64,000 nucleotides of DNA, taken from the NCBI RefSeq assembly GCF_030684315.1, contig NC_081358.1:121433031-121497030 (forward strand), in the 5' to 3' direction. The first letter of the stretch is position 1. The number at the start of each line of letters is the position of its first letter. A program made the translations under genes and the position numbers. This document shows positions 1 to 64,000 of this stretch, in pieces. This DNA comes from Stegostoma tigrinum (taxonomy: Eukaryota). The notes beneath the pieces are model-generated. The model saw nothing but the letters and a program-made list of their open reading frames with translations, did not search any database and was not told where the DNA came from.

Positions 1-1977
1 TTGAGCACATGCTCCTATCAGATCTGTCACATCCACAAGCCGTACCCATTACTCCACTCCATTAACATTCCACACTGAAAGGGCTTTGCCAGTTTTATGA
101 GGAGAATTCACAGAATACTGGGTCAACAAAACTATAGAGATACCTTACTCATAAACTCTATTAAGAGAAGAGTCCATCAATGTGGATTTGTTATGAATTA
201 ACACTTCATTTAATATTTAATTTGACTTCAATCTCAATTCAAAAATGGTTCAAACTCAGCCAGACCATCCACATCAAAAATCAAACCAGTTACTGCAGGT
301 TAGGCAACTCAGTACAATTGTGTATATGCCAAGAATTTGAGATTTTCTTCAAATTTGAAACTAAATTGATTAATGTACGAAATGTCCTCGGGCCCAACTT
401 GAGTTAAGTTGCAAACTGCAAGACTGATTAGAAAGGCAGTAAAATACCTGATTGAAATGTTCAAGAAATATACTGTGCAACATCAACACCAAGAACTAAA
501 ATGAAGTGTATTACCTTTTAGGCTGTGATATACATAGATCTCCATGAAAAATCTATTAAAATAAATTTTAGACCCTTAAAAGCTCACACATCACTAAAAT
601 CTAACTTTGTACAAGTTAATACAGCTGTACTTTGCTGGCAGTAAGCTCACTTCTAACAGTAGCATGGTATTGTACAATTAAGAAATCAAGATTGATTGCT
701 AAGAAAATCATTGGTATCAATCAATGTGAATTACATGAGTTTGCTACAACGAAACTGTCACTGCAATAAATCACACCACAAGGGATTTTATGATGTCCTT
801 CTGTTATCAATTAATGTACTTATTGATGTATGTGCGCAGAGCATCAGCAAAAAAAAGGCTAAATAACCATGAAGCAATATTCAGGAAATATTGATACCAG
901 TTTTTTCTGACAGCTGTCAGGTCAGCAGACATACTGCAACATCTATATGATAGGTTACAAATAGAAACCAGAGAGTGTCAACAAGTATGTAATATTATGA
1001 ACTATTCAGATAAATCATGTTCTTCTTAAACAATGATGTCTTTTAAATTCTATTATTTTCCATGTACCAGGGGAAATAGATCATCAAAAGCAAGCATTGA
1101 TAACTCGTGCCAGCTACCACCGAGCATGTGATCATTCATCATCTTGTTCAAATTGGAAATGCCTCAAAAAATCCAATTCATTTAACTTCAACAATCTACA
1201 TCAAGAATAAGATAGCTCAAAGGAAGAACTGTTTTATTCTGGAAGCAGCATTAATCAAAGGTGCTATTTTGAGACTTTAATGTTATATTTGCCTGATTTT
1301 AAATTCAATACTTTGCAGGAAAATAATCATGTTTGTTCCAGTGAGGGAGGAGGGCAACAATGTGGAGTAGATTGGGGAGGATTTTACAAGTTTGAATTCA
1401 TTGCAGAAGAGGATTTCTTCTTTGAATTACAAGAAATGCTGAATAATCAAATGAGTTCCTTACAAAAATGTTTGAAAGTGCTGCACAGTTCTGTAAAAAA
1501 ACGGATATGCAAATTCTTGCCAGAAACATTTGAAATACAAGTCCCTAATATAGTGACAGAGTCAGGAACAAAGGAGGGCAGGAAGATGAATGGATGAACA
1601 AGCATGTTGGCTGGGGGGGTGGGGCTGTTGTGAGGGGTGTGGGGCAGGAGTGGAGCAAGGACAGAAGGAAGCAAGGGACCAAAGGAAGCACAAGGGTGGC
1701 AGCAGGTGTCAGGAATGGGAGGTGGGATAAGGGATGGAGAGAAGAGGAAGTAGCAATGGGAGAATGGGAAATGAGGGTATACAGAGTATTGCAACAGGAG
1801 ATGAGTGGGAAGAGAAGGGACGGATGACAGCAAGATGGGGGTGAAAAAAAATTGATTGAACAGACACTATGATTGTAATTCAATCAATGATGTAGTTAGC
1901 CATGACAAGTGTTCCAGAACATGGTTTCAACTATATTACTTATAGATAAAACAGCGAGAAGAACTAACATTGTAGTA

Positions 1978-2465
1978 AGACCATAAGACATAGGGGCAGA
2001 AATTAGGCCATTTGGCCCATTGGGTCTGCTCCACCATTCAATCATGGCTGATAAATTTCTCAACTCTATTCTCTCACTTTGTAACCCTTGATTCCCTGTG
2101 ATAATCAAGAACCTATCTATCTCAGTCTTAAATGTACTCAATGACCTGGCCTCCACAGCCTTCTATGGCAGTGAATTCCATAGATTCACACTCTCTGACT
2201 GAAGAAGTTTCTCCTTATCTCTATTCTAAAAGGTGTTCACTTTATGGCTGTGCCCTCGGGCGCTAGACTCTCCGACCAATGGAAGCATCTTCCCAACATC
2301 CACTTTGTCCAGGCCATTCAATATTTTGACAGTTTCAATTAGATCCCCCTTCATCCTTCTAAACTCCAATGAGTATAGTCCCAGAGTCCTCAACCATTCC
2401 TCATACGTTAAGCTTTCCATTCCTGGGACCATTCTCGTGAACCTCCTCTGAATATGGGGCCCAGA
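1978..2465 (-). mobile_element. CR1 LINE 3' fragment
   Basis: ORFs 2226..2432 (LGLYSLEFRRMKGDLIET) and 1896..2156 (FKTEIDRFL) are typical CR1 ORF2 C-terminus, followed by a CR1-type 3' UTR. Confidence 0.85.
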
Positions 2466-4646
2466 ATTATAGCAGTAAAATTATAATCAGCAGAAAGTGA
2501 TAGCAGCTTATCAGGATAAAGTTCTAGACTTCTTTACCTCAAGGAGCCCCATTTGAGAATAATATCTGAACATTGTTGGAGTTTTCTGCAAACAGCTAAG
2601 TAGTCCTTCTGGGAGTACGCAGTATTCTTTTGCCAATTTAAGTTCAGTGTTTAGAATGTGGAAATTATTGAGGAGTAAAATATTATCAGTTAGATAAGAT
2701 TTGAATATGATCAATCTATTGTCTAGTTGATTAATGATCTTTCAAAACTGATCTACATCAAATTTTGATCTGAAACAATTCATACTTCAAGTAAATTTAT
2801 TTTGCCTTTGATAGTTGTCATTGGAAGACAGTGGAACATGTAAAAATAAACAGCAAATTCTCTTCACATTTGTCCAAGTTTCAGTATGAATCTAACCTCA
2901 TTCATCTACCGAAATGTCAGGAAAGACCTTGTAAATACAGTTCATATAAATTAAAGAAACTTAAAATGCCAGCAGATGGGTAAATATGAATCATTTTCTC
3001 CTGCCAAAGAAACATTTGTTTCTCCATCACAATACTCAGTGCTGAAATGGTAACAGTTACTATATTTAATTGTGCAAATCCACTGACATCCACCACAGCA
3101 TTATCTTTACTGCTGTGAAAATTTACTACCACACATCCACACAATGCCAGTTAGCTCCAACTCAGTCTTGACAGATGAAAGGCTGAATTATGCAAGATCT
3201 AGACTGCACATGTACTTGAATTATACATGGATGAATAGTGTTGCAATAAGCTTACACAGACATCACTGTCAACCAGATAATGCACGAGGCATGCCAGATT
3301 AAATTATTTCAACTAAAAGATCAAATTAAACAGCTTTTTTTTGAAGAAAGCATGTTCACCTTGCACTGCAATAATTTCCAGGTCCTAAAATTACAGCAAC
3401 AGCTTGCTTTTGAAAAGACTGCTTTAAATAATTCTTCACTGTGGTCAGTACCATACTCTGTGCATCAACACCCACAAACACACACTCAAGATTTACTGTG
3501 CTGCTATCTAGAAAAGGAATGTTATTGTCTTAGCATGGGTCCTGTAGCACTTCTCGACAAATGAGGTCAATCCAGACTGTTAATCTCTACTTGGTGCAAC
3601 CCACATTTTGGAGATTCTTGGGAGAAATGTGGCACCAGTTTTGAGCATTTGGGTAAACCACTTCAATCTTAAGCCAACACAAAGCCAAGCAGAGCTACAA
3701 GGTTTCCAAAAGGTCAAGAACAGTCAGGGAACGAAAGAAACAGTTCTCCCTGACCCGAGAGAGACCTTTGAGATAAGAATGTATATATGGAGAGGGGGGG
3801 GGGCTGGGGTGATGGGGTCCAAGGGTGCTTGACATCAATACAGCTAATAAATGAGACAAGGATATAAATGAATACAGCTTTGTATGCAAGATGACCAATA
3901 CAGGCTAGACACTTTGAGGTTTGTCTACAAAATCTGTAAAGTGGAAAAGGAGACTGTTAGTTTTTTGCAGCGCATACAAAATAAAAAGGTAGAAGTCCAT
4001 CACGGCTGTAATGTGCTGAACGACTGTGCTGCATGATTGATAGTTCTGGTCAAAACCCTGTAACTTATTATTAATCATTTCAAATAATAAGTTGCTGATT
4101 TAACCAGAGCTTATTAAATGAGTCAACTATCTACCTCAATAATCAGCAGAACAGCACAATTAAACACCATTTACATGACTTTTAGATTTTAAGAATATCA
4201 TGCAGACTAATTGTAGTCTTGATACATGTTACCCAAAAAGTACAAATATATTTCTCCAGTAATCTATCTTCATGGTACGATGATCCAAATTATCAGACAA
4301 ATGATTAGAAGCAAAATATGTTAAGCATACTGGGCTACTGGGGACTAGCCATTTTAACCTAGTTGAACGCAAAAGATAGTGTCAAAGAATATTGCAAATT
4401 TAAGATTCACTAAGCATTCAGCCCACTAACTTTAGTTTTACTGTTTTATAGACAAATTTTCTTAGTTTCATCATGTATATTGCAATTTTAGATGTATCAA
4501 GATTATGGAGCAGGATTCCGTACGCTAGAAGTACAGAAATATACATTGGCATATTTCAGCGGCATGAATGTTCAGGAAGAGCGAATTGGTATAAAGTGAG
4601 CATTGGTCCAGCAAAATTGGCCCTTTGACATAAACAGGAAACTAAA

Positions 4647-5190
4647 CTGTGTACAGTTCTGGTCACCACATTACCAAAGGATGTGGATGCTTTGAAGAGG
4701 GTGCAGAGGAGGTTCACCAGGATGTTGCCTGGTATGGAGGGTGCTAGCTATGAAGAGAGGTTGAGTAGATTAGGATTATTTTCATTAGAAAGACGGAGAT
4801 TGAGGGGGGACCTGATTGAGGTCTACAAAATCATGAGGGGTATAGACAGGTTGGATAGCAAAAAGCTTTTTCCCCAGAGTGGGGGACTCAATTACTAGGG
4901 GTCATGAGTTCAAAGTGAGAGGAGGAAAGTTTAAGGGAGATATGCGTGGAAAGTTCTTTACACAGAGGGTGGTGGGCGCCTGGACCACGTTGCCAGCGGA
5001 GGTGGTAGACGCAGACACGTTGGCGTCTTTTAAGATATATTTGGACAGGTACATGGATGGGGAGGGAGCAAATGGACACAGACCATTAGAAAATAGATGA
5101 CAGGTTAGACAGAGGATCTTGACCAGCACAGGCTTGGACAGCCGAAGGGCCTGTTCCTGTGCTGTAGGTTTCTTTGTTCTTTGTTCTTTG
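4647..5190 (+). mobile_element. CR1 LINE 3' fragment with (TTCTTTG)3 tail
   Basis: ORFs 4683..4898 and 4879..5100 (YEERLSRLGLFSLERRRLRGDLIEVYK; TRGHEFK; FFTQRVVGAW); heptamer tail at 5170-5190. Confidence 0.92.
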
Positions 5191-5259
5191 TAAAGGCAAG
5201 GTGGACGCCAATGACTGACAACATCGATTTTCTGTGAAATTCCCTTCTAAAACCTGCTC

Positions 5260-5345
5260 AAGGGTCTAGGCCCAAAACGTCAGCTTTTGTGCTCCTAAGA
5301 TGCTGCTTGGCCTGCTGTGTTCATCCAGCTCCACACTTTGTTGTC
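5260..5345 (+). mobile_element. PLE family-1 3' terminal fragment with broken HHR
   Basis: AAGGGTCTAGGCCCAAAACGTCAGCTTTTGTGCTCC... matches the reverse complement of the copies at 9319, 39639 and 61101; the CTGATGA core is absent. Confidence 0.8.
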
Positions 5346-5669
5346 CCTCATCTCCAGTGCTCTCTCCTTAGCTAGCTTAACCATTCTCACCATGGTTTTG
5401 GCCAAGTAGCCCTAATATCTCTTCATATAGATCAGTATCAAATTTCATACAGATCCGTGCCAAATCTTTGTCGGATAATGTACTGGCGATGCACTTTGGA
5501 GTGTTTAAACCACATTAACAGCACTGAGTAAATACAAGTTCTTGTAATTCTCTGGTGCACTAAGCTAGGACCCGAGAAGCAAGTCTCATTACAAAGTTAA
5601 AAGGAGTGGCTGATTTGTTTACACAGAATCACAGAAATATTACAGCGCAGGACAGGAGAACACAAAGAA

Positions 5670-6140
5670 TGGAAACAGGATTCGGCCATTCTACAGCTGA
5701 GGCATGCACCACCATTCAACAGATCATGACTAATTTGATCCAGGTCTCAACACCTCTTTTTGCCACTTTTTTATAGTTTCAACTCCTCAATGTTTCAAAA
5801 ATCTTTCTACACACTCTTTAAATACTTTCAGTGATCAAACTACCTCTACTTTCTGGGTAGAGATTTCCAAACATTCACAACCCTCAGAAGAAATTACTCC
5901 ATTTCTCAGTTTAAAATGTGTTTACCCTTCTTCTGTAACTATGTCCGTGAGTTCAAGATTCCCTCAAAAGGAGGTCATTTAACTCATTGTGTCTATAATG
6001 GCTCTCCAAATGAGCATCACAGTTTAGTGCCATTCCCCATACACATGCATCTTGTTTCTATTTAAAATCTCAAATAATTCCCTCTTGAATGCCTCAACTG
6101 ACCTGTCTCCACCACACTTCCAGGGACTGTATTCCAGACC
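5670..6140 (-). mobile_element. Old CR1 3' fragments
   Basis: Degenerate similarity to the CR1 3' end at 1978-2230. Confidence 0.6.
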
Positions 6141-7039
6141 TATTCAAACGAGTAAGATGGGAGGAGGCTCATACATAACATATATATAGGCAAAACCCAT
6201 TCTGTGGTCTGTTTCTGTGTTTTAATACTATGTAATTGTAACAAGACTGATTGAAAATCACGTACCCCAAAGCACTAAAGATTTACTGTCGAAACATTTG
6301 TAAAAATTATAGCTGTATCTGCACTGATCTTTGGATGTGTTGTTAAAACTTTTATTGGACAATAATGAATAAGGTTTGACAACAAATAATCTTTAGACTT
6401 GTTTACACAGAAGTCTTTGTAAGTGAAGGAACCGGGTTTCATTTCACAAGCCTCCAGTGTAAACATTTAGAATTATACTATAACCAGACAAATCTAGTAT
6501 AAAAACTTACTTTTTTATGCTCCTGGCACTGTGCCTCAAATTGGATTGCCTTCAGTATTAGTATTGAAGGTACCAAAGTTCTTATGCAGCATATGAGCTA
6601 TTTCATTAAGACTGCAATCCAGAGAACATTTCTGGATGAACAACTTCTTTCACAGAGCAGCAGACAGATAGACTGGAAGATTTTTGCAAATGGAAATGCT
6701 GGTCACCTGGAGACTTGATTTAAAGTATGAAGCATTTGTCTTCTATCATGCTAAATTAAAATTGTACCTATGCAAACACAACAATTTGGCTCAATAATAT
6801 TACTAGAGGCCAGGCTCAACAACAAACATGAACAGGGTATTCAACAACAGACCTTTACAGCTGAGCACATCCCTTCATACACATGACAACTGTGCACTGT
6901 TGACAGATGATGTCATATTGTGATCAGAACAGAAACCCCAGATGGTCTTGCCCTTCCAACCTCAAAGATCCAAGGCCAAACTTTGCTTATCTAATGAAGT
7001 ATATATGAATCTAAGCAGGTTTGGCCAGGTAGAATTTGA

Positions 7040-7390
7040 GAGGATACTTTTTTGGGGGGAATCTAAAACAATGGGAATCTACTACTTTGCACGGTTTATA
7101 AGGATTTACTGTCTAAGGAGAACATGGGGGTGATCTTTTTTCCTTATCTATTGGAAGATCACTTGCCTTTTTAATTTTCTTTCTGAGACATCAGGGGAGA
7201 CTGGATCATTAAACATGTTCAATGCTGAGTTGGAGAGGCTTCAAATCTAGAATAGAGGTAAGAGTTATGGCGGGGACAGGCATGAAAGTAGAGTTCAGGC
7301 CAATAACCAGATGAACCATGAACTTACTAGACGATCGACTAGGTTGGATGGACTGAATGGCCTACTCCCGCTACTGTTTCTTATGACTTT
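7040..7390 (+). mobile_element. Old CR1 3' fragment
   Basis: gggggaatctaaaaca...tgaatggcctactcc CR1 3' UTR signature. Confidence 0.65.
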
Positions 7391-9318
7391 ATGAACAAGA
7401 TTAGCATCTATAAGCAACTGCCATATATTATCAAATGTAATTTTTAACAGATGACCGAAGTATGGTTGAGCAATTTTGGCATTGAGAGAGTTTGTCCATA
7501 AGTGCATTTTTCTATATTTACATTGCAATTATATCAGAAAAAGACAGACACAAGCTTTATTGTTTTCACAATTTATAATTAAGGTTGTGTAATATTTTCC
7601 CTAAATGTTTAAAAAAAGCATATTCCATTTTAACAGGATTTCCCTCCAAAAGCATGCTTACCACAGCAATTACTTATACTGATATGAAAACACATTTCCA
7701 CATTATATTCCCAGAAACTGATCAATCTGTAATTAAATAAGTCAGACTAAAACGAAAGTGATTTCTACCAATGAAATTCAAAACAAACTTATTTTTCAAC
7801 TAGTTTCAAGAATAAGAACTCTAATTCAACAATCAATGACCTTCTCTAATTCCTGATTTTCTGGTAATCTACTGCTGCTCACATTACACATTTATCAAGA
7901 AAACTCCTGGCATATTCAACTCAAGAGTCTGGCATGGGAAAATTAAGTTTAACTGCACTATTTCACCAATAAATGAGTGAGTCTAACTAGCTGATAACCC
8001 TCCCACACTGCATGCTATTTAGTTTTCTGCACCGGACCAAGGAAACTCCAATTTGTTCCACTGATGGGACAGAAAATCACACAGACTTAGTTGCTATATA
8101 AATCTGAACTTTGCTCTACAGCATCTGCTAGCTCAGAGTTGTTGACTAGCTTGAAATACAAAACTATTTTATCTGCATTTTGATCACATAGTGGAAAAGT
8201 ATTAATGACTACAAATCACCTTAAGCTAACAAAAGGTTTCTGCAGCTGAAATATAATGCTTTAAAAACTTCACTTTAAAAATAGAAGAATGAACCTGACT
8301 TAACTGAAGCACGGCTAAGTATCAGAGATTTTAAACAGTGAGCTTCATGCTACTCTGAAGAGCTTGAAATTTAAAAACTCATAGTTACTAAAAATTTCCT
8401 GTTAATATAATTGGAAAGTGTGGTCATTTATTTAAAAGTGCATGAAATACATTCAATTCCTCTCAACTATTCAAGAAATGTTTCATTTCAATAAATTAAA
8501 TTGAGTGATTTAATGCCGTACTTGAGAAATTAGCATCCACTTAAAAAAATGAATGTTTTATGGGTAGGCAAAGTGCAAAAGTGAATAAAGAGAGCTCACA
8601 ACTTTCAACACCCCAACATATCCCAGATAGCCACTTATGTTGGGATAAGCCATTGACCATTTGCCTTTATTGCTTAAATTGTACTAAATGGACCAACTGC
8701 ATTGCGTAGCTCAGGAGTGCTTTGCATCCATCATTAAGTTATCTGCTGCGTAAAGTATTTTGTTTTCAGCGTTGGTAGATTAACTTTTCCGCACCATTGT
8801 AAAATAAAATATCCTTGAAGTTTTAACAAGGGGAAATTACTTGTAAGAGCCCCCAGAACTCTCGTTATTTCTGAGATCTGCATTAAATTTTACAGAGCTG
8901 GATATTTTCCTACTTTGTTGTAAAGTTATGTCTGAAGGGTGGGACATGTTTACTGTCGGTCTATTTCATTTTTTTGAGCCAGGTGATGCAAAATTTAGCT
9001 TTGATTCTTGGAAGACAGGTCTGTCAGCAATTCAGTTCTTATACTTGCTATCGCATAAACATACACGAATGTGCCTACTTTTAGCAGTAAGGAACATCCT
9101 GACCTTTCACTCTGAAACTGAAAAACTAATGGCCAATAAAGGTACAAATGACTGGGCATAGTTTGATAGGCAGCAGAAATCATTTCCTGATGGCATTTAA
9201 TAAGGTGCCACATCAATGGTTATTGCAGAAAATTAATGCTAATGGTATAAGAGGTAACATACTGGTATAGTTAGAAGACTGGCTAGCTAAGAAGAAACAG
9301 AGAGCAGTCATAAATGGT

Positions 9319-9735
9319 GATAATGGGAACTGCAGATGCTGGAGAATCCAAGATAACAAAGTGTGGAGCTGGATGAACACAGCAGGCCAAGCAGCATCTC
9401 AGGAGCGCAAAAGCTGACGTTTCGGGCCTAGACCCTTCATCAGAGAGGGGGATGGGGAGAGGGAACTGGAATAAATAGGGAGAGGGGGGGAGGTGGACCG
9501 AAGATGGACAGAAAACAAGATAGGTAGAGAGGAAGTATTATCCCCTCCCTAGGAGGGGAAAGGTCAGTCCAGGGAAGATGGACAGGTCAAGGAGGCGGGA
9601 TGAGGTGGTAGGTAGGAAATGGAGGTGCGGCTTGAGGTGGGAGGAAGGGATGGGTGAGAGGAAGAACAGGTTAGGGAAGCAGAGACAGGCTGGGCTGGTT
9701 TTGGGATGCAGTGGGGGGAGGGGACAAGCTGGGCT
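9319..9735 (-). mobile_element. PLE family-1 3' end (pseudo-LTR region) with HHR
   Basis: Near-identical to 39639-40060, which is contiguous with a GIY-YIG C-terminus. Confidence 0.85.
9414..9445 (-). ncRNA. Minimal type-I hammerhead ribozyme motif
   Basis: Minus strand ct-CTGATGA-a-GGGTCTAGGCCC-GAAA-CG-TC-ag: complete core, stem II hairpin, palindromic ACGT stem III, very short stem I. Confidence 0.75.
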
Positions 9736-10064
9736 CCAGTTTTGCAATTGTCCACAAAACCTGCAATTCTTCACAAAACCCACATTCTCCAACTCTGGTG
9801 TCTTATTACCTCTAGACTTCACTATGATGCATTCCTGACTAGCCTCCTATATTCTACCTTCCATATACTTGTGGTTATCCAAAAGTCTGAAGCCTGTAAC
9901 CTAACTTGTACAATATCTCTTTCACTATTCGCCCCTGTGAATGTATAACAAAATTGAAATATTATGCCACTGGAACCAATCATAAAATTCTCATCCTTGT
10001 TTTCAAACTCTTCCATCATCTGGCCCCTCACGATCTTTGCAACATCTTCCAGCCTTAAATATGT

Positions 10065-11085
10065 AGAAGCATAAAAACGGGGAACTGGTGTAGACCATTT
10101 GGCCCTTTGGTCCTACTCCTCAATTCAATTTTAATCATGGCAGATCATCCAACTCAGACCCTTGTGCCTGCTTTCTCTCTATACCCTTTGATTCCTGTAG
10201 TACTAAGAACTATTACCAACTCCTTCTCAAAATTATTCAATATTTTGGCCTCAACCGCTTTCTGTGGCAGAAAATTCCACAGGCTCACCAGTCTCTGGAT
10301 GAAAACATTTCTCCTTATCTCAGTCCCAAGTTGCCTCCCCCATATTCTTAGACTGTGACCGGTGTTATAGACAAGCCGGTCACTGGGAATATTTTATCCA
10401 GCCCTGACAGAACTTCAGGTTTCTATAAAATCCATCCTCATTCTTCTAAACTCCAGTGAATCTTGTCCTAACCAATTCAACCTTTGTTCTCATGTCACTC
10501 GTGTTATCACAGAAATCAGTATTGTAAATTTTCCACTGCATTCCCTCTATCACCAGAGCATCATTACTCAGATAAGAGACCAAAACTGCACACAATACTC
10601 CAGGTGCAATTTCACCAATGCCCTGTACAACTGCAGCAATTCATTCTTGCCCCCGGCACTTGAATCCTCCCGCTATGTGACAAACATACCACTTGCCTTT
10701 TTCACCATCTGCTGCACTTGCATGCTTACTTTCAGCAACTGGTGGACAAGGACACCCAGGTCTTGTTGTATCTCTACCTTTCCCAATCTATCACCATTCA
10801 ACAATCTACCTGCCTTTCTGTTTTTGCAGCAAAGTGGATGACCTCATATTTATTAGCAATATACTTCATCTGCCATGCATTTACCCACCCACTCGACTTG
10901 TTCAAATCACACTGAAGCATCTCTGCATTCATCTCACAGTTGACCCTCCCACCAAGCTGCATGTTATCTCCAGGTTTTCAGAAATTACAATTAGTTCCCT
11001 CATCTAAATCATCCATACGTATTGTGAACAGTTGGGGTATAAGCACTGATCCCTGAAGTGATCCACTAGTCACTGTGGGCCATTC
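10065..11085 (-). mobile_element. CR1 LINE fragment (RT to 3' UTR), decayed
   Basis: ORF 10978..11238 contains VTSGSLQGSVLIPQLFTIRMDDLDEG (CR1 RT motif B); CR1 3' UTR at the left end. Confidence 0.8.
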
Positions 11086-11684
11086 GGAAAATGGCTTATT
11101 AAAAAACATTAGAGTTAATTGCACATCCGGTCTAGTCTCTTGGACATCTCTGTTTTTAATTTCTCCACCATTGATGTCCATGTCACCTATTTCCTGGGAT
11201 CTAAGCTCTGCAAATCCTTCCCTAAAGTCCACAATCAATATTTCAATTTCCTTATTTAAAATATTCCTTGAAAGCTACTTGTTTGACAGTGTCTGCATAT
11301 TTCCTCATGCACTTGGCTCAGATTAATATCTTTGAGTAGAACTATATTACTCATCATCTTGAGGTATTTATAAGCAATCAGCCACCACTGTCCCCTCCTA
11401 TCTTCTCTCTCAAACCTCCCAACCTCTCACCTTGAAAACATAACTCTGTTAATAAGGCTTTTGTCACTACTTCAAATATGTCCTTCTTTGCTGTAGTGTC
11501 AATATAGTTTCTTGTAAAACATCTTGGGACAGTTGTGTACTTAAAGGTGCTAAATAATTCAAGGTTTATTGCAGAACATAACCCTCCACTCACTACTGAT
11601 TCATAATACAGATATCAATAAGATGAAACAGTATTTTTATAGAACAGATTTCACCTCAATAGGGTTATTCTAAAAGGCTATTGC

Positions 11685-12500
11685 ACAAAGTGGGAGCTCT
11701 TGATGTAGTGGGTGATGTGCTAGCACAGATAGAACATTGGCTGGGTCTTTTCCAGATTGGTAAGAAGTCACATGTAGGGGGCCTGCAGGGGTCTGTGCCG
11801 AGGACTCAGTTTCTTATCAATGACATCAATGAGGGGAGTTAAAGACTGAATGGTTAGATTTGAAATGATGCAAAGACAGTTTAGAAGGTGTGTTGTGAAA
11901 AGATTACATTGCAAGGATGTAGACTGATATAGAAAGGTTGAGTGTATGAGCAAAAATCTGGCAAAATGAGTATAATATGGGAAAATTTAAACTTATTTAT
12001 TCTCCTGGTCAAAGTGAACAACTGTAGATTCCGAATTACACAGCTATCTAGGTATTCAAACACACGATTAAAAAAAATGAGTATGCAGGTGCACACATAA
12101 TCAGGAAAGTTAATGGAATGCTACCCTTTACTCAGACAGAGAATGAACATAAAAATGAAGGATGCTATATTTCAGTTACACAAAACACGTTTGGATACGG
12201 TGATAGTTTTGGTCTCCTTATTTCAGGAAGGATGCAAATGCATTGCATGTGGTTTCGGTGAGGTTTGAAAGGAGCCTTTTGAGGAAAGGCTGCACTTGTT
12301 GTTGCTGAATTTCAGCTGAGTGAGGGGTGATTCCACTGAAAGATGTGTGACAGTGAATGGTTTCGGCAAGTGGCCATTGAAAAGATCAGGAGTTATTGAG
12401 GATAAATAGGAATGTGAAATTTACAACAGAAACAGATCAGCCATGATTGTAAGAAATAGCAGAGCAGACTTGAAGGGTCAAATGGCTCTTATGTTCTTAC
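11685..12500 (+). mobile_element. Old CR1 LINE fragment
   Basis: Degenerate RT region and 3' UTR similar to the other CR1 copies. Confidence 0.65.
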
Positions 12501-12994
12501 ATTTAAGTCTATCCTCCAAAAATTTTTATTATTCTGGTTCTTGCTTGAAGTAACAATAAGTAGCATCCCAACAGATGATACATCCTTCCTAGTTTATAAT
12601 GCTGCCTAAGGCAGATTGTATATACAATGATAATACTGAATCCAAGTAGACTTATACAAATATTACCTCGAAACTGAAATTTTCACTGCAGCACCATTTT
12701 CCCCAAACGAAAACATAACCAAAGCTAAAAGCTGAATATTATGATGCTGTCAAGACCTGGAAAATGAGCATTTCCTCAATTCAAAAACAATGAACATTTT
12801 CAGGCTAACTTTCAGCTGTTTGTCTTTGAGCAGAAGTCACAAAAATGATGCATTTTTACCTTAGTGTTCAGGCCTGGTTCTACTCTGTTCACTGTGTCCC
12901 AGATGGCAGCATTGTAGCATTCCTTGCTGTACAAGTTTATGAAGCAAAGAATAAAATAAAATACATAAAACAGATTAGCATTTCCACTACACTA

Positions 12995-13300
12995 ACTTGT
13001 GAGAGGGCCATGAAGTCAAGGTCTCAACTACTCTCCAAAATGAGTATGACCAATCCTGTGGCACCAAATAGAAACAGGAGAATTATCCCAAGTATCCTCG
13101 TCAATATTTATCACTCAATTAACATCATTTGGAAACAGATCATCTTGCTATTGTCAAAATGACATTTGTGGGATTTTGCTGTGTATAAATTGACTATCCC
13201 CTATCCTAAAATAGTGATTACATTTCTGAGTACTTGCTTCGCGGTAAATCACTTCAGGATGTCCCAAGGTCATGACCAGGCATGATGTAAAGGAAAGTTT
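12995..13300 (+). mobile_element. Deu-domain SINE (SacSINE1/AmnSINE-like) remnant
   Basis: caatatttatcactcaattaacatc...gtgggattttgctgtgtataaattg resembles the Deu-SINE body as I recall it; similar copies at ~16305-16616 and ~61880-62550. Confidence 0.5.
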
Positions 13301-15987
13301 TTTTGTTCTAAGTGGGATGAAATACCAGCTGTATAACACTATGTTCAAATTAATCTCTCTATCAGTAAAGCACAGCATAAGAAAAAGGTCAGCCCTAAGG
13401 CAGATTGCATCTTGAACTTTAAAATGTTGAAATATTACATAAATACAAACTGAATTGATCCCAAACACAAATAGACATGAGACACACTCTTGTTAAAAAT
13501 GGCAAATGCACTAATTACATTGATGCCATATCGCCTGAGCTTCCACTTTCAATAAACCACCTTAAACAGTATGAAACCCAGACAAAAAAGTGTTGGTTTT
13601 ATTTACTGGTAATGTTATATCAGCTGGGAAAAAAAACTTAATCACTTGAATAAGCTCCACTTCCGGTAGAGTTTGTGTAAAATTTAACCTTATGACTGGT
13701 CAGAAACTGAACTAGTGCATTACTTCAAAGGCGTTTATCATGAATTGGAGGTTATGGTGCTAAAGGTTCAAACATATGCTGAAAATTAGTAGGACAAGAA
13801 GAAGGATGAATAAGAAAGCCTTTGAACTCAAACTAGAAAAGAGAGGAGTCATGAGGCTATGAAGAGAATAACACTGGTAAAGTACAAAAATATTTATAGT
13901 CCTTGTGCCAAAGATCCCGTACGTCTAATTAATAGAGGTCACCTCATCAACATCCACAGAATTTTACAACTCCAATTAAAAAAGGCAAAACTTTTTGAAG
14001 TCTTTCTTAGCCTCTGTCCCTTGATGCTGAGCCCCCTTGAGGAAAAATAGCCATACTTTAAAGAAAGTTAACATAATGGTGTAAATTGGTACAAATCAGT
14101 GTGCGTTACAAATAGGCAAAATAGGCATATTACCAAGGATACACAAGGATAGTTCTGGGGCTTTGTTCCAGTGAAATTGATGATATGCAACCACGAGAAA
14201 ATGCATAAAGGTCTGGAACTTCAGGGAGCAATAATCAACTTCAGATTGCTGCTCCACTCTGCCTTTCACCTGCCACAACATGGCTCTACAATTCTGCATG
14301 GACCTTCTAACCTCAGGTTCTTCAGAAAGGCAGAACATTTCTTCAATCAAAACCTTCACTGCAATGATGGAGTATCAAAGGGAAGACTGGACATGTGCCC
14401 TATCTGTTGCACTAACAGCCCTAAGGTAAGGTGCGTGTTAACATATGAAGGCTCGTGATTTGATGAATGTGGGTGACTGGATGAATCAAGGATTGAGTAA
14501 ATGGGGTGGATAAGTGAGTGAGCTAAGTGAGTAGGGTGGGTAAAGCAACAGGTAGACAGGCAATAATGTGGCAATTGGGAGGTGTGGGTGATCTGGGAGG
14601 TTGAGCAAGTGCATAGGTGTGTCAGAGATCATAATTGGCTCAGGGATGGTCAAATGGTAGGCTGGGCTGGGGGAGAATAGAAGAGAGAGACAGAGATATG
14701 GGGAGGCCACATCTGGGGTCGCAAGCAGAATCTCCTCTGAGCAGCAACGTTGACTGTGGACAGGGATGATTTAGCTCTGACACTCTGGCTCTGGTTGTCA
14801 GGAGCAATCCTGGACCCACTGTATCAATTCTACGAACAACATGGGATTGACAAGAACTTAAACCACAAATTTCAGAAAACATTTCCAGCAGCACATTTGC
14901 TTGTTTTTGGTCTGGTTCAGAGACCAACATGGTGAAAATGTCTATCTGCATTGACTGGGTAGAGTCAGAAGTCAGCAAGTGCAAATTAGTTACTGTCTGA
15001 GTGATGGAAAAACTAGGCGCTCACATGGCTGAGTTGGAAAGGTGGGTTCAAACTTTACTACATTTATGCTCCTGACTGTCTGTTCCTTACTTCAGGCTAG
15101 TGATTTTGCTTAACAGGGAACAAGACCGAAAGGGGAAAGAGGTAGGTGAGTGCATGTGTATGGGAGTTACAAAGTGAGCTGGATGAGTGGGTACAGATTT
15201 GTACTGCCAAGAGAGGTTGGTGTGTATACGTGAGGAAAGAGGGTGTTGGTAAGAATGGTGTATATGCTGAGGTGGAGTGACTGATTACAAGGTTAAAGAG
15301 ATTTCAATAATCATCTGTCATCAGTGAGTATGAAGAGTTTGGCTAAAACCTGCAGAAGTTCACAAATTAATATTTAAAAAGTGTTTTGAAACATAGATTT
15401 CCCTATTTTACACATTTTGATGTATAGTTTTAAAAGAACACATAAACATAAATAATCACGTACTCCATGTCTCTATTTCACTTTACAGCTGTATTGTTTT
15501 TTCCAGGCATTTTGCTTTGTGTTAATTCTCAGCCAACAAAGCATGTTTAAATTGGAAAATATTGGGAAGTACTGGGCTAAACATTTGTTATGGGATGAAT
15601 AGAGGGAAATTTTCTCATCTTTTGCTGAGGCAGCATTCTCTCTCCTTCAAGTTTCCATTATCTCCCCTCTTCAACAAAAATCCCTTTATCCCTTTTCACA
15701 TCTGACCCAACCTCTTTTCCTCAGCAAGGTCTTGGTCCCCATCCAACTCCATGCTCAGCTCTCCAAAAGGCTCTCTGTCAGAATCCCTTCACTTAATCAT
15801 CACTAAAGCGTTATTAGCAAAGGAGCAATGAACAAGGTACATGATCAGAAAGGATCTACTGAACAAGAAAAAGACAAGACAATTAGAGCTCTTGAGAGCG
15901 ACAAGGTAACCTCATGATAAAGGTGAACTAATTATTTAAATACTAGAAACCAAAGGTCTCTTGACAAAAGATCAAAACTTAGCATCA

Positions 15988-16616
15988 GCCATGGCTCAGT
16001 ATATCATACGCTCACCTTAAAGTCAAAATAAATTTTGGTTCAAGTGCCGTGGTAAATATTTACGCAAAATGTATATTCATTCATCATTCAATTATCTATG
16101 TGTTCTCCTTTTTGGCAGTCCCTAGATCATTGCCTGCCAGAGTTTCATCCCAAGTTAATTTTCCACTTTCAGTGGAAGGGGAAAATCCTAAGTCTATATC
16201 AATTTGAAGAAGAACCAAACAATGCATGAACCACTTGCCCATCTCATACCAACCATCTAGGAGAATGAGGTAACCAGTCCCCTATAAACTGATCATCACA
16301 GTATATCACTGAGTGCTACACTGTTAGTTGTGCCATCTTTCAGATGATTTGTCAAATTGAGGCCTCCATCTGATGTCTCAGGTAAATATAAAACATCCCA
16401 CAACACTATTTCAAACAGCAGTACTTAATCACCAATACCGCTACAGTTTATCACGTCATAATCACATTACTGTTGATGGAGAATTCGTGTGTGTAAATCG
16501 GTTATCACATTTCCTTCACAGTCGATGGTCACTGCATTTCAAATTTACTGCAATGGCTAGAAAAATTTGGGATATGCAACAGTGGAAGTCTTTACAAAAA
16601 TGTAAGTCCTTCTCTC
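15988..16616 (+). mobile_element. Interrupted Deu-domain SINE remnant
   Basis: tRNA-like head (gccatggctcagt...ggttcaagtgcc) and body gagtgctacactg...tttcagatg...tctcaggtaaatataaaacatccc. Confidence 0.45.
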
Positions 16617-17064
16617 TTCATTCTGAAATGGTGCAGTTTAAGTGAAACAGAAGACAATTCACTATGCTGAGGTCTTGAACTAAGGCAGACTGTGGCAGTT
16701 TGATAAACGTGGGAGTTAAAGAATCAATCTCCTGCCTTAGAATCTAGTACTAATTGCTGCTAGTTCTTTGATCCAAATCAACTTTTTTGGTAGGGTTTAA
16801 TTCGAAAGGTAGACATTTGAGTCACTTCCATGGCCGAGGACAGTGAAAACAATCTCTCCTGGTGGGTACGACTACTGTAGCTTGGATGGTTAGTTAATTT
16901 TAATGCTACAGTATAACTCAGTTTCTATTTTCTGAACTTCCAGAAGCTGATACAGGGAGATTAGGCAGGGAGCTTTCAAATCTTCATGCTTAAGCGTCAA
17001 AAGCCAAACTCCTTCCTCTTCCACAGTTCAAAAACCAGTTCTGGGGAAATTTTCACTGGAACAT

Positions 17065-17430
17065 GGGAGGTTGAGGAGTAACCCTACAAGAGGTTTATAA
17101 AATCATACAAGGCATAATTAAGATAACTATGGTGTGGGAGTTCAAAACTAGGGGACATACTTTTAAGGTGAGCAAAGCAAGGTTTAAAAGAGATATGATG
17201 GGCAACTTTATTGAACTGAGAGTGAATCATGTATGGAATGAACTGCCAGAGGATGTGGTGGATGCAAATACAGTTACAGCATTTAAAGGACATTTGGATA
17301 AGTACATGAATCAGAAAGGTTTGGAGGGATAGGGACCAAATGCAGGCGAGACTATTTTAGTTTGAGAACATGATCAGCATGGACTAGTTGGACTGAACAG
17401 TCTGGTTCCATGCTGTAGAACTCCACAAGT
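17065..17430 (+). mobile_element. CR1 3' fragment
   Basis: ORF 17129..17332 (TRGHTFK...WNELPEDVVDA...FKGHLDKYM). Confidence 0.85.
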
Positions 17431-18773
17431 CTGACATGAAACATTAACTGTTTCTCTTGTCAAAAATGCTGATATTGTCCAGAATCTTCTGTGTTTGCAA
17501 GAGGGCAACGCTTGCAGTGCGAACTGAAGACATCCTGTTCAGTTATCCCCATAATAAAAGGCATGATGTCAAACACGCAGTCTGATAATTTGATTTCAAT
17601 GGGTGAGTTGACAGAATTGGAATTCAATGCCTGCACGTGAAAACTAACATTGCTTTTTTTTAAAGACGATAACACTGAGGTGAAGGATGTAGAGCGAACT
17701 GGAAGGGTCAAGGATAGGTCTCTGCAGGACATCAGAGGTAATGGTGCAAAGGCAAGAAGCAAAATTCATCTTTCTGCAGGTTTTCAAATTCCTTTTGCTT
17801 CATGTACAAAAGCGACTCGTCAGATTTATATTCCCAACGTCAAACCCGCCATTCTGCATCCTTTCTCTCACATCAGTACACTTGTTTGACTTTGGAAAAA
17901 TTGCTGCAAAGGTCAGCTGTGGGAGGGCTAAAGGAGGAGAGACTGTTCTAAATTTTGTTCATTCTTAAAACAAGTCATGAGTGATGTTCAGAAGTTAGCA
18001 AAAATATAGGCATTGGATTCAAATTCTACATAATTCAACATCTGTTTAAATACTAAATGAAACATAAAACTCCAAGTTAAAAGCACTTTGGGAGCAGATG
18101 TTTTATGCAAACTCCTCAATGTGGCATCATGAAGTTTCACTAATCCTGATGAGTAGGGACACTGCTTAACAGCCAATTGTTTTCATTCATGACATGTTTA
18201 GAGTGGAATTCTATTTTTCGTTTTTCTGTTTCAGAAATGCATTTATCCACTTTCTAATGGTACAATAAAATCACCAATCACCAACAAAATATTAAATAAA
18301 TTCATACACAATTGCAATGTCTCAATAACCAGTGCAAGAGATGATTCCAGACAATGGGTGATGTTTGGTTTGTTGAAAACTGGTTTGGGATTTAAGCAAG
18401 ATCCCAGAGGTTTCAGGATCGGTCAGAAGTACTCAGCATCACACAATGCTCTCTTCCAAAGGAGGTTATCCCACAACTGATTAATCAGATCCAAGCGTTG
18501 AGGTCCAGCCACAGCCATTGGTGATTGGCAATTAAACTACTAACAGGAGAAGGCAATTCCAAAAATATCCCCATCCTCAACACCTCAGTGAAATTGACAA
18601 TGCTGAAGTACTTGTATCCAATCTTTAGTCAGAAAAAGCCATCGCAGCCTCCTTCTGTCATCCCAAGTATCACTCAATATGACATCAAAAGACGGGTACT
18701 GTAAAGGCTGCGAGACCTTACAAAATTCCAGCAACTGTACTTATGTTTTAAAACTAGCCATTCCCCTCGCAAA

Positions 18774-18931
18774 ATAAAAACCAAAAGAACTGTGGATGCT
18801 GTAAATCAAGAACAAAAACAAAGTTGCTGGAAAAGCTTGGCAGGTCTGGCAGCATCTGTGAAGGAGAAAACAGAGTTAATGTCTCGGGTCCTGTGAGCCT
18901 TCCTCAGGACGCTGAGGAAGAGTTTTGTTTT
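18774..18931 (-). mobile_element. PLE family-2 3' end with short inversion and degenerate 15-bp TSD
   Basis: Minus-strand CTGAGGAAGGCTCACAGGACCCGAGACATTAAC; flanks cattcccctcgcaaa (18759-18773) and cattcctctcacaaa (18932-18946). Confidence 0.7.
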
Positions 18932-19014
18932 CATTCCTCTCACAAAGTTATTCCAATACAGATAAAACACTGGTATCTACCTGGCAATCAAGCAGCTCTG
19001 ATGAAAGGCTGATC

Positions 19015-19600
19015 TAGAGTCATACAGCACAGAAAAGATCCTTCGGTCTGACCCGTCAATACCAACCAACTTTTTCCAAACTAATCTTATCCTACGTGCT
19101 TGTGCTTGGCCCATATCCCTCTAATTTTTTCTTATTCATGCACTTGTATGTCTTTTATATGTTGTAATTGTACCTGTGTTAAAACGGAAGTTGCTGCACA
19201 AGCTCAGCAGGTCTGGCAGCATCTGTGAAGAAAAGAATCAGACTTAATGTATTGGGTGCAGTAACCCTTCTTCAGAACAGTTCTGAGGAAGTGTCACAGG
19301 ACCTGAAACATTAACTCTGATTTTTTTCTTCAAAGATGCTACCAGACCTGCTAAGATCTTGCAGCAACTTCTGTTTTTGTTTCTGATTTACAGCATCTGC
19401 AGTTTTTTAAGAGTTTATTCTATGTTAAAATATTGCCCCTTAGGTTCCTTTGAAATCATTCTTCGCTCACCTTAAAAATATGCCTCCGAGTTTTGAACTG
19501 CACCACCACAGGAAAAAAATCTTTGCTTTTCACCTTTTCTATGCCCCTCACTATTTTACAAATCTCTATAAAGGTCACTCCTCAACCTCCTAGGCTCCAC
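19015..19600 (-). mobile_element. CR1 3' fragment interrupted by the PLE fold-back at 19185-19419
   Basis: CR1 3' UTR and ORF2 end on both sides of the insert. Confidence 0.7.
19185..19419. mobile_element. PLE family-2 fold-back element with HHR motifs on both strands
   Basis: Inverted arms centred at 19279 (cagaac-a-gttctg); plus-strand agtt-CTGAGGA...GAAA-CA-TT-aact at 19279-19316; degenerate minus-strand mirror copy. Confidence 0.8.
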
Positions 19601-19939
19601 CTCTTTACCCACAAGGGTCATAGCTTTTACCCTCATTACACCCAAATATGAACACAGGAGTTGGGCTCCAGACATAGCAGAGAGTCAGAGTCATAGCCCT
19701 TGACATCAAGGCTGAATTTGACCAAGTGTGGTCACAAGAAGTCCCAACAAAGCTGAAGTCAATGGGAATTGATTGGGGTCGGGGGGCTGGGGTGGTTTAA
19801 TATCTGGCACAAAGTAGGATGTTCCTACATGCTAACGGCTGCAGATGTTCAATAAGGCAGCTCATCAGCTCCTTCTCCAGGATTACTAACAATCCAGAAT
19901 AAATGCAGGCCCATCCAGGAAACTGCATATTTCCTTGAA

Positions 19940-20700
19940 ACAGTTGAGCCAGTCGAGTCTGTTTCACCTTTCAATGAGATCATGACTGATCTGCTAATCC
20001 TCAACTTCACTTTCCTGCCTTTTCCCCATAACTCTCGATTCCCTTCCTGGTTAAAAATTTGCCTAACACAGCTTTAAATATACTTAATGACCTGGCCTCA
20101 ACAGCCCTTTTGCAGTAAAGGCTTCCACAGATACATGCCCTTCTGAGAGATGAAATTCCTTCTCAGCTCTATCTTAAATATGCTTATCCCTTATTCTGGG
20201 ATTATGGCCCCTGGTCCTCAACTCTCCCATAAGGGGAAACAAGGTTTCCACATCTACCTTGTCAAGCTCCCTGAGAATCTTATATGTTTCAACAAGATCA
20301 ACTCTCATTCTTCTAAATGCAAATGAGTACGAACCTTCTCTGGATTGCCTCTAAAGCCAGTATACATTCCTTAGATAAGGTGATCAAAACTATTCACAGT
20401 TCATTTTATTCTAGCTGTCATCTGACTAGTGCCTTGTCTAGCTTTAGTAAATCCTCCCTACTTTTATACTCCATTCTATATGAAATAAAAGCCAACATTC
20501 CATTTGCTTTCCCTATGACCTACAAATCTTGGATATGATTTTGAGGTTCAGTGACAAGGTCTTGCAAATCACTCTCTTTCATAGCTTTCTGCAGGCTTTC
20601 TCCATTTAAATATATTCAGCTTCTCTATTCTTCCTCCCAAAGTGCATAACCTCACATTTCTCCACATTATATTCCATCCACCAAGTTTCTACCCTCACTT
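19940..20700 (-). mobile_element. CR1 fragment, decayed
   Basis: Similar to 1978-2465, plus upstream ORF2 sequence. Confidence 0.75.
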
Positions 20701-20914
20701 AATGTTACTCTGTGATCCTGTAGCACTCCACATGTTAAAGAGAAACAAAAGAGCATAAAGGCTTATGCTGATGAAGTTAGATAAGAACTGGGGAGGCTCA
20801 AGTGTAACAGAAACACCAGAACAGACTGAGTAGGCTGCCTGACTTGTTTCTCTGCTGTGTGTCTTAATAGTAAAGCATCTTTCACTAAAATGAGTAAAGG
20901 CATCCAAAATAGTG

Positions 20915-21128
20915 TCAAAGTCACAGCTTCTTCCCCTCTGTTATCAGACCTATCCTCATATATCTTCTCTGTAGCCGTAACACTATATTCTGCATTCTCT
21001 TCTATTACACTGACATACTTATGTAAAGGTATGATTTATCTGGTTAGCACACACTGCAATATTTTTCAATGTACCTCAGTACATATCACAATAATAAACT
21101 AAAACTAAAACAAATCAAATCAAAACAA
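20915..21128 (+). mobile_element. Rex1/Babar-like LINE 3' end
   Basis: acagcttcttccc...ttttcaatgtacctcagtacat...aataaa with a (caaat)-like tail; similar to 29580-29875. Confidence 0.5.
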
Positions 21129-23382
21129 ACCTCTCTTGGAAAATTCTATCCCAATAAACATCTTAATTTTATGCCTTCAAATAATCCAAGTGTTCAGATG
21201 GAGGTGGTTTAACTACTGTCCTTGAAGTTTGCATTGCTGGCCATTGATAACCAAAGGAAAATCCTGTTGTGGCTCATGAAAGATATGCAATAGTGTATGC
21301 TTTTGCTGCATAACACTTGGATGATGTCAGTAACAGACTAGACTTTGAGAAATCTCAAAATAAGCAAGGCCTCTCTCATTCTACTGCCTGGCTTCCACAA
21401 GGAAAGGAAATTGTGTTTGGTTTCCAAACAAGTCCAAGGGTGCAACAGGAAAACTTTGATTTCACTGTTTCTTCCAAATACAAAGGCAAGCACTTTAATT
21501 CTTATTTCATGCAGTCCAAAGTTAAAAGCCCAGACGTGACATGTTCAAAGCAACTGTACATGTGGATCTACCCATTCAATTTGATGCAGAAACCTTACAG
21601 AAATAGGGTATCTCCACTGCAAGAACACTGTCTTTCTCGCTGATTGCAATCATATATCATGTAATAGAATATAAAGTACTGAAATAATTTAAGGGTAATG
21701 CAGGCTTTTTTGTGTTGGGCCAAGAAAGAGGTGAGGACATGGCAAGGTGTAAAGGTTTCAAATTACCTCCAAGCACAAAAATTTTGGAAAAGAGGTTAGG
21801 TGGAACAGCAAGAAATGCTCCTAAGTACAATGGAATAATAGTTGAATTCCTAAATGGGCAACAGGGTCTCTTGCTGCCTTTAAATCATTTGTCATATTTA
21901 AACCAAATCGAACAATAAACTATATAATCTGTTGTGTTGTGCTTTCCTACTCCATTGTCTAAGGGGCTGTAATTTAACAGAATATTACCCAAATATGTGT
22001 TAAGTGATTGAACATATGTTTCAATACTGTAAGTCCAAAAGAATTCAGTGCTCAAAGGGCTGATGAAATCTTACTGGTTAAGTGTTGAGGAAAAGGGCAT
22101 AAACATTGAGGAAACTGTTAAAGATCATTAGCTTTAATCGTTTGAGGGCCGAATGTCTGTTCAGTTTTTTTTTGTGTTTGATTTTCAGCACAAAACATCT
22201 GCAAAAATCATTGGGAATTCTAATACTACAAGTTCAAGTAAAATTTGAGAAATGTTTAGAATAAAAACAGATATCTCTGTTGACAGTATTACTTCATTCT
22301 TTTCTTGTAAAGTAATTTTTGTTTCCTTTTTAAAATTTCTCACTTTTGCATTCTTCATTGATTGTCAAGTAGAAGAACTGGCAAAACATCCAGCACTGTG
22401 TTACAGCTGTCTTACAAACTGCGAATGAATGTCCAAGAATAACCTGCAGTTTGAGGATTTCTCCTGTTTCTGGAAAAACTGTTCACATTCACTCAGTACC
22501 ATGTTCCACTCCATCAATGGCACCTCAATGATTTGGTACTAGTTAATTGCTGACTGTCAAAACACTACAAATACTCTCATTTCAGAACATGTGCAACCCT
22601 CAAAGGACAGAATAACTGACTGGTAATTGCCAATTCAGCTACCAGCTGGAATGGTAGGAGATAGATTTCCTGCTACACAGTTAAATAAAGGAAAAGCCTA
22701 AATATGAGGAAAATAAAATCTTGCAAAGATGGACAATAAAGGAACAAATTTGGTTTCCCTAAAGAATTAGAAAGTTGTTATTTGTTCTTATCCTGCTTTA
22801 TTGCAGTCAAGAGAACCATACAATTCTATGACATTTTGGGAAAATAAAATTAGATATTCAGCACATAAAGGGTGAACGAGAACATATTTTTTCCACCTGT
22901 AGATAAAATTTTACAGCAACAAGATACTTGGAACAGAGTGAATATTTAAATTTCCACATCTGTTCTGGCATAAAAGAAATTCAGACTGTCAACTAGCAGT
23001 CTCTTGTAATTCCCTTATCCAGTCTTAACATTAACTGACCAATTCAAGCGAACGCATTTTTCTGTTCTGTAAATTGTTGTCAACTGGTAAGAAAGTATAA
23101 GAAACTTCCCAATACTGGTACCCAAAACACTCAAAATATTGTTCAATATATGACCTTAATCAGTGTATTATATCCAATTTGGATTTGTGCTCATTATTGA
23201 AAGTTAACCACCAGTCTTCCAGGACTATTTGAAAGAGTTTTAACTTCAATTATTTGCAGCAAATAGTATTAAAGTACAATAATTTAAAGATCCAAGTTTC
23301 AAATACTACAGGTATGATACACTGGGAAAAAAAATTCAGTATTCCAACATGTTTTAATACAATAAATAAGGTTGAAGTCATT

Positions 23383-23438
23383 GAGATAACAAGGTGTAGA
23401 GCTGGATGAACAGAGCAGGCCAAGCAGCATCGTAGGAG
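23383..23438 (-). mobile_element. PLE family-1 short fragment
   Basis: gagataacaaggtgtagagctggatgaacagagcaggccaagcagcatc. Confidence 0.75.
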
Positions 23439-24814
23439 GGAGCATTACTCCTCATACAAGACGCAAAGCTTAAAAGACTTTGGTAGGAAGGAAGAGAAGG
23501 ACTTGATGAGTTGTCTAGAAGTAGCAGCAATCACTCCCAGACCACTCCTGACAAGTCTGTGTCAGTCACGGCTACACAATTCTGAGTGTATAAAGAGTTT
23601 TGAGTGTCAAAGACCAGCACTCCCTTATAAAACTGAAGTGTAATCAGGGTTTCAGCGGAGCAATATGCACAGTATCACTGACATTAACTGTTTTTACAAG
23701 GATCTGTCTAGAAAACTGACAGGATTGGTGCGAAGTGTAACACCCATAATGTGGCCAAATTTAATCCAACTTTTTCATTGTGAAACAGTCCGGGTCTGAA
23801 GCAGTACTCACTTTTCATTCTCCTCTCTGATTTTGCCAATCATTGCACTGTGTGGAGAGAAATGTGGTTTATTTAACCAGAGTTCCACTCTATCCCTTCG
23901 ATTTCCCACAAAGTTAAACTTGCCGTCAATGAAAAAAAATTCCAATAAAAGGAAACAGACATTACATTATTTTGCCCAGTCAATTAAGACTACTTATCAC
24001 TGGATTAAAAAGTCCTGGAACACCCTCATTAATTGCACTGTGGTTATCCCTACAGCCAATGACTAAAGCATTTCAGGGCAGCAGCTCACAACTGATGCAC
24101 CAGGGCAACTAGAGATGGTAATAAATGCCAGCCTAGATGACAACGCATACATCCTGTGAACAAAATAAGTACTAAATGCTGTTCTCAACAAGAAATGGAA
24201 GCAGAAAAGGCACTCAAAAAGCATGTTAAAAATCACCTGGCTTAGGATCAGATGTTCTAATTGTTTCTGAATAGGTTTCAAATCTTCTGTTTGCCTCCTG
24301 AGGATTTAAACTCCTGCTTGTTAGTTATCTACAGCCTAACATGTCAGTATTTGTTTTTGGTTGGTATCCTGTCTATACAGACAACGGGTGGCTTAAAGTC
24401 AACTTAATCAAAAATGGTATACTCATTGCTTAATGCTTCAACTATGGCCCCATCACCAGGTTCAAAGATATTCAGGAGTTGTTAACACAGTGGAAACAAA
24501 TAACAACGAGTGGTGTCTTCGTAGTCACAGTAGTATTCCATGGAATTTGTTACTTAGAGATTCATTCAAGACATTATATATCCCACTCAAAGAAAGACAA
24601 GGATGTCTAACATTCCTTCTTGAATGAATGTTTATTTAAAAAGCATTGGGTCATAATAAATTAAATATTATTGGTAAGGTAAGGCTAATAAAGGAACTGC
24701 AAACATTTATGTCTAAGTACGACAGAAAAACAGCAGATGCAAAATTAAATGCGCAAATGTAGAAGCTGTTGTTCGAGATAGACCACTATGTATATCAATT
24801 GGCAGAAACGACAA

Positions 24815-25033
24815 TAAAAGCAAAGTGCTGGAAAAATCCAGTAGGTCCGGTAGCATCTGTGGAGAAAGAAACATAGTTAACATTTAAAGTCCAGCATGTT
24901 TCATGTTCATTCTGGATTTGAAGCATCGATTCTGTATTTCGCTCTTCAGATGCTGCCAGACCTGATGGGTTTCTGTAGCAGTTTCTACTTGCATTTCAGA
25001 TTTCCAGCATCTGCAGTATTTTGCTTTGATTTT
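24815..25033. mobile_element. Old PLE family-2-related fold-back
   Basis: Inverted arms (ggtccggtagcatctg / cagatgctgccagacc) with the apex near 24900, inside a decayed HHR. Confidence 0.65.
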
Positions 25034-25696
25034 AGCAAAAACAGCATCCTGCTGCTTACCTAATTGCTGAAAAGCATTAAACAGGACGAATTTGCTGGAT
25101 CTATTCAGTAAATGTGAAACTTATCACAGAAAGTCTCTATTTCAATTTAGGTATCTTTTTAACAACTAACATTTTCCCCAAAAAAATGCATACCCCATCC
25201 TAGTGCAGTTAGTGGATGACAGCCACAAAACACAAATTGCAGGCAGAAAATCAATCTCATTCACTGACAGAAGTGCTAACTCCAGGTGAAACTAACAGGA
25301 GAGCTATCTTACCTCTATTCTACCTAGAAATAGTGGTTTCACTTTTTGTATCAGCGAAAAATGCCCCTGGAAAATCACTGTGCTGTAATCACACCCTCCG
25401 AACAGTGATGATGTTTTAGCATCTGAGTTTTACAATTCTTCAGCTGCAGGATAAAAAAATCTTTAAACCTCCTAATATTCCCACTAAAATGATGTACATT
25501 TTGTGAATCAACACAAAATATGACGGATAAATATAAACTTAATAGATTATACAGAATAAAGATAGATTCATGATTCTAAATGGGAATTGAATGATATCAG
25601 CATAACTTAGCCCAGTTAATCCAACCCTTCTATTTCCGGCCATTGTGCTTGTTCTTAGCTCCTTGCACTGGATAACATTAACAAAAAAAAATCACT

Positions 25697-25789
25697 GTGC
25701 TCCTGAGATGCTGCTTGGCCTGCTGTGTTCATCCAGCCTCACATTTTATTATCTTGGAATTCTCCAGCATCTGCAGTTCCCATTATCTC
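25697..25789 (+). mobile_element. Young 93-bp 5'-truncated PLE family-1 insertion with perfect 15-bp TSD
   Basis: TSD CAAAAAAAAATCACT at 25682-25696 and 25790-25804. Confidence 0.88.
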
Positions 25790-25889
25790 CAAAAAAAAAT
25801 CACTTTTCACTTAACAGACAAAGGCAACAGTATTTAACCTGAAATCAAGCTTAGAGTATAACACACAGACAACTGCAACCAGCATAGGA

Positions 25890-26480
25890 AGGCCGAGACT
25901 GCAGTTTCAGCAAACCGATTCAAAATCTATTCAAACCAACCACTGGATGAGATGTTATTTTTAAAAAACTGACTGAAGATAAGACAAGTTATTACCCGAG
26001 TTTCAAAAAAGAACGGACGCCTTCCGTTAACGGACTTCATAGGCTGCTTCTAAAAACAGCAACACCATGTAACAATGCCAGAAACTTCGGCCAATGTTGC
26101 AACATTAGTTTGAAACAGCAGTAACAACTTTTCAAGCATGTCACGAAACAGCAATTAACACCATTACTGGGTGCACATATAATAATACATAACTTGACCA
26201 CCCATTATCAGTCATCGACAGAAACATTCCACTGTACTGTCCACTTCCTATGGTAACGGCTAACTCTTCCAAATCATTCTGAAAATAAGTCGACAGATAA
26301 TTTAGGAGGCAGCAGCTGCAGCGATTGATGATTTTAGGCAGTAATTAGATTTAATCCCATCTCCTTGTTCCAAATTCAGCCAGTGCCAGTAGCTGATGCA
26401 AAAGTTCAAAGTTTTCCAGCTGTTCGCAAACCAAAGTCTGTGCTTTTTCAGTCTGCTGCATTCCAGATTTCTAAATCTGC
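25890..26480. promoter_or_regulatory. Candidate intronic regulatory element (MYB-type palindrome, RFX X-box, CpG retention)
   Basis: TCCGTTAACGGA 26023-26034; CTTCCTATGGTAAC 26244-26257; no recognisable repeat; more CpGs than the flanks. Confidence 0.35.
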
Positions 26481-26934
26481 ATCCAAGTTGTTGTTCCTCT
26501 GTGATAAACTATTAATTCAACTAGAAGTTAACCAAAGCAAGCTGTTTTATATCTTAATGAGCAACCGATCAAAAACAGAAGATCTACCATAGGCCAACTA
26601 TCCTATATTTCCCCAAGCTCTCCAAGCTAAATTTAAATTTTCACACATTAACCATTGGTAACTTACAAGTTTCTGTTAGCTAACATTGTAGAATAGCTAG
26701 ACTTGCACTGTTATTATTGCACCAGAATTTCATAGCCCCAATTCAAGGTAATTGACGCCACACGATGAATGCATGAAAAACACTTGCAAGTGGCATTAAG
26801 GCCTCAAGTTGAAAATCTTTTGAGAGTTCATAAATGGCCCTTAAAATACAATTAACTATCGCACTTTTTTTGAAAGAATGTTATGGATTTAAAATCTACT
26901 TGAGCTAATAATTGATAGAGTATTTTGTGGCAGG

Positions 26935-27265
26935 ATGGTAGTAGAGTCGTAACATCACTGGACAAGTAATCCAGTCTAATCATCTAGGGAAACATAAGCT
27001 TAAATCCATGGCAGATGATGAAATGTTAACTCAACTGAAATCTGGAATTAAAAAGCTAACCTAACTGGCAACAGTCAATTGTCATAAAATTCATCTGGTT
27101 TATTAAAATCTTTCAGGTAAGGAAATCTGTCACTCTTACCTGATCTAGCCTACGTGACTCAAGACCCACAGCAATATGATTGACTTTTTACTGCTCTTCG
27201 TCAATTAGGGAGTAAATTCTGGCCAAGCCAGAGACATCCACATGCCACAAATGAATTAACAAAAC
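26935..27265 (+). mobile_element. tRNA-derived SINE (same family as 42385, 45145, 52985)
   Basis: Shared body ...ggaaatctg...cttacctg..ctagcctac.tgactc.agacccacagcaat... and shared 3' tail. Confidence 0.65.
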
Positions 27266-27504
27266 AAGCTGGAACTCATTGATTTACAGCTAACTCACAA
27301 ATTGAATTCTACCTCAATCCATCTGATTTGATTTCCATCCATCCTCTCCACTCTTCTTATACTACAAGACAGCCCTAAACCAAAGCCCTAAAACAATATT
27401 CTCTGACTGTGCTTAAGTGCATTATGGTTCCCCACATATCTCTGCAGGCTATGACATGACCAACAAAATGGTCTTCCTTCAAAAGCTCCCACCATGGCTT
27501 GCTG

Positions 27505-27930
27505 GTCTGAGTACATTAGTCACAAAAAGTTAGTATGCAGCTACAACACATAATCAATAAGACTAATGGGAGACTATTCTGTATTTTGAGACAGATTTAT
27601 GTAAAAGGAGGTTACGCTTTAGTTATGAGGAGCACTGGTGAAACAACATCTCAAACACTCTGTACAGTTTTGGGCTTCTGTTTTGTTTTGTAAGGATGCA
27701 ACTGCACTGGAGATGGTTCAGAACAGATTTGCTGGAAAGATACCTGAAATGAGTGTTCCCTCAAGAGGTTAGATTGGGCAAGCTGGGCTTTATACCAGAG
27801 GAGTTTAAGAGAGAGTGAGAGGTTACTTAAGTCAATATTTCAGTCCCTGGACAGTTTTGTCAAGGTGGATGTGGAGAGGATGTTTCTTGAATGTCAGTCC
27901 GTAACTATAGGGCACTGTTTTAACATTAGG
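27505..27930 (+). mobile_element. Old CR1 fragment
   Basis: Degenerate ORF2 C-terminal region (ctgtacagttttgg...gaggagtttaagaga). Confidence 0.6.
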
Positions 27931-28029
27931 TGACGTAGAAACATTCCATTGACATTAATACTGTATTTGACCTAGTGTAGCATGAAGGAAACCCAGGAAA
28001 AACAGAATCAATGGAACTCACAGGGAAAC

Positions 28030-28315
28030 TCTTTGCTGGTTGGAATCATACCCGGCATAAAGGAAGATACCTGCGGTCATTAGAGATAAGTTGCCTCGGC
28101 TTCAGGACATCTCCAAAGAGTTGCGCAGGATGATATCCCTTCACTGCTGTTGGGTAAAAATCCTGGAATTCCCTCCCTAACAGCATTTTGGGTCTACTTA
28201 CAGCACATGGACTGCAGCAGTTCAAGGAGGCTGCACACCATCACCTTCTCATGGGCATCTAGGAATGGGAAATAACTGCTGGTCCAGCCAAAAATGCTTA
28301 CAACACTTAATGAAT
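28030..28315 (+). mobile_element. Non-CR1 LINE 3' end (probable partner of the SINE family above)
   Basis: aaatcctggaattccctccctaacagc...ggactgcagcagttcaagg...caccttctc..gggcatctagg; related copies at ~19830-19930, ~24007-24160, ~38295-38530(-), ~40300-40830(-). Confidence 0.55.
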
Positions 28316-28319
28316 TATT

Positions 28320-29580
28320 TAAAAAGTAGGGGTTGTCACTTCAGGCCACAGGTGAGGAGAATGCTCCTTCTCTGTGGAAATCTGCCAATGAAGGCGATAT
28401 GGTTGAGGCCACTGAATATTTTTAAGACAGAGGTGGATAGATTCTTGTTAGGCAAGAGGATCAAGTGTTAACAAAGAAAACAGAAGGAGTAGGCTATTCA
28501 ATTCTTCAAGCCCACTCAGCCATTCATGACTGATTCTCTAAAGACTCAGAGTCACACATCAAGTGAACAGGCCCTTTGGTCCAACTTGTCCATGGCAACA
28601 AAGTTTTACAAACTAAAGTAGTCCCATTTGCCTGTGTTTGGCCCATATCCCTCTAAAGCTTTCTTCCTGTATCTGTCCAAATGTCTTTTAAATGTTCTAA
28701 CTGTACTTACATCTAGTACTTCGCCTGGTAGTTCATTCCACATACAAACCATCATTTGTGTGAAAAACTTGCCCCTCAATTCTTTTTGCCATTTCTTTTG
28801 TTCCTTGTTATAATTTCCTGGCTACTGACTGTAAGGACCTGCATTTGTCTTCACTACTCATATTTCCTCTTTATATATTTATAGAAACTGGCTATAAAAG
28901 GTTCTATATTCCCTTGAATTTTACACTCATATTCCATCTTCCCATTGTTCATCAAACATTTGTGCTCTTTGGCTGAGTGCTAAAATTCCCCCGATCCTCA
29001 GGTTTTATTTTGTCTGGCAATTGTATATGTCTTCTCGTTGGCGCTAATACTATCCTTAATTTCTGTTGTAAGCCAATGGTGGAGCCATTTTTCCTCTTTT
29101 ATTTTTGTGCTGGACAGGAATGAGTAATTGTTGTATCTAATTCACACATTTTTAATACTTGAACTAGGAATAATTAGGATTGTGGAATTCAAAACACAAA
29201 CAAATCAGGCATGATCTTATTGAATGGCTCAAGTGATGAACGGTCTACGTCTACAGAACATAACAATCCAAAGCATTCCAGTTGCTACATGATGACTCTT
29301 TGCACAGCTGCTAAGTAATGCTGGAAATCTTCCCTGAGGCAATATAGAACTTAGAACTTAGAACAATACAGCGCAGAACAGGCCCTTCAGCCCTCGATGT
29401 TGCGCCGGCCTGTGAACTAATCTAAACCCATCCCCCTACACTATCCCATCATCATCCATATGCTTATTCAAGGACTGTTTAATGCCCCTAATGTGGCTGA
29501 GTTAACTACATTGGCAGGCAGGGCATTCCACGCCCTCACCACTCTCTGAGTAAAGAACCTGCCTCTGACATCTGTCTTAA
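28320..29580. mobile_element. Cluster of CR1 fragments, including a young minus-strand 3' end at 29345-29580 with a (TTCTAAG)n tail
   Basis: FKTEVDRFLL motif in ORF 28265..28471; tagaacttagaacttagaac tail; similarity to 57672-57910. Confidence 0.7.
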
Positions 29581-29875
29581 TGCTTGTCTACAACCTCTTT
29601 TGTCAGGGAGAAGATACAGGAGCTTGAACACACGCACCAACAGGTTCAAGAACAAGAACAGCTTCTTTCCTGAAGTTATGAGCCTTATGAATGGACTCTC
29701 TAACTTCAAATAATGTTGATCTTGCTTTGCGCACCCCCTATGCAGTGTAACTGGTACATCTTGCTCTAAACACCATATGCTCTGTATGCCCTTGCTCACG
29801 ATGATCTGTCTGTACTGTTCACAAACAAAGCTTTTCACTGTAATTAGGTCCATGTGACTGCAAGAAATCAAATCA
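29580..29875 (+). mobile_element. Rex1/Babar-like LINE 3' end
   Basis: Translates as ...SGRRYRSLNTRTNRFKNKNSFFP, the typical Rex1 C-terminus, followed by a 3' tail. Confidence 0.65.
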
Positions 29876-30315
29876 TAGAGACAGTAGATGGTGAGAGTCT
29901 TTTCCCCATGGCAGATGTGACCAGAACCAGAGTACATAAGTTTAAGATGAGAAGTAAGTGGTTTAAAGGAGATCTGAGAAAAAGATTTTTTTCACCTAGA
30001 GGGTGGTGGAAATGTGGAACATGCTACCTGAGACAGTGGTGGAAGCAAGGAGTCTCGCAAATTTAAGTGACATTTGGATGAACACTTACAATGCCAGGGC
30101 ATTGTCAGCTATAAACTCATGGGATTAGTGTAGTTTAACATTTGTTGGTTAGCAAAGACATGGTAGGCAGAAGGAAACAAGAACATAAATTGGTGGAAAA
30201 TGTCAACTGGTCTGGCAGCATCTGTAGAAACAGATCAGAGTTAACCTGTTGGGTCCAATGACCCTTCTTCAGAACACTGAAAGTTGAAGGGCCTCTTTCT
30301 GTGGTGTATGACTCT
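29875..30315 (+). mobile_element. CR1 3' fragment with nested PLE family-2 fragment (30176-30275, minus)
   Basis: ORF 29854..30066 (ESLFPM..TRTRVHKFK); insert ggtctggcagcatctgtag...gagttaac...cccttcttcagaac. Confidence 0.7.
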
Positions 30316-30608
30316 ACATTCCCAATGGTGGGGAAGTCCAGAACCAGGAATTTGGTTCACATTTAACAAATTCCTCTGTCTCCAAGCTCTAAACACTACG
30401 GCAGTCCTAGTCTATGTTTGCAAAGTTAGCATCTCTTATTATCACAGCCATATTATTCTAAAGCTATCTGTGATCTCCCTAAATATACATAACCTTAATT
30501 TCCCGCTGAATGCCCTTACTTCTCCATTCTACCCATGTAACTTCACCAGGCGATCACGCAAGAATATCCTCCCGCGAACTTTTCCACAATCAATCTTGCA
30601 ACCTAGGC

Positions 30609-30694
30609 TCTAGGCCCGAAACGTCAGCTTTGCTGCTCCTAAGATGCTGCTTGGCCTGCTGTGTTCATTCAGCTCTACACCTTGTTATCTTGGA
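30609..30694 (+). mobile_element. PLE family-1 fragment starting inside HHR stem II
   Basis: tctaggcccgaaacgtcagc...cttgttatcttgga. Confidence 0.8.
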
Positions 30695-31785
30695 GGCAAT
30701 GTATGACAAGACTAATGACTGGGTAACAGACAGAAAATAGAGACTAGAATTAATTTTCACATTGGCAGAATCTGACTAATGAGATTTGGCGAAGATCAGT
30801 ACTTGGGCCCTAGCTCTTCATAATATATATTAATAGTTTGGAGGTCATGCGAAATGTGATTGGAATAATGTGGAAAAATGTGAGGTTATCGATCTTGATG
30901 CAAGAAAGATACATGCTAAATATTTCTTAAATAGTGAAAGGTTTTAAATGATGGAAATTTTGGTCAAGTCGGTTTATACTCTGACCTCAGTTAAACTGAA
31001 GCTAGAAGATGTTGTAATTACAGTTTCCTGGGTTGATCAAATAAGGCAGGTCTCAATGTGCTCCACTAGACACACTCGCACCATGTTGCCTTATATGGAG
31101 TATGGAATGTGACTGCTTATGACTTGGCATAAATATCTGGGCGTTGTTTTCCAGTAAACTCCATTGTTTGGGATTGAACATTGTGATCCGGGTTTGGTCA
31201 ATGCATTAGCTGAGGACCAGAGAAGTTTCTACAAGAACAACATTTTGTGATAAAAGTTAGGAGAACAAGGGATTTGCAGGAGTGAGCCTTCAACAGCACA
31301 TTTGATAAGCACTTGCCTTAAAGCTAACTTCAGAGAAGACAAAGAATCACAAGGCAAGATCTACCCCAAGAGCAAAGCTGACAGCAACACTTGAATTGGG
31401 CTAGTATTTGTTTCAAACCAAATTTGTAGAGGTAAGTTAGAGTTAGGGTTACATATGGGTTAAATAAAAGTAAGGTCAAGTGAAGTTTAACTTACTCCAT
31501 TTAAGTTGAAACTAAGTTCGATGAAGTAAGAAGTAAATGTTGCAACAAATGTATGTTTTCTACTCAGTATTGGTGCGTAAAGAGTTAAAATAAAGATAGG
31601 TTTGTGAAGTAGTCTGAATCAATTCCCTGCGTTTGTCTGTCACACAAGGGGAGAAACCTGGACAAAAAGACGGAGTACTCATTTCAGGCAACACTATGAA
31701 GATAGATTGGAGAAACTGGGCCTGTGTTTTGGATAATTTCAATGAATAAGAACTGATCTCACTGGAACATACAAAATACTTGAAG

Positions 31786-31838
31786 GCACAAAAGCTGATG
31801 TTTCGGGCCTAGACCCTTCATCAGAGAGGGGGATGGGG
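31786..31838 (-). ncRNA. Isolated PLE family-1 fragment consisting almost only of the HHR
   Basis: Minus strand CTGATGAAGGGTCTAGGCCCGAAACATCAG (CG>CA change in stem III). Confidence 0.65.
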
Positions 31839-32559
31839 TAAGGGCTCCGGAACAAACAAATGAAGTGACCATGCCACAAAAATAATTGTGAAAATAATAC
31901 TGAACTGAGATTGGTAGTGGAGTGAAAAATGCTGGTTGTGACACTGGTGAGTTTGAAATCAGGTGCAGCAAGCAGCATAATTTGCACAGTTTAGAGCATG
32001 AGCTGCAAATATGGCATATGTTGGGATTTAGATTTCCTTTGATTGGTCTGTAATAATAAATATAATTTGTGATTGAAATCAAATCCTGCCATGTAAACAC
32101 ACTTTGCAAGTAGAGTTTTTCCATTTTTTTTTGAGGGGGATCTTGATTACGGGAATAAAATACAACAAAACTGTGTGCACAAAGCTTGTGTATTCATTTT
32201 TATTAGCTGTAGCCACTTGATAGAATTTTAGTTAAAGATAAAAAGATTAGAATTTAAAAGTCATAAAACGTTGTTTCCGAAACAGCTCCTGGTGGTTCTT
32301 ACTACAATAGATTCAAAATTGATGTAATGACAGGGAATATTAAAATATTATACTTTTAAGCCAACATTAAGCTGTAAACAGATTATCTTTGCAGCAAATC
32401 AGCAAATATATGGTATGCTGGGAGATTGGCAAATATTTCAAAGCTTAATGGAAAACCAAGAGTTCTCTTAAACAGAAATAAGCCATTTGGTGACATTATT
32501 CTACTTGAACCTACTACAATTCTAAAAATATAGCTTACTTTGCCTTTTTTTCTCATGAG

Positions 32560-33050
32560 TTTATTAAGCTTCTCCTGATTTGTATCTCTGCTATACGCCT
32601 TAATTACTGCTTGTGGCATCAAATGCCACATTCTCAGCACTCTCTTTCTTAAGATGTTTCTTCTGAATTTTGTTACCGGACCAGTTAGTGAAAACCTTGT
32701 ATTTATGACCCATAGGTTCACACTCCATCCCCAACTGACACTCACACACCCAGCCTGCAACCCGACAAGCAGAAACATCTTTAATACATCCACATTATTG
32801 CGCACCTTCATAATTTTAATAGAATGTAAGAACCTAAGAACTAGACGCAGGAGAAGGCAATTCAACCCTGAGCCTGCTCCACCATTTAAAAAGTTAATGG
32901 CTGATTTCAACTTGACCTCAACTCTGCTTTCCTTGCCTCTCAAAACAACTCCTCAACCCATTACTAATTAAAAATCTATCAATCTCCTTAAATTTACTCA
33001 ATGTCCTGGCATCCATCGCACTCCTGGCTGGTCAATTCCACTGATTCATG
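32560..33050 (-). mobile_element. Old CR1 3' fragments
   Basis: ORF 32383..32943 carries decayed CR1 motifs (RRNILRKRVLRMW). Confidence 0.6.
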
Positions 33051-35639
33051 ACCTTGATGACTACTGCCAGGTCGTCTTTCAATCTTTCTAGAGAAGAAGA
33101 CACCAATTTTAACATAATCTAGAATAGTTATTCCATAAAAATTAAAAACTCACCACAATTTCCATTCTTTGAAGAATCAAGTCTTTACTCCACAGTTTTC
33201 AGCAATGCCATGCCAACTGCTCACCTCCTTCACTGTTAGATAATGAGCTTATAAATGATACCTTGGCTCAAAGGTAACACTATCACTTCGATTCAGAAAG
33301 TTGCAGGTCCAAGCCCAACTTCATAAACTTAGCACAAATGCAATGCAGACGAGAGCGATTTATGCATTGTCATTGTGCTACCCTCAAGCATATTACATTG
33401 TTACGTCATTGTCAGATTATTGTAAATTATCTGCTGGTTCAGGTAGGGATCCTGCCACAGCTTTCACAATTCCCTTCATTTCAATAGCACATCATAAGAA
33501 ACACAACGATTATGGAACAATTTGGAAACATTTTTACGACATCTTTGTTTGATAATCAACTTCAAAGTAAAGTAAATTATAAGTATGAATACCCATGATT
33601 CCACAGGATCACAATGGAAAGGTCTCAGTATTCCTATATACTACTTACCACATATCACCTAGTTGGTGCATATAGTGGACGGACATGCAATTGTACACAA
33701 CTTTCCAAAAAAAGAAAAGGCAATCAAATGAGGAGTAAACTTAGGTCTACGTGTATATTTTAAACTCTAGAGACAAATGTGGGAATAACATTGTCAGTCC
33801 TTCGTATGCTTCAGACTCTGAAATATTTGAAACAAGCATCCAAAACCAATATTTGAATGGGATTCAATCAGTGCAAGAAATAAGTATTTTAAATGCATGG
33901 TGATTAAAGTCGACCCTGTACATCACCTACTTGGTTGGGTTCTTAATTCCCAACGGACTTGTACTTATGCTTATAAAGCAACAACAGGGCTTTTAAAGTA
34001 ATTATGTGTTCAAGTGTGGTCCTCCTACAAGCTGCAAAGTAATAAAAAAGATCCTGTGACCTTTTCTCACATAATCCCATCTACCATATTTAAATAAAGA
34101 TTGTACAGCACTCAATATCAATATTCCCACAAGTTGTTGTTATGGTAAAGAGATCAAACCAAATGTTCCTGCGCAACATCTTTAAAATTTGTTCTGCTTT
34201 CCATGTATTTGATTAAATGTTACATTTTTAAATGTTATGGCTCTGACAAAAGCATAAATCTTTCACAGCTGCTGTTCTACTCTGCAGACATATGTAACTT
34301 TCTTCTTGAAATCTACCATCATAAAATCCCACAGGACCAGGTCAGCAGAACACCTGCAATTCTTCATTCAGTCCGTGCACAGTGCCTAAAACTAAAAGTA
34401 ACATTAATAGTTTCAGTGCCCTGTTGCAGTTACATTTTTCACAAATTCCCGTGAACAAATGCTACAAGCATGAAATCATCCAGGCAACTCTGTCATCAAG
34501 AGGATAACACTTTCCCCCTCCCCCAAAGCAGAAATCCCATGGGAGCAAGGGGGGGAAAAAAGGCAACAATTACAAAACAACAGCACTTGGTGCAATCTCA
34601 AGGGAAAGCTAAGGAAATGTGTAATGGCAAATTGGAATAACTTCCACACGATTTTAATTTAATGAACATTTTTAATTGAGGAAATAATCACTGCTGTGAC
34701 ACTTCACCTGTTCGGAATTAAAATGTCAGCCTTGTTCCTAACACTTTTACAGCAGTCTGGAGTGCACATTATCCCCAATCCAAAAATATAAACTTCTAAA
34801 TCTGCCTTTTCAGATTCTCCTAGGAGTATGCTTGATATTACAGGGGACAAGAAAGAAGCAATGTTGACCAAAACAGCAGCATACCTGTATGGGAGAAGCT
34901 AGATGGACTAGCTGGATCTTTTTCCTGCATTTCTTTTGTATCTGTGCACAGTGCAAGTGTGAGACCCGTCAAGCTCATTTTCCAGAGGCATTGCATGGTG
35001 TCATTGTTATAGAGTCCCCAAACCACAGTCCTTCTCTTTACAGCATCCAACAGTACTAGCTATTGTTCACTTTTTTGAACTAGTGTTCTGCAAAGCTTAA
35101 AAGTAGTACTGTGAAATTGTCCAACAAATTACTATGACTGGCTTTTAAAGCAAGCTGGATAAATTCCCATTAAGAAAGAGGATGTAGAGCTATAAGAAGA
35201 AGAAATAACTTGCATTTATATAGAGCATCTTTACAAATTCGGCATATCACACAGTAGTTCAAAGCCAAAGCAATACTTCCAGTTTCAAAATTAGCCCCGT
35301 AATTACAATAAGAAAACTTGGTGACAAGAATAAGCTGGATGGCTCTGCTAAATCTTTCAGGCCCATGACAAGGCTACTGCAATTCTGAAGTAAATGAAAT
35401 ATGTGTTCCAATACCACCTGCCATAACTGATCACAACTAATGTGGAGTCTATAGGTTCAACAGTAACACTTTTCCAACAGACACAAATGCCATAGGTGCA
35501 AAGCAGTGGAGAAAAAGCAGAGATAAAGAAAGTAAAAACAGAATAGAAGAAAATTACAAACATGATAAAATTATAATCTATAATTTAGGCAAGTACTGTT
35601 AATAAGTACTGATGAATTATACTATATTTCCTGTTCTGT

Positions 35640-36880
35640 CTCGTGCCTTGTATAGTGGTAGCAAAATTCAGTTTGAAATAAAAACAGATTCCTACAACTT
35701 GCTGAACTTGGATGCTGCTTTTTTTTGTGATTTCTGCAGGAGGACCCCAAATCTCTCTATTCTGCAGTATCTGCATTCTTCTCCCATTTAAACAATATTC
35801 AGCTCCTCTATTCTTCATGCCAATGTTCATAACCTCACATTTCCCTACAATATATTCTGTGAAGTCTTTTCTCATTTACATAATTCATCATAATCTCTAG
35901 ACTCCATATGTCATCCTTACTCATTATCTTTCCACCTAGTTTTACGTCATCCACACACCTTGTGATAGCACATTCACATCCACCATACAAGTCTTTCATA
36001 TATACTGTAAGTAAATATGACCCCAGCACTGAGCCCTATGGAACTGCACTAGTTACAGGTGACTATCCTTAAAATATCTCCTTAATCTTCTATCAGTTAG
36101 CCATTCCCCAACACATGCTACTCAACACCACAGGGTATTATCTTAAGTTGTTTTATGTGTGGTAACTTACCAAATACCTTTTGCAAATCTAAATATGATG
36201 CATCTGCTGATTTTGCTTTATCATAGAATTACAGATCATCAGCCATGATCAAAAAGGAACAAAAAGCAGGCTCAAAAGGCCAAATAGCTGACTCCTGCTC
36301 CTATTTTCTATGTCTAATCAAGTACAGTTTATCCCCTATCATTTGTTGTCATGCTGAGGGTCATTCGCTATTTCTAAACATCTGCCATTGCTCATCATTC
36401 TGCTAAATCCCTTTCCCAGTCCACTCCAGCCAACTCTGTCCTCCTTCTAATGTAAGTGACCTTAAGTTTAGCACAGTTATTTTCAGACCAAGCTTCTCAC
36501 TCTCAAACTGAATGCAAAATTCTACACTTGCTTTTCACTGTTCGCTAGAGGTTTGTTTAGTCTGAGATCATTTATTAAATATGCCTTACCAGATACAAAA
36601 TAGCCTGATCCTTGGTTGGATTCTGAGCATACTGTTCTTGTAAATCATCCAAAATGCACTCTATGAATTCTTCTTCCTTGCTTCCTCTGCCCTAAAGTTG
36701 AAGTCACTCAGGAACATGTACTACTATTTTTTATTAGCTCCAGATTTATCCTTTATTCTGCAATACAGTTTCTGTTAGAGGGCGTATAGCCTACTCACAC
36801 CAGCAGTGTCTTTTTCTTGTTTTCTGTTACCTCCAGCCTTCGGGATTCTAAGCCTGCTCATTCAAGATCAGTTCCTGGGA
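35640..36880 (-). mobile_element. Old CR1 ORF2 fragments
   Basis: ORFs 35585..35875 and 35835..36029 (KCEVMNIGMKN; CVDDVKLGG) are degenerate CR1 RT. Confidence 0.65.
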
Positions 36881-36887
36881 TTGTCTA

Positions 36888-37017
36888 GAGATAATGGGAA
36901 CTGCAGATGCTGGAGAATTCCAAGATAATAAAATGTGAGGCTGGATGAACACAGCAGGCCAAGCAGCATCTCAGGAGCACAAAAGCTGACGTTTCGGGCC
37001 TAGACCCTTCATCAGAG
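36888..37017 (-). mobile_element. Young PLE family-1 3' end with intact HHR at 36986-37017, truncated just upstream of the ribozyme
   Basis: Essentially identical to 39639-39767. Confidence 0.85.
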
Positions 37018-37589
37018 CTCTTAATTTGTTGTTCATGCTGCTACTAACCGGTCCATTCCCATTCAAAATTGAAGGAGATGTCCTTGGCCCAGGCACTACA
37101 AAGGCAGCATTTGGGAACCAAGAACATGACTTTCAATTTTTCACCTCCATTGTTGTACAGAATGCATTGATTTTATTCAGCTTTAATCAGGTTCTTCTCT
37201 TCTATCTGGTTGTGGTACAAATGAAGGAATGCTCAAGATGAACTTCATCTATTCCAGTTTGAGCCTTTGATGTACCTGCAACATTTGTTCTCATTCCTCT
37301 GTTTTCAAGATCAAAAGAGTTCAAAATTTCATAATTTTTCAATAAATCGCTACACTGACTGTAGAAAACAGATTTTGTTGAAGAGCATTGTTTGCAGTAT
37401 TGAGGCTACAGCCTAAACAAGAACATTAGCTATTTTCAGCATGATAGCCTCAGTTTTATCTTTTATTGTTTTGACACTAAAGCTCAGCATTCTACTTACC
37501 TACTTGATCACTGCTCCTGCATGACTGGCCATTGTCTGTGTTGTATCTATTATTTCTTCCAGATGTCTGTATTCTTCTGTCTGCACTTT

Positions 37590-38266
37590 ACTCAATCTAG
37601 TCTACCACATCCACTGCTCACAATGTGGTCTCTTCTAAATTGAGAAAATGAAGCATAGACTGGGTGACCACTTCACAGAACACTACGTTCTGTCTGCAAA
37701 GAAGGCCCTGAGTTTCCATTGCCTGACACTTCAACACGCTATCTTGTTACCCACTAATATCTGTGTCTCAGGCTCGTTTCAGTGCTCCAGTGAAGCTCAG
37801 TGCAAGCTAGAAGAACAGCATCTCATTTTCCCCTTGGGAACTCAACGTTGGATTCAATAATTTTAGGGCTTGAGGCACCTTCTCCCATATCCTTACCCCT
37901 ACCCCAACATGCCAGCCCTTGTTATCTCATGGTTTGCTATTACACACAGCTCACTGCTGGCCACGAATAATCCTCATTAGTAGCTATTCATTCTCCCATG
38001 CCCACTATTATCCACTCCTTTATTTGTCCAACTGTTCATCTCTCATAAATCCACCTATAGTTTACTCTTTAATCCCTCCCCTCACCTTATCTTCTACATA
38101 AAAATCAACTGTTTCCTAGCTACCATCAGTTCTGAAGAAGGGCCACTGAACCCAAAACATTAATTCTGATTTCTCTCCACAGATGAAGCCAGACCTGCTG
38201 AGATTGTACAGCAATTTCTGTTTTTATTTCTGATTTCCAGCAGCCACAGTTCTTTTAGTTTTTTAT
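37590..38266 (+). mobile_element. PLE family-2 3' part: decayed GIY-YIG endonuclease, 3' UTR and HHR relic (38128-38166)
   Basis: ORF 37648..37860 (KHRLGDHFTEH...KLEEQHLIFPLGT); agtt-CTGAAGA-agggccactgaaccc-AAAA-CA-TT-aatt. Confidence 0.8.
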
Positions 38267-39638
38267 TGTATATTCTTCTCTTCTAAATTATTTTCTCAAT
38301 TCATTTATGGGATTTGGCTGTCAGTTGGTAGTTTAACATATATAGTCCTTCCCCAATTGTCCTTGTAAAACTGGCGGCGAACTGCCTTCTTGAACCCTGT
38401 GGTCCTTGCAGCATTGCGATACCCATAGTGATGTTCTGAAGGAAATTCCAGGATTTTCACCCAGTGGCAGTGAAAGAACGGTGATGTGGTTGCAAGTTAG
38501 GATATGTGGCTTGGAAGGAAACTTTGAATTCTTTTATTGCAGAGGACTGTCAAGGCTGTGTCATTCAGTATATTCAAGGCTAAGATACACAGATTTCTAA
38601 TTAATACAGGAACCAAAGTTACAGGGAAAAGACAGGAAAGTAGATTTGAGGATTATCAGATCTCACTGAATTCACCCGATGGGCTAAATGACCTAATTCT
38701 GCTCCTACATCTAATTATCTTAGTCTGTCCAGTACTGGAAGTTGTGTTACCAGCCTGTTGGCCCTTAGCTCTGAAATTTGCTTCTCAAACCTCTCCGCCT
38801 TTAAGACATTGCTGAAAATAAATCTCTTTGACCCTGCTTTTGACCATCTTCCCTAATAGCTACTATAGTGGCTTCATGATATATTTTATGTTCTGACAGC
38901 TTGGTGAAGTACCCTGGCGTTTTTTATTATATTAAAAGATATTATCTACATGTGATTTGCTGTTATTGGCTTGTCAGGAGTCAAAACATTGGAATGACGC
39001 AATGTCACTGTGTTTGGGAGGTGGAATTAATGTAAAGGGTGAAAGACAAAAGGGGGATGGTCAAGGTTAGGTTAGAGAATATGGAATAATGACCAATACA
39101 GTATAGTGACGCAGTAGCGAACAGAAAAATATCAACAAGGTGTATAAAGACTCAGTAACCAATAAAGATGATGATAAACAACATATGTTCAATCTAATAG
39201 AAGTGCAAAGACTCTAGAATTAGACAAAAAGGGACAAGAACATAAATGGTAATGGATAGTGTTTGGCAATAAAGTCTTAGCGCAGCTGCGTGGGATAGGT
39301 TGGTGAGAAAGGAGAAAACCACCAATAACTGATTGAGGTTTCAGCACAGAAAATATTATATAGCCCTTTTCTTTTGATTGCAACACTCTCAATTCCCATA
39401 ATTTGCTAGAAGGCAACATTACTGCCCATCTTAACAGAAGAAGCTAGGCTGCAGCTCAGGAATTAGTGACAAAAAAGCTTTGTTCAGGAACTGTACTGTT
39501 AAATATTAAATCTTGAGTTCAGTCAAAATACAGGCAAGGGTAGAGCTTCAGTCAGAGACTTTATTTCTACATACAGCTAAGTAACTTTCTACTTTGTTTA
39601 TTCACTTGAAAATTGTCTGGTAGTGCTACATTATCCTG

Positions 39639-40226
39639 AGATAATGGGAACTGCAGATGCTGGAGAATTCCAAGATAATAAAATGTGAGGCTGGATGAAC
39701 ACAGCAGGCCAAGCAGCATCTCAGGAGCACAAAAGCTGACGTTTCGGGCCTAGACCCTTCATCAGAGAGGGGGATGGGGAGAGGGAGCTGGAATAAATAG
39801 GGAGAGAGGGGGAGGCGGACCGAAGATGGAGAGTAAAGAAGATAGGTGGAGAGAGTATAGGTGGGGAGGTAGGGAGGGGATAGGTCAGTCCAGGGAAGAC
39901 GGACAGGTCAAGGAGGTGGGATGAGGTTAGTAGGTAGCTGGGGGTGCGGCTTGGTGTGGGAGGAAGGGATGGGTGAGAGGAAGAACCGGTTAGGGAGGCA
40001 GAGACAGGTTGGACTGGTTTTGGGATGCAGTGGGTGGGGGAGAAGAGCTGGGATGGTTGTGTGGTGCAGTGGGGGGAGGAGACGAACTAGGCTGGTTTAG
40101 GGATGCAGTAGGGGAAGGGGAGATTTTGAAACTGGTGAAGTCCACATTGATACCATATGGCTGCAGGGTTCCCAGGCGGAATATGAGTTGCTGTTCCTGC
40201 AAACTTCAGGTGGCATCATTGTGGCA
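39639..40226 (-). mobile_element. Young 5'-truncated PLE family-1 insertion (GIY-YIG C-terminus plus intact HHR 39736-39767) with perfect 14-bp TSD
   Basis: ORF 39990..40202 (QEQQLIFRLGTLQPYGINVDF); TSD GCTACATTATCCTG at 39625-39638 and 40227-40240. Confidence 0.9.
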
Positions 40227-40414
40227 GCTACATTATCCTGCTTTCTTTCTAAGAAAATAAATCTCATGCAGAGAGAAAATCTGGTTCCAATACTTCAGGT
40301 TTTGTTATTTGTTCATGGGATGTCACTGGCTGGGCCAAAATTTGTTGCCCATCCCTAATTCCTCGAGAAGATTTTGTTTGGTTACCTTCTTGAACCACTG
40401 CGGTCCTTGGCATG

Positions 40415-40613
40415 AGATATAATGGGAACTGCAGATGCTCGAGAATCCGAGATAACAAAGTGTGGAGCTGGATGAACACAGCAGGCCAAGCAGCATATTA
40501 GGAGCACAAAAGCTGACGTTTCAGGACGAGACCCTTCATCAGAAACGTCAGCTTTTGTGCTCCCAAGATGCTGCTTGGCCTGCTGTGTTCATCCAGCTCC
40601 ACACTTCGTTATC
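40415..40613. mobile_element. PLE family-1 fold-back element with TSD, inserted in an older LINE tail
   Basis: ~75-bp near-perfect inverted arms turning at the HHR (…cccttcatcag|aaacgtcagc…); TSD g(c/t)ggtccttggcatg at 40400-40414 and 40614-40628. Confidence 0.88.
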
Positions 40614-42384
40614 GTGGTCCTTGGCATGTTGGGTACACAGGCTGTGCTGTTAGGGACGGATGTCCAGGCTTTTGACTAGCAACAGTGCATGGACAATGTT
40701 GTTGTAAATGAAGGTGATGTGTGACTTCAAGAGGAACTTGTTTGTGATGATAGTGCACATACTTGCTGTTGTAGTCTTTCAAGTAGTTGAGGTTTCGGGG
40801 TTTAAAAAGTACAGTCCAAGGAGCCTTGGTTTATTTTCCTCCATTGTATTTCCCCATGTTAAATAGTAATTTTTAATCCTGAAGGGAGCTGTGAACTATT
40901 TCACTCTATTGCTACACAAAGCTTCACAGCCACTCTTGCCATGTAATGTTTTACATTCCAAAGTGTCAGTCAAGTTCTTTCAAAAGTTCTGCGGAAGATG
41001 GTTTGCAAACCACAGACAGCATACTACTCACTTGAAACCACAGAAATAATTTCAAAAATGGTTCTTCCGCCAGATAACTGGAAACACAAAAGTTATAATT
41101 AACATTTCCCCCTCAGAAAAATATGATTTGATTTAATCAAGAATGAAAATATTCATAAATCAAGAAGTGAAAAGAATATATTAAAATGGATGGTCAGTGC
41201 GGATTTCAAAGTGGAAATTCCTGCTTGGCGAACATAACTGCATTCTCTGGGAGAAGGCCAGGAGATGGTCTACTGTAGATGGATTTTGTCTAGAATTCCT
41301 AAAGGCTTCCGATAAACTGAGAAGTAATTGTTGAATGAGTAAAGTTACAGCATTCAGGGGTGAAGGAGGGAAAGGGTTATAAGACAGGGGTCATTTTTGA
41401 ACCACAGGAAGATCCTGGAATGGAGAAAAACTTGAGCACAGAAAAGAATGCCCTAGAAATGTTTCACTTGGTCATCATCAAATTTATCAATTAATGCTAA
41501 AACAGCTGTGTTCTCCATAATGTTCAATACTGCATCCGTTAGCACGAGTCGTAAGGAACTGTTAGCAACACAAGTCAGCAACTTAAAAAAGATTGGCAAA
41601 AAATTAGGATGAAAAGCCTCATGTCTCTCATGTCTTCAAAATGTCTATGGAAGCTGGATTACTTATGCACAAGAACTGTACCTGTAACTTTCTACAGAAA
41701 ATTAACTCACGAATTAAACATTTTCAAATAAAAATGCAAACATATTTTGAACACTTATTTGTCTCTGCTTATCCTCTCTCATTTCAGGGGCACTTTTCAA
41801 ATGTTTCTTTCATGTGTCTTTTCCTTTCTAATCTCGTTCAGTCTCTCAGAAGATTCTTTTCTACAACCTAATTTTCTATTTGATTCACAATATAGTACTA
41901 TAGAGTGGATCATGTTACACAGAAGCATGGTTTCCTTGATGGTTACATCAGCTTAGAAATCAATCAAAGTTCTGGATGTTAGCCAAAGCACCCATTCATT
42001 TTTACCCTTTTGGATTTGTTGGTGATGCAATATTTGGCAACCAAGAACACAGGATGATTGTGTTACATGGTAGCAACACAGGAATCCGGTTAGGAGCAGT
42101 ACGTAGCAAGTCGATAGCACCATGAGTCAGAACAGGAGGAATACATACCAGATGGGGATCACGGAAATGGGTGAGAAGAAACAAAAATCCAACAGCAGTT
42201 CTACAGGAAACCATGAGTTATTCGGCTGTTGAATGTTACTTCAGCCTCAACAAAAATATTACTTCCAAATCTGAGCATCATAGTTAGAAATGACGAAATT
42301 AGAGAGTGTGCAAGAAAGATTCAATAGTTCCAGGAATGAGTAACTTCCATTACATGAAAGACTAGAGTAGTTGGGAAAGTGAAG

Positions 42385-42715
42385 GTTTAATATTATTATT
42401 TGTGGACAACTAATCAAAGACCTAGGCCAATGTGCTGGGGATCTTGGTTCAAATCAAACCACGGCAAACAGTGGAATTTAAATTCAATAAACTGTCTGGT
42501 GTTAACGGTCTAACAATGACGATGAAACCGTTGCCAATTGTTGAAAAACCCATCTGCTTCATTAATGCCTTTAGGAAAGGAAACTAACATCCTTACCTGG
42601 TCTGGCTCCATGTGACTGCCTGCTCACAGTGGTTGACTCTTATCTGCCCTCTGGGCAATTAGAAACGGGCAATAAATGCTGGGCTGCCAGTGACACGCAT
42701 ATCCCATGAATGAGT
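42385..42715 (+). mobile_element. tRNA-derived SINE
   Basis: B-box-like ggttcaaatc; body and tail shared with 45145 and 52985. Confidence 0.7.
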
Positions 42716-42729
42716 TTTTAAAAATAGTT

Positions 42730-43140
42730 GTGGCTGTGTTTCTTGGAGGAGAGAATTTGTTGAAGAGATTTGATATAGTTATTCAAAATCATGAAGGATC
42801 TAGACAGAGTAGCAGTGAAAACAATTGTTCGCATTGATGGAGAGATCAAGAACCAAAGGGCGCATACTTTTGCTAATTGGTGCAAGAAAAATGAGCAGCA
42901 TGACAAAAAAATTTTCATGCAACAAATGGCTGTAATCTGGCTTACTCCAGGAGTATGATGGAGGCAGGGTCAATTGAAGCTGTCAAGAAGGGGAAACGGA
43001 AAAATGTACAGTCCTGTGGAGGTGATTCAGGGGACTGACACCAGTTGAACTGCTCCTTCAAAAGACAGTGCATACAAGACTGTCCATGAATGTTTTTTCT
43101 CTCTCTCTCTCTCTCTGTTATAGCTATTCTCTGATTCTGT
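42730..43140 (+). mobile_element. Old CR1 3' fragment
   Basis: gagatttgatatag..ttcaaaatcatgaagg...agaaccaaagggc. Confidence 0.6.
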
Positions 43141-45144
43141 GAATTGAACATATTAACCATTTGGAGATGAACCATGAATATTTATCACTCACTTTCTTTT
43201 CCCATTATTTGTAAGTTAAAACTCTATTGTATTTCAGTGTAAAAGTATTCAATCAATGACACATTACTAGAAATAAGGGATGCTACATCTAAGGAGCATC
43301 TTAAAAATTACTTTTTCCAAAACACAATTAAGATACAAATGCATTACTACAAAGAATTTACAAAACACTGTGAGAAAAAAAGCAACTCAACTTCAAATGT
43401 ATTCTTTTCAGAAGTCACAAAAAGCCCATCAGCAGCCTTCAAATTTCAACACACATGCAAAAGCCTGATAGTATTTGTGCTCCATCCCAAGTGTAGATCA
43501 AACAAAATTCTAGCAACTATATCTAACACTCTACCTTGCATTATTTATCTTTAAACATAAAAAAATTTGGAGCAAGAGGACATCATAGCAAACTGGTTCA
43601 ATAACTGAACAAGGTCAAAGTAGACCCTCAACCTCAACACCATAACAGAAAAACAGAATCAATGCAGTGCAGAAGGAAATCATTCAGCCCATTATACCCA
43701 CCCAATCGCTAAATCCATCAATTCCAAAAATCTATCAATCTCAGGTTTGAATTACTTGAAGTGTCAGCATCCAGTCCTCTGGGGTAGAGAATTCAAATAG
43801 ATTCAAACATTTTGTCCAACCCTACTCTTCAGACTATTCTCCCAAGATTCCAATTTTCTAGCTAACATTCCCTGTAAGCTAGGCATGCACACAGCTGCTG
43901 CAATAATCTGCACACGACGATCAGTATGTCATCGCAGCCCACAGCACTGACTTCTGGTTTCAGAAATCATTGGCACCAGAAAAAAAAGGAGGGAACAATG
44001 TTTCCATGTAGATTACAATTTCTTAGCATCTACCTGTCAAATCTTCTCAGAATGTTGACCTTTTAACCTCCAACTGAATGGTGTCTTTTGCAATATTCGA
44101 TCAATGTGGTAAGCACCTAGTTTTATAATGATCAATATATTCTGAGTTGGCTAGAATGTTTTGCAGTACTTTGTTCTGTCCGGCTAATAAAAAAATACAT
44201 AATGACAGTATACATTCAATAATGTAAACCATACCTTTGTCATTTCCGCGAGTACACATTCTTACAACATGAACAGTTCACACATTTCTACATTAAGACT
44301 TACATTTACAGCTTAAAAGGAGAAACAGATAATGAAAAGAAAGACTATTGGCAAAAGGGTTGGAAAGCAAATGCAGCATAAGATACAGATGAAAGATGGG
44401 GCAATAAGAAAGAAGGAATGGAAAGATAAAATAATGAATTAAGTAAAAAGGGAAAATGATATTTACACACACAATATATACATTATACATTGAAGCTGTG
44501 CAGTGGCTAACTAAGACAGTGCAAGATGACTCAGTTAGAAAACAAGATGAATGGCACATGTTTGTAACGATGTTGCCTGTGTTGGGAATGGAGCATAACA
44601 TCAAAATACATTATGGAATAATTCAAATAATATTCATTGAATTTCATTCTTTTAGTATACTCTGTGGCACTTGCAAAGTTACACCGTAACATATGGCAGG
44701 AGTACTGGCTGGTTTAGGTCACCCTTCCAAACATTGCACAAGATGTCCTAACATGTTTCTAGAGTTAATGGCCCTGCATCCTATTACTGACAGAAATTCA
44801 TTCTACCTCACAGTTTTCTGTTCTAGAATTCCCACTGGCAATTAAACACACACCCACACTTTTTTAAAAAATGCATCACTGAATGTTCTTGGCTCCTTCT
44901 GATAGCTTCAACTTCAAATTGTGCAAGTCAAAATCCATAGTCACATATCCAATAGATAACTCTATCTCAATTTAGTTTCTCACTGACTAAAAAATTTATC
45001 ATCTCAATTGATCCTTCTGCTTCTCTTGTTACAGTATTTGAAATTGATCATATTTCTTCATCATTCATTCCTGAAAATGCAGCAAATAAATTTGCAAACC
45101 CCTTGACATCATTCTTGAACAACTCTATATCTTCTCTGCAAGGG

Positions 45145-45475
45145 GAGGCAATGGCCTAGTGGTATCATTGCTGGGCTGTTAATCCAGAGACCCAGCCAAC
45201 GTTCTGATCACCCAGGTTCAAATCCTGCATGGCAGATGGTGGAATTTGAGCTCAATAAAATTAAGAATCTAACAATGACATTGAATACACTGTTGACTGT
45301 CAGGAAAAACCCATCTGGTTACTAATGTTCTTTAAGGAAGGAAACAGCCATCGGTCAACATGTCATTGTTCGACATGTGACTCCAGACCCACAGAAATGT
45401 GGTTGGCTTTTAACTGCCCTCTGGGCAATAAATGCCGCCGAGCCAGCAACACCCTCATCCCAAAAACAAATAAAG
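45145..45475 (+). mobile_element. tRNA-derived SINE
   Basis: A-box TGGCCTAGTGG and B-box GGTTCAAATCC; LINE-like 3' tail. Confidence 0.8.
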
Positions 45476-45649
45476 GAACTTGCCAGAGGTACCAGCTCTC
45501 AGGGAAGATGTTGAAACTAGGTCTTGGCTGCTTACCCCAGATTAAAAGATCACATCGAAGAATAGGAGCATTGCCGCCACTCTCTTAAGTGCAAAACTAG
45601 GAATTTACAGCATTCCATAGAAACATCAGTGGAGAATAGGCAGTATTAA

Positions 45650-45960
45650 GGGGTGGCAAGGCTGCAGAAGGATTTTAATGGGTTAGAAGAGTGGGCAAAG
45701 AAATAGCAGATGGAATACAACGTGGGAAAGTGTAAGGTCATGCACTTTGGTAAGAAGAATAAAAACATAGGCTATTTCTAAACGGGGATAAAATTCAGAA
45801 GTTTCAAGTGCAAAAAGACTTGGGAGTGCTGGTCCAGGATTCTCTCAAGGTAAACTTGCAGGTTGAGTCAGTAACCAGGAAGGCAAATGCAATTTTGGCA
45901 TTTATTTTGAGAGGACTTGAATATAAAAGCAGTGATGTACTCCTGAGGACTAATAAGGCT
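45650..45960 (+). mobile_element. CR1 RT fragment
   Basis: ORF 45808..46056 (QKDLGVLVQDSLKVNLQV...KANAILAFILRGLEYKS). Confidence 0.85.
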
Positions 45961-46204
45961 CTTGGAGCTCAACTGTTTACTCTTGTTCTTAGAAATATAT
46001 TTAATATTGAATTAGATGGAAAATTATCAATGTATATGTGTTACATCACGGGGTGATGCTAATGAATTATTAGTTCACAATTGTCTTCTTATCTTCACAA
46101 CAGGAACTAAAGCTTTCAGAAAAATGGAATGGAGAATAAAACAAAGTTCACAATCTATCGTTGAACAAAAAGAATATAGTGCTGAGATGACACACTGCAA
46201 TTAA

Positions 46205-46323
46205 GCTAAAGCGGAGTAGAACAACATCATTTCATTAGAGGCCTCACTGATGATGTTACCTAGCATGGCGACAAAACGTCTGAATGAAAACAAGCCAGTT
46301 TGACAAGCAAGTCAACAACCTCA
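46205..46323 (+). mobile_element. Probable PLE terminus of a third family with HHR relic (46244-46283)
   Basis: tca-CTGATGA-t-GTTACC-tagcat-GGCGAC-AAAA-CG-TC-tga: stem I, stem II and core present; first G of GAAA lost, consistent with CpG decay. Confidence 0.6.
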
Positions 46324-47274
46324 AATAGTACTTAAATATCTGAGGGTTTCTATCTCTCCCTTACTGTTTGGAAGTTACTAGCTTACCCCCAACAAAGATC
46401 TATACATATAGTTTCATTGACAAACATTCCAAGATATCACCACTTACTACAATGTAATAACTCCTTGATCAATATTAGAACACCACCTTCTCTTTTACAC
46501 GCTATCTTGCCTAAAGATTCTATATTCTGGAATATCGAGCTGACAGCCCTACTCCTCCCTCAATCGTGACTTCAATATAGCAACAATTTCATACGTTAAT
46601 GTGTTAGTCAATACCCTCAACTCTTCTGCCTCACTCACAAGACTCCTTGTCTTACAATAATTGCTATCCAGACTTGCCATATTCCCTTGTGCCTTAACTC
46701 AACTATAATATGCAGTACCTTCAGGACTGGCTTGGTTCTTTTTCTAAACTTGTGCATCACTCCCTACTATACCTCCATTCTTTATCACACCAACCAGCTA
46801 AATTAGTTTAAAGGTCCACCAACCACACTAACAAAGCTTGGTGATAAAATCCTCGCAAACTTTTGGTTATCTTCACTGGCGAAGAGAATCATGTCTTCAA
46901 ACTCAACAGCAGAGCAAATATATTTGTCTGGACACACAACGAAAAGTATACATAATGATGATGATGCAATTGTGTGGTTCTTATATAAAAGGGCTCAGTG
47001 TTTCTGTTCCCACCTCTGAATAGGACACTCAGCTTCAAGTCCTGCTTGCTCTAGAGGTGTACAATAACAACTCTGAACAAACTGATTTTAAAAAATATTT
47101 AATTCAACAATTGATTTTTTGATCTGCAAAACAAAAAAATGTTGCTCTTTATCTCAAACCATTCTACTTAATATTTATACTATATCATACCTGCGCCCGA
47201 CATCGAACACAACAATTGTGTCAGTAACACACTGCCAGAGGAAGTAGTAGAGGTGGGTACAATTACAATATTTA

Positions 47275-47596
47275 TCCATAAATCCCTATGGTGTGAAAAC
47301 AGGCCCTTCAGCCCAACAAGACCACAGTGACCCTCGGAGTATCCCACCCAGACCCATCCCCCTACAACACCCCAAATCTACATACTGCTGAACACAACAG
47401 GCAATTTAGCATGGCCAATCCACCAAGTCTGCACATCTTTGGACTGTGGGAGGAAACCAGGGCACCCGGAGGAAACCCATGCAGACACGGGGAGAATTTT
47501 CAAAGTGCACACAGACAGTCGCCTGGGGGTGGAATCAAACTGGGGTCCCTGGCGCTGTGAAGCAGTGGTTGCTAACCAGTGAGCCAACGTGCCGCC
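47275..47596 (-). mobile_element. HE1/V-SINE-like tRNA-derived SINE nested in a CR1 3' fragment (47221-47740)
   Basis: Minus strand GGCGGCACGTTGGCTCACTGGTTAGC...GTTTGATTCC; V-domain-like TGGGTTTCCTCCGGGTGCCCTGGTTTCCTCCCACAGTCCAAAGA. Confidence 0.85.
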
Positions 47597-47859
47597 ATTT
47601 GGACAGGCACATGGACAGGAAAGGTTTAAAAGGAAAGGGGCCAAATGCAGGCAAATGGGACTAGTTCCATTTAGGAAACTGGTCAGCATAGATGAGTTGG
47701 GCTGAAGGACCTACTTCCGTGCTGTATGACCCAATGACTCTACGAACAAGTCAAATGTCTTATGTCTTTTGAATGTCTTATTTTAATGTGGGTCTCATTA
47801 ACAATTCAGACAGGCTTGTCAAAAATAAATAAAATCAGTGTGAACAAGTGTGCACTTAC

Positions 47860-48039
47860 CAGAGTTATGATAGCTGTCCATTTGCTGAGGAATCTGGATG
47901 GTGAAAGTTATCAAGTCAGGGGCAAACAGTGATTCAGGCTTCCTGCTTTCATTGAGCCATTTGCTCTTGTGCAACTCTCTTGTGTCCGAAGGCCCTTGGA
48001 TTAGAGGAATCAGTTTTTCCTTCATGCCATCATTCCTTC
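47860..48039 (-). CDS. vps13b: Internal coding exon of VPS13B (Cohen syndrome bridge-like lipid transfer protein), 180 nt, phase 1-1
   Basis: Minus strand ttttcaacaatag|GAAGGAATG...AACTCTG|gtaagt. Encodes (G)RNDGMKEKLIPLIQGPSDTRELHKSKWLNESRKPESLFAPDLITFTIQIPQQMDSYHNS(G), which closely matches my recollection of human VPS13B KEKLIPLLQGPSDTKDLHSTKWLNESRKPESLLAPDLMAFTIQVPQYIDYCHNSG. Lies within ORF 47819..48073. Confidence 0.9.
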
Positions 48040-49049
48040 CTATTGTTGAAAATATTTTTATCATTTTTTTCAATCATATTTGTAATCTCAAATTATATTA
48101 TAACTGACTGTCTGTTGATCTTTACACTAATCAGAATAAAGAAATTATCAGCCCTGTTTATAATCATGGAATCTTGGATTTCAACATATGTTTTGGGAAA
48201 AGCATTTTCAAGGAAATCCACAACAATAAGCCAGATTTATTAGCCAAGAAAAAGTTCCTCCGTGGACTCAGATGATCGCAAAAATTTTTCAACCCACAAC
48301 AAAACATTTGGGACTATAAGCTACTCTGTGGGTGTGTTATGAAGTATCAGGTCATGGGCCTTTTATTTGGAATATCACAAGGGGTATCATCCTTGTAAGG
48401 TATTTGAACATTGATTTTACTTCATGTAAGCTCATCTTCCACGAGCTGACAGAAACAAATTATTCCTCAGAGTAATCATATCATGACAATGTCATAAAAA
48501 CACACAAACTTCAAGGAGAACACAGTGGTTTGCTGTGTGGAATCTTGGTATGTAAGGGACTCTTTTATACAAAGAATAAACATACTGACAGTGAACTGAA
48601 CTTTGTTCTGCATTCTTGTACAGTCTACAGCCCACCACAGACTTGTTCTATAACCATCAGCATGAAAGAGGAACTTGTATTGTTTTTGAAGAAATGTTTG
48701 CAGACGGTAAAGAACTGTCGATGAGCTGCCCATAAAGTAGAAATTATGCTCACTTTACAGTTGTAAAACAGGTATCTGCAAAAAGATGCACCTTTGCACT
48801 TTGCAGTTGTTCTTGGAACTAACAGCTTTTCCCAGCATCAGGCCGCATGATTGGAGAACAATTCATACGGGTGCAGCAGCAAAACAAAAAAGGTAATTGT
48901 AACAGGAATTCATGGTGATTTGAGAGCAATGGCAATGTGTCGAATGCACACAGGATTTTCACTACACCTATGTCTCATCTTCTTACAAAAGGTAAGTGTA
49001 CAGCATGAGGTCAAAGAGTGTGGAGAGGCATAAGCAGAGTTACCCATAT

Positions 49050-49388
49050 AAGCATAAGAAGTAGGAACGTGAGTAAATCACTTTCTCCCTTGAGCCTGCT
49101 CCACCATTCGGCAGGCTCATGGCTGATTAGATATTCATCACGTCCATTTTCCTGTCCTTTCCTACAACCCTCGATTTCCCTATTGATTAAGATTCTACCA
49201 ATCTCAGCCTTAAAATATAAACATGGACCCGGTCCCTACAGCTCACCGTGGGAAGGAGTTCCAAAGACTCAAAACCCTCAGAGAAGAAATTCCTCCTCAT
49301 CTCAGTCTTAAATTTGTGCCGCTTTATTCTGAGAATATGTCCTGTGGTCTTAGACTCTCTCATGAAAAGGAAACATCTTCTCAACATT
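49050..49388 (-). mobile_element. CR1 3' fragment
   Basis: ORF 49187..49387 (ESKTTGHILRI...FKTEMRRNFFS). Confidence 0.8.
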
Positions 49389-49389
49389 T

Positions 49390-49570
49390 AATAAAAATCT
49401 GAAATAACTGCGGATGCTAGACGTCAGAAAACAGAAATTTGTGGAAAAGCTTAGCAGGTCTGAGCATCTGTGGAGAACTCAGTGAGTCACTGGACCTGAA
49501 ACATTAACTCCTGCTTTGTCTCCACAGGTGCTGCCAGACCTGCTGAGATTTTCCAGCAATTTCTGTTTTC
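49390..49570. mobile_element. PLE family-2 fold-back
   Basis: Inverted arms (cagcaggtctg..catctgtggaga / tctccacaggtgctgccagacctgctg); right arm starts in HHR stem II (gtcactggacctgaaacattaac). Confidence 0.7.
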
Positions 49571-49932
49571 ATCACTCAACTTCCGCCATCTACAATCCAA
49601 CCCAACCACCCAAGACATTTTTCCATCCTCACCCTTGTCTGCCTTCCGGAGAGACCATTCTCTCATTGACTCCCTTGTCTGCTCCACACTCGCCTCCAAC
49701 CCCACCACACCCAGCACCTTCCCCTGCAACCGCAGGAAGTGCTACACTTGCCCCAGCACCTCTTCCCTCAGCCCCATCCCAGGCCCCAAGATGACTTTCC
49801 ATATTAAGCAGATGTTCACCTGCACATCTGCCAATGTAGTACACTGTATCCACTGTACTCGGTGTGGCTTCCTCTACATTGGGGAAACCAAGCGGAGGCT
49901 TGGGACCGCTTTGCAGAACACCTCCACTCGGT
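49571..49932 (+). mobile_element. PLE (Neptune-like) linker and GIY-YIG fragment
   Basis: ORF 49635..50084: CNRRKCYTC...FTCTSANVVHCIHCTRCGFLYIGETKRRLG. Confidence 0.85.
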
Positions 49933-49935
49933 ATC

Positions 49936-50886
49936 GGGGCAGGTGTAGCACTTGCTTCGGTTGCAGGAAGTGCCAGGGGTGGTGGGGCTGGAGGGGAGTG
50001 TGGAGCAGACAAGGGAGTCACGCACAGAGTAGTCCCTGCAGAAAGCACATAAGGGTGGGGAGGGAAAAAAAATGTCTTTGGTAGTGGCGTCAGATTGCAG
50101 ATGGCAGAAATATTGGAGGATGATGCGTTGGATTTGGAGGTCGGTGGGGTGGTACATGAGGACAAGGGGGATTTTGTTTTGGTTATTATTGCAGATCAGG
50201 GATGTGAAGGATGAGTTGCAGGAAATGTGGGAGGCATGGTCGAGGGCATTTTCGATTACTGTGGTGGGGAAGTTGCGGTTCTTGAAAAAAGAGGGCATCT
50301 GGGATGTTCAGGAGTTGAATGCCTCATCTTGGGAGCAGACGCGGTGGAGGCGAAGTAATTGGGAATAGGAGATGGCCTTTTTACAGGAAGGTGGGTAAGA
50401 GGAGGAATATTCTCGGTAGCTGTGGGAGTTGCTAGGCTTAAATGGATATCGGTTTCCAGGGGATGCCTGAGATGGAGACTTAGAGGTCCAGGAAGGTGAG
50501 GGATGTGTTGGATATGGTCCAGGTGAACTTGAGGTTGGGGTGGAAGGTGTTAATGAAGTGGATGAACTGTTCGAGCTCCTCATGGGAACACGAGGCAGCA
50601 CCAAAACAGTCATCAATGTTACAGAGGAAGACCCTGGGATAGGGCCAGTGTAGCTTTGGAAGCGGGATTGTTCCACGTAACCTACAAAGAGGCAGGCATA
50701 GCTTGGGCCCATGCAGGTATCCATGGCCACCTCCTTTGTCTGTAGAAAGCGGGAGGAATTAAAGGAGAAGATGTTGAGGGTGAGCACAAGTTTGGATAAG
50801 CGGATGAGGGTGTCAGTGGAGGGGGGCTGGTCGGGACTGCGGGACAGGAAGAAGCGGAGCGTCTTTAGGCCATCTGCATGGGGAAT
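49936..50886 (-). mobile_element. PLE reverse transcriptase and thumb/linker fragment, decayed
   Basis: ORFs 50308..50787 (FLQTKEVAMDTCMGPSYACLFVGYVEQ) and 49816..50298; degenerate YIDD (NIDD) near 50610-50625. Confidence 0.85.
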
Positions 50887-50924
50887 GACCTTTAGTTACC
50901 CCTATTTTGCTTCACTCACTTCTG

Positions 50925-51045
50925 GAATAGTCATGCAGACAGGGGGAGAACACAGAACCCCCACAGCATCACCCGAACTAGAAGTGAACCCTGGTACTGG
51001 TGCTGTGAGGCAGCAGTGTTCACCACTGTGCCATCGTGCTGCCCA
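50925..51045 (-). mobile_element. 5' part of an HE1-like SINE
   Basis: GGGCAGCACGATGGCACAGTGG...GGTTCACTTC, similar to the head at 47596. Confidence 0.65.
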
Positions 51046-51416
51046 AAGACTGGCAGATGATATCAATATTGCACAGATGTTTGGTTGTTTAAAACTAACA
51101 AGATACTGACTTTAGCCAACCAGCTCATGCCAACATATTAAATGTGACTCACTAGTTGACATTTGCTAAACAGTCCTGATTGTGCAAAAAGGTACGTCGA
51201 CCAACAACCAATTTTGAATGGTTATTCAGGTTCTCAGTGAGACATATTTGTGTGTACAGAAGCTACACATATTAATACACAGTGTCCTGTTCTTTGCTGA
51301 CAGAAAGTACATGTATTTTTTATTCATTCACGGCATCATTGACTGCTACCTTTTCCACTGCTTTCCTTCTACTGGTTTAGACTCTTTCCCTATCACTCTG
51401 TATTCTCCTTTTGTGC

Positions 51417-51620
51417 TAAATAAGAACAGAAAGAACTACGGATACTATAAATCAGAAACAAAAACAGAAGTTACTGCAAAAGCTCTGCAGGCTTGGCAGC
51501 TCTTGTGAAGAGAAATCAGAGTTGATGAGGAAGGATCACTGGGCTTGAAAAGTTAACTCTGACTTCTCGTCACAGATGCTGACAGAGCTGCTGACCTTTT
51601 ACAGTAACTTCTGCTTTTGT
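51417..51620. mobile_element. PLE family-2 fold-back with 14-bp TSD (one mismatch)
   Basis: TSD ttctccttttgtgc (51403-51416) and ttcttcttttgtgc (51621-51634); arms turn at 51523. Confidence 0.75.
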
Positions 51621-52984
51621 TTCTTCTTTTGTGCAGTGTGGATGTTGTTTTCTGTTTGGGTTGTTGTTTCTTGCCTATTGTCCTGATGAGAAACATCGAC
51701 AGAATGTGTCTTACTTCAGCAATACTCAGGTTCTAGACCACCAAAGGATCATTTGTCTTTGGAATTCTCTTTCACAGTGAGCAGTTGAGGCTGGGTCATT
51801 GAATACGAAGCTAGTTTTGAAATGTTTTTGATTGACAAGGGAATAAGGGATCATGAGGGTGCAGTTAGGAAAGTGAAGATAGTAAATCAGATTAGTCATG
51901 TACTTATTGAATAATGGCGCAGCCTAGATGGGCAGATTGGCCTACTTATGCCCCGCTTCCTTATGATTTTCTGGTTACTTCTCTGTTCATTCCCAATTGC
52001 CCTACAGTTTCCTTTCCTTCAAGTATGTATTTGATTCTCTTTAGAAAGTTACTATTCAGTCTGCTTCTGGCAATCTTTTCATAGTGCTTTCCCAACCATC
52101 ATAAACTAGTGCATCAAAAAAAAACTTCCCTTTAACCACACTGATGCTTTTGCCAGTTACTTTCAATTGATATTTTCTGGTTACGGGCATTCCAATGAGC
52201 AGCAACAGGTTATCCTTACTCCAAAATACTTCACAGTTTTGAACATCTCTACTAAGTGCCCTATTCACCTTCTGTGCTTCAAATTCAGTTTCTACAATAT
52301 AAAAATGAACAGATAATGCTGGTAATTCTCAGGTCTCGCAGTGTGTGTGCAGCGTAATGGAGCTGACATTTAAGTTGTTGACATTTTGTCAGAACCCAGC
52401 TACTTTATTCTTTCAAAGTAATTGATGCAATGTAATGAAGCAAAGGAAAAGGACTGTTAATTGTTGACCATAAGAGGAAATTCTCTCAGGCAATTGTTCC
52501 AGGACTGTGGTCATGCACGTTTATAACAGGCATGTTGAAACACAGAAAAATAAAAAGGCTGACTTTTGCCACAGGTGAGATGATCCTAATATTGGAATGA
52601 TTTGTGGCTTGGGAGCTTTGTGAATCTGTGGTTGTAACCTCTCTAGTGGAGGCTGTTTAACATGCTGCTTCCATAAGTTCTGGATGCTGTGTCCAGCACT
52701 GGGCTGGCTAGAACATCAGGAGGGCGAAAGAACTGAGGAGAAAGAATAGGAATATCCACACTACAAGAGGAGAGCACTGACCACTTGGCAGGAGACTCCA
52801 ATTGGTAGAGGCATTGCCATGGATAATAAACCAGTCAGCAACAACTGACAGTTAAATGCCAAGTCTTGTCAAATGTCAAACTAGACAGCTTGACTCTGGC
52901 TAAATAATTCCAAAAGAAATGCACCAGTGAATGGCTGTCACATTTTTTTATCTAGTTTAAACAGGAACAGTGCTTGAACATTGA

Positions 52985-53310
52985 GAAGGCAATGACCTAA
53001 TGGTATTATTGCTGGACTGTTAATCCAGAAGCCAGGTGCCAAGTTCAAATCCTGCCATAGCAGATGGTGGAACTTGCATTCAATAAAAATCTGTAATTAA
53101 GTGTTCAATGATGATTGTGAAACCATTGTCGATTGTCAGGAATCTGTTCTGGTTCATTAATGCAATTCAGGGAAGGAAAGCTGGCTTCCTTGCCTGGTCT
53201 GGCCCGCATGTGACTCCAGATACACAGCAAGGTGGTCAACCCTCAACTGCCCACTGGACAATTAGGAATGGGCAATAAATGCCAGCCTAGCTAGTGATGC
53301 CCTTATGCCA
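52985..53310 (+). mobile_element. tRNA-derived SINE
   Basis: Same family as 45145-45475. Confidence 0.8.
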
Positions 53311-53960
53311 GGGATCTAGGTGTCTTTGTGCATGAATCGCAGAAAGCTATCTTGCAGATTATCAGGGACGCAAATGGAATTTTGGCATATATTGCGAAGA
53401 GTAGAGTATAAAAGCAGGGAAATGTTGTTGCACCTGTACAAGGCATGCTTCAAACTGTACCTGCAGCAGTGCATAAGAGTTTTGGTCCCCTTACTTGAGG
53501 ACGGATGTAGTTGTATTGGAGGCAGCTTAAAGAAGTTTAATCAGATTGATTCCAGAGGTGAGGAGCTTACCTTATGAGCAGCTCAAGCCAATATTCTCTA
53601 CAGTTTAGAAGAACGAAAGGAGATCTAATTGAGGAATGTAAGATGCTAAAGGGGATTGGCAAGTGGATGATTCCCTGTATAGGGCAATTTAGAACAACAG
53701 GTATTAGTTTTAGGCGAAGGGGTAGCAGATTTAAACAAGAAGTGAGGAGAAATTACTTCTCTCGAAGGGTCACGAATCTGTGGAATTCACTCCTCCAAGT
53801 GCGGCGGATGGTGAGATTAAATTAGCAATGGTTTGAAGGGTTATGTTGAGAAGGCAGGAGACTAAAGTCGAAGGCAAGATGAAATCAACTATGATTGTAT
53901 TCAGTGGCGGAATGTGCTCAAAGGGCTGAATTGCTGACTGTTGCTCCTAGTTCTTACATT
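53310..53960 (+). mobile_element. CR1 3' fragment
   Basis: ORFs 53320..53577 and 53574..53825 (VEYKSREMLLHLYK; FRRTKGDLIE; RRVTNLWNSL). Confidence 0.85.
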
Positions 53961-54876
53961 CTAAAGTTAACATTACTTTATAAGACAACCCTTCTATTCC
54001 AGGAATCTGCCAAGTGAATTTTCTTTGAAATGCTTCCAATGCAATGATGTGGGATGTTGTACACTATAACTTCAATGTTTTCAGACAAAATCCAGGCATA
54101 CTCTTTGTAGTTAGAGTTTTATTTCAACCAACCACACACAATAAAATGCTCCATCCTTCTGGCTGACTCTTCTTTATATATACATTTTAATTCAATTAAC
54201 AAATTTACCCAGAACACCCCATTTGCCTCATTACCTTTAACTCCTAAATATTCAACATCCTACTAAAACAGTGAATAATAACATGGGATGGAGGAAGGGC
54301 AGGGGAGCAGTAGTGGGATGATTCTGTCAAAGAGCTGGTATAAGAATGATGAAATGAATTGCATCCTATAATGTTGCATGGTCCTAATCAGATTTATGAA
54401 GTTGAGAATAAATCACCATTTGGTGCAAATGAAATATTGATGCCATGTCATGCTGAAGTTGAGGTGCAGTCACCCAAAAACACCAACATGAGACCAGATC
54501 TAATGACACTGTTCTACAGCAAAGTCTGTAATGATTAACTCATCTGGCTAAAAGCAACTCTATTAGAAAAACAAACTTGGGGGTCAAAGCTACATGTGCT
54601 TTGAGCATGAAAAACAATATTATAAAACACCAAATATAAAAACCATGATGTAAAGCTAAACCATCAAAATCAGATCTGGCTTTAAGCTCTCAGTAAGGAT
54701 GCAAAAGATATTTCATAACCAACACACCTCTCACAAGCAGCTAAATACCAATATTTAAATTATGGTGCATTCTGCCAACTCTCTCATCCTGAATTTCAAT
54801 CAAGATACTCGCTTACTAGCTTTGATGGAGCATTTTGGACAGAGAGAGTCCCTTTGAATGGGTATATTTCAAACAG

Positions 54877-55034
54877 GGATAACAAGGTGTAGAGCTGGAT
54901 GAACACAGCAGGCCAAGCAGCATCAGAGGAGCTTTCCTGCTCCTCTGATGCTGCTTGGTCTGCTGTGTTCATCCAGCTCTACACCTTGTTATCTCAGATT
55001 CTCCAACATCCGAAGTTCCTACTATCTCTGATAC
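54877..55034. mobile_element. PLE family-1 fold-back with perfect 13-bp TSD
   Basis: ~55-bp near-perfect inverted arms; TSD ATATTTCAAACAG at 54864-54876 and 55035-55047. Confidence 0.88.
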
Positions 55035-55319
55035 ATATTTCAAACAGAAAAGGCTTGCTTGAATGACTGACCCAGTCCCAATTGTTGAAAACAGGTATTT
55101 ATCCAGGATCATTGGAGTTGGAGTCGCATTGCTTAACATTAACACAACATTTAACAGTGGACAGCTAAAAACAAGTGGGAAATCTTGGTTAGGTATTAAT
55201 GACCAGGTGGGCAAGAAGGAATAAGTTTAGAGAAGATGTGAAGAAAATATTTTTCACCCCAACAATGTGGGAATCTGGAACTCACTGTCTATAAGCATGG
55301 TAGGGTCAGAAACCCTCAG

Positions 55320-55601
55320 AGCACTAATGCAATATCCAGACATGCACTTGCGATGCCAAGGCATACAAGGCTTTGGGGTAACTATTGAAAAGTAGTATTA
55401 TTCGCTTACTAGCTTTGACGGAGCATTTTGGACAGAGAGAGTTCCTTTGAATGGGTATATTTCAAACAGGGATAACAAGGTGTAGAGCTGGATGAACACA
55501 GCAGGCCAAGCAGCATCATCGTAGCACTAATGCAGTATCCAGGTATGCACTTGTGATGCCAAGGCATACGAGGCCTTGGGGTAACTGTTGAATAGTAGTA
55601 T
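55320..55601 (+). repeat. 79-bp direct repeat bracketing a 117-bp copy of 54809-54925
   Basis: 55320-55398 matches 55523-55601 (8 mismatches); 55402-55518 matches 54809-54925 (2 mismatches). Confidence 0.9.
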
Positions 55602-56450
55602 AGGATAGTTAGATGCTTATTTTTGACTGGTGCAGACTCGATGGGCCTTTTCCTGAGCTCTATCACATTGTAAGGCTAGAAATTTGAGTGATAGACATGA
55701 TTATGCCTGTTAGGCTGTGGTTAGATTAGTCTGCTGGGACAAGGCACAGATTCCCATTTCCCATTCATCCTAACTTTAGGAGCCAAACTTTGCCCGAAGC
55801 TCCAGATACTAAAACTTTTCAAGAATTGATAGATTCAATGAAGGAATATTAAAACACCAAGTATCCTCTGATTATGAGACACGATTGGTTTTCCTCAGAA
55901 ATTCAAGAACCAGGGGAATATGTATTGGGATTTTTGATTAGATTAAGACTAGCAGATGCATATGACTTTGGTTTAAATCTTAACGAGATGTGGACAGACC
56001 AGTTGGTTTGTAGGATTAGTGTTGTAACCGTGCAAAAGCGCCTCCTGGTTGAAGCTCAACAGGCACTTTAACTGGCTTTATCATGGGAAAAGCAGCAGTG
56101 GAGCATACGAGTAGCACAGGATTCCACATTTATTGACTCATGGTTTCAAGTGAGCCTCCTCATACGGCATCAGGGTAGTATGTTGTCATAGCTGGCCCAA
56201 TGGAGAGGAACGTCCAATGGAATATCCATCCAAAACTTTGGCAAATGCAAAGCGTAAATATGCCCAGATAGAGAAGGAAGGTTTGGCGGTCATATTTCGG
56301 ATCAGAAAGTTCCACCGATACCTTTACGGATGTAAATTTGTAATAATAATGGATCAAAAACCACTGCCAGATTTTCTTAAAGAGGACAATGCAATGCCAT
56401 CCATTGGGTCGGACAAATTGTGGGCTCTAAGACTAAGCGCATATATTTAT

Positions 56451-56956
56451 AGAGATAACAAGGTGTAGAGCTGAATTAACGCAGCAGGCCACGCAGCATC
56501 AGAGGAGCAGAAAGGCTGACGTTTCGGGCCTAGACCTTTCATCAGAAATGGGGGAGGGGGAGGGGGTTCTGAAATAAATAGGGAGACAGAGGGAGGTGGA
56601 TAGAAGATGGATAGAGGAGAAGATAGGTGGAGAGGAGACAGACAGGTCAAAGTGGCAGGGATGGAGCCAGTAAAGGTGAGTGTAGGTGGGGAGTTTGGGA
56701 GGTCAGTCCATCCTCGCCTCTTTGACCTGTCTGCCTACTCTCCACCTATCTTCTCCTCCATCGATCTTCTATCCACCTCCCCCTCTCTCCCTATTTATTT
56801 CAGACACCCTTCTCCCACCTCCCCCATTTCTGAAGAAGGGTCTAGGCTCAAAACGTCAGCATTCCTGCTCCTCTGATGCGACTTGATCTGCTGTGTTCAT
56901 CCAGCTCTACACCTAGTTGTCTCAAATTCTCCAGCATCTGCAGTTCCTACTATCTC
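56451..56956. mobile_element. Long PLE family-1 fold-back inserted in Gypsy pol, with an HHR motif in each arm
   Basis: Arms ~56451-56700(-) and ~56710-56956(+); intact minus-strand HHR 56516-56545; plus-strand HHR 56830-56859 with GAAA>AAAA; degenerate TSD gcatatatttat / gcatttaattac. Confidence 0.85.
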
Positions 56957-57671
56957 TGCATTTAATTACAAGCTGGAACACTATCCGGGAGGCCAAGTCA
57001 CAAATGCAGGTGCATTGAGCCGCTTTTCACTGGCAGATACACGACCGGTCGTCGCAGCACTGAAAGAGTCCACAGTAGTTCGAAATTTTCTGGACATACT
57101 GTAGGTCACAGCGGACAATATCAGAAAGATCCAGTCCTGGCAAAACTCAAACAGCTGATGGTGATGAGGAGAAACCAAAGAGCCATCACAACCAGAACTT
57201 AAACCTTTTTGGTCCCAGAGAGGCCAGATCACAGTAGAGGATGGCATATTATTATGAGTAGCGAGGCAGATTGTCCTGAGCAAAGGGTACTGCCAGATAT
57301 TGGCTGAACTCCACCAGGATCACCCAAGGATGAAAACATTGCAGTTATTTCTGGTGGACAAGGTTGAATGCAGACGTAGCTACAATGGTGGGGTAGTGCT
57401 CAGAGTTACTACAAGGACAAAAATTACTGCCAGCAGCTCCCTTACATTTGTGGGAATGGCCGGATAAACCCTGGACTCAATTACATGTTGTCTACGCAGG
57501 TCCTTTCAGGGGCTCAACATTCTTAGTCACTGTGGATATCCACTCAAAGTGGTTGGATGCACAAAGAGTTCATTCATCAAACATGGGGATGACAACAGAA
57601 AAACTGCATGCAGCTTTTACAATGCATGGATCCCTGGGAGCTTTGGTCACAAATAACAGGCCATTGCCGAG

Positions 57672-59882
57672 CATAGAACATAGAACATAGAACATTACAG
57701 CACAGTACAGGCCCTTCGGCCCTCAATGTTGTGCCGACCTGTCACACCAATCTGAAGCCCACCTAACCTACACTATTCCATGTACGTCCATATGCCTGTC
57801 CAATGATGATTTATATGTACCTAAAGTTGGCGAATCTACTACTGTTGCAGGCAAAGCGTTCCATTCCCTTACTACTCTCTGAGTAAAGAAACTACCTCTG
57901 ACATCTGTCCTATATCTTTCACACCTCAATTTAAAGCTATGCCCCCTCGTGCTCGCCGTCACCATCCTAGGAAAAAGACTCTCCCTATCCACCCTATCTA
58001 ACCCTCTGATTATCTTCTATGTCTCAATTAAGTCACCTCTCAACCTTCTTCTCTCTAATGAACACAGCCTCAAGTCCCTCAGCATTTCCTCATAAGACCT
58101 TCCCTCCATACCAGCAAACATCCTAGTAAATCTCCTCTACACCCTTTCCAAAGCTTCCACATCCTTCTTATAATGCAGTGACCAGAACTGTACGCAATAC
58201 TCCAAGTGCGGCAGCACCAGAGTTTTGTACAGCTTCACCATAACCTCTTGGTTCCGGAACTCGATCTCTCTATTAATAAAAGCTAAAACACTGTATGCCT
58301 TCTTAACAGCCCTGTCAACCTGGGTGGCAACTTTCAAGGATCTGTGTACATGGACACCGAGATCTCTCTGCTCATCTACACTACCAAGAACCTTACCATT
58401 AGCCCAGTACTTTGCATTCCAGTTACTCCTACCAAAGTGCATCACCTCACACTTGTCTGCATTAAACTCCATTTGCCACCTCTCAGCCCAGCTCTGCAGC
58501 TTATCTATGTCTCTCTGCAACCTACAGCATCCTTCGTCACTATCCACAACTCCACCAACCTTAGAGTCGTCTGCAAATTTACTAACCCATTCTTCTACGC
58601 CCTCATCCAGGTCATTTATAAAAATGACAAACAGCAGTGGACCCAACACCGACCCTTGTGGTACACCACTAGTAACTGGACTCCAGGATGAACATTTCCC
58701 ATCAACTACCACCCTCTGTCTTCTTTCAGCAAGCCAATTTCCGATCCAAACTGCTATATCTCCCACAATTCCATTCCTCCACATTTTGTACAATAGCCTA
58801 CTGTGGGGAACCTTATCGAACGCCTTTCTGAAATCCATATACACCACGTCAACCGGTCTACTCTCATCTACCTGTTTGGTCACCTTCTCAAAGAACTCAA
58901 TAAGGTTTGAGAGGCACGACCTTCCCTTCACAAAACTGTGCTGACTATCCCTAATCAAATTATTCTTTTCTAGATGATTATAAATCCTACCTCTTATAAC
59001 CTTTTCCAACACTTTACCAACAACTGAGGTAAGGCTCACTGGTCTATAAATACCAGGGTTGTCTCTACTCCCCTTCTTGAACAGGGGAACCACATTTGCT
59101 ATCCTCCAGTCATCTGGCACTATTCCTGTAGACAATGACGAGTTAAAGATCAATGCCAAAGGCTCGGTAATCTCCTCCCTGGCTTCCCAGAGGATCCGAG
59201 GATAAATCCCATCCAGCCCAGGGGACTTATCTATCTTCACAATCTGTAGGATTTCTAATACCTCTTCCTTGTGAACCTCAATCCCACGTAGTTTAGTAGC
59301 CTGTATCTCAGTATTCTCCTCGACAACATTGTCATTTTCTAGAGTGAATACTGTCGAAAAATACTCATTTAGTGCTTCCCCTATCTCCTCTGACACCACA
59401 CACAACTTCCCACTACTATCCTTGATTGGGCCTAATCTTACTTTCATCATTCTTTTATTCCTTAAATACCTATAGAAATCCTTAGGGTTTAGCCTGATCC
59501 TATCCGCCAACAACTTCTCATGTCTCCTCCTGCCTCTTCTGAGCTCTCTCTTTAGGTCTTTCCTGGCTACCTCGTAGCCCTCAAGCGCCCTAACTGAGCC
59601 TTCACATCTCATCTTAACATAAGCCTTCTTCTTCCTCTTGACCAGAGATTCCACTTCCATCGTAAACCACGGCTCCCGCGCTCTACCGCTTCCTCCCTGC
59701 CTGACAGGTCCATACTTATCTAGGACACACAGGAGCTTTTCCTCGAATAAGCTCCACATTTCTAATGTGCCCATCCCCTGCAGTGTCCTTCCCCATCCTA
59801 TGCTCCCTAAATCTTGCCTAATCTCATTGTAATTGCCTTTCCCCCAGCTATAACTCTTGCCCAGTGATATACACCTATCCCT
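57672..59882 (-). mobile_element. Young 5'-truncated CR1 LINE (~2.2 kb) inserted in Gypsy integrase
   Basis: (TTCTATG)3 tail at 57672-57693; long RT ORF; Gypsy integrase continues on both sides. Confidence 0.93.
58137..59774 (-). pseudogene. CR1 ORF2 reverse transcriptase, 545-aa open segment; stop and frameshift before the C-terminus, no endonuclease
   Basis: KSPGLDG, YRPVSLTS, DFRKAFDKV, GVPQGSVLGP, FADD, KCEVMHFG, HLEYCVQFW. Confidence 0.92.
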
Positions 59883-60690
59883 ACACTAAGGAAGTTGAGT
59901 GGTATTTTTCTTCTCAGGACAGCTCCACATCATCCTTTATCCATTGGTCTGACAGAAAGAACAGTCCAAACTTTGAAGGCAGGATTAAAGAAACAATCTA
60001 TAGCTTCACGAGATAACAAACTATCCCAGCTCCTATTTGATACAGGACCATCCCTCACATAACTACAGGGATAGTTCCAGCAGAAATTCTAATGGGGAAA
60101 AGACTCTGCACTAAGTTAAATCTGAACTTCCTGGGCCTGGGGGGAGGGTGAAACAGCATTAGGAACAACAATGCCAGCCACATACTCCTTTAAGTGAGAG
60201 AGACAGTTTACTTCAGGAGACAAAGTTTGGTGCAGGAACCACAGGAACGACCCTGCATAGGTTAAGAGGCATGGTCGACACGAGGTCAGATCCAGTGACA
60301 TATAAAGTTTAAGTAGATGTGACAGTCCTGAGCAAGCATGTGGACTATATGAAAGTTGCAAACTTGCAAGCAGTTTGGGAGCAAAACGTGCCCATTCCTT
60401 GGCTGCCTTTCTAACTGTTCCGAACCATGAGTTCACCGTCTCCATCAATCATTGAAGAGACCTGAAAATCCGATGTACATGGCGGATGTCACCACCTCAA
60501 CATCTTTGCTGCCTGAAGAGGACAATACATTTCTTCTGAGCTCATGGGCACAAGAGGCAAGCTACTGTGCATTACACATTGCCTGTGTCAGAGACAGAGT
60601 TGGAGGAACCTGGCCCTGTGCTAAAACATCCCAGGAGGCACTACACCAAAAAGAATCGGCCCATGAATTCAGACTCAGAGTGGGAGGGAA

Positions 60691-60924
60691 GTAGCGATTG
60701 TGACAAGGTCAGCCAGGTGGACATCATGGACTATGCGTTCACCAATTGGGACTATAAAGCTGGTCCAATCAGGGACCCCTGGCTTAAAGACATAAACAGG
60801 AGTGTCAGAAATTCTATTCACTCTGAAAGCTGCATCTGAGGAAACTGGATCAGTGTCAAAGAACCCCACGTGTAAATAAACGATGACATCATAATGGGAT
60901 ACTGGCCTCCATTGAGTTACTTCA
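60691..60924 (+). repeat. Putative 3' LTR of the Gypsy element
   Basis: Preceded by a purine tract (gagtgggagggaa); contains AATAAA at 60875-60880; ends in CA; no 5' partner in the window. Confidence 0.5.
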
Positions 60925-61100
60925 GCAGGACCAAAACAGCACTGGAAGCAAAGCACGCAAAAGGAGCCCTCAAACAATAAAGAATTTTGCTTGTGGGACA
61001 AGGAGCAGTTTATTCCACACACATCTTGTACCCAAGTAGAGTACTCAACATAGGAAAGTGCCCCAAGGTGCTACACCCTCACCAGAAATATCTCAATCAT

Positions 61101-61359
61101 AGATAATGGGAACTGCAGATGCTGGAGATTCCAAGATAATAAAATGTGAGGCTGGATGAACACAGCAGGCCAAGCAGCATCTCAGGAGCACAAAAGCTGA
61201 CGTTTCGGGCCTAGACCCTTCATCAGAGAGGGGGATGGGGGGAGGGAACTGGAATAAATAGGGAGAGAGGGGGAGGCGGACCGAAGATGGAGAGTAAAGA
61301 AGATAGGTGGAGAGGGTGTAGGTGGGGAGGTAGGGAGGGGATAGGTCAGTCCAGGGAAG
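61101..61359 (-). mobile_element. Young PLE family-1 3' end with intact HHR (61197-61228)
   Basis: Near-identical to 39639-39898. Confidence 0.87.
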
Positions 61360-61879
61360 TTGGCTGCCACGGTTCAAACTTGCATGCTGGCAAGAGTGTC
61401 TGAGAGCATTGTGAAGATGAATGACATCATTATTGATTATCAGTATTAATTGAGATGACAATGAAACACTCATTCTTGGCAATACAAAATATCATGGTTG
61501 GGTCAGATAACGGATTCAACTTTTTTGAAGGCTCTTCCCTTAACAGTCACACAGCAAATTTTTTTTAAAACTCTCAGACTGGAACTTTTCGTTAATACGG
61601 TAAATGTATGTAGGATTTTTAGAAGACTAATTAATTTGGAAACTTATTTTGTTCAGGAATATGAAAGAAAGATGACAATGCAAATAATGAAAGAGAAGTT
61701 GACTCTTCTTTGTATAATGCTTGGCTCAAAAGAATAATTTAGCTTGAAACCAGCTGAGAGCAGAAACTTGGAGGGAAAAAAGATAAAAAAGACAACAATG
61801 TCAAATGTGAAACAGAGTAGCTTGCCAAAATAAAAACAGATTGGGAAATGTTTATAAGTCATACATATCAAGCTTCAAA

Positions 61880-62550
61880 CTTGGCTTCGTGTTTCCATTC
61901 TCACCTCGGAGTCACAAGGTTATGAATTGAAGGCCCACCCTAGAAAAACTCAGCAATAGTCAGACTAGCACGTCATTCTGCACTATGAAAGTAATGCCGC
62001 ACTGGGCAGCACTATCTTTTGGATGAAATGTTAATCAAAGCATTCATGTCAATAGGCGAGTTTGTCTGGGTCCTGGCTAAGATTTATCTAAAAAAAAAAA
62101 TCACTCATATTACAGGCTAATTCACAGATCAATCATGATCTCACTGAATGGTAGAGTGGCTTGAGGGCCTAAATGAACAATTCCTACCCTTATGTTTTTA
62201 TTCTGTGGAAACTAATTATTACATAGGTGAGGTGGAATGGCAATGCTAAATTCCTCATAGTGTTCAGGGATGTGGAGGCTAGGTGGGTTAGCCATGGGAA
62301 ATCAAGGGCAGAGTAAGGGGGTGGGTCTGGGTGGAATGCTGTTTGGAGGGTCAGTCAGGACTTACTGGGCCAAATGACCTGTTTCCACACTATAGGGATT
62401 CTATGGGTGCCTGTGGGATCCTTGCTGTATGCAAATTATCTGCATTGAGTCGACTTCAAAAGGAAGGATTGATTGTAGAGCACTTTGAGATGTGTAATGT
62501 CATGCAAGCTGCTCATTAAATGAAAGGTAATGCAAAGTTGTTTTTCTACA
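61880..62550 (+). mobile_element. Deu-domain SINE interrupted by a CR1 tail (~62125-62200) and an HE1-like SINE 3' half (~62225-62405)
   Basis: atctttt.ggatgaaatgttaa...gtcctggctaagatttat and gtgggatccttgctgtatgcaaatt; gctaaatt...ggcc.aaatgacctgtttccacactatagggattct. Confidence 0.55.
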
Positions 62551-63739
62551 TCTGCCATGTGCAGCATAACTGTCGCTTGGAAAAGATCATGCCCACGGTG
62601 GCCAATACAATAAAGAATCAAATTACTTTCTGTTAGAAGAGCCAATCTTAACAGAGAAACAAAATTGAAAGGCAGGATCGGGTTAAACCTCCACCTAATT
62701 TCAATAATTTAAAACAGATTCTCAGTTAGACAATCAAACCTCTTCTGATTATGAAACTAGCCATTCTCGTGCTTTCACGCAAAAGAATTGCAAATACAAT
62801 ACAAAATTGGGGAGCCAGATTTCCCACATGAACAGAGTGCAGATCGTTTAAACTCTTTCAGAGAATCCTTAACAGGTAAAACAATTTGAAGGTTTCAATC
62901 CCATTATTTAAATTTTTGGGTGAATTTGCCTTGCTAAATTTTCTCTGGAGAATGAAGCCCAATTGCTGCAGCAACCATGTCTTATGCCTTTAAATTGAAC
63001 CTTTTGGAAGATGTTAATACCAAATAATATCAGTCATTCTTGTGCTCTTATTCTGTAGTCCTCGTTACCTTAGAAAATATTTCTTAGAAACTATAAACCA
63101 AAAAAAAGCACTCTGCACTCAACTTCCCAGATATCCACATATACTCTGATTGTGCCTCAATCAGGATATGCTTGCTGCCAACTGTTCGTGTGTGAAGACA
63201 GTGTGCTTTCAACAGTCCCTTTCTTAAATTAGTCTGGATGACTCATACTAGTTAAAATTCAATAGCAACAGTAACTACTAAAGCCTTATTCAGGCTTCAG
63301 GTGATTGACAGTTAGCTGCCATTCTGTAAGCTCCGTTACTGGCACTGGGAGTGAGTGCGGCTTTACTTATAAGATTAGGTTGGCACAGGAGGTGGTGAGG
63401 CACAGAACTTGAAGCAGTGACATTGTGCTGGTGAAGCAGCAGTTGCAACAGTGGCATTGTTGGGTCCAATGCAGGCAGTGGTGGTGAGCCAGGCTCAAGA
63501 CTCATGGTGGCAGCGGCAAGGATGATCTGGATATTTTCTTTTCCTTTTGTTTCTGTCTCTTTAATTTTGGGTTTTGTTTTTAATTTTAACTATTGTATTC
63601 TAAGATGGCGCGGGAGGTTTGTAACTCTGTACACCTTTCACTATACTCCAGTACTCTTGTAGTCAAGTACGTGTGACAACCCAATCAACTCTAATCTAAA
63701 TTGGCTCATGCTGCAAGAACTAGGAGATACCGATTTCGG

Positions 63740-63990
63740 ATTTGGGGCAAAAGCCAGACGAGGATGAGAGAAAGAACTTTTTTTTAAAACAAGTGGGTGT
63801 AACGACCTGGTAGTCTCTGTCCACAGGATAGTAAAATGCAGAAACAACCAATGATTTCAAAAGGAAATTTGGTATATGGTTGAAAGAAATAGATCTGCGG
63901 GTTACGGTCCCAAACTGGACACTGGGACTGATTCAACAGCCCCATGGGGAGCTGGCATGGGTCTGATGAATTGATGTCCTACTTCAGTAC
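63740..63990 (+). mobile_element. Old CR1 3' fragment
   Basis: ggatgagagaaagaactttttt...ttcaaaaggaaatttgg. Confidence 0.55.
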
Positions 63991-64000
63991 CGTTAATTTA

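What the first reader, a model, noticed from the sequence alone, without database searches (positions are those of the whole stretch)
40400..40628. Fold-back hammerhead mini-elements inserted as single units
Seen: at least seven short palindromic units made of two inverted PLE 3' ends (19185, 24815, 40415, 49390, 51417, 54877, 56451), from two sequence families. Three are bracketed by clear 13-15 bp TSDs (40415, 51417, 54877), so each palindrome arrived in one event and is not two independent insertions. Established: PLE pseudo-LTRs carry minimal HHRs, and PLE copies often have inverted 5'-truncated segments. Inference: these are either a very frequent by-product of PLE integration (cDNA fold-back or twin priming) or a non-autonomous, rod-shaped, ribozyme-bearing element class that is remobilised, comparable to retrozymes or MITEs. 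Seven in 64 kb suggests a very large genomic copy number.
Basis: partly seen in the sequence, partly recalled or inferred. Interest (0 to 1): 0.7.

Follow-up and report, generated by a model that had tools for sequence, protein, structure and literature searches.

The report
Double-primed Penelope stubs record RNA ends
These ~200-base mirror-image inserts are real, very common stubs of a known Penelope-like jumping gene; each was likely built on landing from two short DNA copies of the element's RNA end rather than spreading as a hairpin unit, and their centres pile up at the predicted RNA start and, more weakly, at the predicted ribozyme cut.

Summary
All seven palindromes exist. The focal one (40415-40613) has a 15-bp TSD, and a contig from a run under another organism code shows the empty site, so it arrived in one event. 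They are the shortest form of the known inverted insertion of endonuclease-bearing Penelope-like elements (PLEs). In 1.16 Mb there were 88 inverted pairs (118-2534 bp; about 230,000 genome-wide by extrapolation); 81 had one tailed and one tail-less arm. Identical apexes do recur (175 exact for the focal one), but on several subfamilies and with the tail on either arm, so they are junction hot spots, not a propagating hairpin family. Best model: both strands of a staggered cut prime cDNA at two start sites, and the two cDNA ends are joined. Arm ends pile up 1-5 nt upstream of the hammerhead core; in young copies they often carry an extra C (cap-like), which older copies lack. About 1,000 perfect palindromes turn at the predicted cleavage site, a hint of cleavage in vivo that lacks one control. 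Most minis lack two intact cores, and the rod fold masks the ribozyme. The scan noted the same thing before on other DNA of this and other genomes.

The parts
40400..40414 (+). Left target-site duplication (15 bp, 1 mismatch to the right copy)
   Evidence: single copy at the empty site in run X2
40415..40450 (-). PLE 'tail' (~36 nt between the two inferred reverse-transcription start sites), present on this arm only
   Evidence: family-A termini start at positions 1-4 or ~30-39
40415..40545 (-). Long arm: family-A PLE terminus, ends at +31 from the predicted cleavage site, inside the hot spot
40515..40542 (-). Minimal type-I hammerhead core (predicted cut between 40515 and 40514 on the minus strand); stem II mutated; masked by the rod fold
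   Evidence: read from sequence against PMC4209133; fold; no Rfam hit
40542..40545 (.). Apex: 4-nt overlap (microhomology) shared by the two arms
   Evidence: recurs at 175 exact 21-mer sites
40542..40613 (+). Short, tail-less arm: inverted second copy of the terminus, ends at +8, only the 3' half of the hammerhead core
40614..40628 (+). Right target-site duplication
54864..55047 (.). Family-A mini (older subfamily), arms end at -9 and 0, 3-nt overlap, perfect 13-bp TSD, no hammerhead core
56452..56955 (.). Family-A inverted pair of the long class (arms end +185/+148), no clear TSD
19181..19419 (.). Family-B mini, both arms at the hot spot (+33/+35), probable 10-bp TSD
24826..25017 (.). Family-B mini, decayed (76-77% to references), no TSD found
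49390..49572 (.). Family-B mini (arms end -12/+18), only a 6-bp flank match
51403..51634 (.). Family-B mini (arms end +4/+29) with 14-bp TSD
39625..40240 (-). Young single-armed family-A copy (588 bp) with 14-bp TSD; used as a reference for the parent element

Best explanation
The palindromes are very short inverted insertions of Penelope-like retrotransposon ends, each likely made anew at integration when both strands of a staggered cut prime DNA copies of the same end of the element's RNA and the two copies are then joined. Shown here: one-event arrival with 13-15-bp TSDs; one tailed plus one tail-less arm; a size continuum up to 2.5 kb; arms of one insert nearly always in the same length class and subfamily; junctions with short overlaps or inserted bases; a pile-up of arm ends 1-5 nt upstream of the hammerhead core. 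Taken from published in vitro work on another PLE (PMC11167929): nicking and extension of both strands, two internal start sites that define the tail, a predicted dimer. Inferred: the minis come from initiation near the RNA's 5' end, so reverse transcriptase runs off at the transcription start (+32, extra C opposite a cap in young copies) or, less often, at the ribozyme cut (0); host end-joining (recalled: polymerase-theta-like) fuses the two cDNA 3' ends; some inserts may finish by one cDNA snapping back and annealing to the other.
For: 81 of 88 pairs tailed/tail-less; TSD score >=9 in 47 of 88 versus 0 of 400 shuffled flank pairs, mode 13-15 bp. Empty site. 59 of 60 family-A end pairs distinct; tailed arm longer in 18, tail-less longer in 30, within 3 nt in 12; both long 14, both short 46, mixed 0 (Fisher p 6e-14, cut-off chosen after seeing the data); ends at +29..+33: 30 of 66 at risk, 0.09 per nt versus about 0.01 before and 0.002-0.005 after +38; family B peaks at +29..+37. 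Arms agree at diagnostic sites (discordant 1 of 60 to 17 of 90, versus 18-41 expected at random; background 6%) and share rare bases (48 of 426 versus 11.3 expected). Of 41 exact-apex loci: tail on long arm 26, short arm 9, both 2, neither called 4; at least five subfamilies. 6,986 loci with both arms at the 5' edge of the core. After +32 in young copies the next base is C in 50 of 74 junctions, and in 22 of 36 first classed as joined to unrelated DNA, versus 10 of 31 at a control position (by-eye tallies of the first 100 rows; Fisher p 0.03). 43 perfect palindromes at the cleavage site among the first 100 of 2,342 rows (about 1,000 loci), versus about 75 for another 4-nt-overlap junction (10 of 100 of 707). 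Parent element has RT (Pfam RVT_1, E 1e-5, below cut-off) and a GIY-YIG-type region with a CX4CxxC linker.
Against: No C excess in the older subfamily (22 of 100 after +32, 31 of 100 after +33). Several of the 22 'unrelated-DNA' C junctions proved on fetching to have a tiny second arm, a partner arm after an insert, or a C shared with the TSD, and 9 of 100 rows were long copies with C at +33, so the cap reading is suggestive only. In the unbiased sample there is no peak at the cleavage site (2 of 134 paired family-A ends at 0), and the palindrome there has a self-complementary 4-mer that could favour it without any cut; ends joined to unrelated DNA were about as common at -1 as at 0. One probable long/short pair with a TSD exists. 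Strict coupling of arm length is also what snap-back would give. A few pairs have arms of different subfamilies (e.g. L005, L012), so two RNAs or later conversion occur. The in vitro data are from a Poseidon-clade element, not this one. No RNA evidence was obtained.
Confidence: 0.8

Rival explanations
1. Snap-back plus annealing: both nicks prime, but one cDNA folds back on itself, is copied outward and then anneals to the other cDNA, so a single cDNA sets the apex.
For: Explains why both arms are long or both short (14/46/0) and why arms share rare bases. Self-priming was proposed for rotifer PLEs (PMC3846280, passages).
Against: Needs loops of 380-480 nt in several long pairs. 38 of 70 minis have inserted bases and 6 are blunt rather than overlapping. 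Thousands of loci have both arms ending at the same ceiling. Arm discordance shows no inner-outer gradient (0.060-0.073).
Confidence: 0.25
2. SINE-like renewal at arm level: minis whose arm reaches +32 keep an internal promoter, are transcribed, and serve as templates in trans; the palindrome is rebuilt each time, so apexes stay diverse.
For: D. virilis Penelope has an internal promoter (PMC2377424, passages); pLTR sequences suffice for mobilisation in trans in rotifers; short arms outnumber long ones in all but the youngest subfamily; 34 of 50 family-A minis keep an arm to +28 or beyond, counting one or two full cores.
Against: Every subfamily resolved has long copies as well; no mini-only lineage was seen among the family-A termini classed. 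The youngest subfamily is mostly long (42 long, 18 short arms). A hairpin transcript would bury the start sites.
Confidence: 0.15
3. A propagating rod-shaped ribozyme element (retrozyme- or MITE-like) copied as a unit with its apex.
For: The focal 199-bp architecture recurs at 40 of 40 scored loci and its apex at 175 exact sites.
Against: The set was selected for likeness. Same apex on five or more subfamilies with concordant arms and either tail side; no fixed left/right difference except two CpG columns forced by the search pattern; 59 of 60 end pairs distinct; the focal apex is roughly 0.1% of an estimated 140,000 family-A minis; only 14 of 70 minis hold two full cores and 23 none; no tandem organisation; core masked in the rod.
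Confidence: 0.05
4. The minis are remnants of longer inverted insertions shortened later by hairpin-driven central deletion.
For: Long inverted pairs with the same ends and TSDs exist; long palindromes are deletion-prone (recalled); short:long ratio rises with subfamily age.
Against: Deletion would not give a sharp ceiling at +30..+33 shared by single-armed copies, nor an extra C; near-identical young minis exist (97-100% to references).
Confidence: 0.1

Closest known systems
Inverted-pLTR insertions of EN+ Penelope-like elements (D. virilis Penelope; Adineta Pen2a; overview in PMC8557442 Fig. 2)
   Same: Head-to-head inverted 5'-truncated copy, 30-40-bp tail at one end only, TSD, hammerhead in the pLTR. 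Dual minimal hammerheads 100-700 bp apart on opposite strands were already noted in Schistosoma (PMC4209133).
   Different: Here the ORF-less minimal form dominates (about 186,000 minis by extrapolation), TSDs are 13-15 bp versus 8-10 bp in Adineta, and the ends pile up at defined positions; the published self-priming explanation does not fit the tail asymmetry.
Anolis Poseidon (PAc) in vitro reaction (PMC11167929)
   Same: Both strands nicked and extended, two start sites bounding the tail, start sites just inside the RNA 5' region near the hammerhead.
   Different: That paper (parts 1-3 of 4 read) does not treat inverted inserts and found no RNA-seq reads ending at the cleavage site; this element has the CX2-5CxxC linker of Neptune/Nematis, absent from Poseidon.
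L1 twin priming and cap-derived extra G (PMC11702581, passages)
   Same: Second target strand primes a second cDNA; discrete TSDs; inversion junction closed by end joining; extra base opposite the cap in full-length copies.
   Different: L1 segments are adjacent, non-overlapping parts of the RNA; here both arms copy the same stretch, giving a palindrome.
Non-LTR retrozymes (10.64898/2026.07.22.740005, parts 1-3 of 5; PMC4209133)
   Same: Non-coding, PLE pLTR-derived, carry type-I hammerheads.
   Different: Retrozymes are head-to-tail tandems with a core in each unit; these are head-to-head, often coreless, and the two cores lie on opposite strands, so no RNA strand holds two.

Membership tests
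EN+ PLE inverted insertion | Terminus belongs to an element with RT and C-terminal GIY-YIG endonuclease | tested here: met
   Long copies continue into RT and EN coding DNA; RVT_1 E 1.3e-5, below Pfam cut-off; the 121-aa EN fragment had no Pfam hit, EN motif read by eye
EN+ PLE inverted insertion | 30-40-bp tail on one end only | tested here: met
   81 of 88 pairs
EN+ PLE inverted insertion | Inverted 5'-truncated copy, whole unit inside one TSD | tested here: met
   47 of 88 versus 0 of 400 null; empty site
EN+ PLE inverted insertion | Minimal type-I hammerhead in the pLTR | tested here: met
   Core motifs and palindromic helix III read from sequence; no Rfam model hit; activity not tested
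Neptune/Nematis clade | CX2-5CxxC linker before GIY-YIG | tested here: met
   CX4CxxC in translations; definition
Neptune/Nematis clade | RT phylogeny placing it in the clade | not tested
Non-LTR retrozyme | Head-to-tail tandem units each with a full hammerhead | tested here: not met
   Head-to-head; 14 of 70 minis have two cores, on opposite strands
Non-LTR retrozyme | Self-cleavage and circular RNA | not testable with these tools
   No raw RNA run listed
MITE-like propagating unit | Homogeneous family with fixed length and centre descending from a master | tested here: not met
   59 of 60 end pairs distinct; identical apex on several subfamilies and either tail side
MITE-like propagating unit | Symmetric terminal inverted repeats with short fixed TSD | tested here: not met
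   Ends offset by the tail; TSD 10-18 bp
L1-type twin priming | Inverted segments come from adjacent, non-overlapping RNA parts | tested here: not met
   Both arms cover the same ~70-100 nt

The most novel reading that the evidence does not exclude
The minis are a fossil 5'-end map of PLE RNA: one pile-up marks a capped start just upstream of the hammerhead and another proves that minimal hammerheads cut in the germ line; and minis that keep the internal promoter are themselves transcribed and re-mobilised as SINE-like arms, rebuilding a new palindrome at every landing, a non-autonomous class whose inherited unit is the arm and not the hairpin.
Probability: 0.15. Interest if true: 0.75.

Novelty: new variant of a known kind. 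Interest (0 to 1): 0.45.

Why it matters
How PLEs make their inverted ends and one-sided tail, and whether their minimal hammerheads cut in vivo, are open questions in the papers read (PMC8557442, PMC11167929, PMC4209133). Some 200,000 short inverted inserts in one genome give a large natural data set. It argues against plain self-priming, fits two-strand priming, predicts a transcription start 1-5 nt upstream of the core and hints at cleavage in vivo, each testable by CAGE, 5'-end sequencing or a two-RNA in vitro assay. It also warns that these hairpins mimic miRNA precursors and MITEs in annotation.

Tried and rejected
Simple fold-back of the tailed cDNA: rejected. L1-type twin priming: rejected (arms overlap on the RNA). 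Single master for the focal apex: rejected; the 40 top hits looked like a family only because they were selected by likeness. A C-at-+33 subfamily as the source of the extra C: the 9 long copies fetched fall in several haplotypes, so not one lineage, but not excluded. Cap signature in the older subfamily: not found. Peak at the cleavage site in the unbiased sample: not found; seen only genome-wide. Search for a tandem copy running through the tail into the ORF start: none in 1.16 Mb. RNA evidence: no RNA holder listed; runs X1 and X2 are only guessed RNA and are contigs, so they say nothing on starts, editing or circles. Rfam: only sub-threshold hairpin matches. Scan notes by sequence: nothing. 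Limits of the census: references were real copies from the sample; family-B references were only 330-360 bp, so long B pairs were not resolved; one duplicated locus (L040) and edge-touching pairs were dropped from the arm-length tests; 10 of 120 requested stretches did not exist.

Full report
Observation. The focal unit 40415-40613 is a long arm (131 nt) and an inverted short arm (72 nt, 96% complementary) overlapping by 4 nt, inside a 15-bp duplication with one mismatch. It folds as a rod (z -22.9). The other six units are also inverted pairs, three of family A and four of family B in all. One contig of run X2, listed under another organism code, joins the two flanks with a single target copy; it is a single contig at depth 6.6 and part of the left flank is repetitive, but 232 nt of right flank also align. 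The window lies in a 3.2-Gb assembly; earlier scan notes call the animal a shark, which I did not test.

Parent element. Long copies run from this terminus into coding DNA with an RT (YIDD; Pfam RVT_1 E 1.3e-5, below cut-off) and a GIY-YIG-type region preceded by a CX4CxxC linker, the mark of Neptune/Nematis PLEs (PMC8557442, passages). The terminus holds a minimal type-I hammerhead as described in PMC4209133 (parts 1-2 of 4). Positions below count from its predicted cut (0); the core's first base is +28 in family A and +30 in B.

Census. In 110 ten-kb stretches at arbitrary round positions plus the window (1.164 Mb) I found 375 termini and 88 inverted pairs of 118-2534 bp; 81 had one tailed and one tail-less arm; 47 had a TSD score of 9 or more against 0 of 400 shuffled flank pairs, mode 13-15 bp. 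Outside the window this extrapolates to about one million termini, 230,000 pairs and 186,000 minis. This is the published PLE anatomy: an inverted 5'-truncated copy, a 30-40-bp tail at one end, a TSD (PMC8557442; PMC3846280, passages). Opposite-strand hammerhead pairs 100-700 bp apart were noted in Schistosoma.

Is the hairpin a propagating family? A likeness search returned 40 scored loci, all full-length, and the apex recurs exactly 71 times as a 26-mer and 175 times as a 21-mer. But among 41 exact-apex loci the tail lies on the long arm in 26, the short arm in 9, both in 2 and was not called in 4; within the 24 taken from the unbiased pattern search it is 9 versus 9. Both arms usually belong to the same one of five or more subfamilies, and there is no fixed left/right difference apart from two CpG columns forced by the pattern. 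In the unbiased sample 59 of 60 family-A end pairs differ. Other apexes recur too: 10 copies for the 54878 apex and 7 of the first 50 of 6,986 loci with both arms at the core's 5' edge. Only 14 of 70 minis have two full cores and 23 have none; in the rod the core is base-paired. Recurrence is therefore convergence on hot spots with short overlaps.

Mechanism. The tail-less arm reaches further in for 30 of 60 pairs, the tailed arm for 18, which excludes copying of the tailed cDNA alone. Both arms cover the same RNA stretch, unlike L1 twin priming (PMC11702581, passages). The Anolis PLE protein nicks and extends both strands and starts at two internal sites that bound the tail (PMC11167929, parts 1-3 of 4); two such cDNAs joined end to end give exactly this product. 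Junctions of 70 minis show overlap in 26, blunt ends in 6 and inserted bases in 38, as end-joining would (recalled). Some apparent single arms carry a second arm of only 4-7 nt. Arms are coupled: 14 both long, 46 both short, none mixed (cut-off post hoc; one probable mixed pair among five unresolved ones). They agree at diagnostic sites and share rare bases (48 of 426 versus 11.3 expected). This points to one RNA or one source locus per insert, in two classes; snap-back followed by annealing remains a live rival.

RNA ends. Ends pile up at +29..+33 in A (30 of 66 at risk; about nine-fold above the rate before) and +29..+37 in B (14 of 16). In young A copies the base after +32 is C in 50 of 74 junctions, and in 22 of 36 first classed as joined to unrelated DNA, against 10 of 31 at a control position (by-eye tallies of the first 100 rows, after dropping 26 run-on rows; p 0.03). 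An extra base opposite the cap marks full-length L1 copies, so a capped start at +32 is the likely cause; Penelope has an internal promoter (PMC2377424, passages). Against it: no C excess in the older subfamily, and on fetching 22 of these loci several Cs could come from a tiny partner arm or the TSD. Prompted by earlier scan notes I tested the cut site: 2,342 matches end at 0, against 290 at -1 and 707 at +1; 70 of the first 100 rows are perfect palindromes (43 loci, about 1,000 genome-wide), versus about 75 for another 4-nt-overlap junction. Ends joined to unrelated DNA drop after 0 (about 12 of 100 of 2,342 at 0, 55 of 100 of 290 at -1, 8 of 100 of 707 at +1; by eye). This hints at cleaved templates, but the unbiased sample shows no peak and the control with other self-complementary 4-mers was not run.

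Novelty. Searches found the anatomy in print but no paper on this mini class, the arm coupling or the end pile-ups; the library is partial, Repbase/Dfam and the 2005-2006 PLE reviews were not consulted, and I read no supplements (Fig. S2 of PMC11167929 and the closed supplements of the retrozyme preprint, parts 1-3 of 5 read, may bear on this). The scan's own notes describe the same inserts and a similar reading in this and other genomes; they are not independent support. My two-strand and +32 readings predate those look-ups; the cut-site test follows from them.

Verdict. Real, abundant, single-event inserts; a minimal variant of a known PLE product, not a new element class; useful as a record of PLE mechanism. 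Interest 0.45.

Noticed in passing
window 49573-50700: Beside the 49390 mini, PLE endonuclease-coding DNA runs sense to ~49935 and then antisense, an inversion with the 3' sides facing inward and no termini, the opposite of the usual arrangement.
   Followed up: partly
window 54840-54932 and 55430-55526: The left flank and left arm of the 54878 mini are duplicated about 590 bp downstream, a local duplication after insertion.
   Followed up: no
G000:C1:4383880-4384014, C1:149364511-149364689 and other rows: Head-to-tail repeats whose unit runs from the predicted cut site back to a start site (about 100-bp and 48-bp periods); may reflect template jumps from cleaved RNA, and resemble coreless retrozyme arrays.
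   Followed up: no
L191-L199: Long copies of several haplotypes carry C instead of G at +33, possibly cDNAs that took the extra C and then jumped to a longer template.
   Followed up: partly
tailed family-A ends in L031-L140: Bases just outside the tail end are biased (T/C/A at -5 to -3), suggesting the outer start site varies by a few bases or uses short target homology.
   Followed up: partly
L005, L012, L144: Pairs whose arms differ at three linked diagnostic sites, suggesting two source RNAs or later conversion.
   Followed up: partly
L038:5562-5793 and L040:8216-8447; L168 and L169: Identical or near-identical minis with shared flanks 20-50 kb apart: segmental duplicates, not new insertions.
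   Followed up: partly
window 54889-54982 and 56608-56763: The palindromes draw sub-threshold Rfam miRNA-precursor hits (E down to 4e-9), an annotation trap.
   Followed up: no
L077:2221-5900, minus strand: A 1,219-codon open frame, apparently another retroelement, seen in the ORF scan.
   Followed up: no
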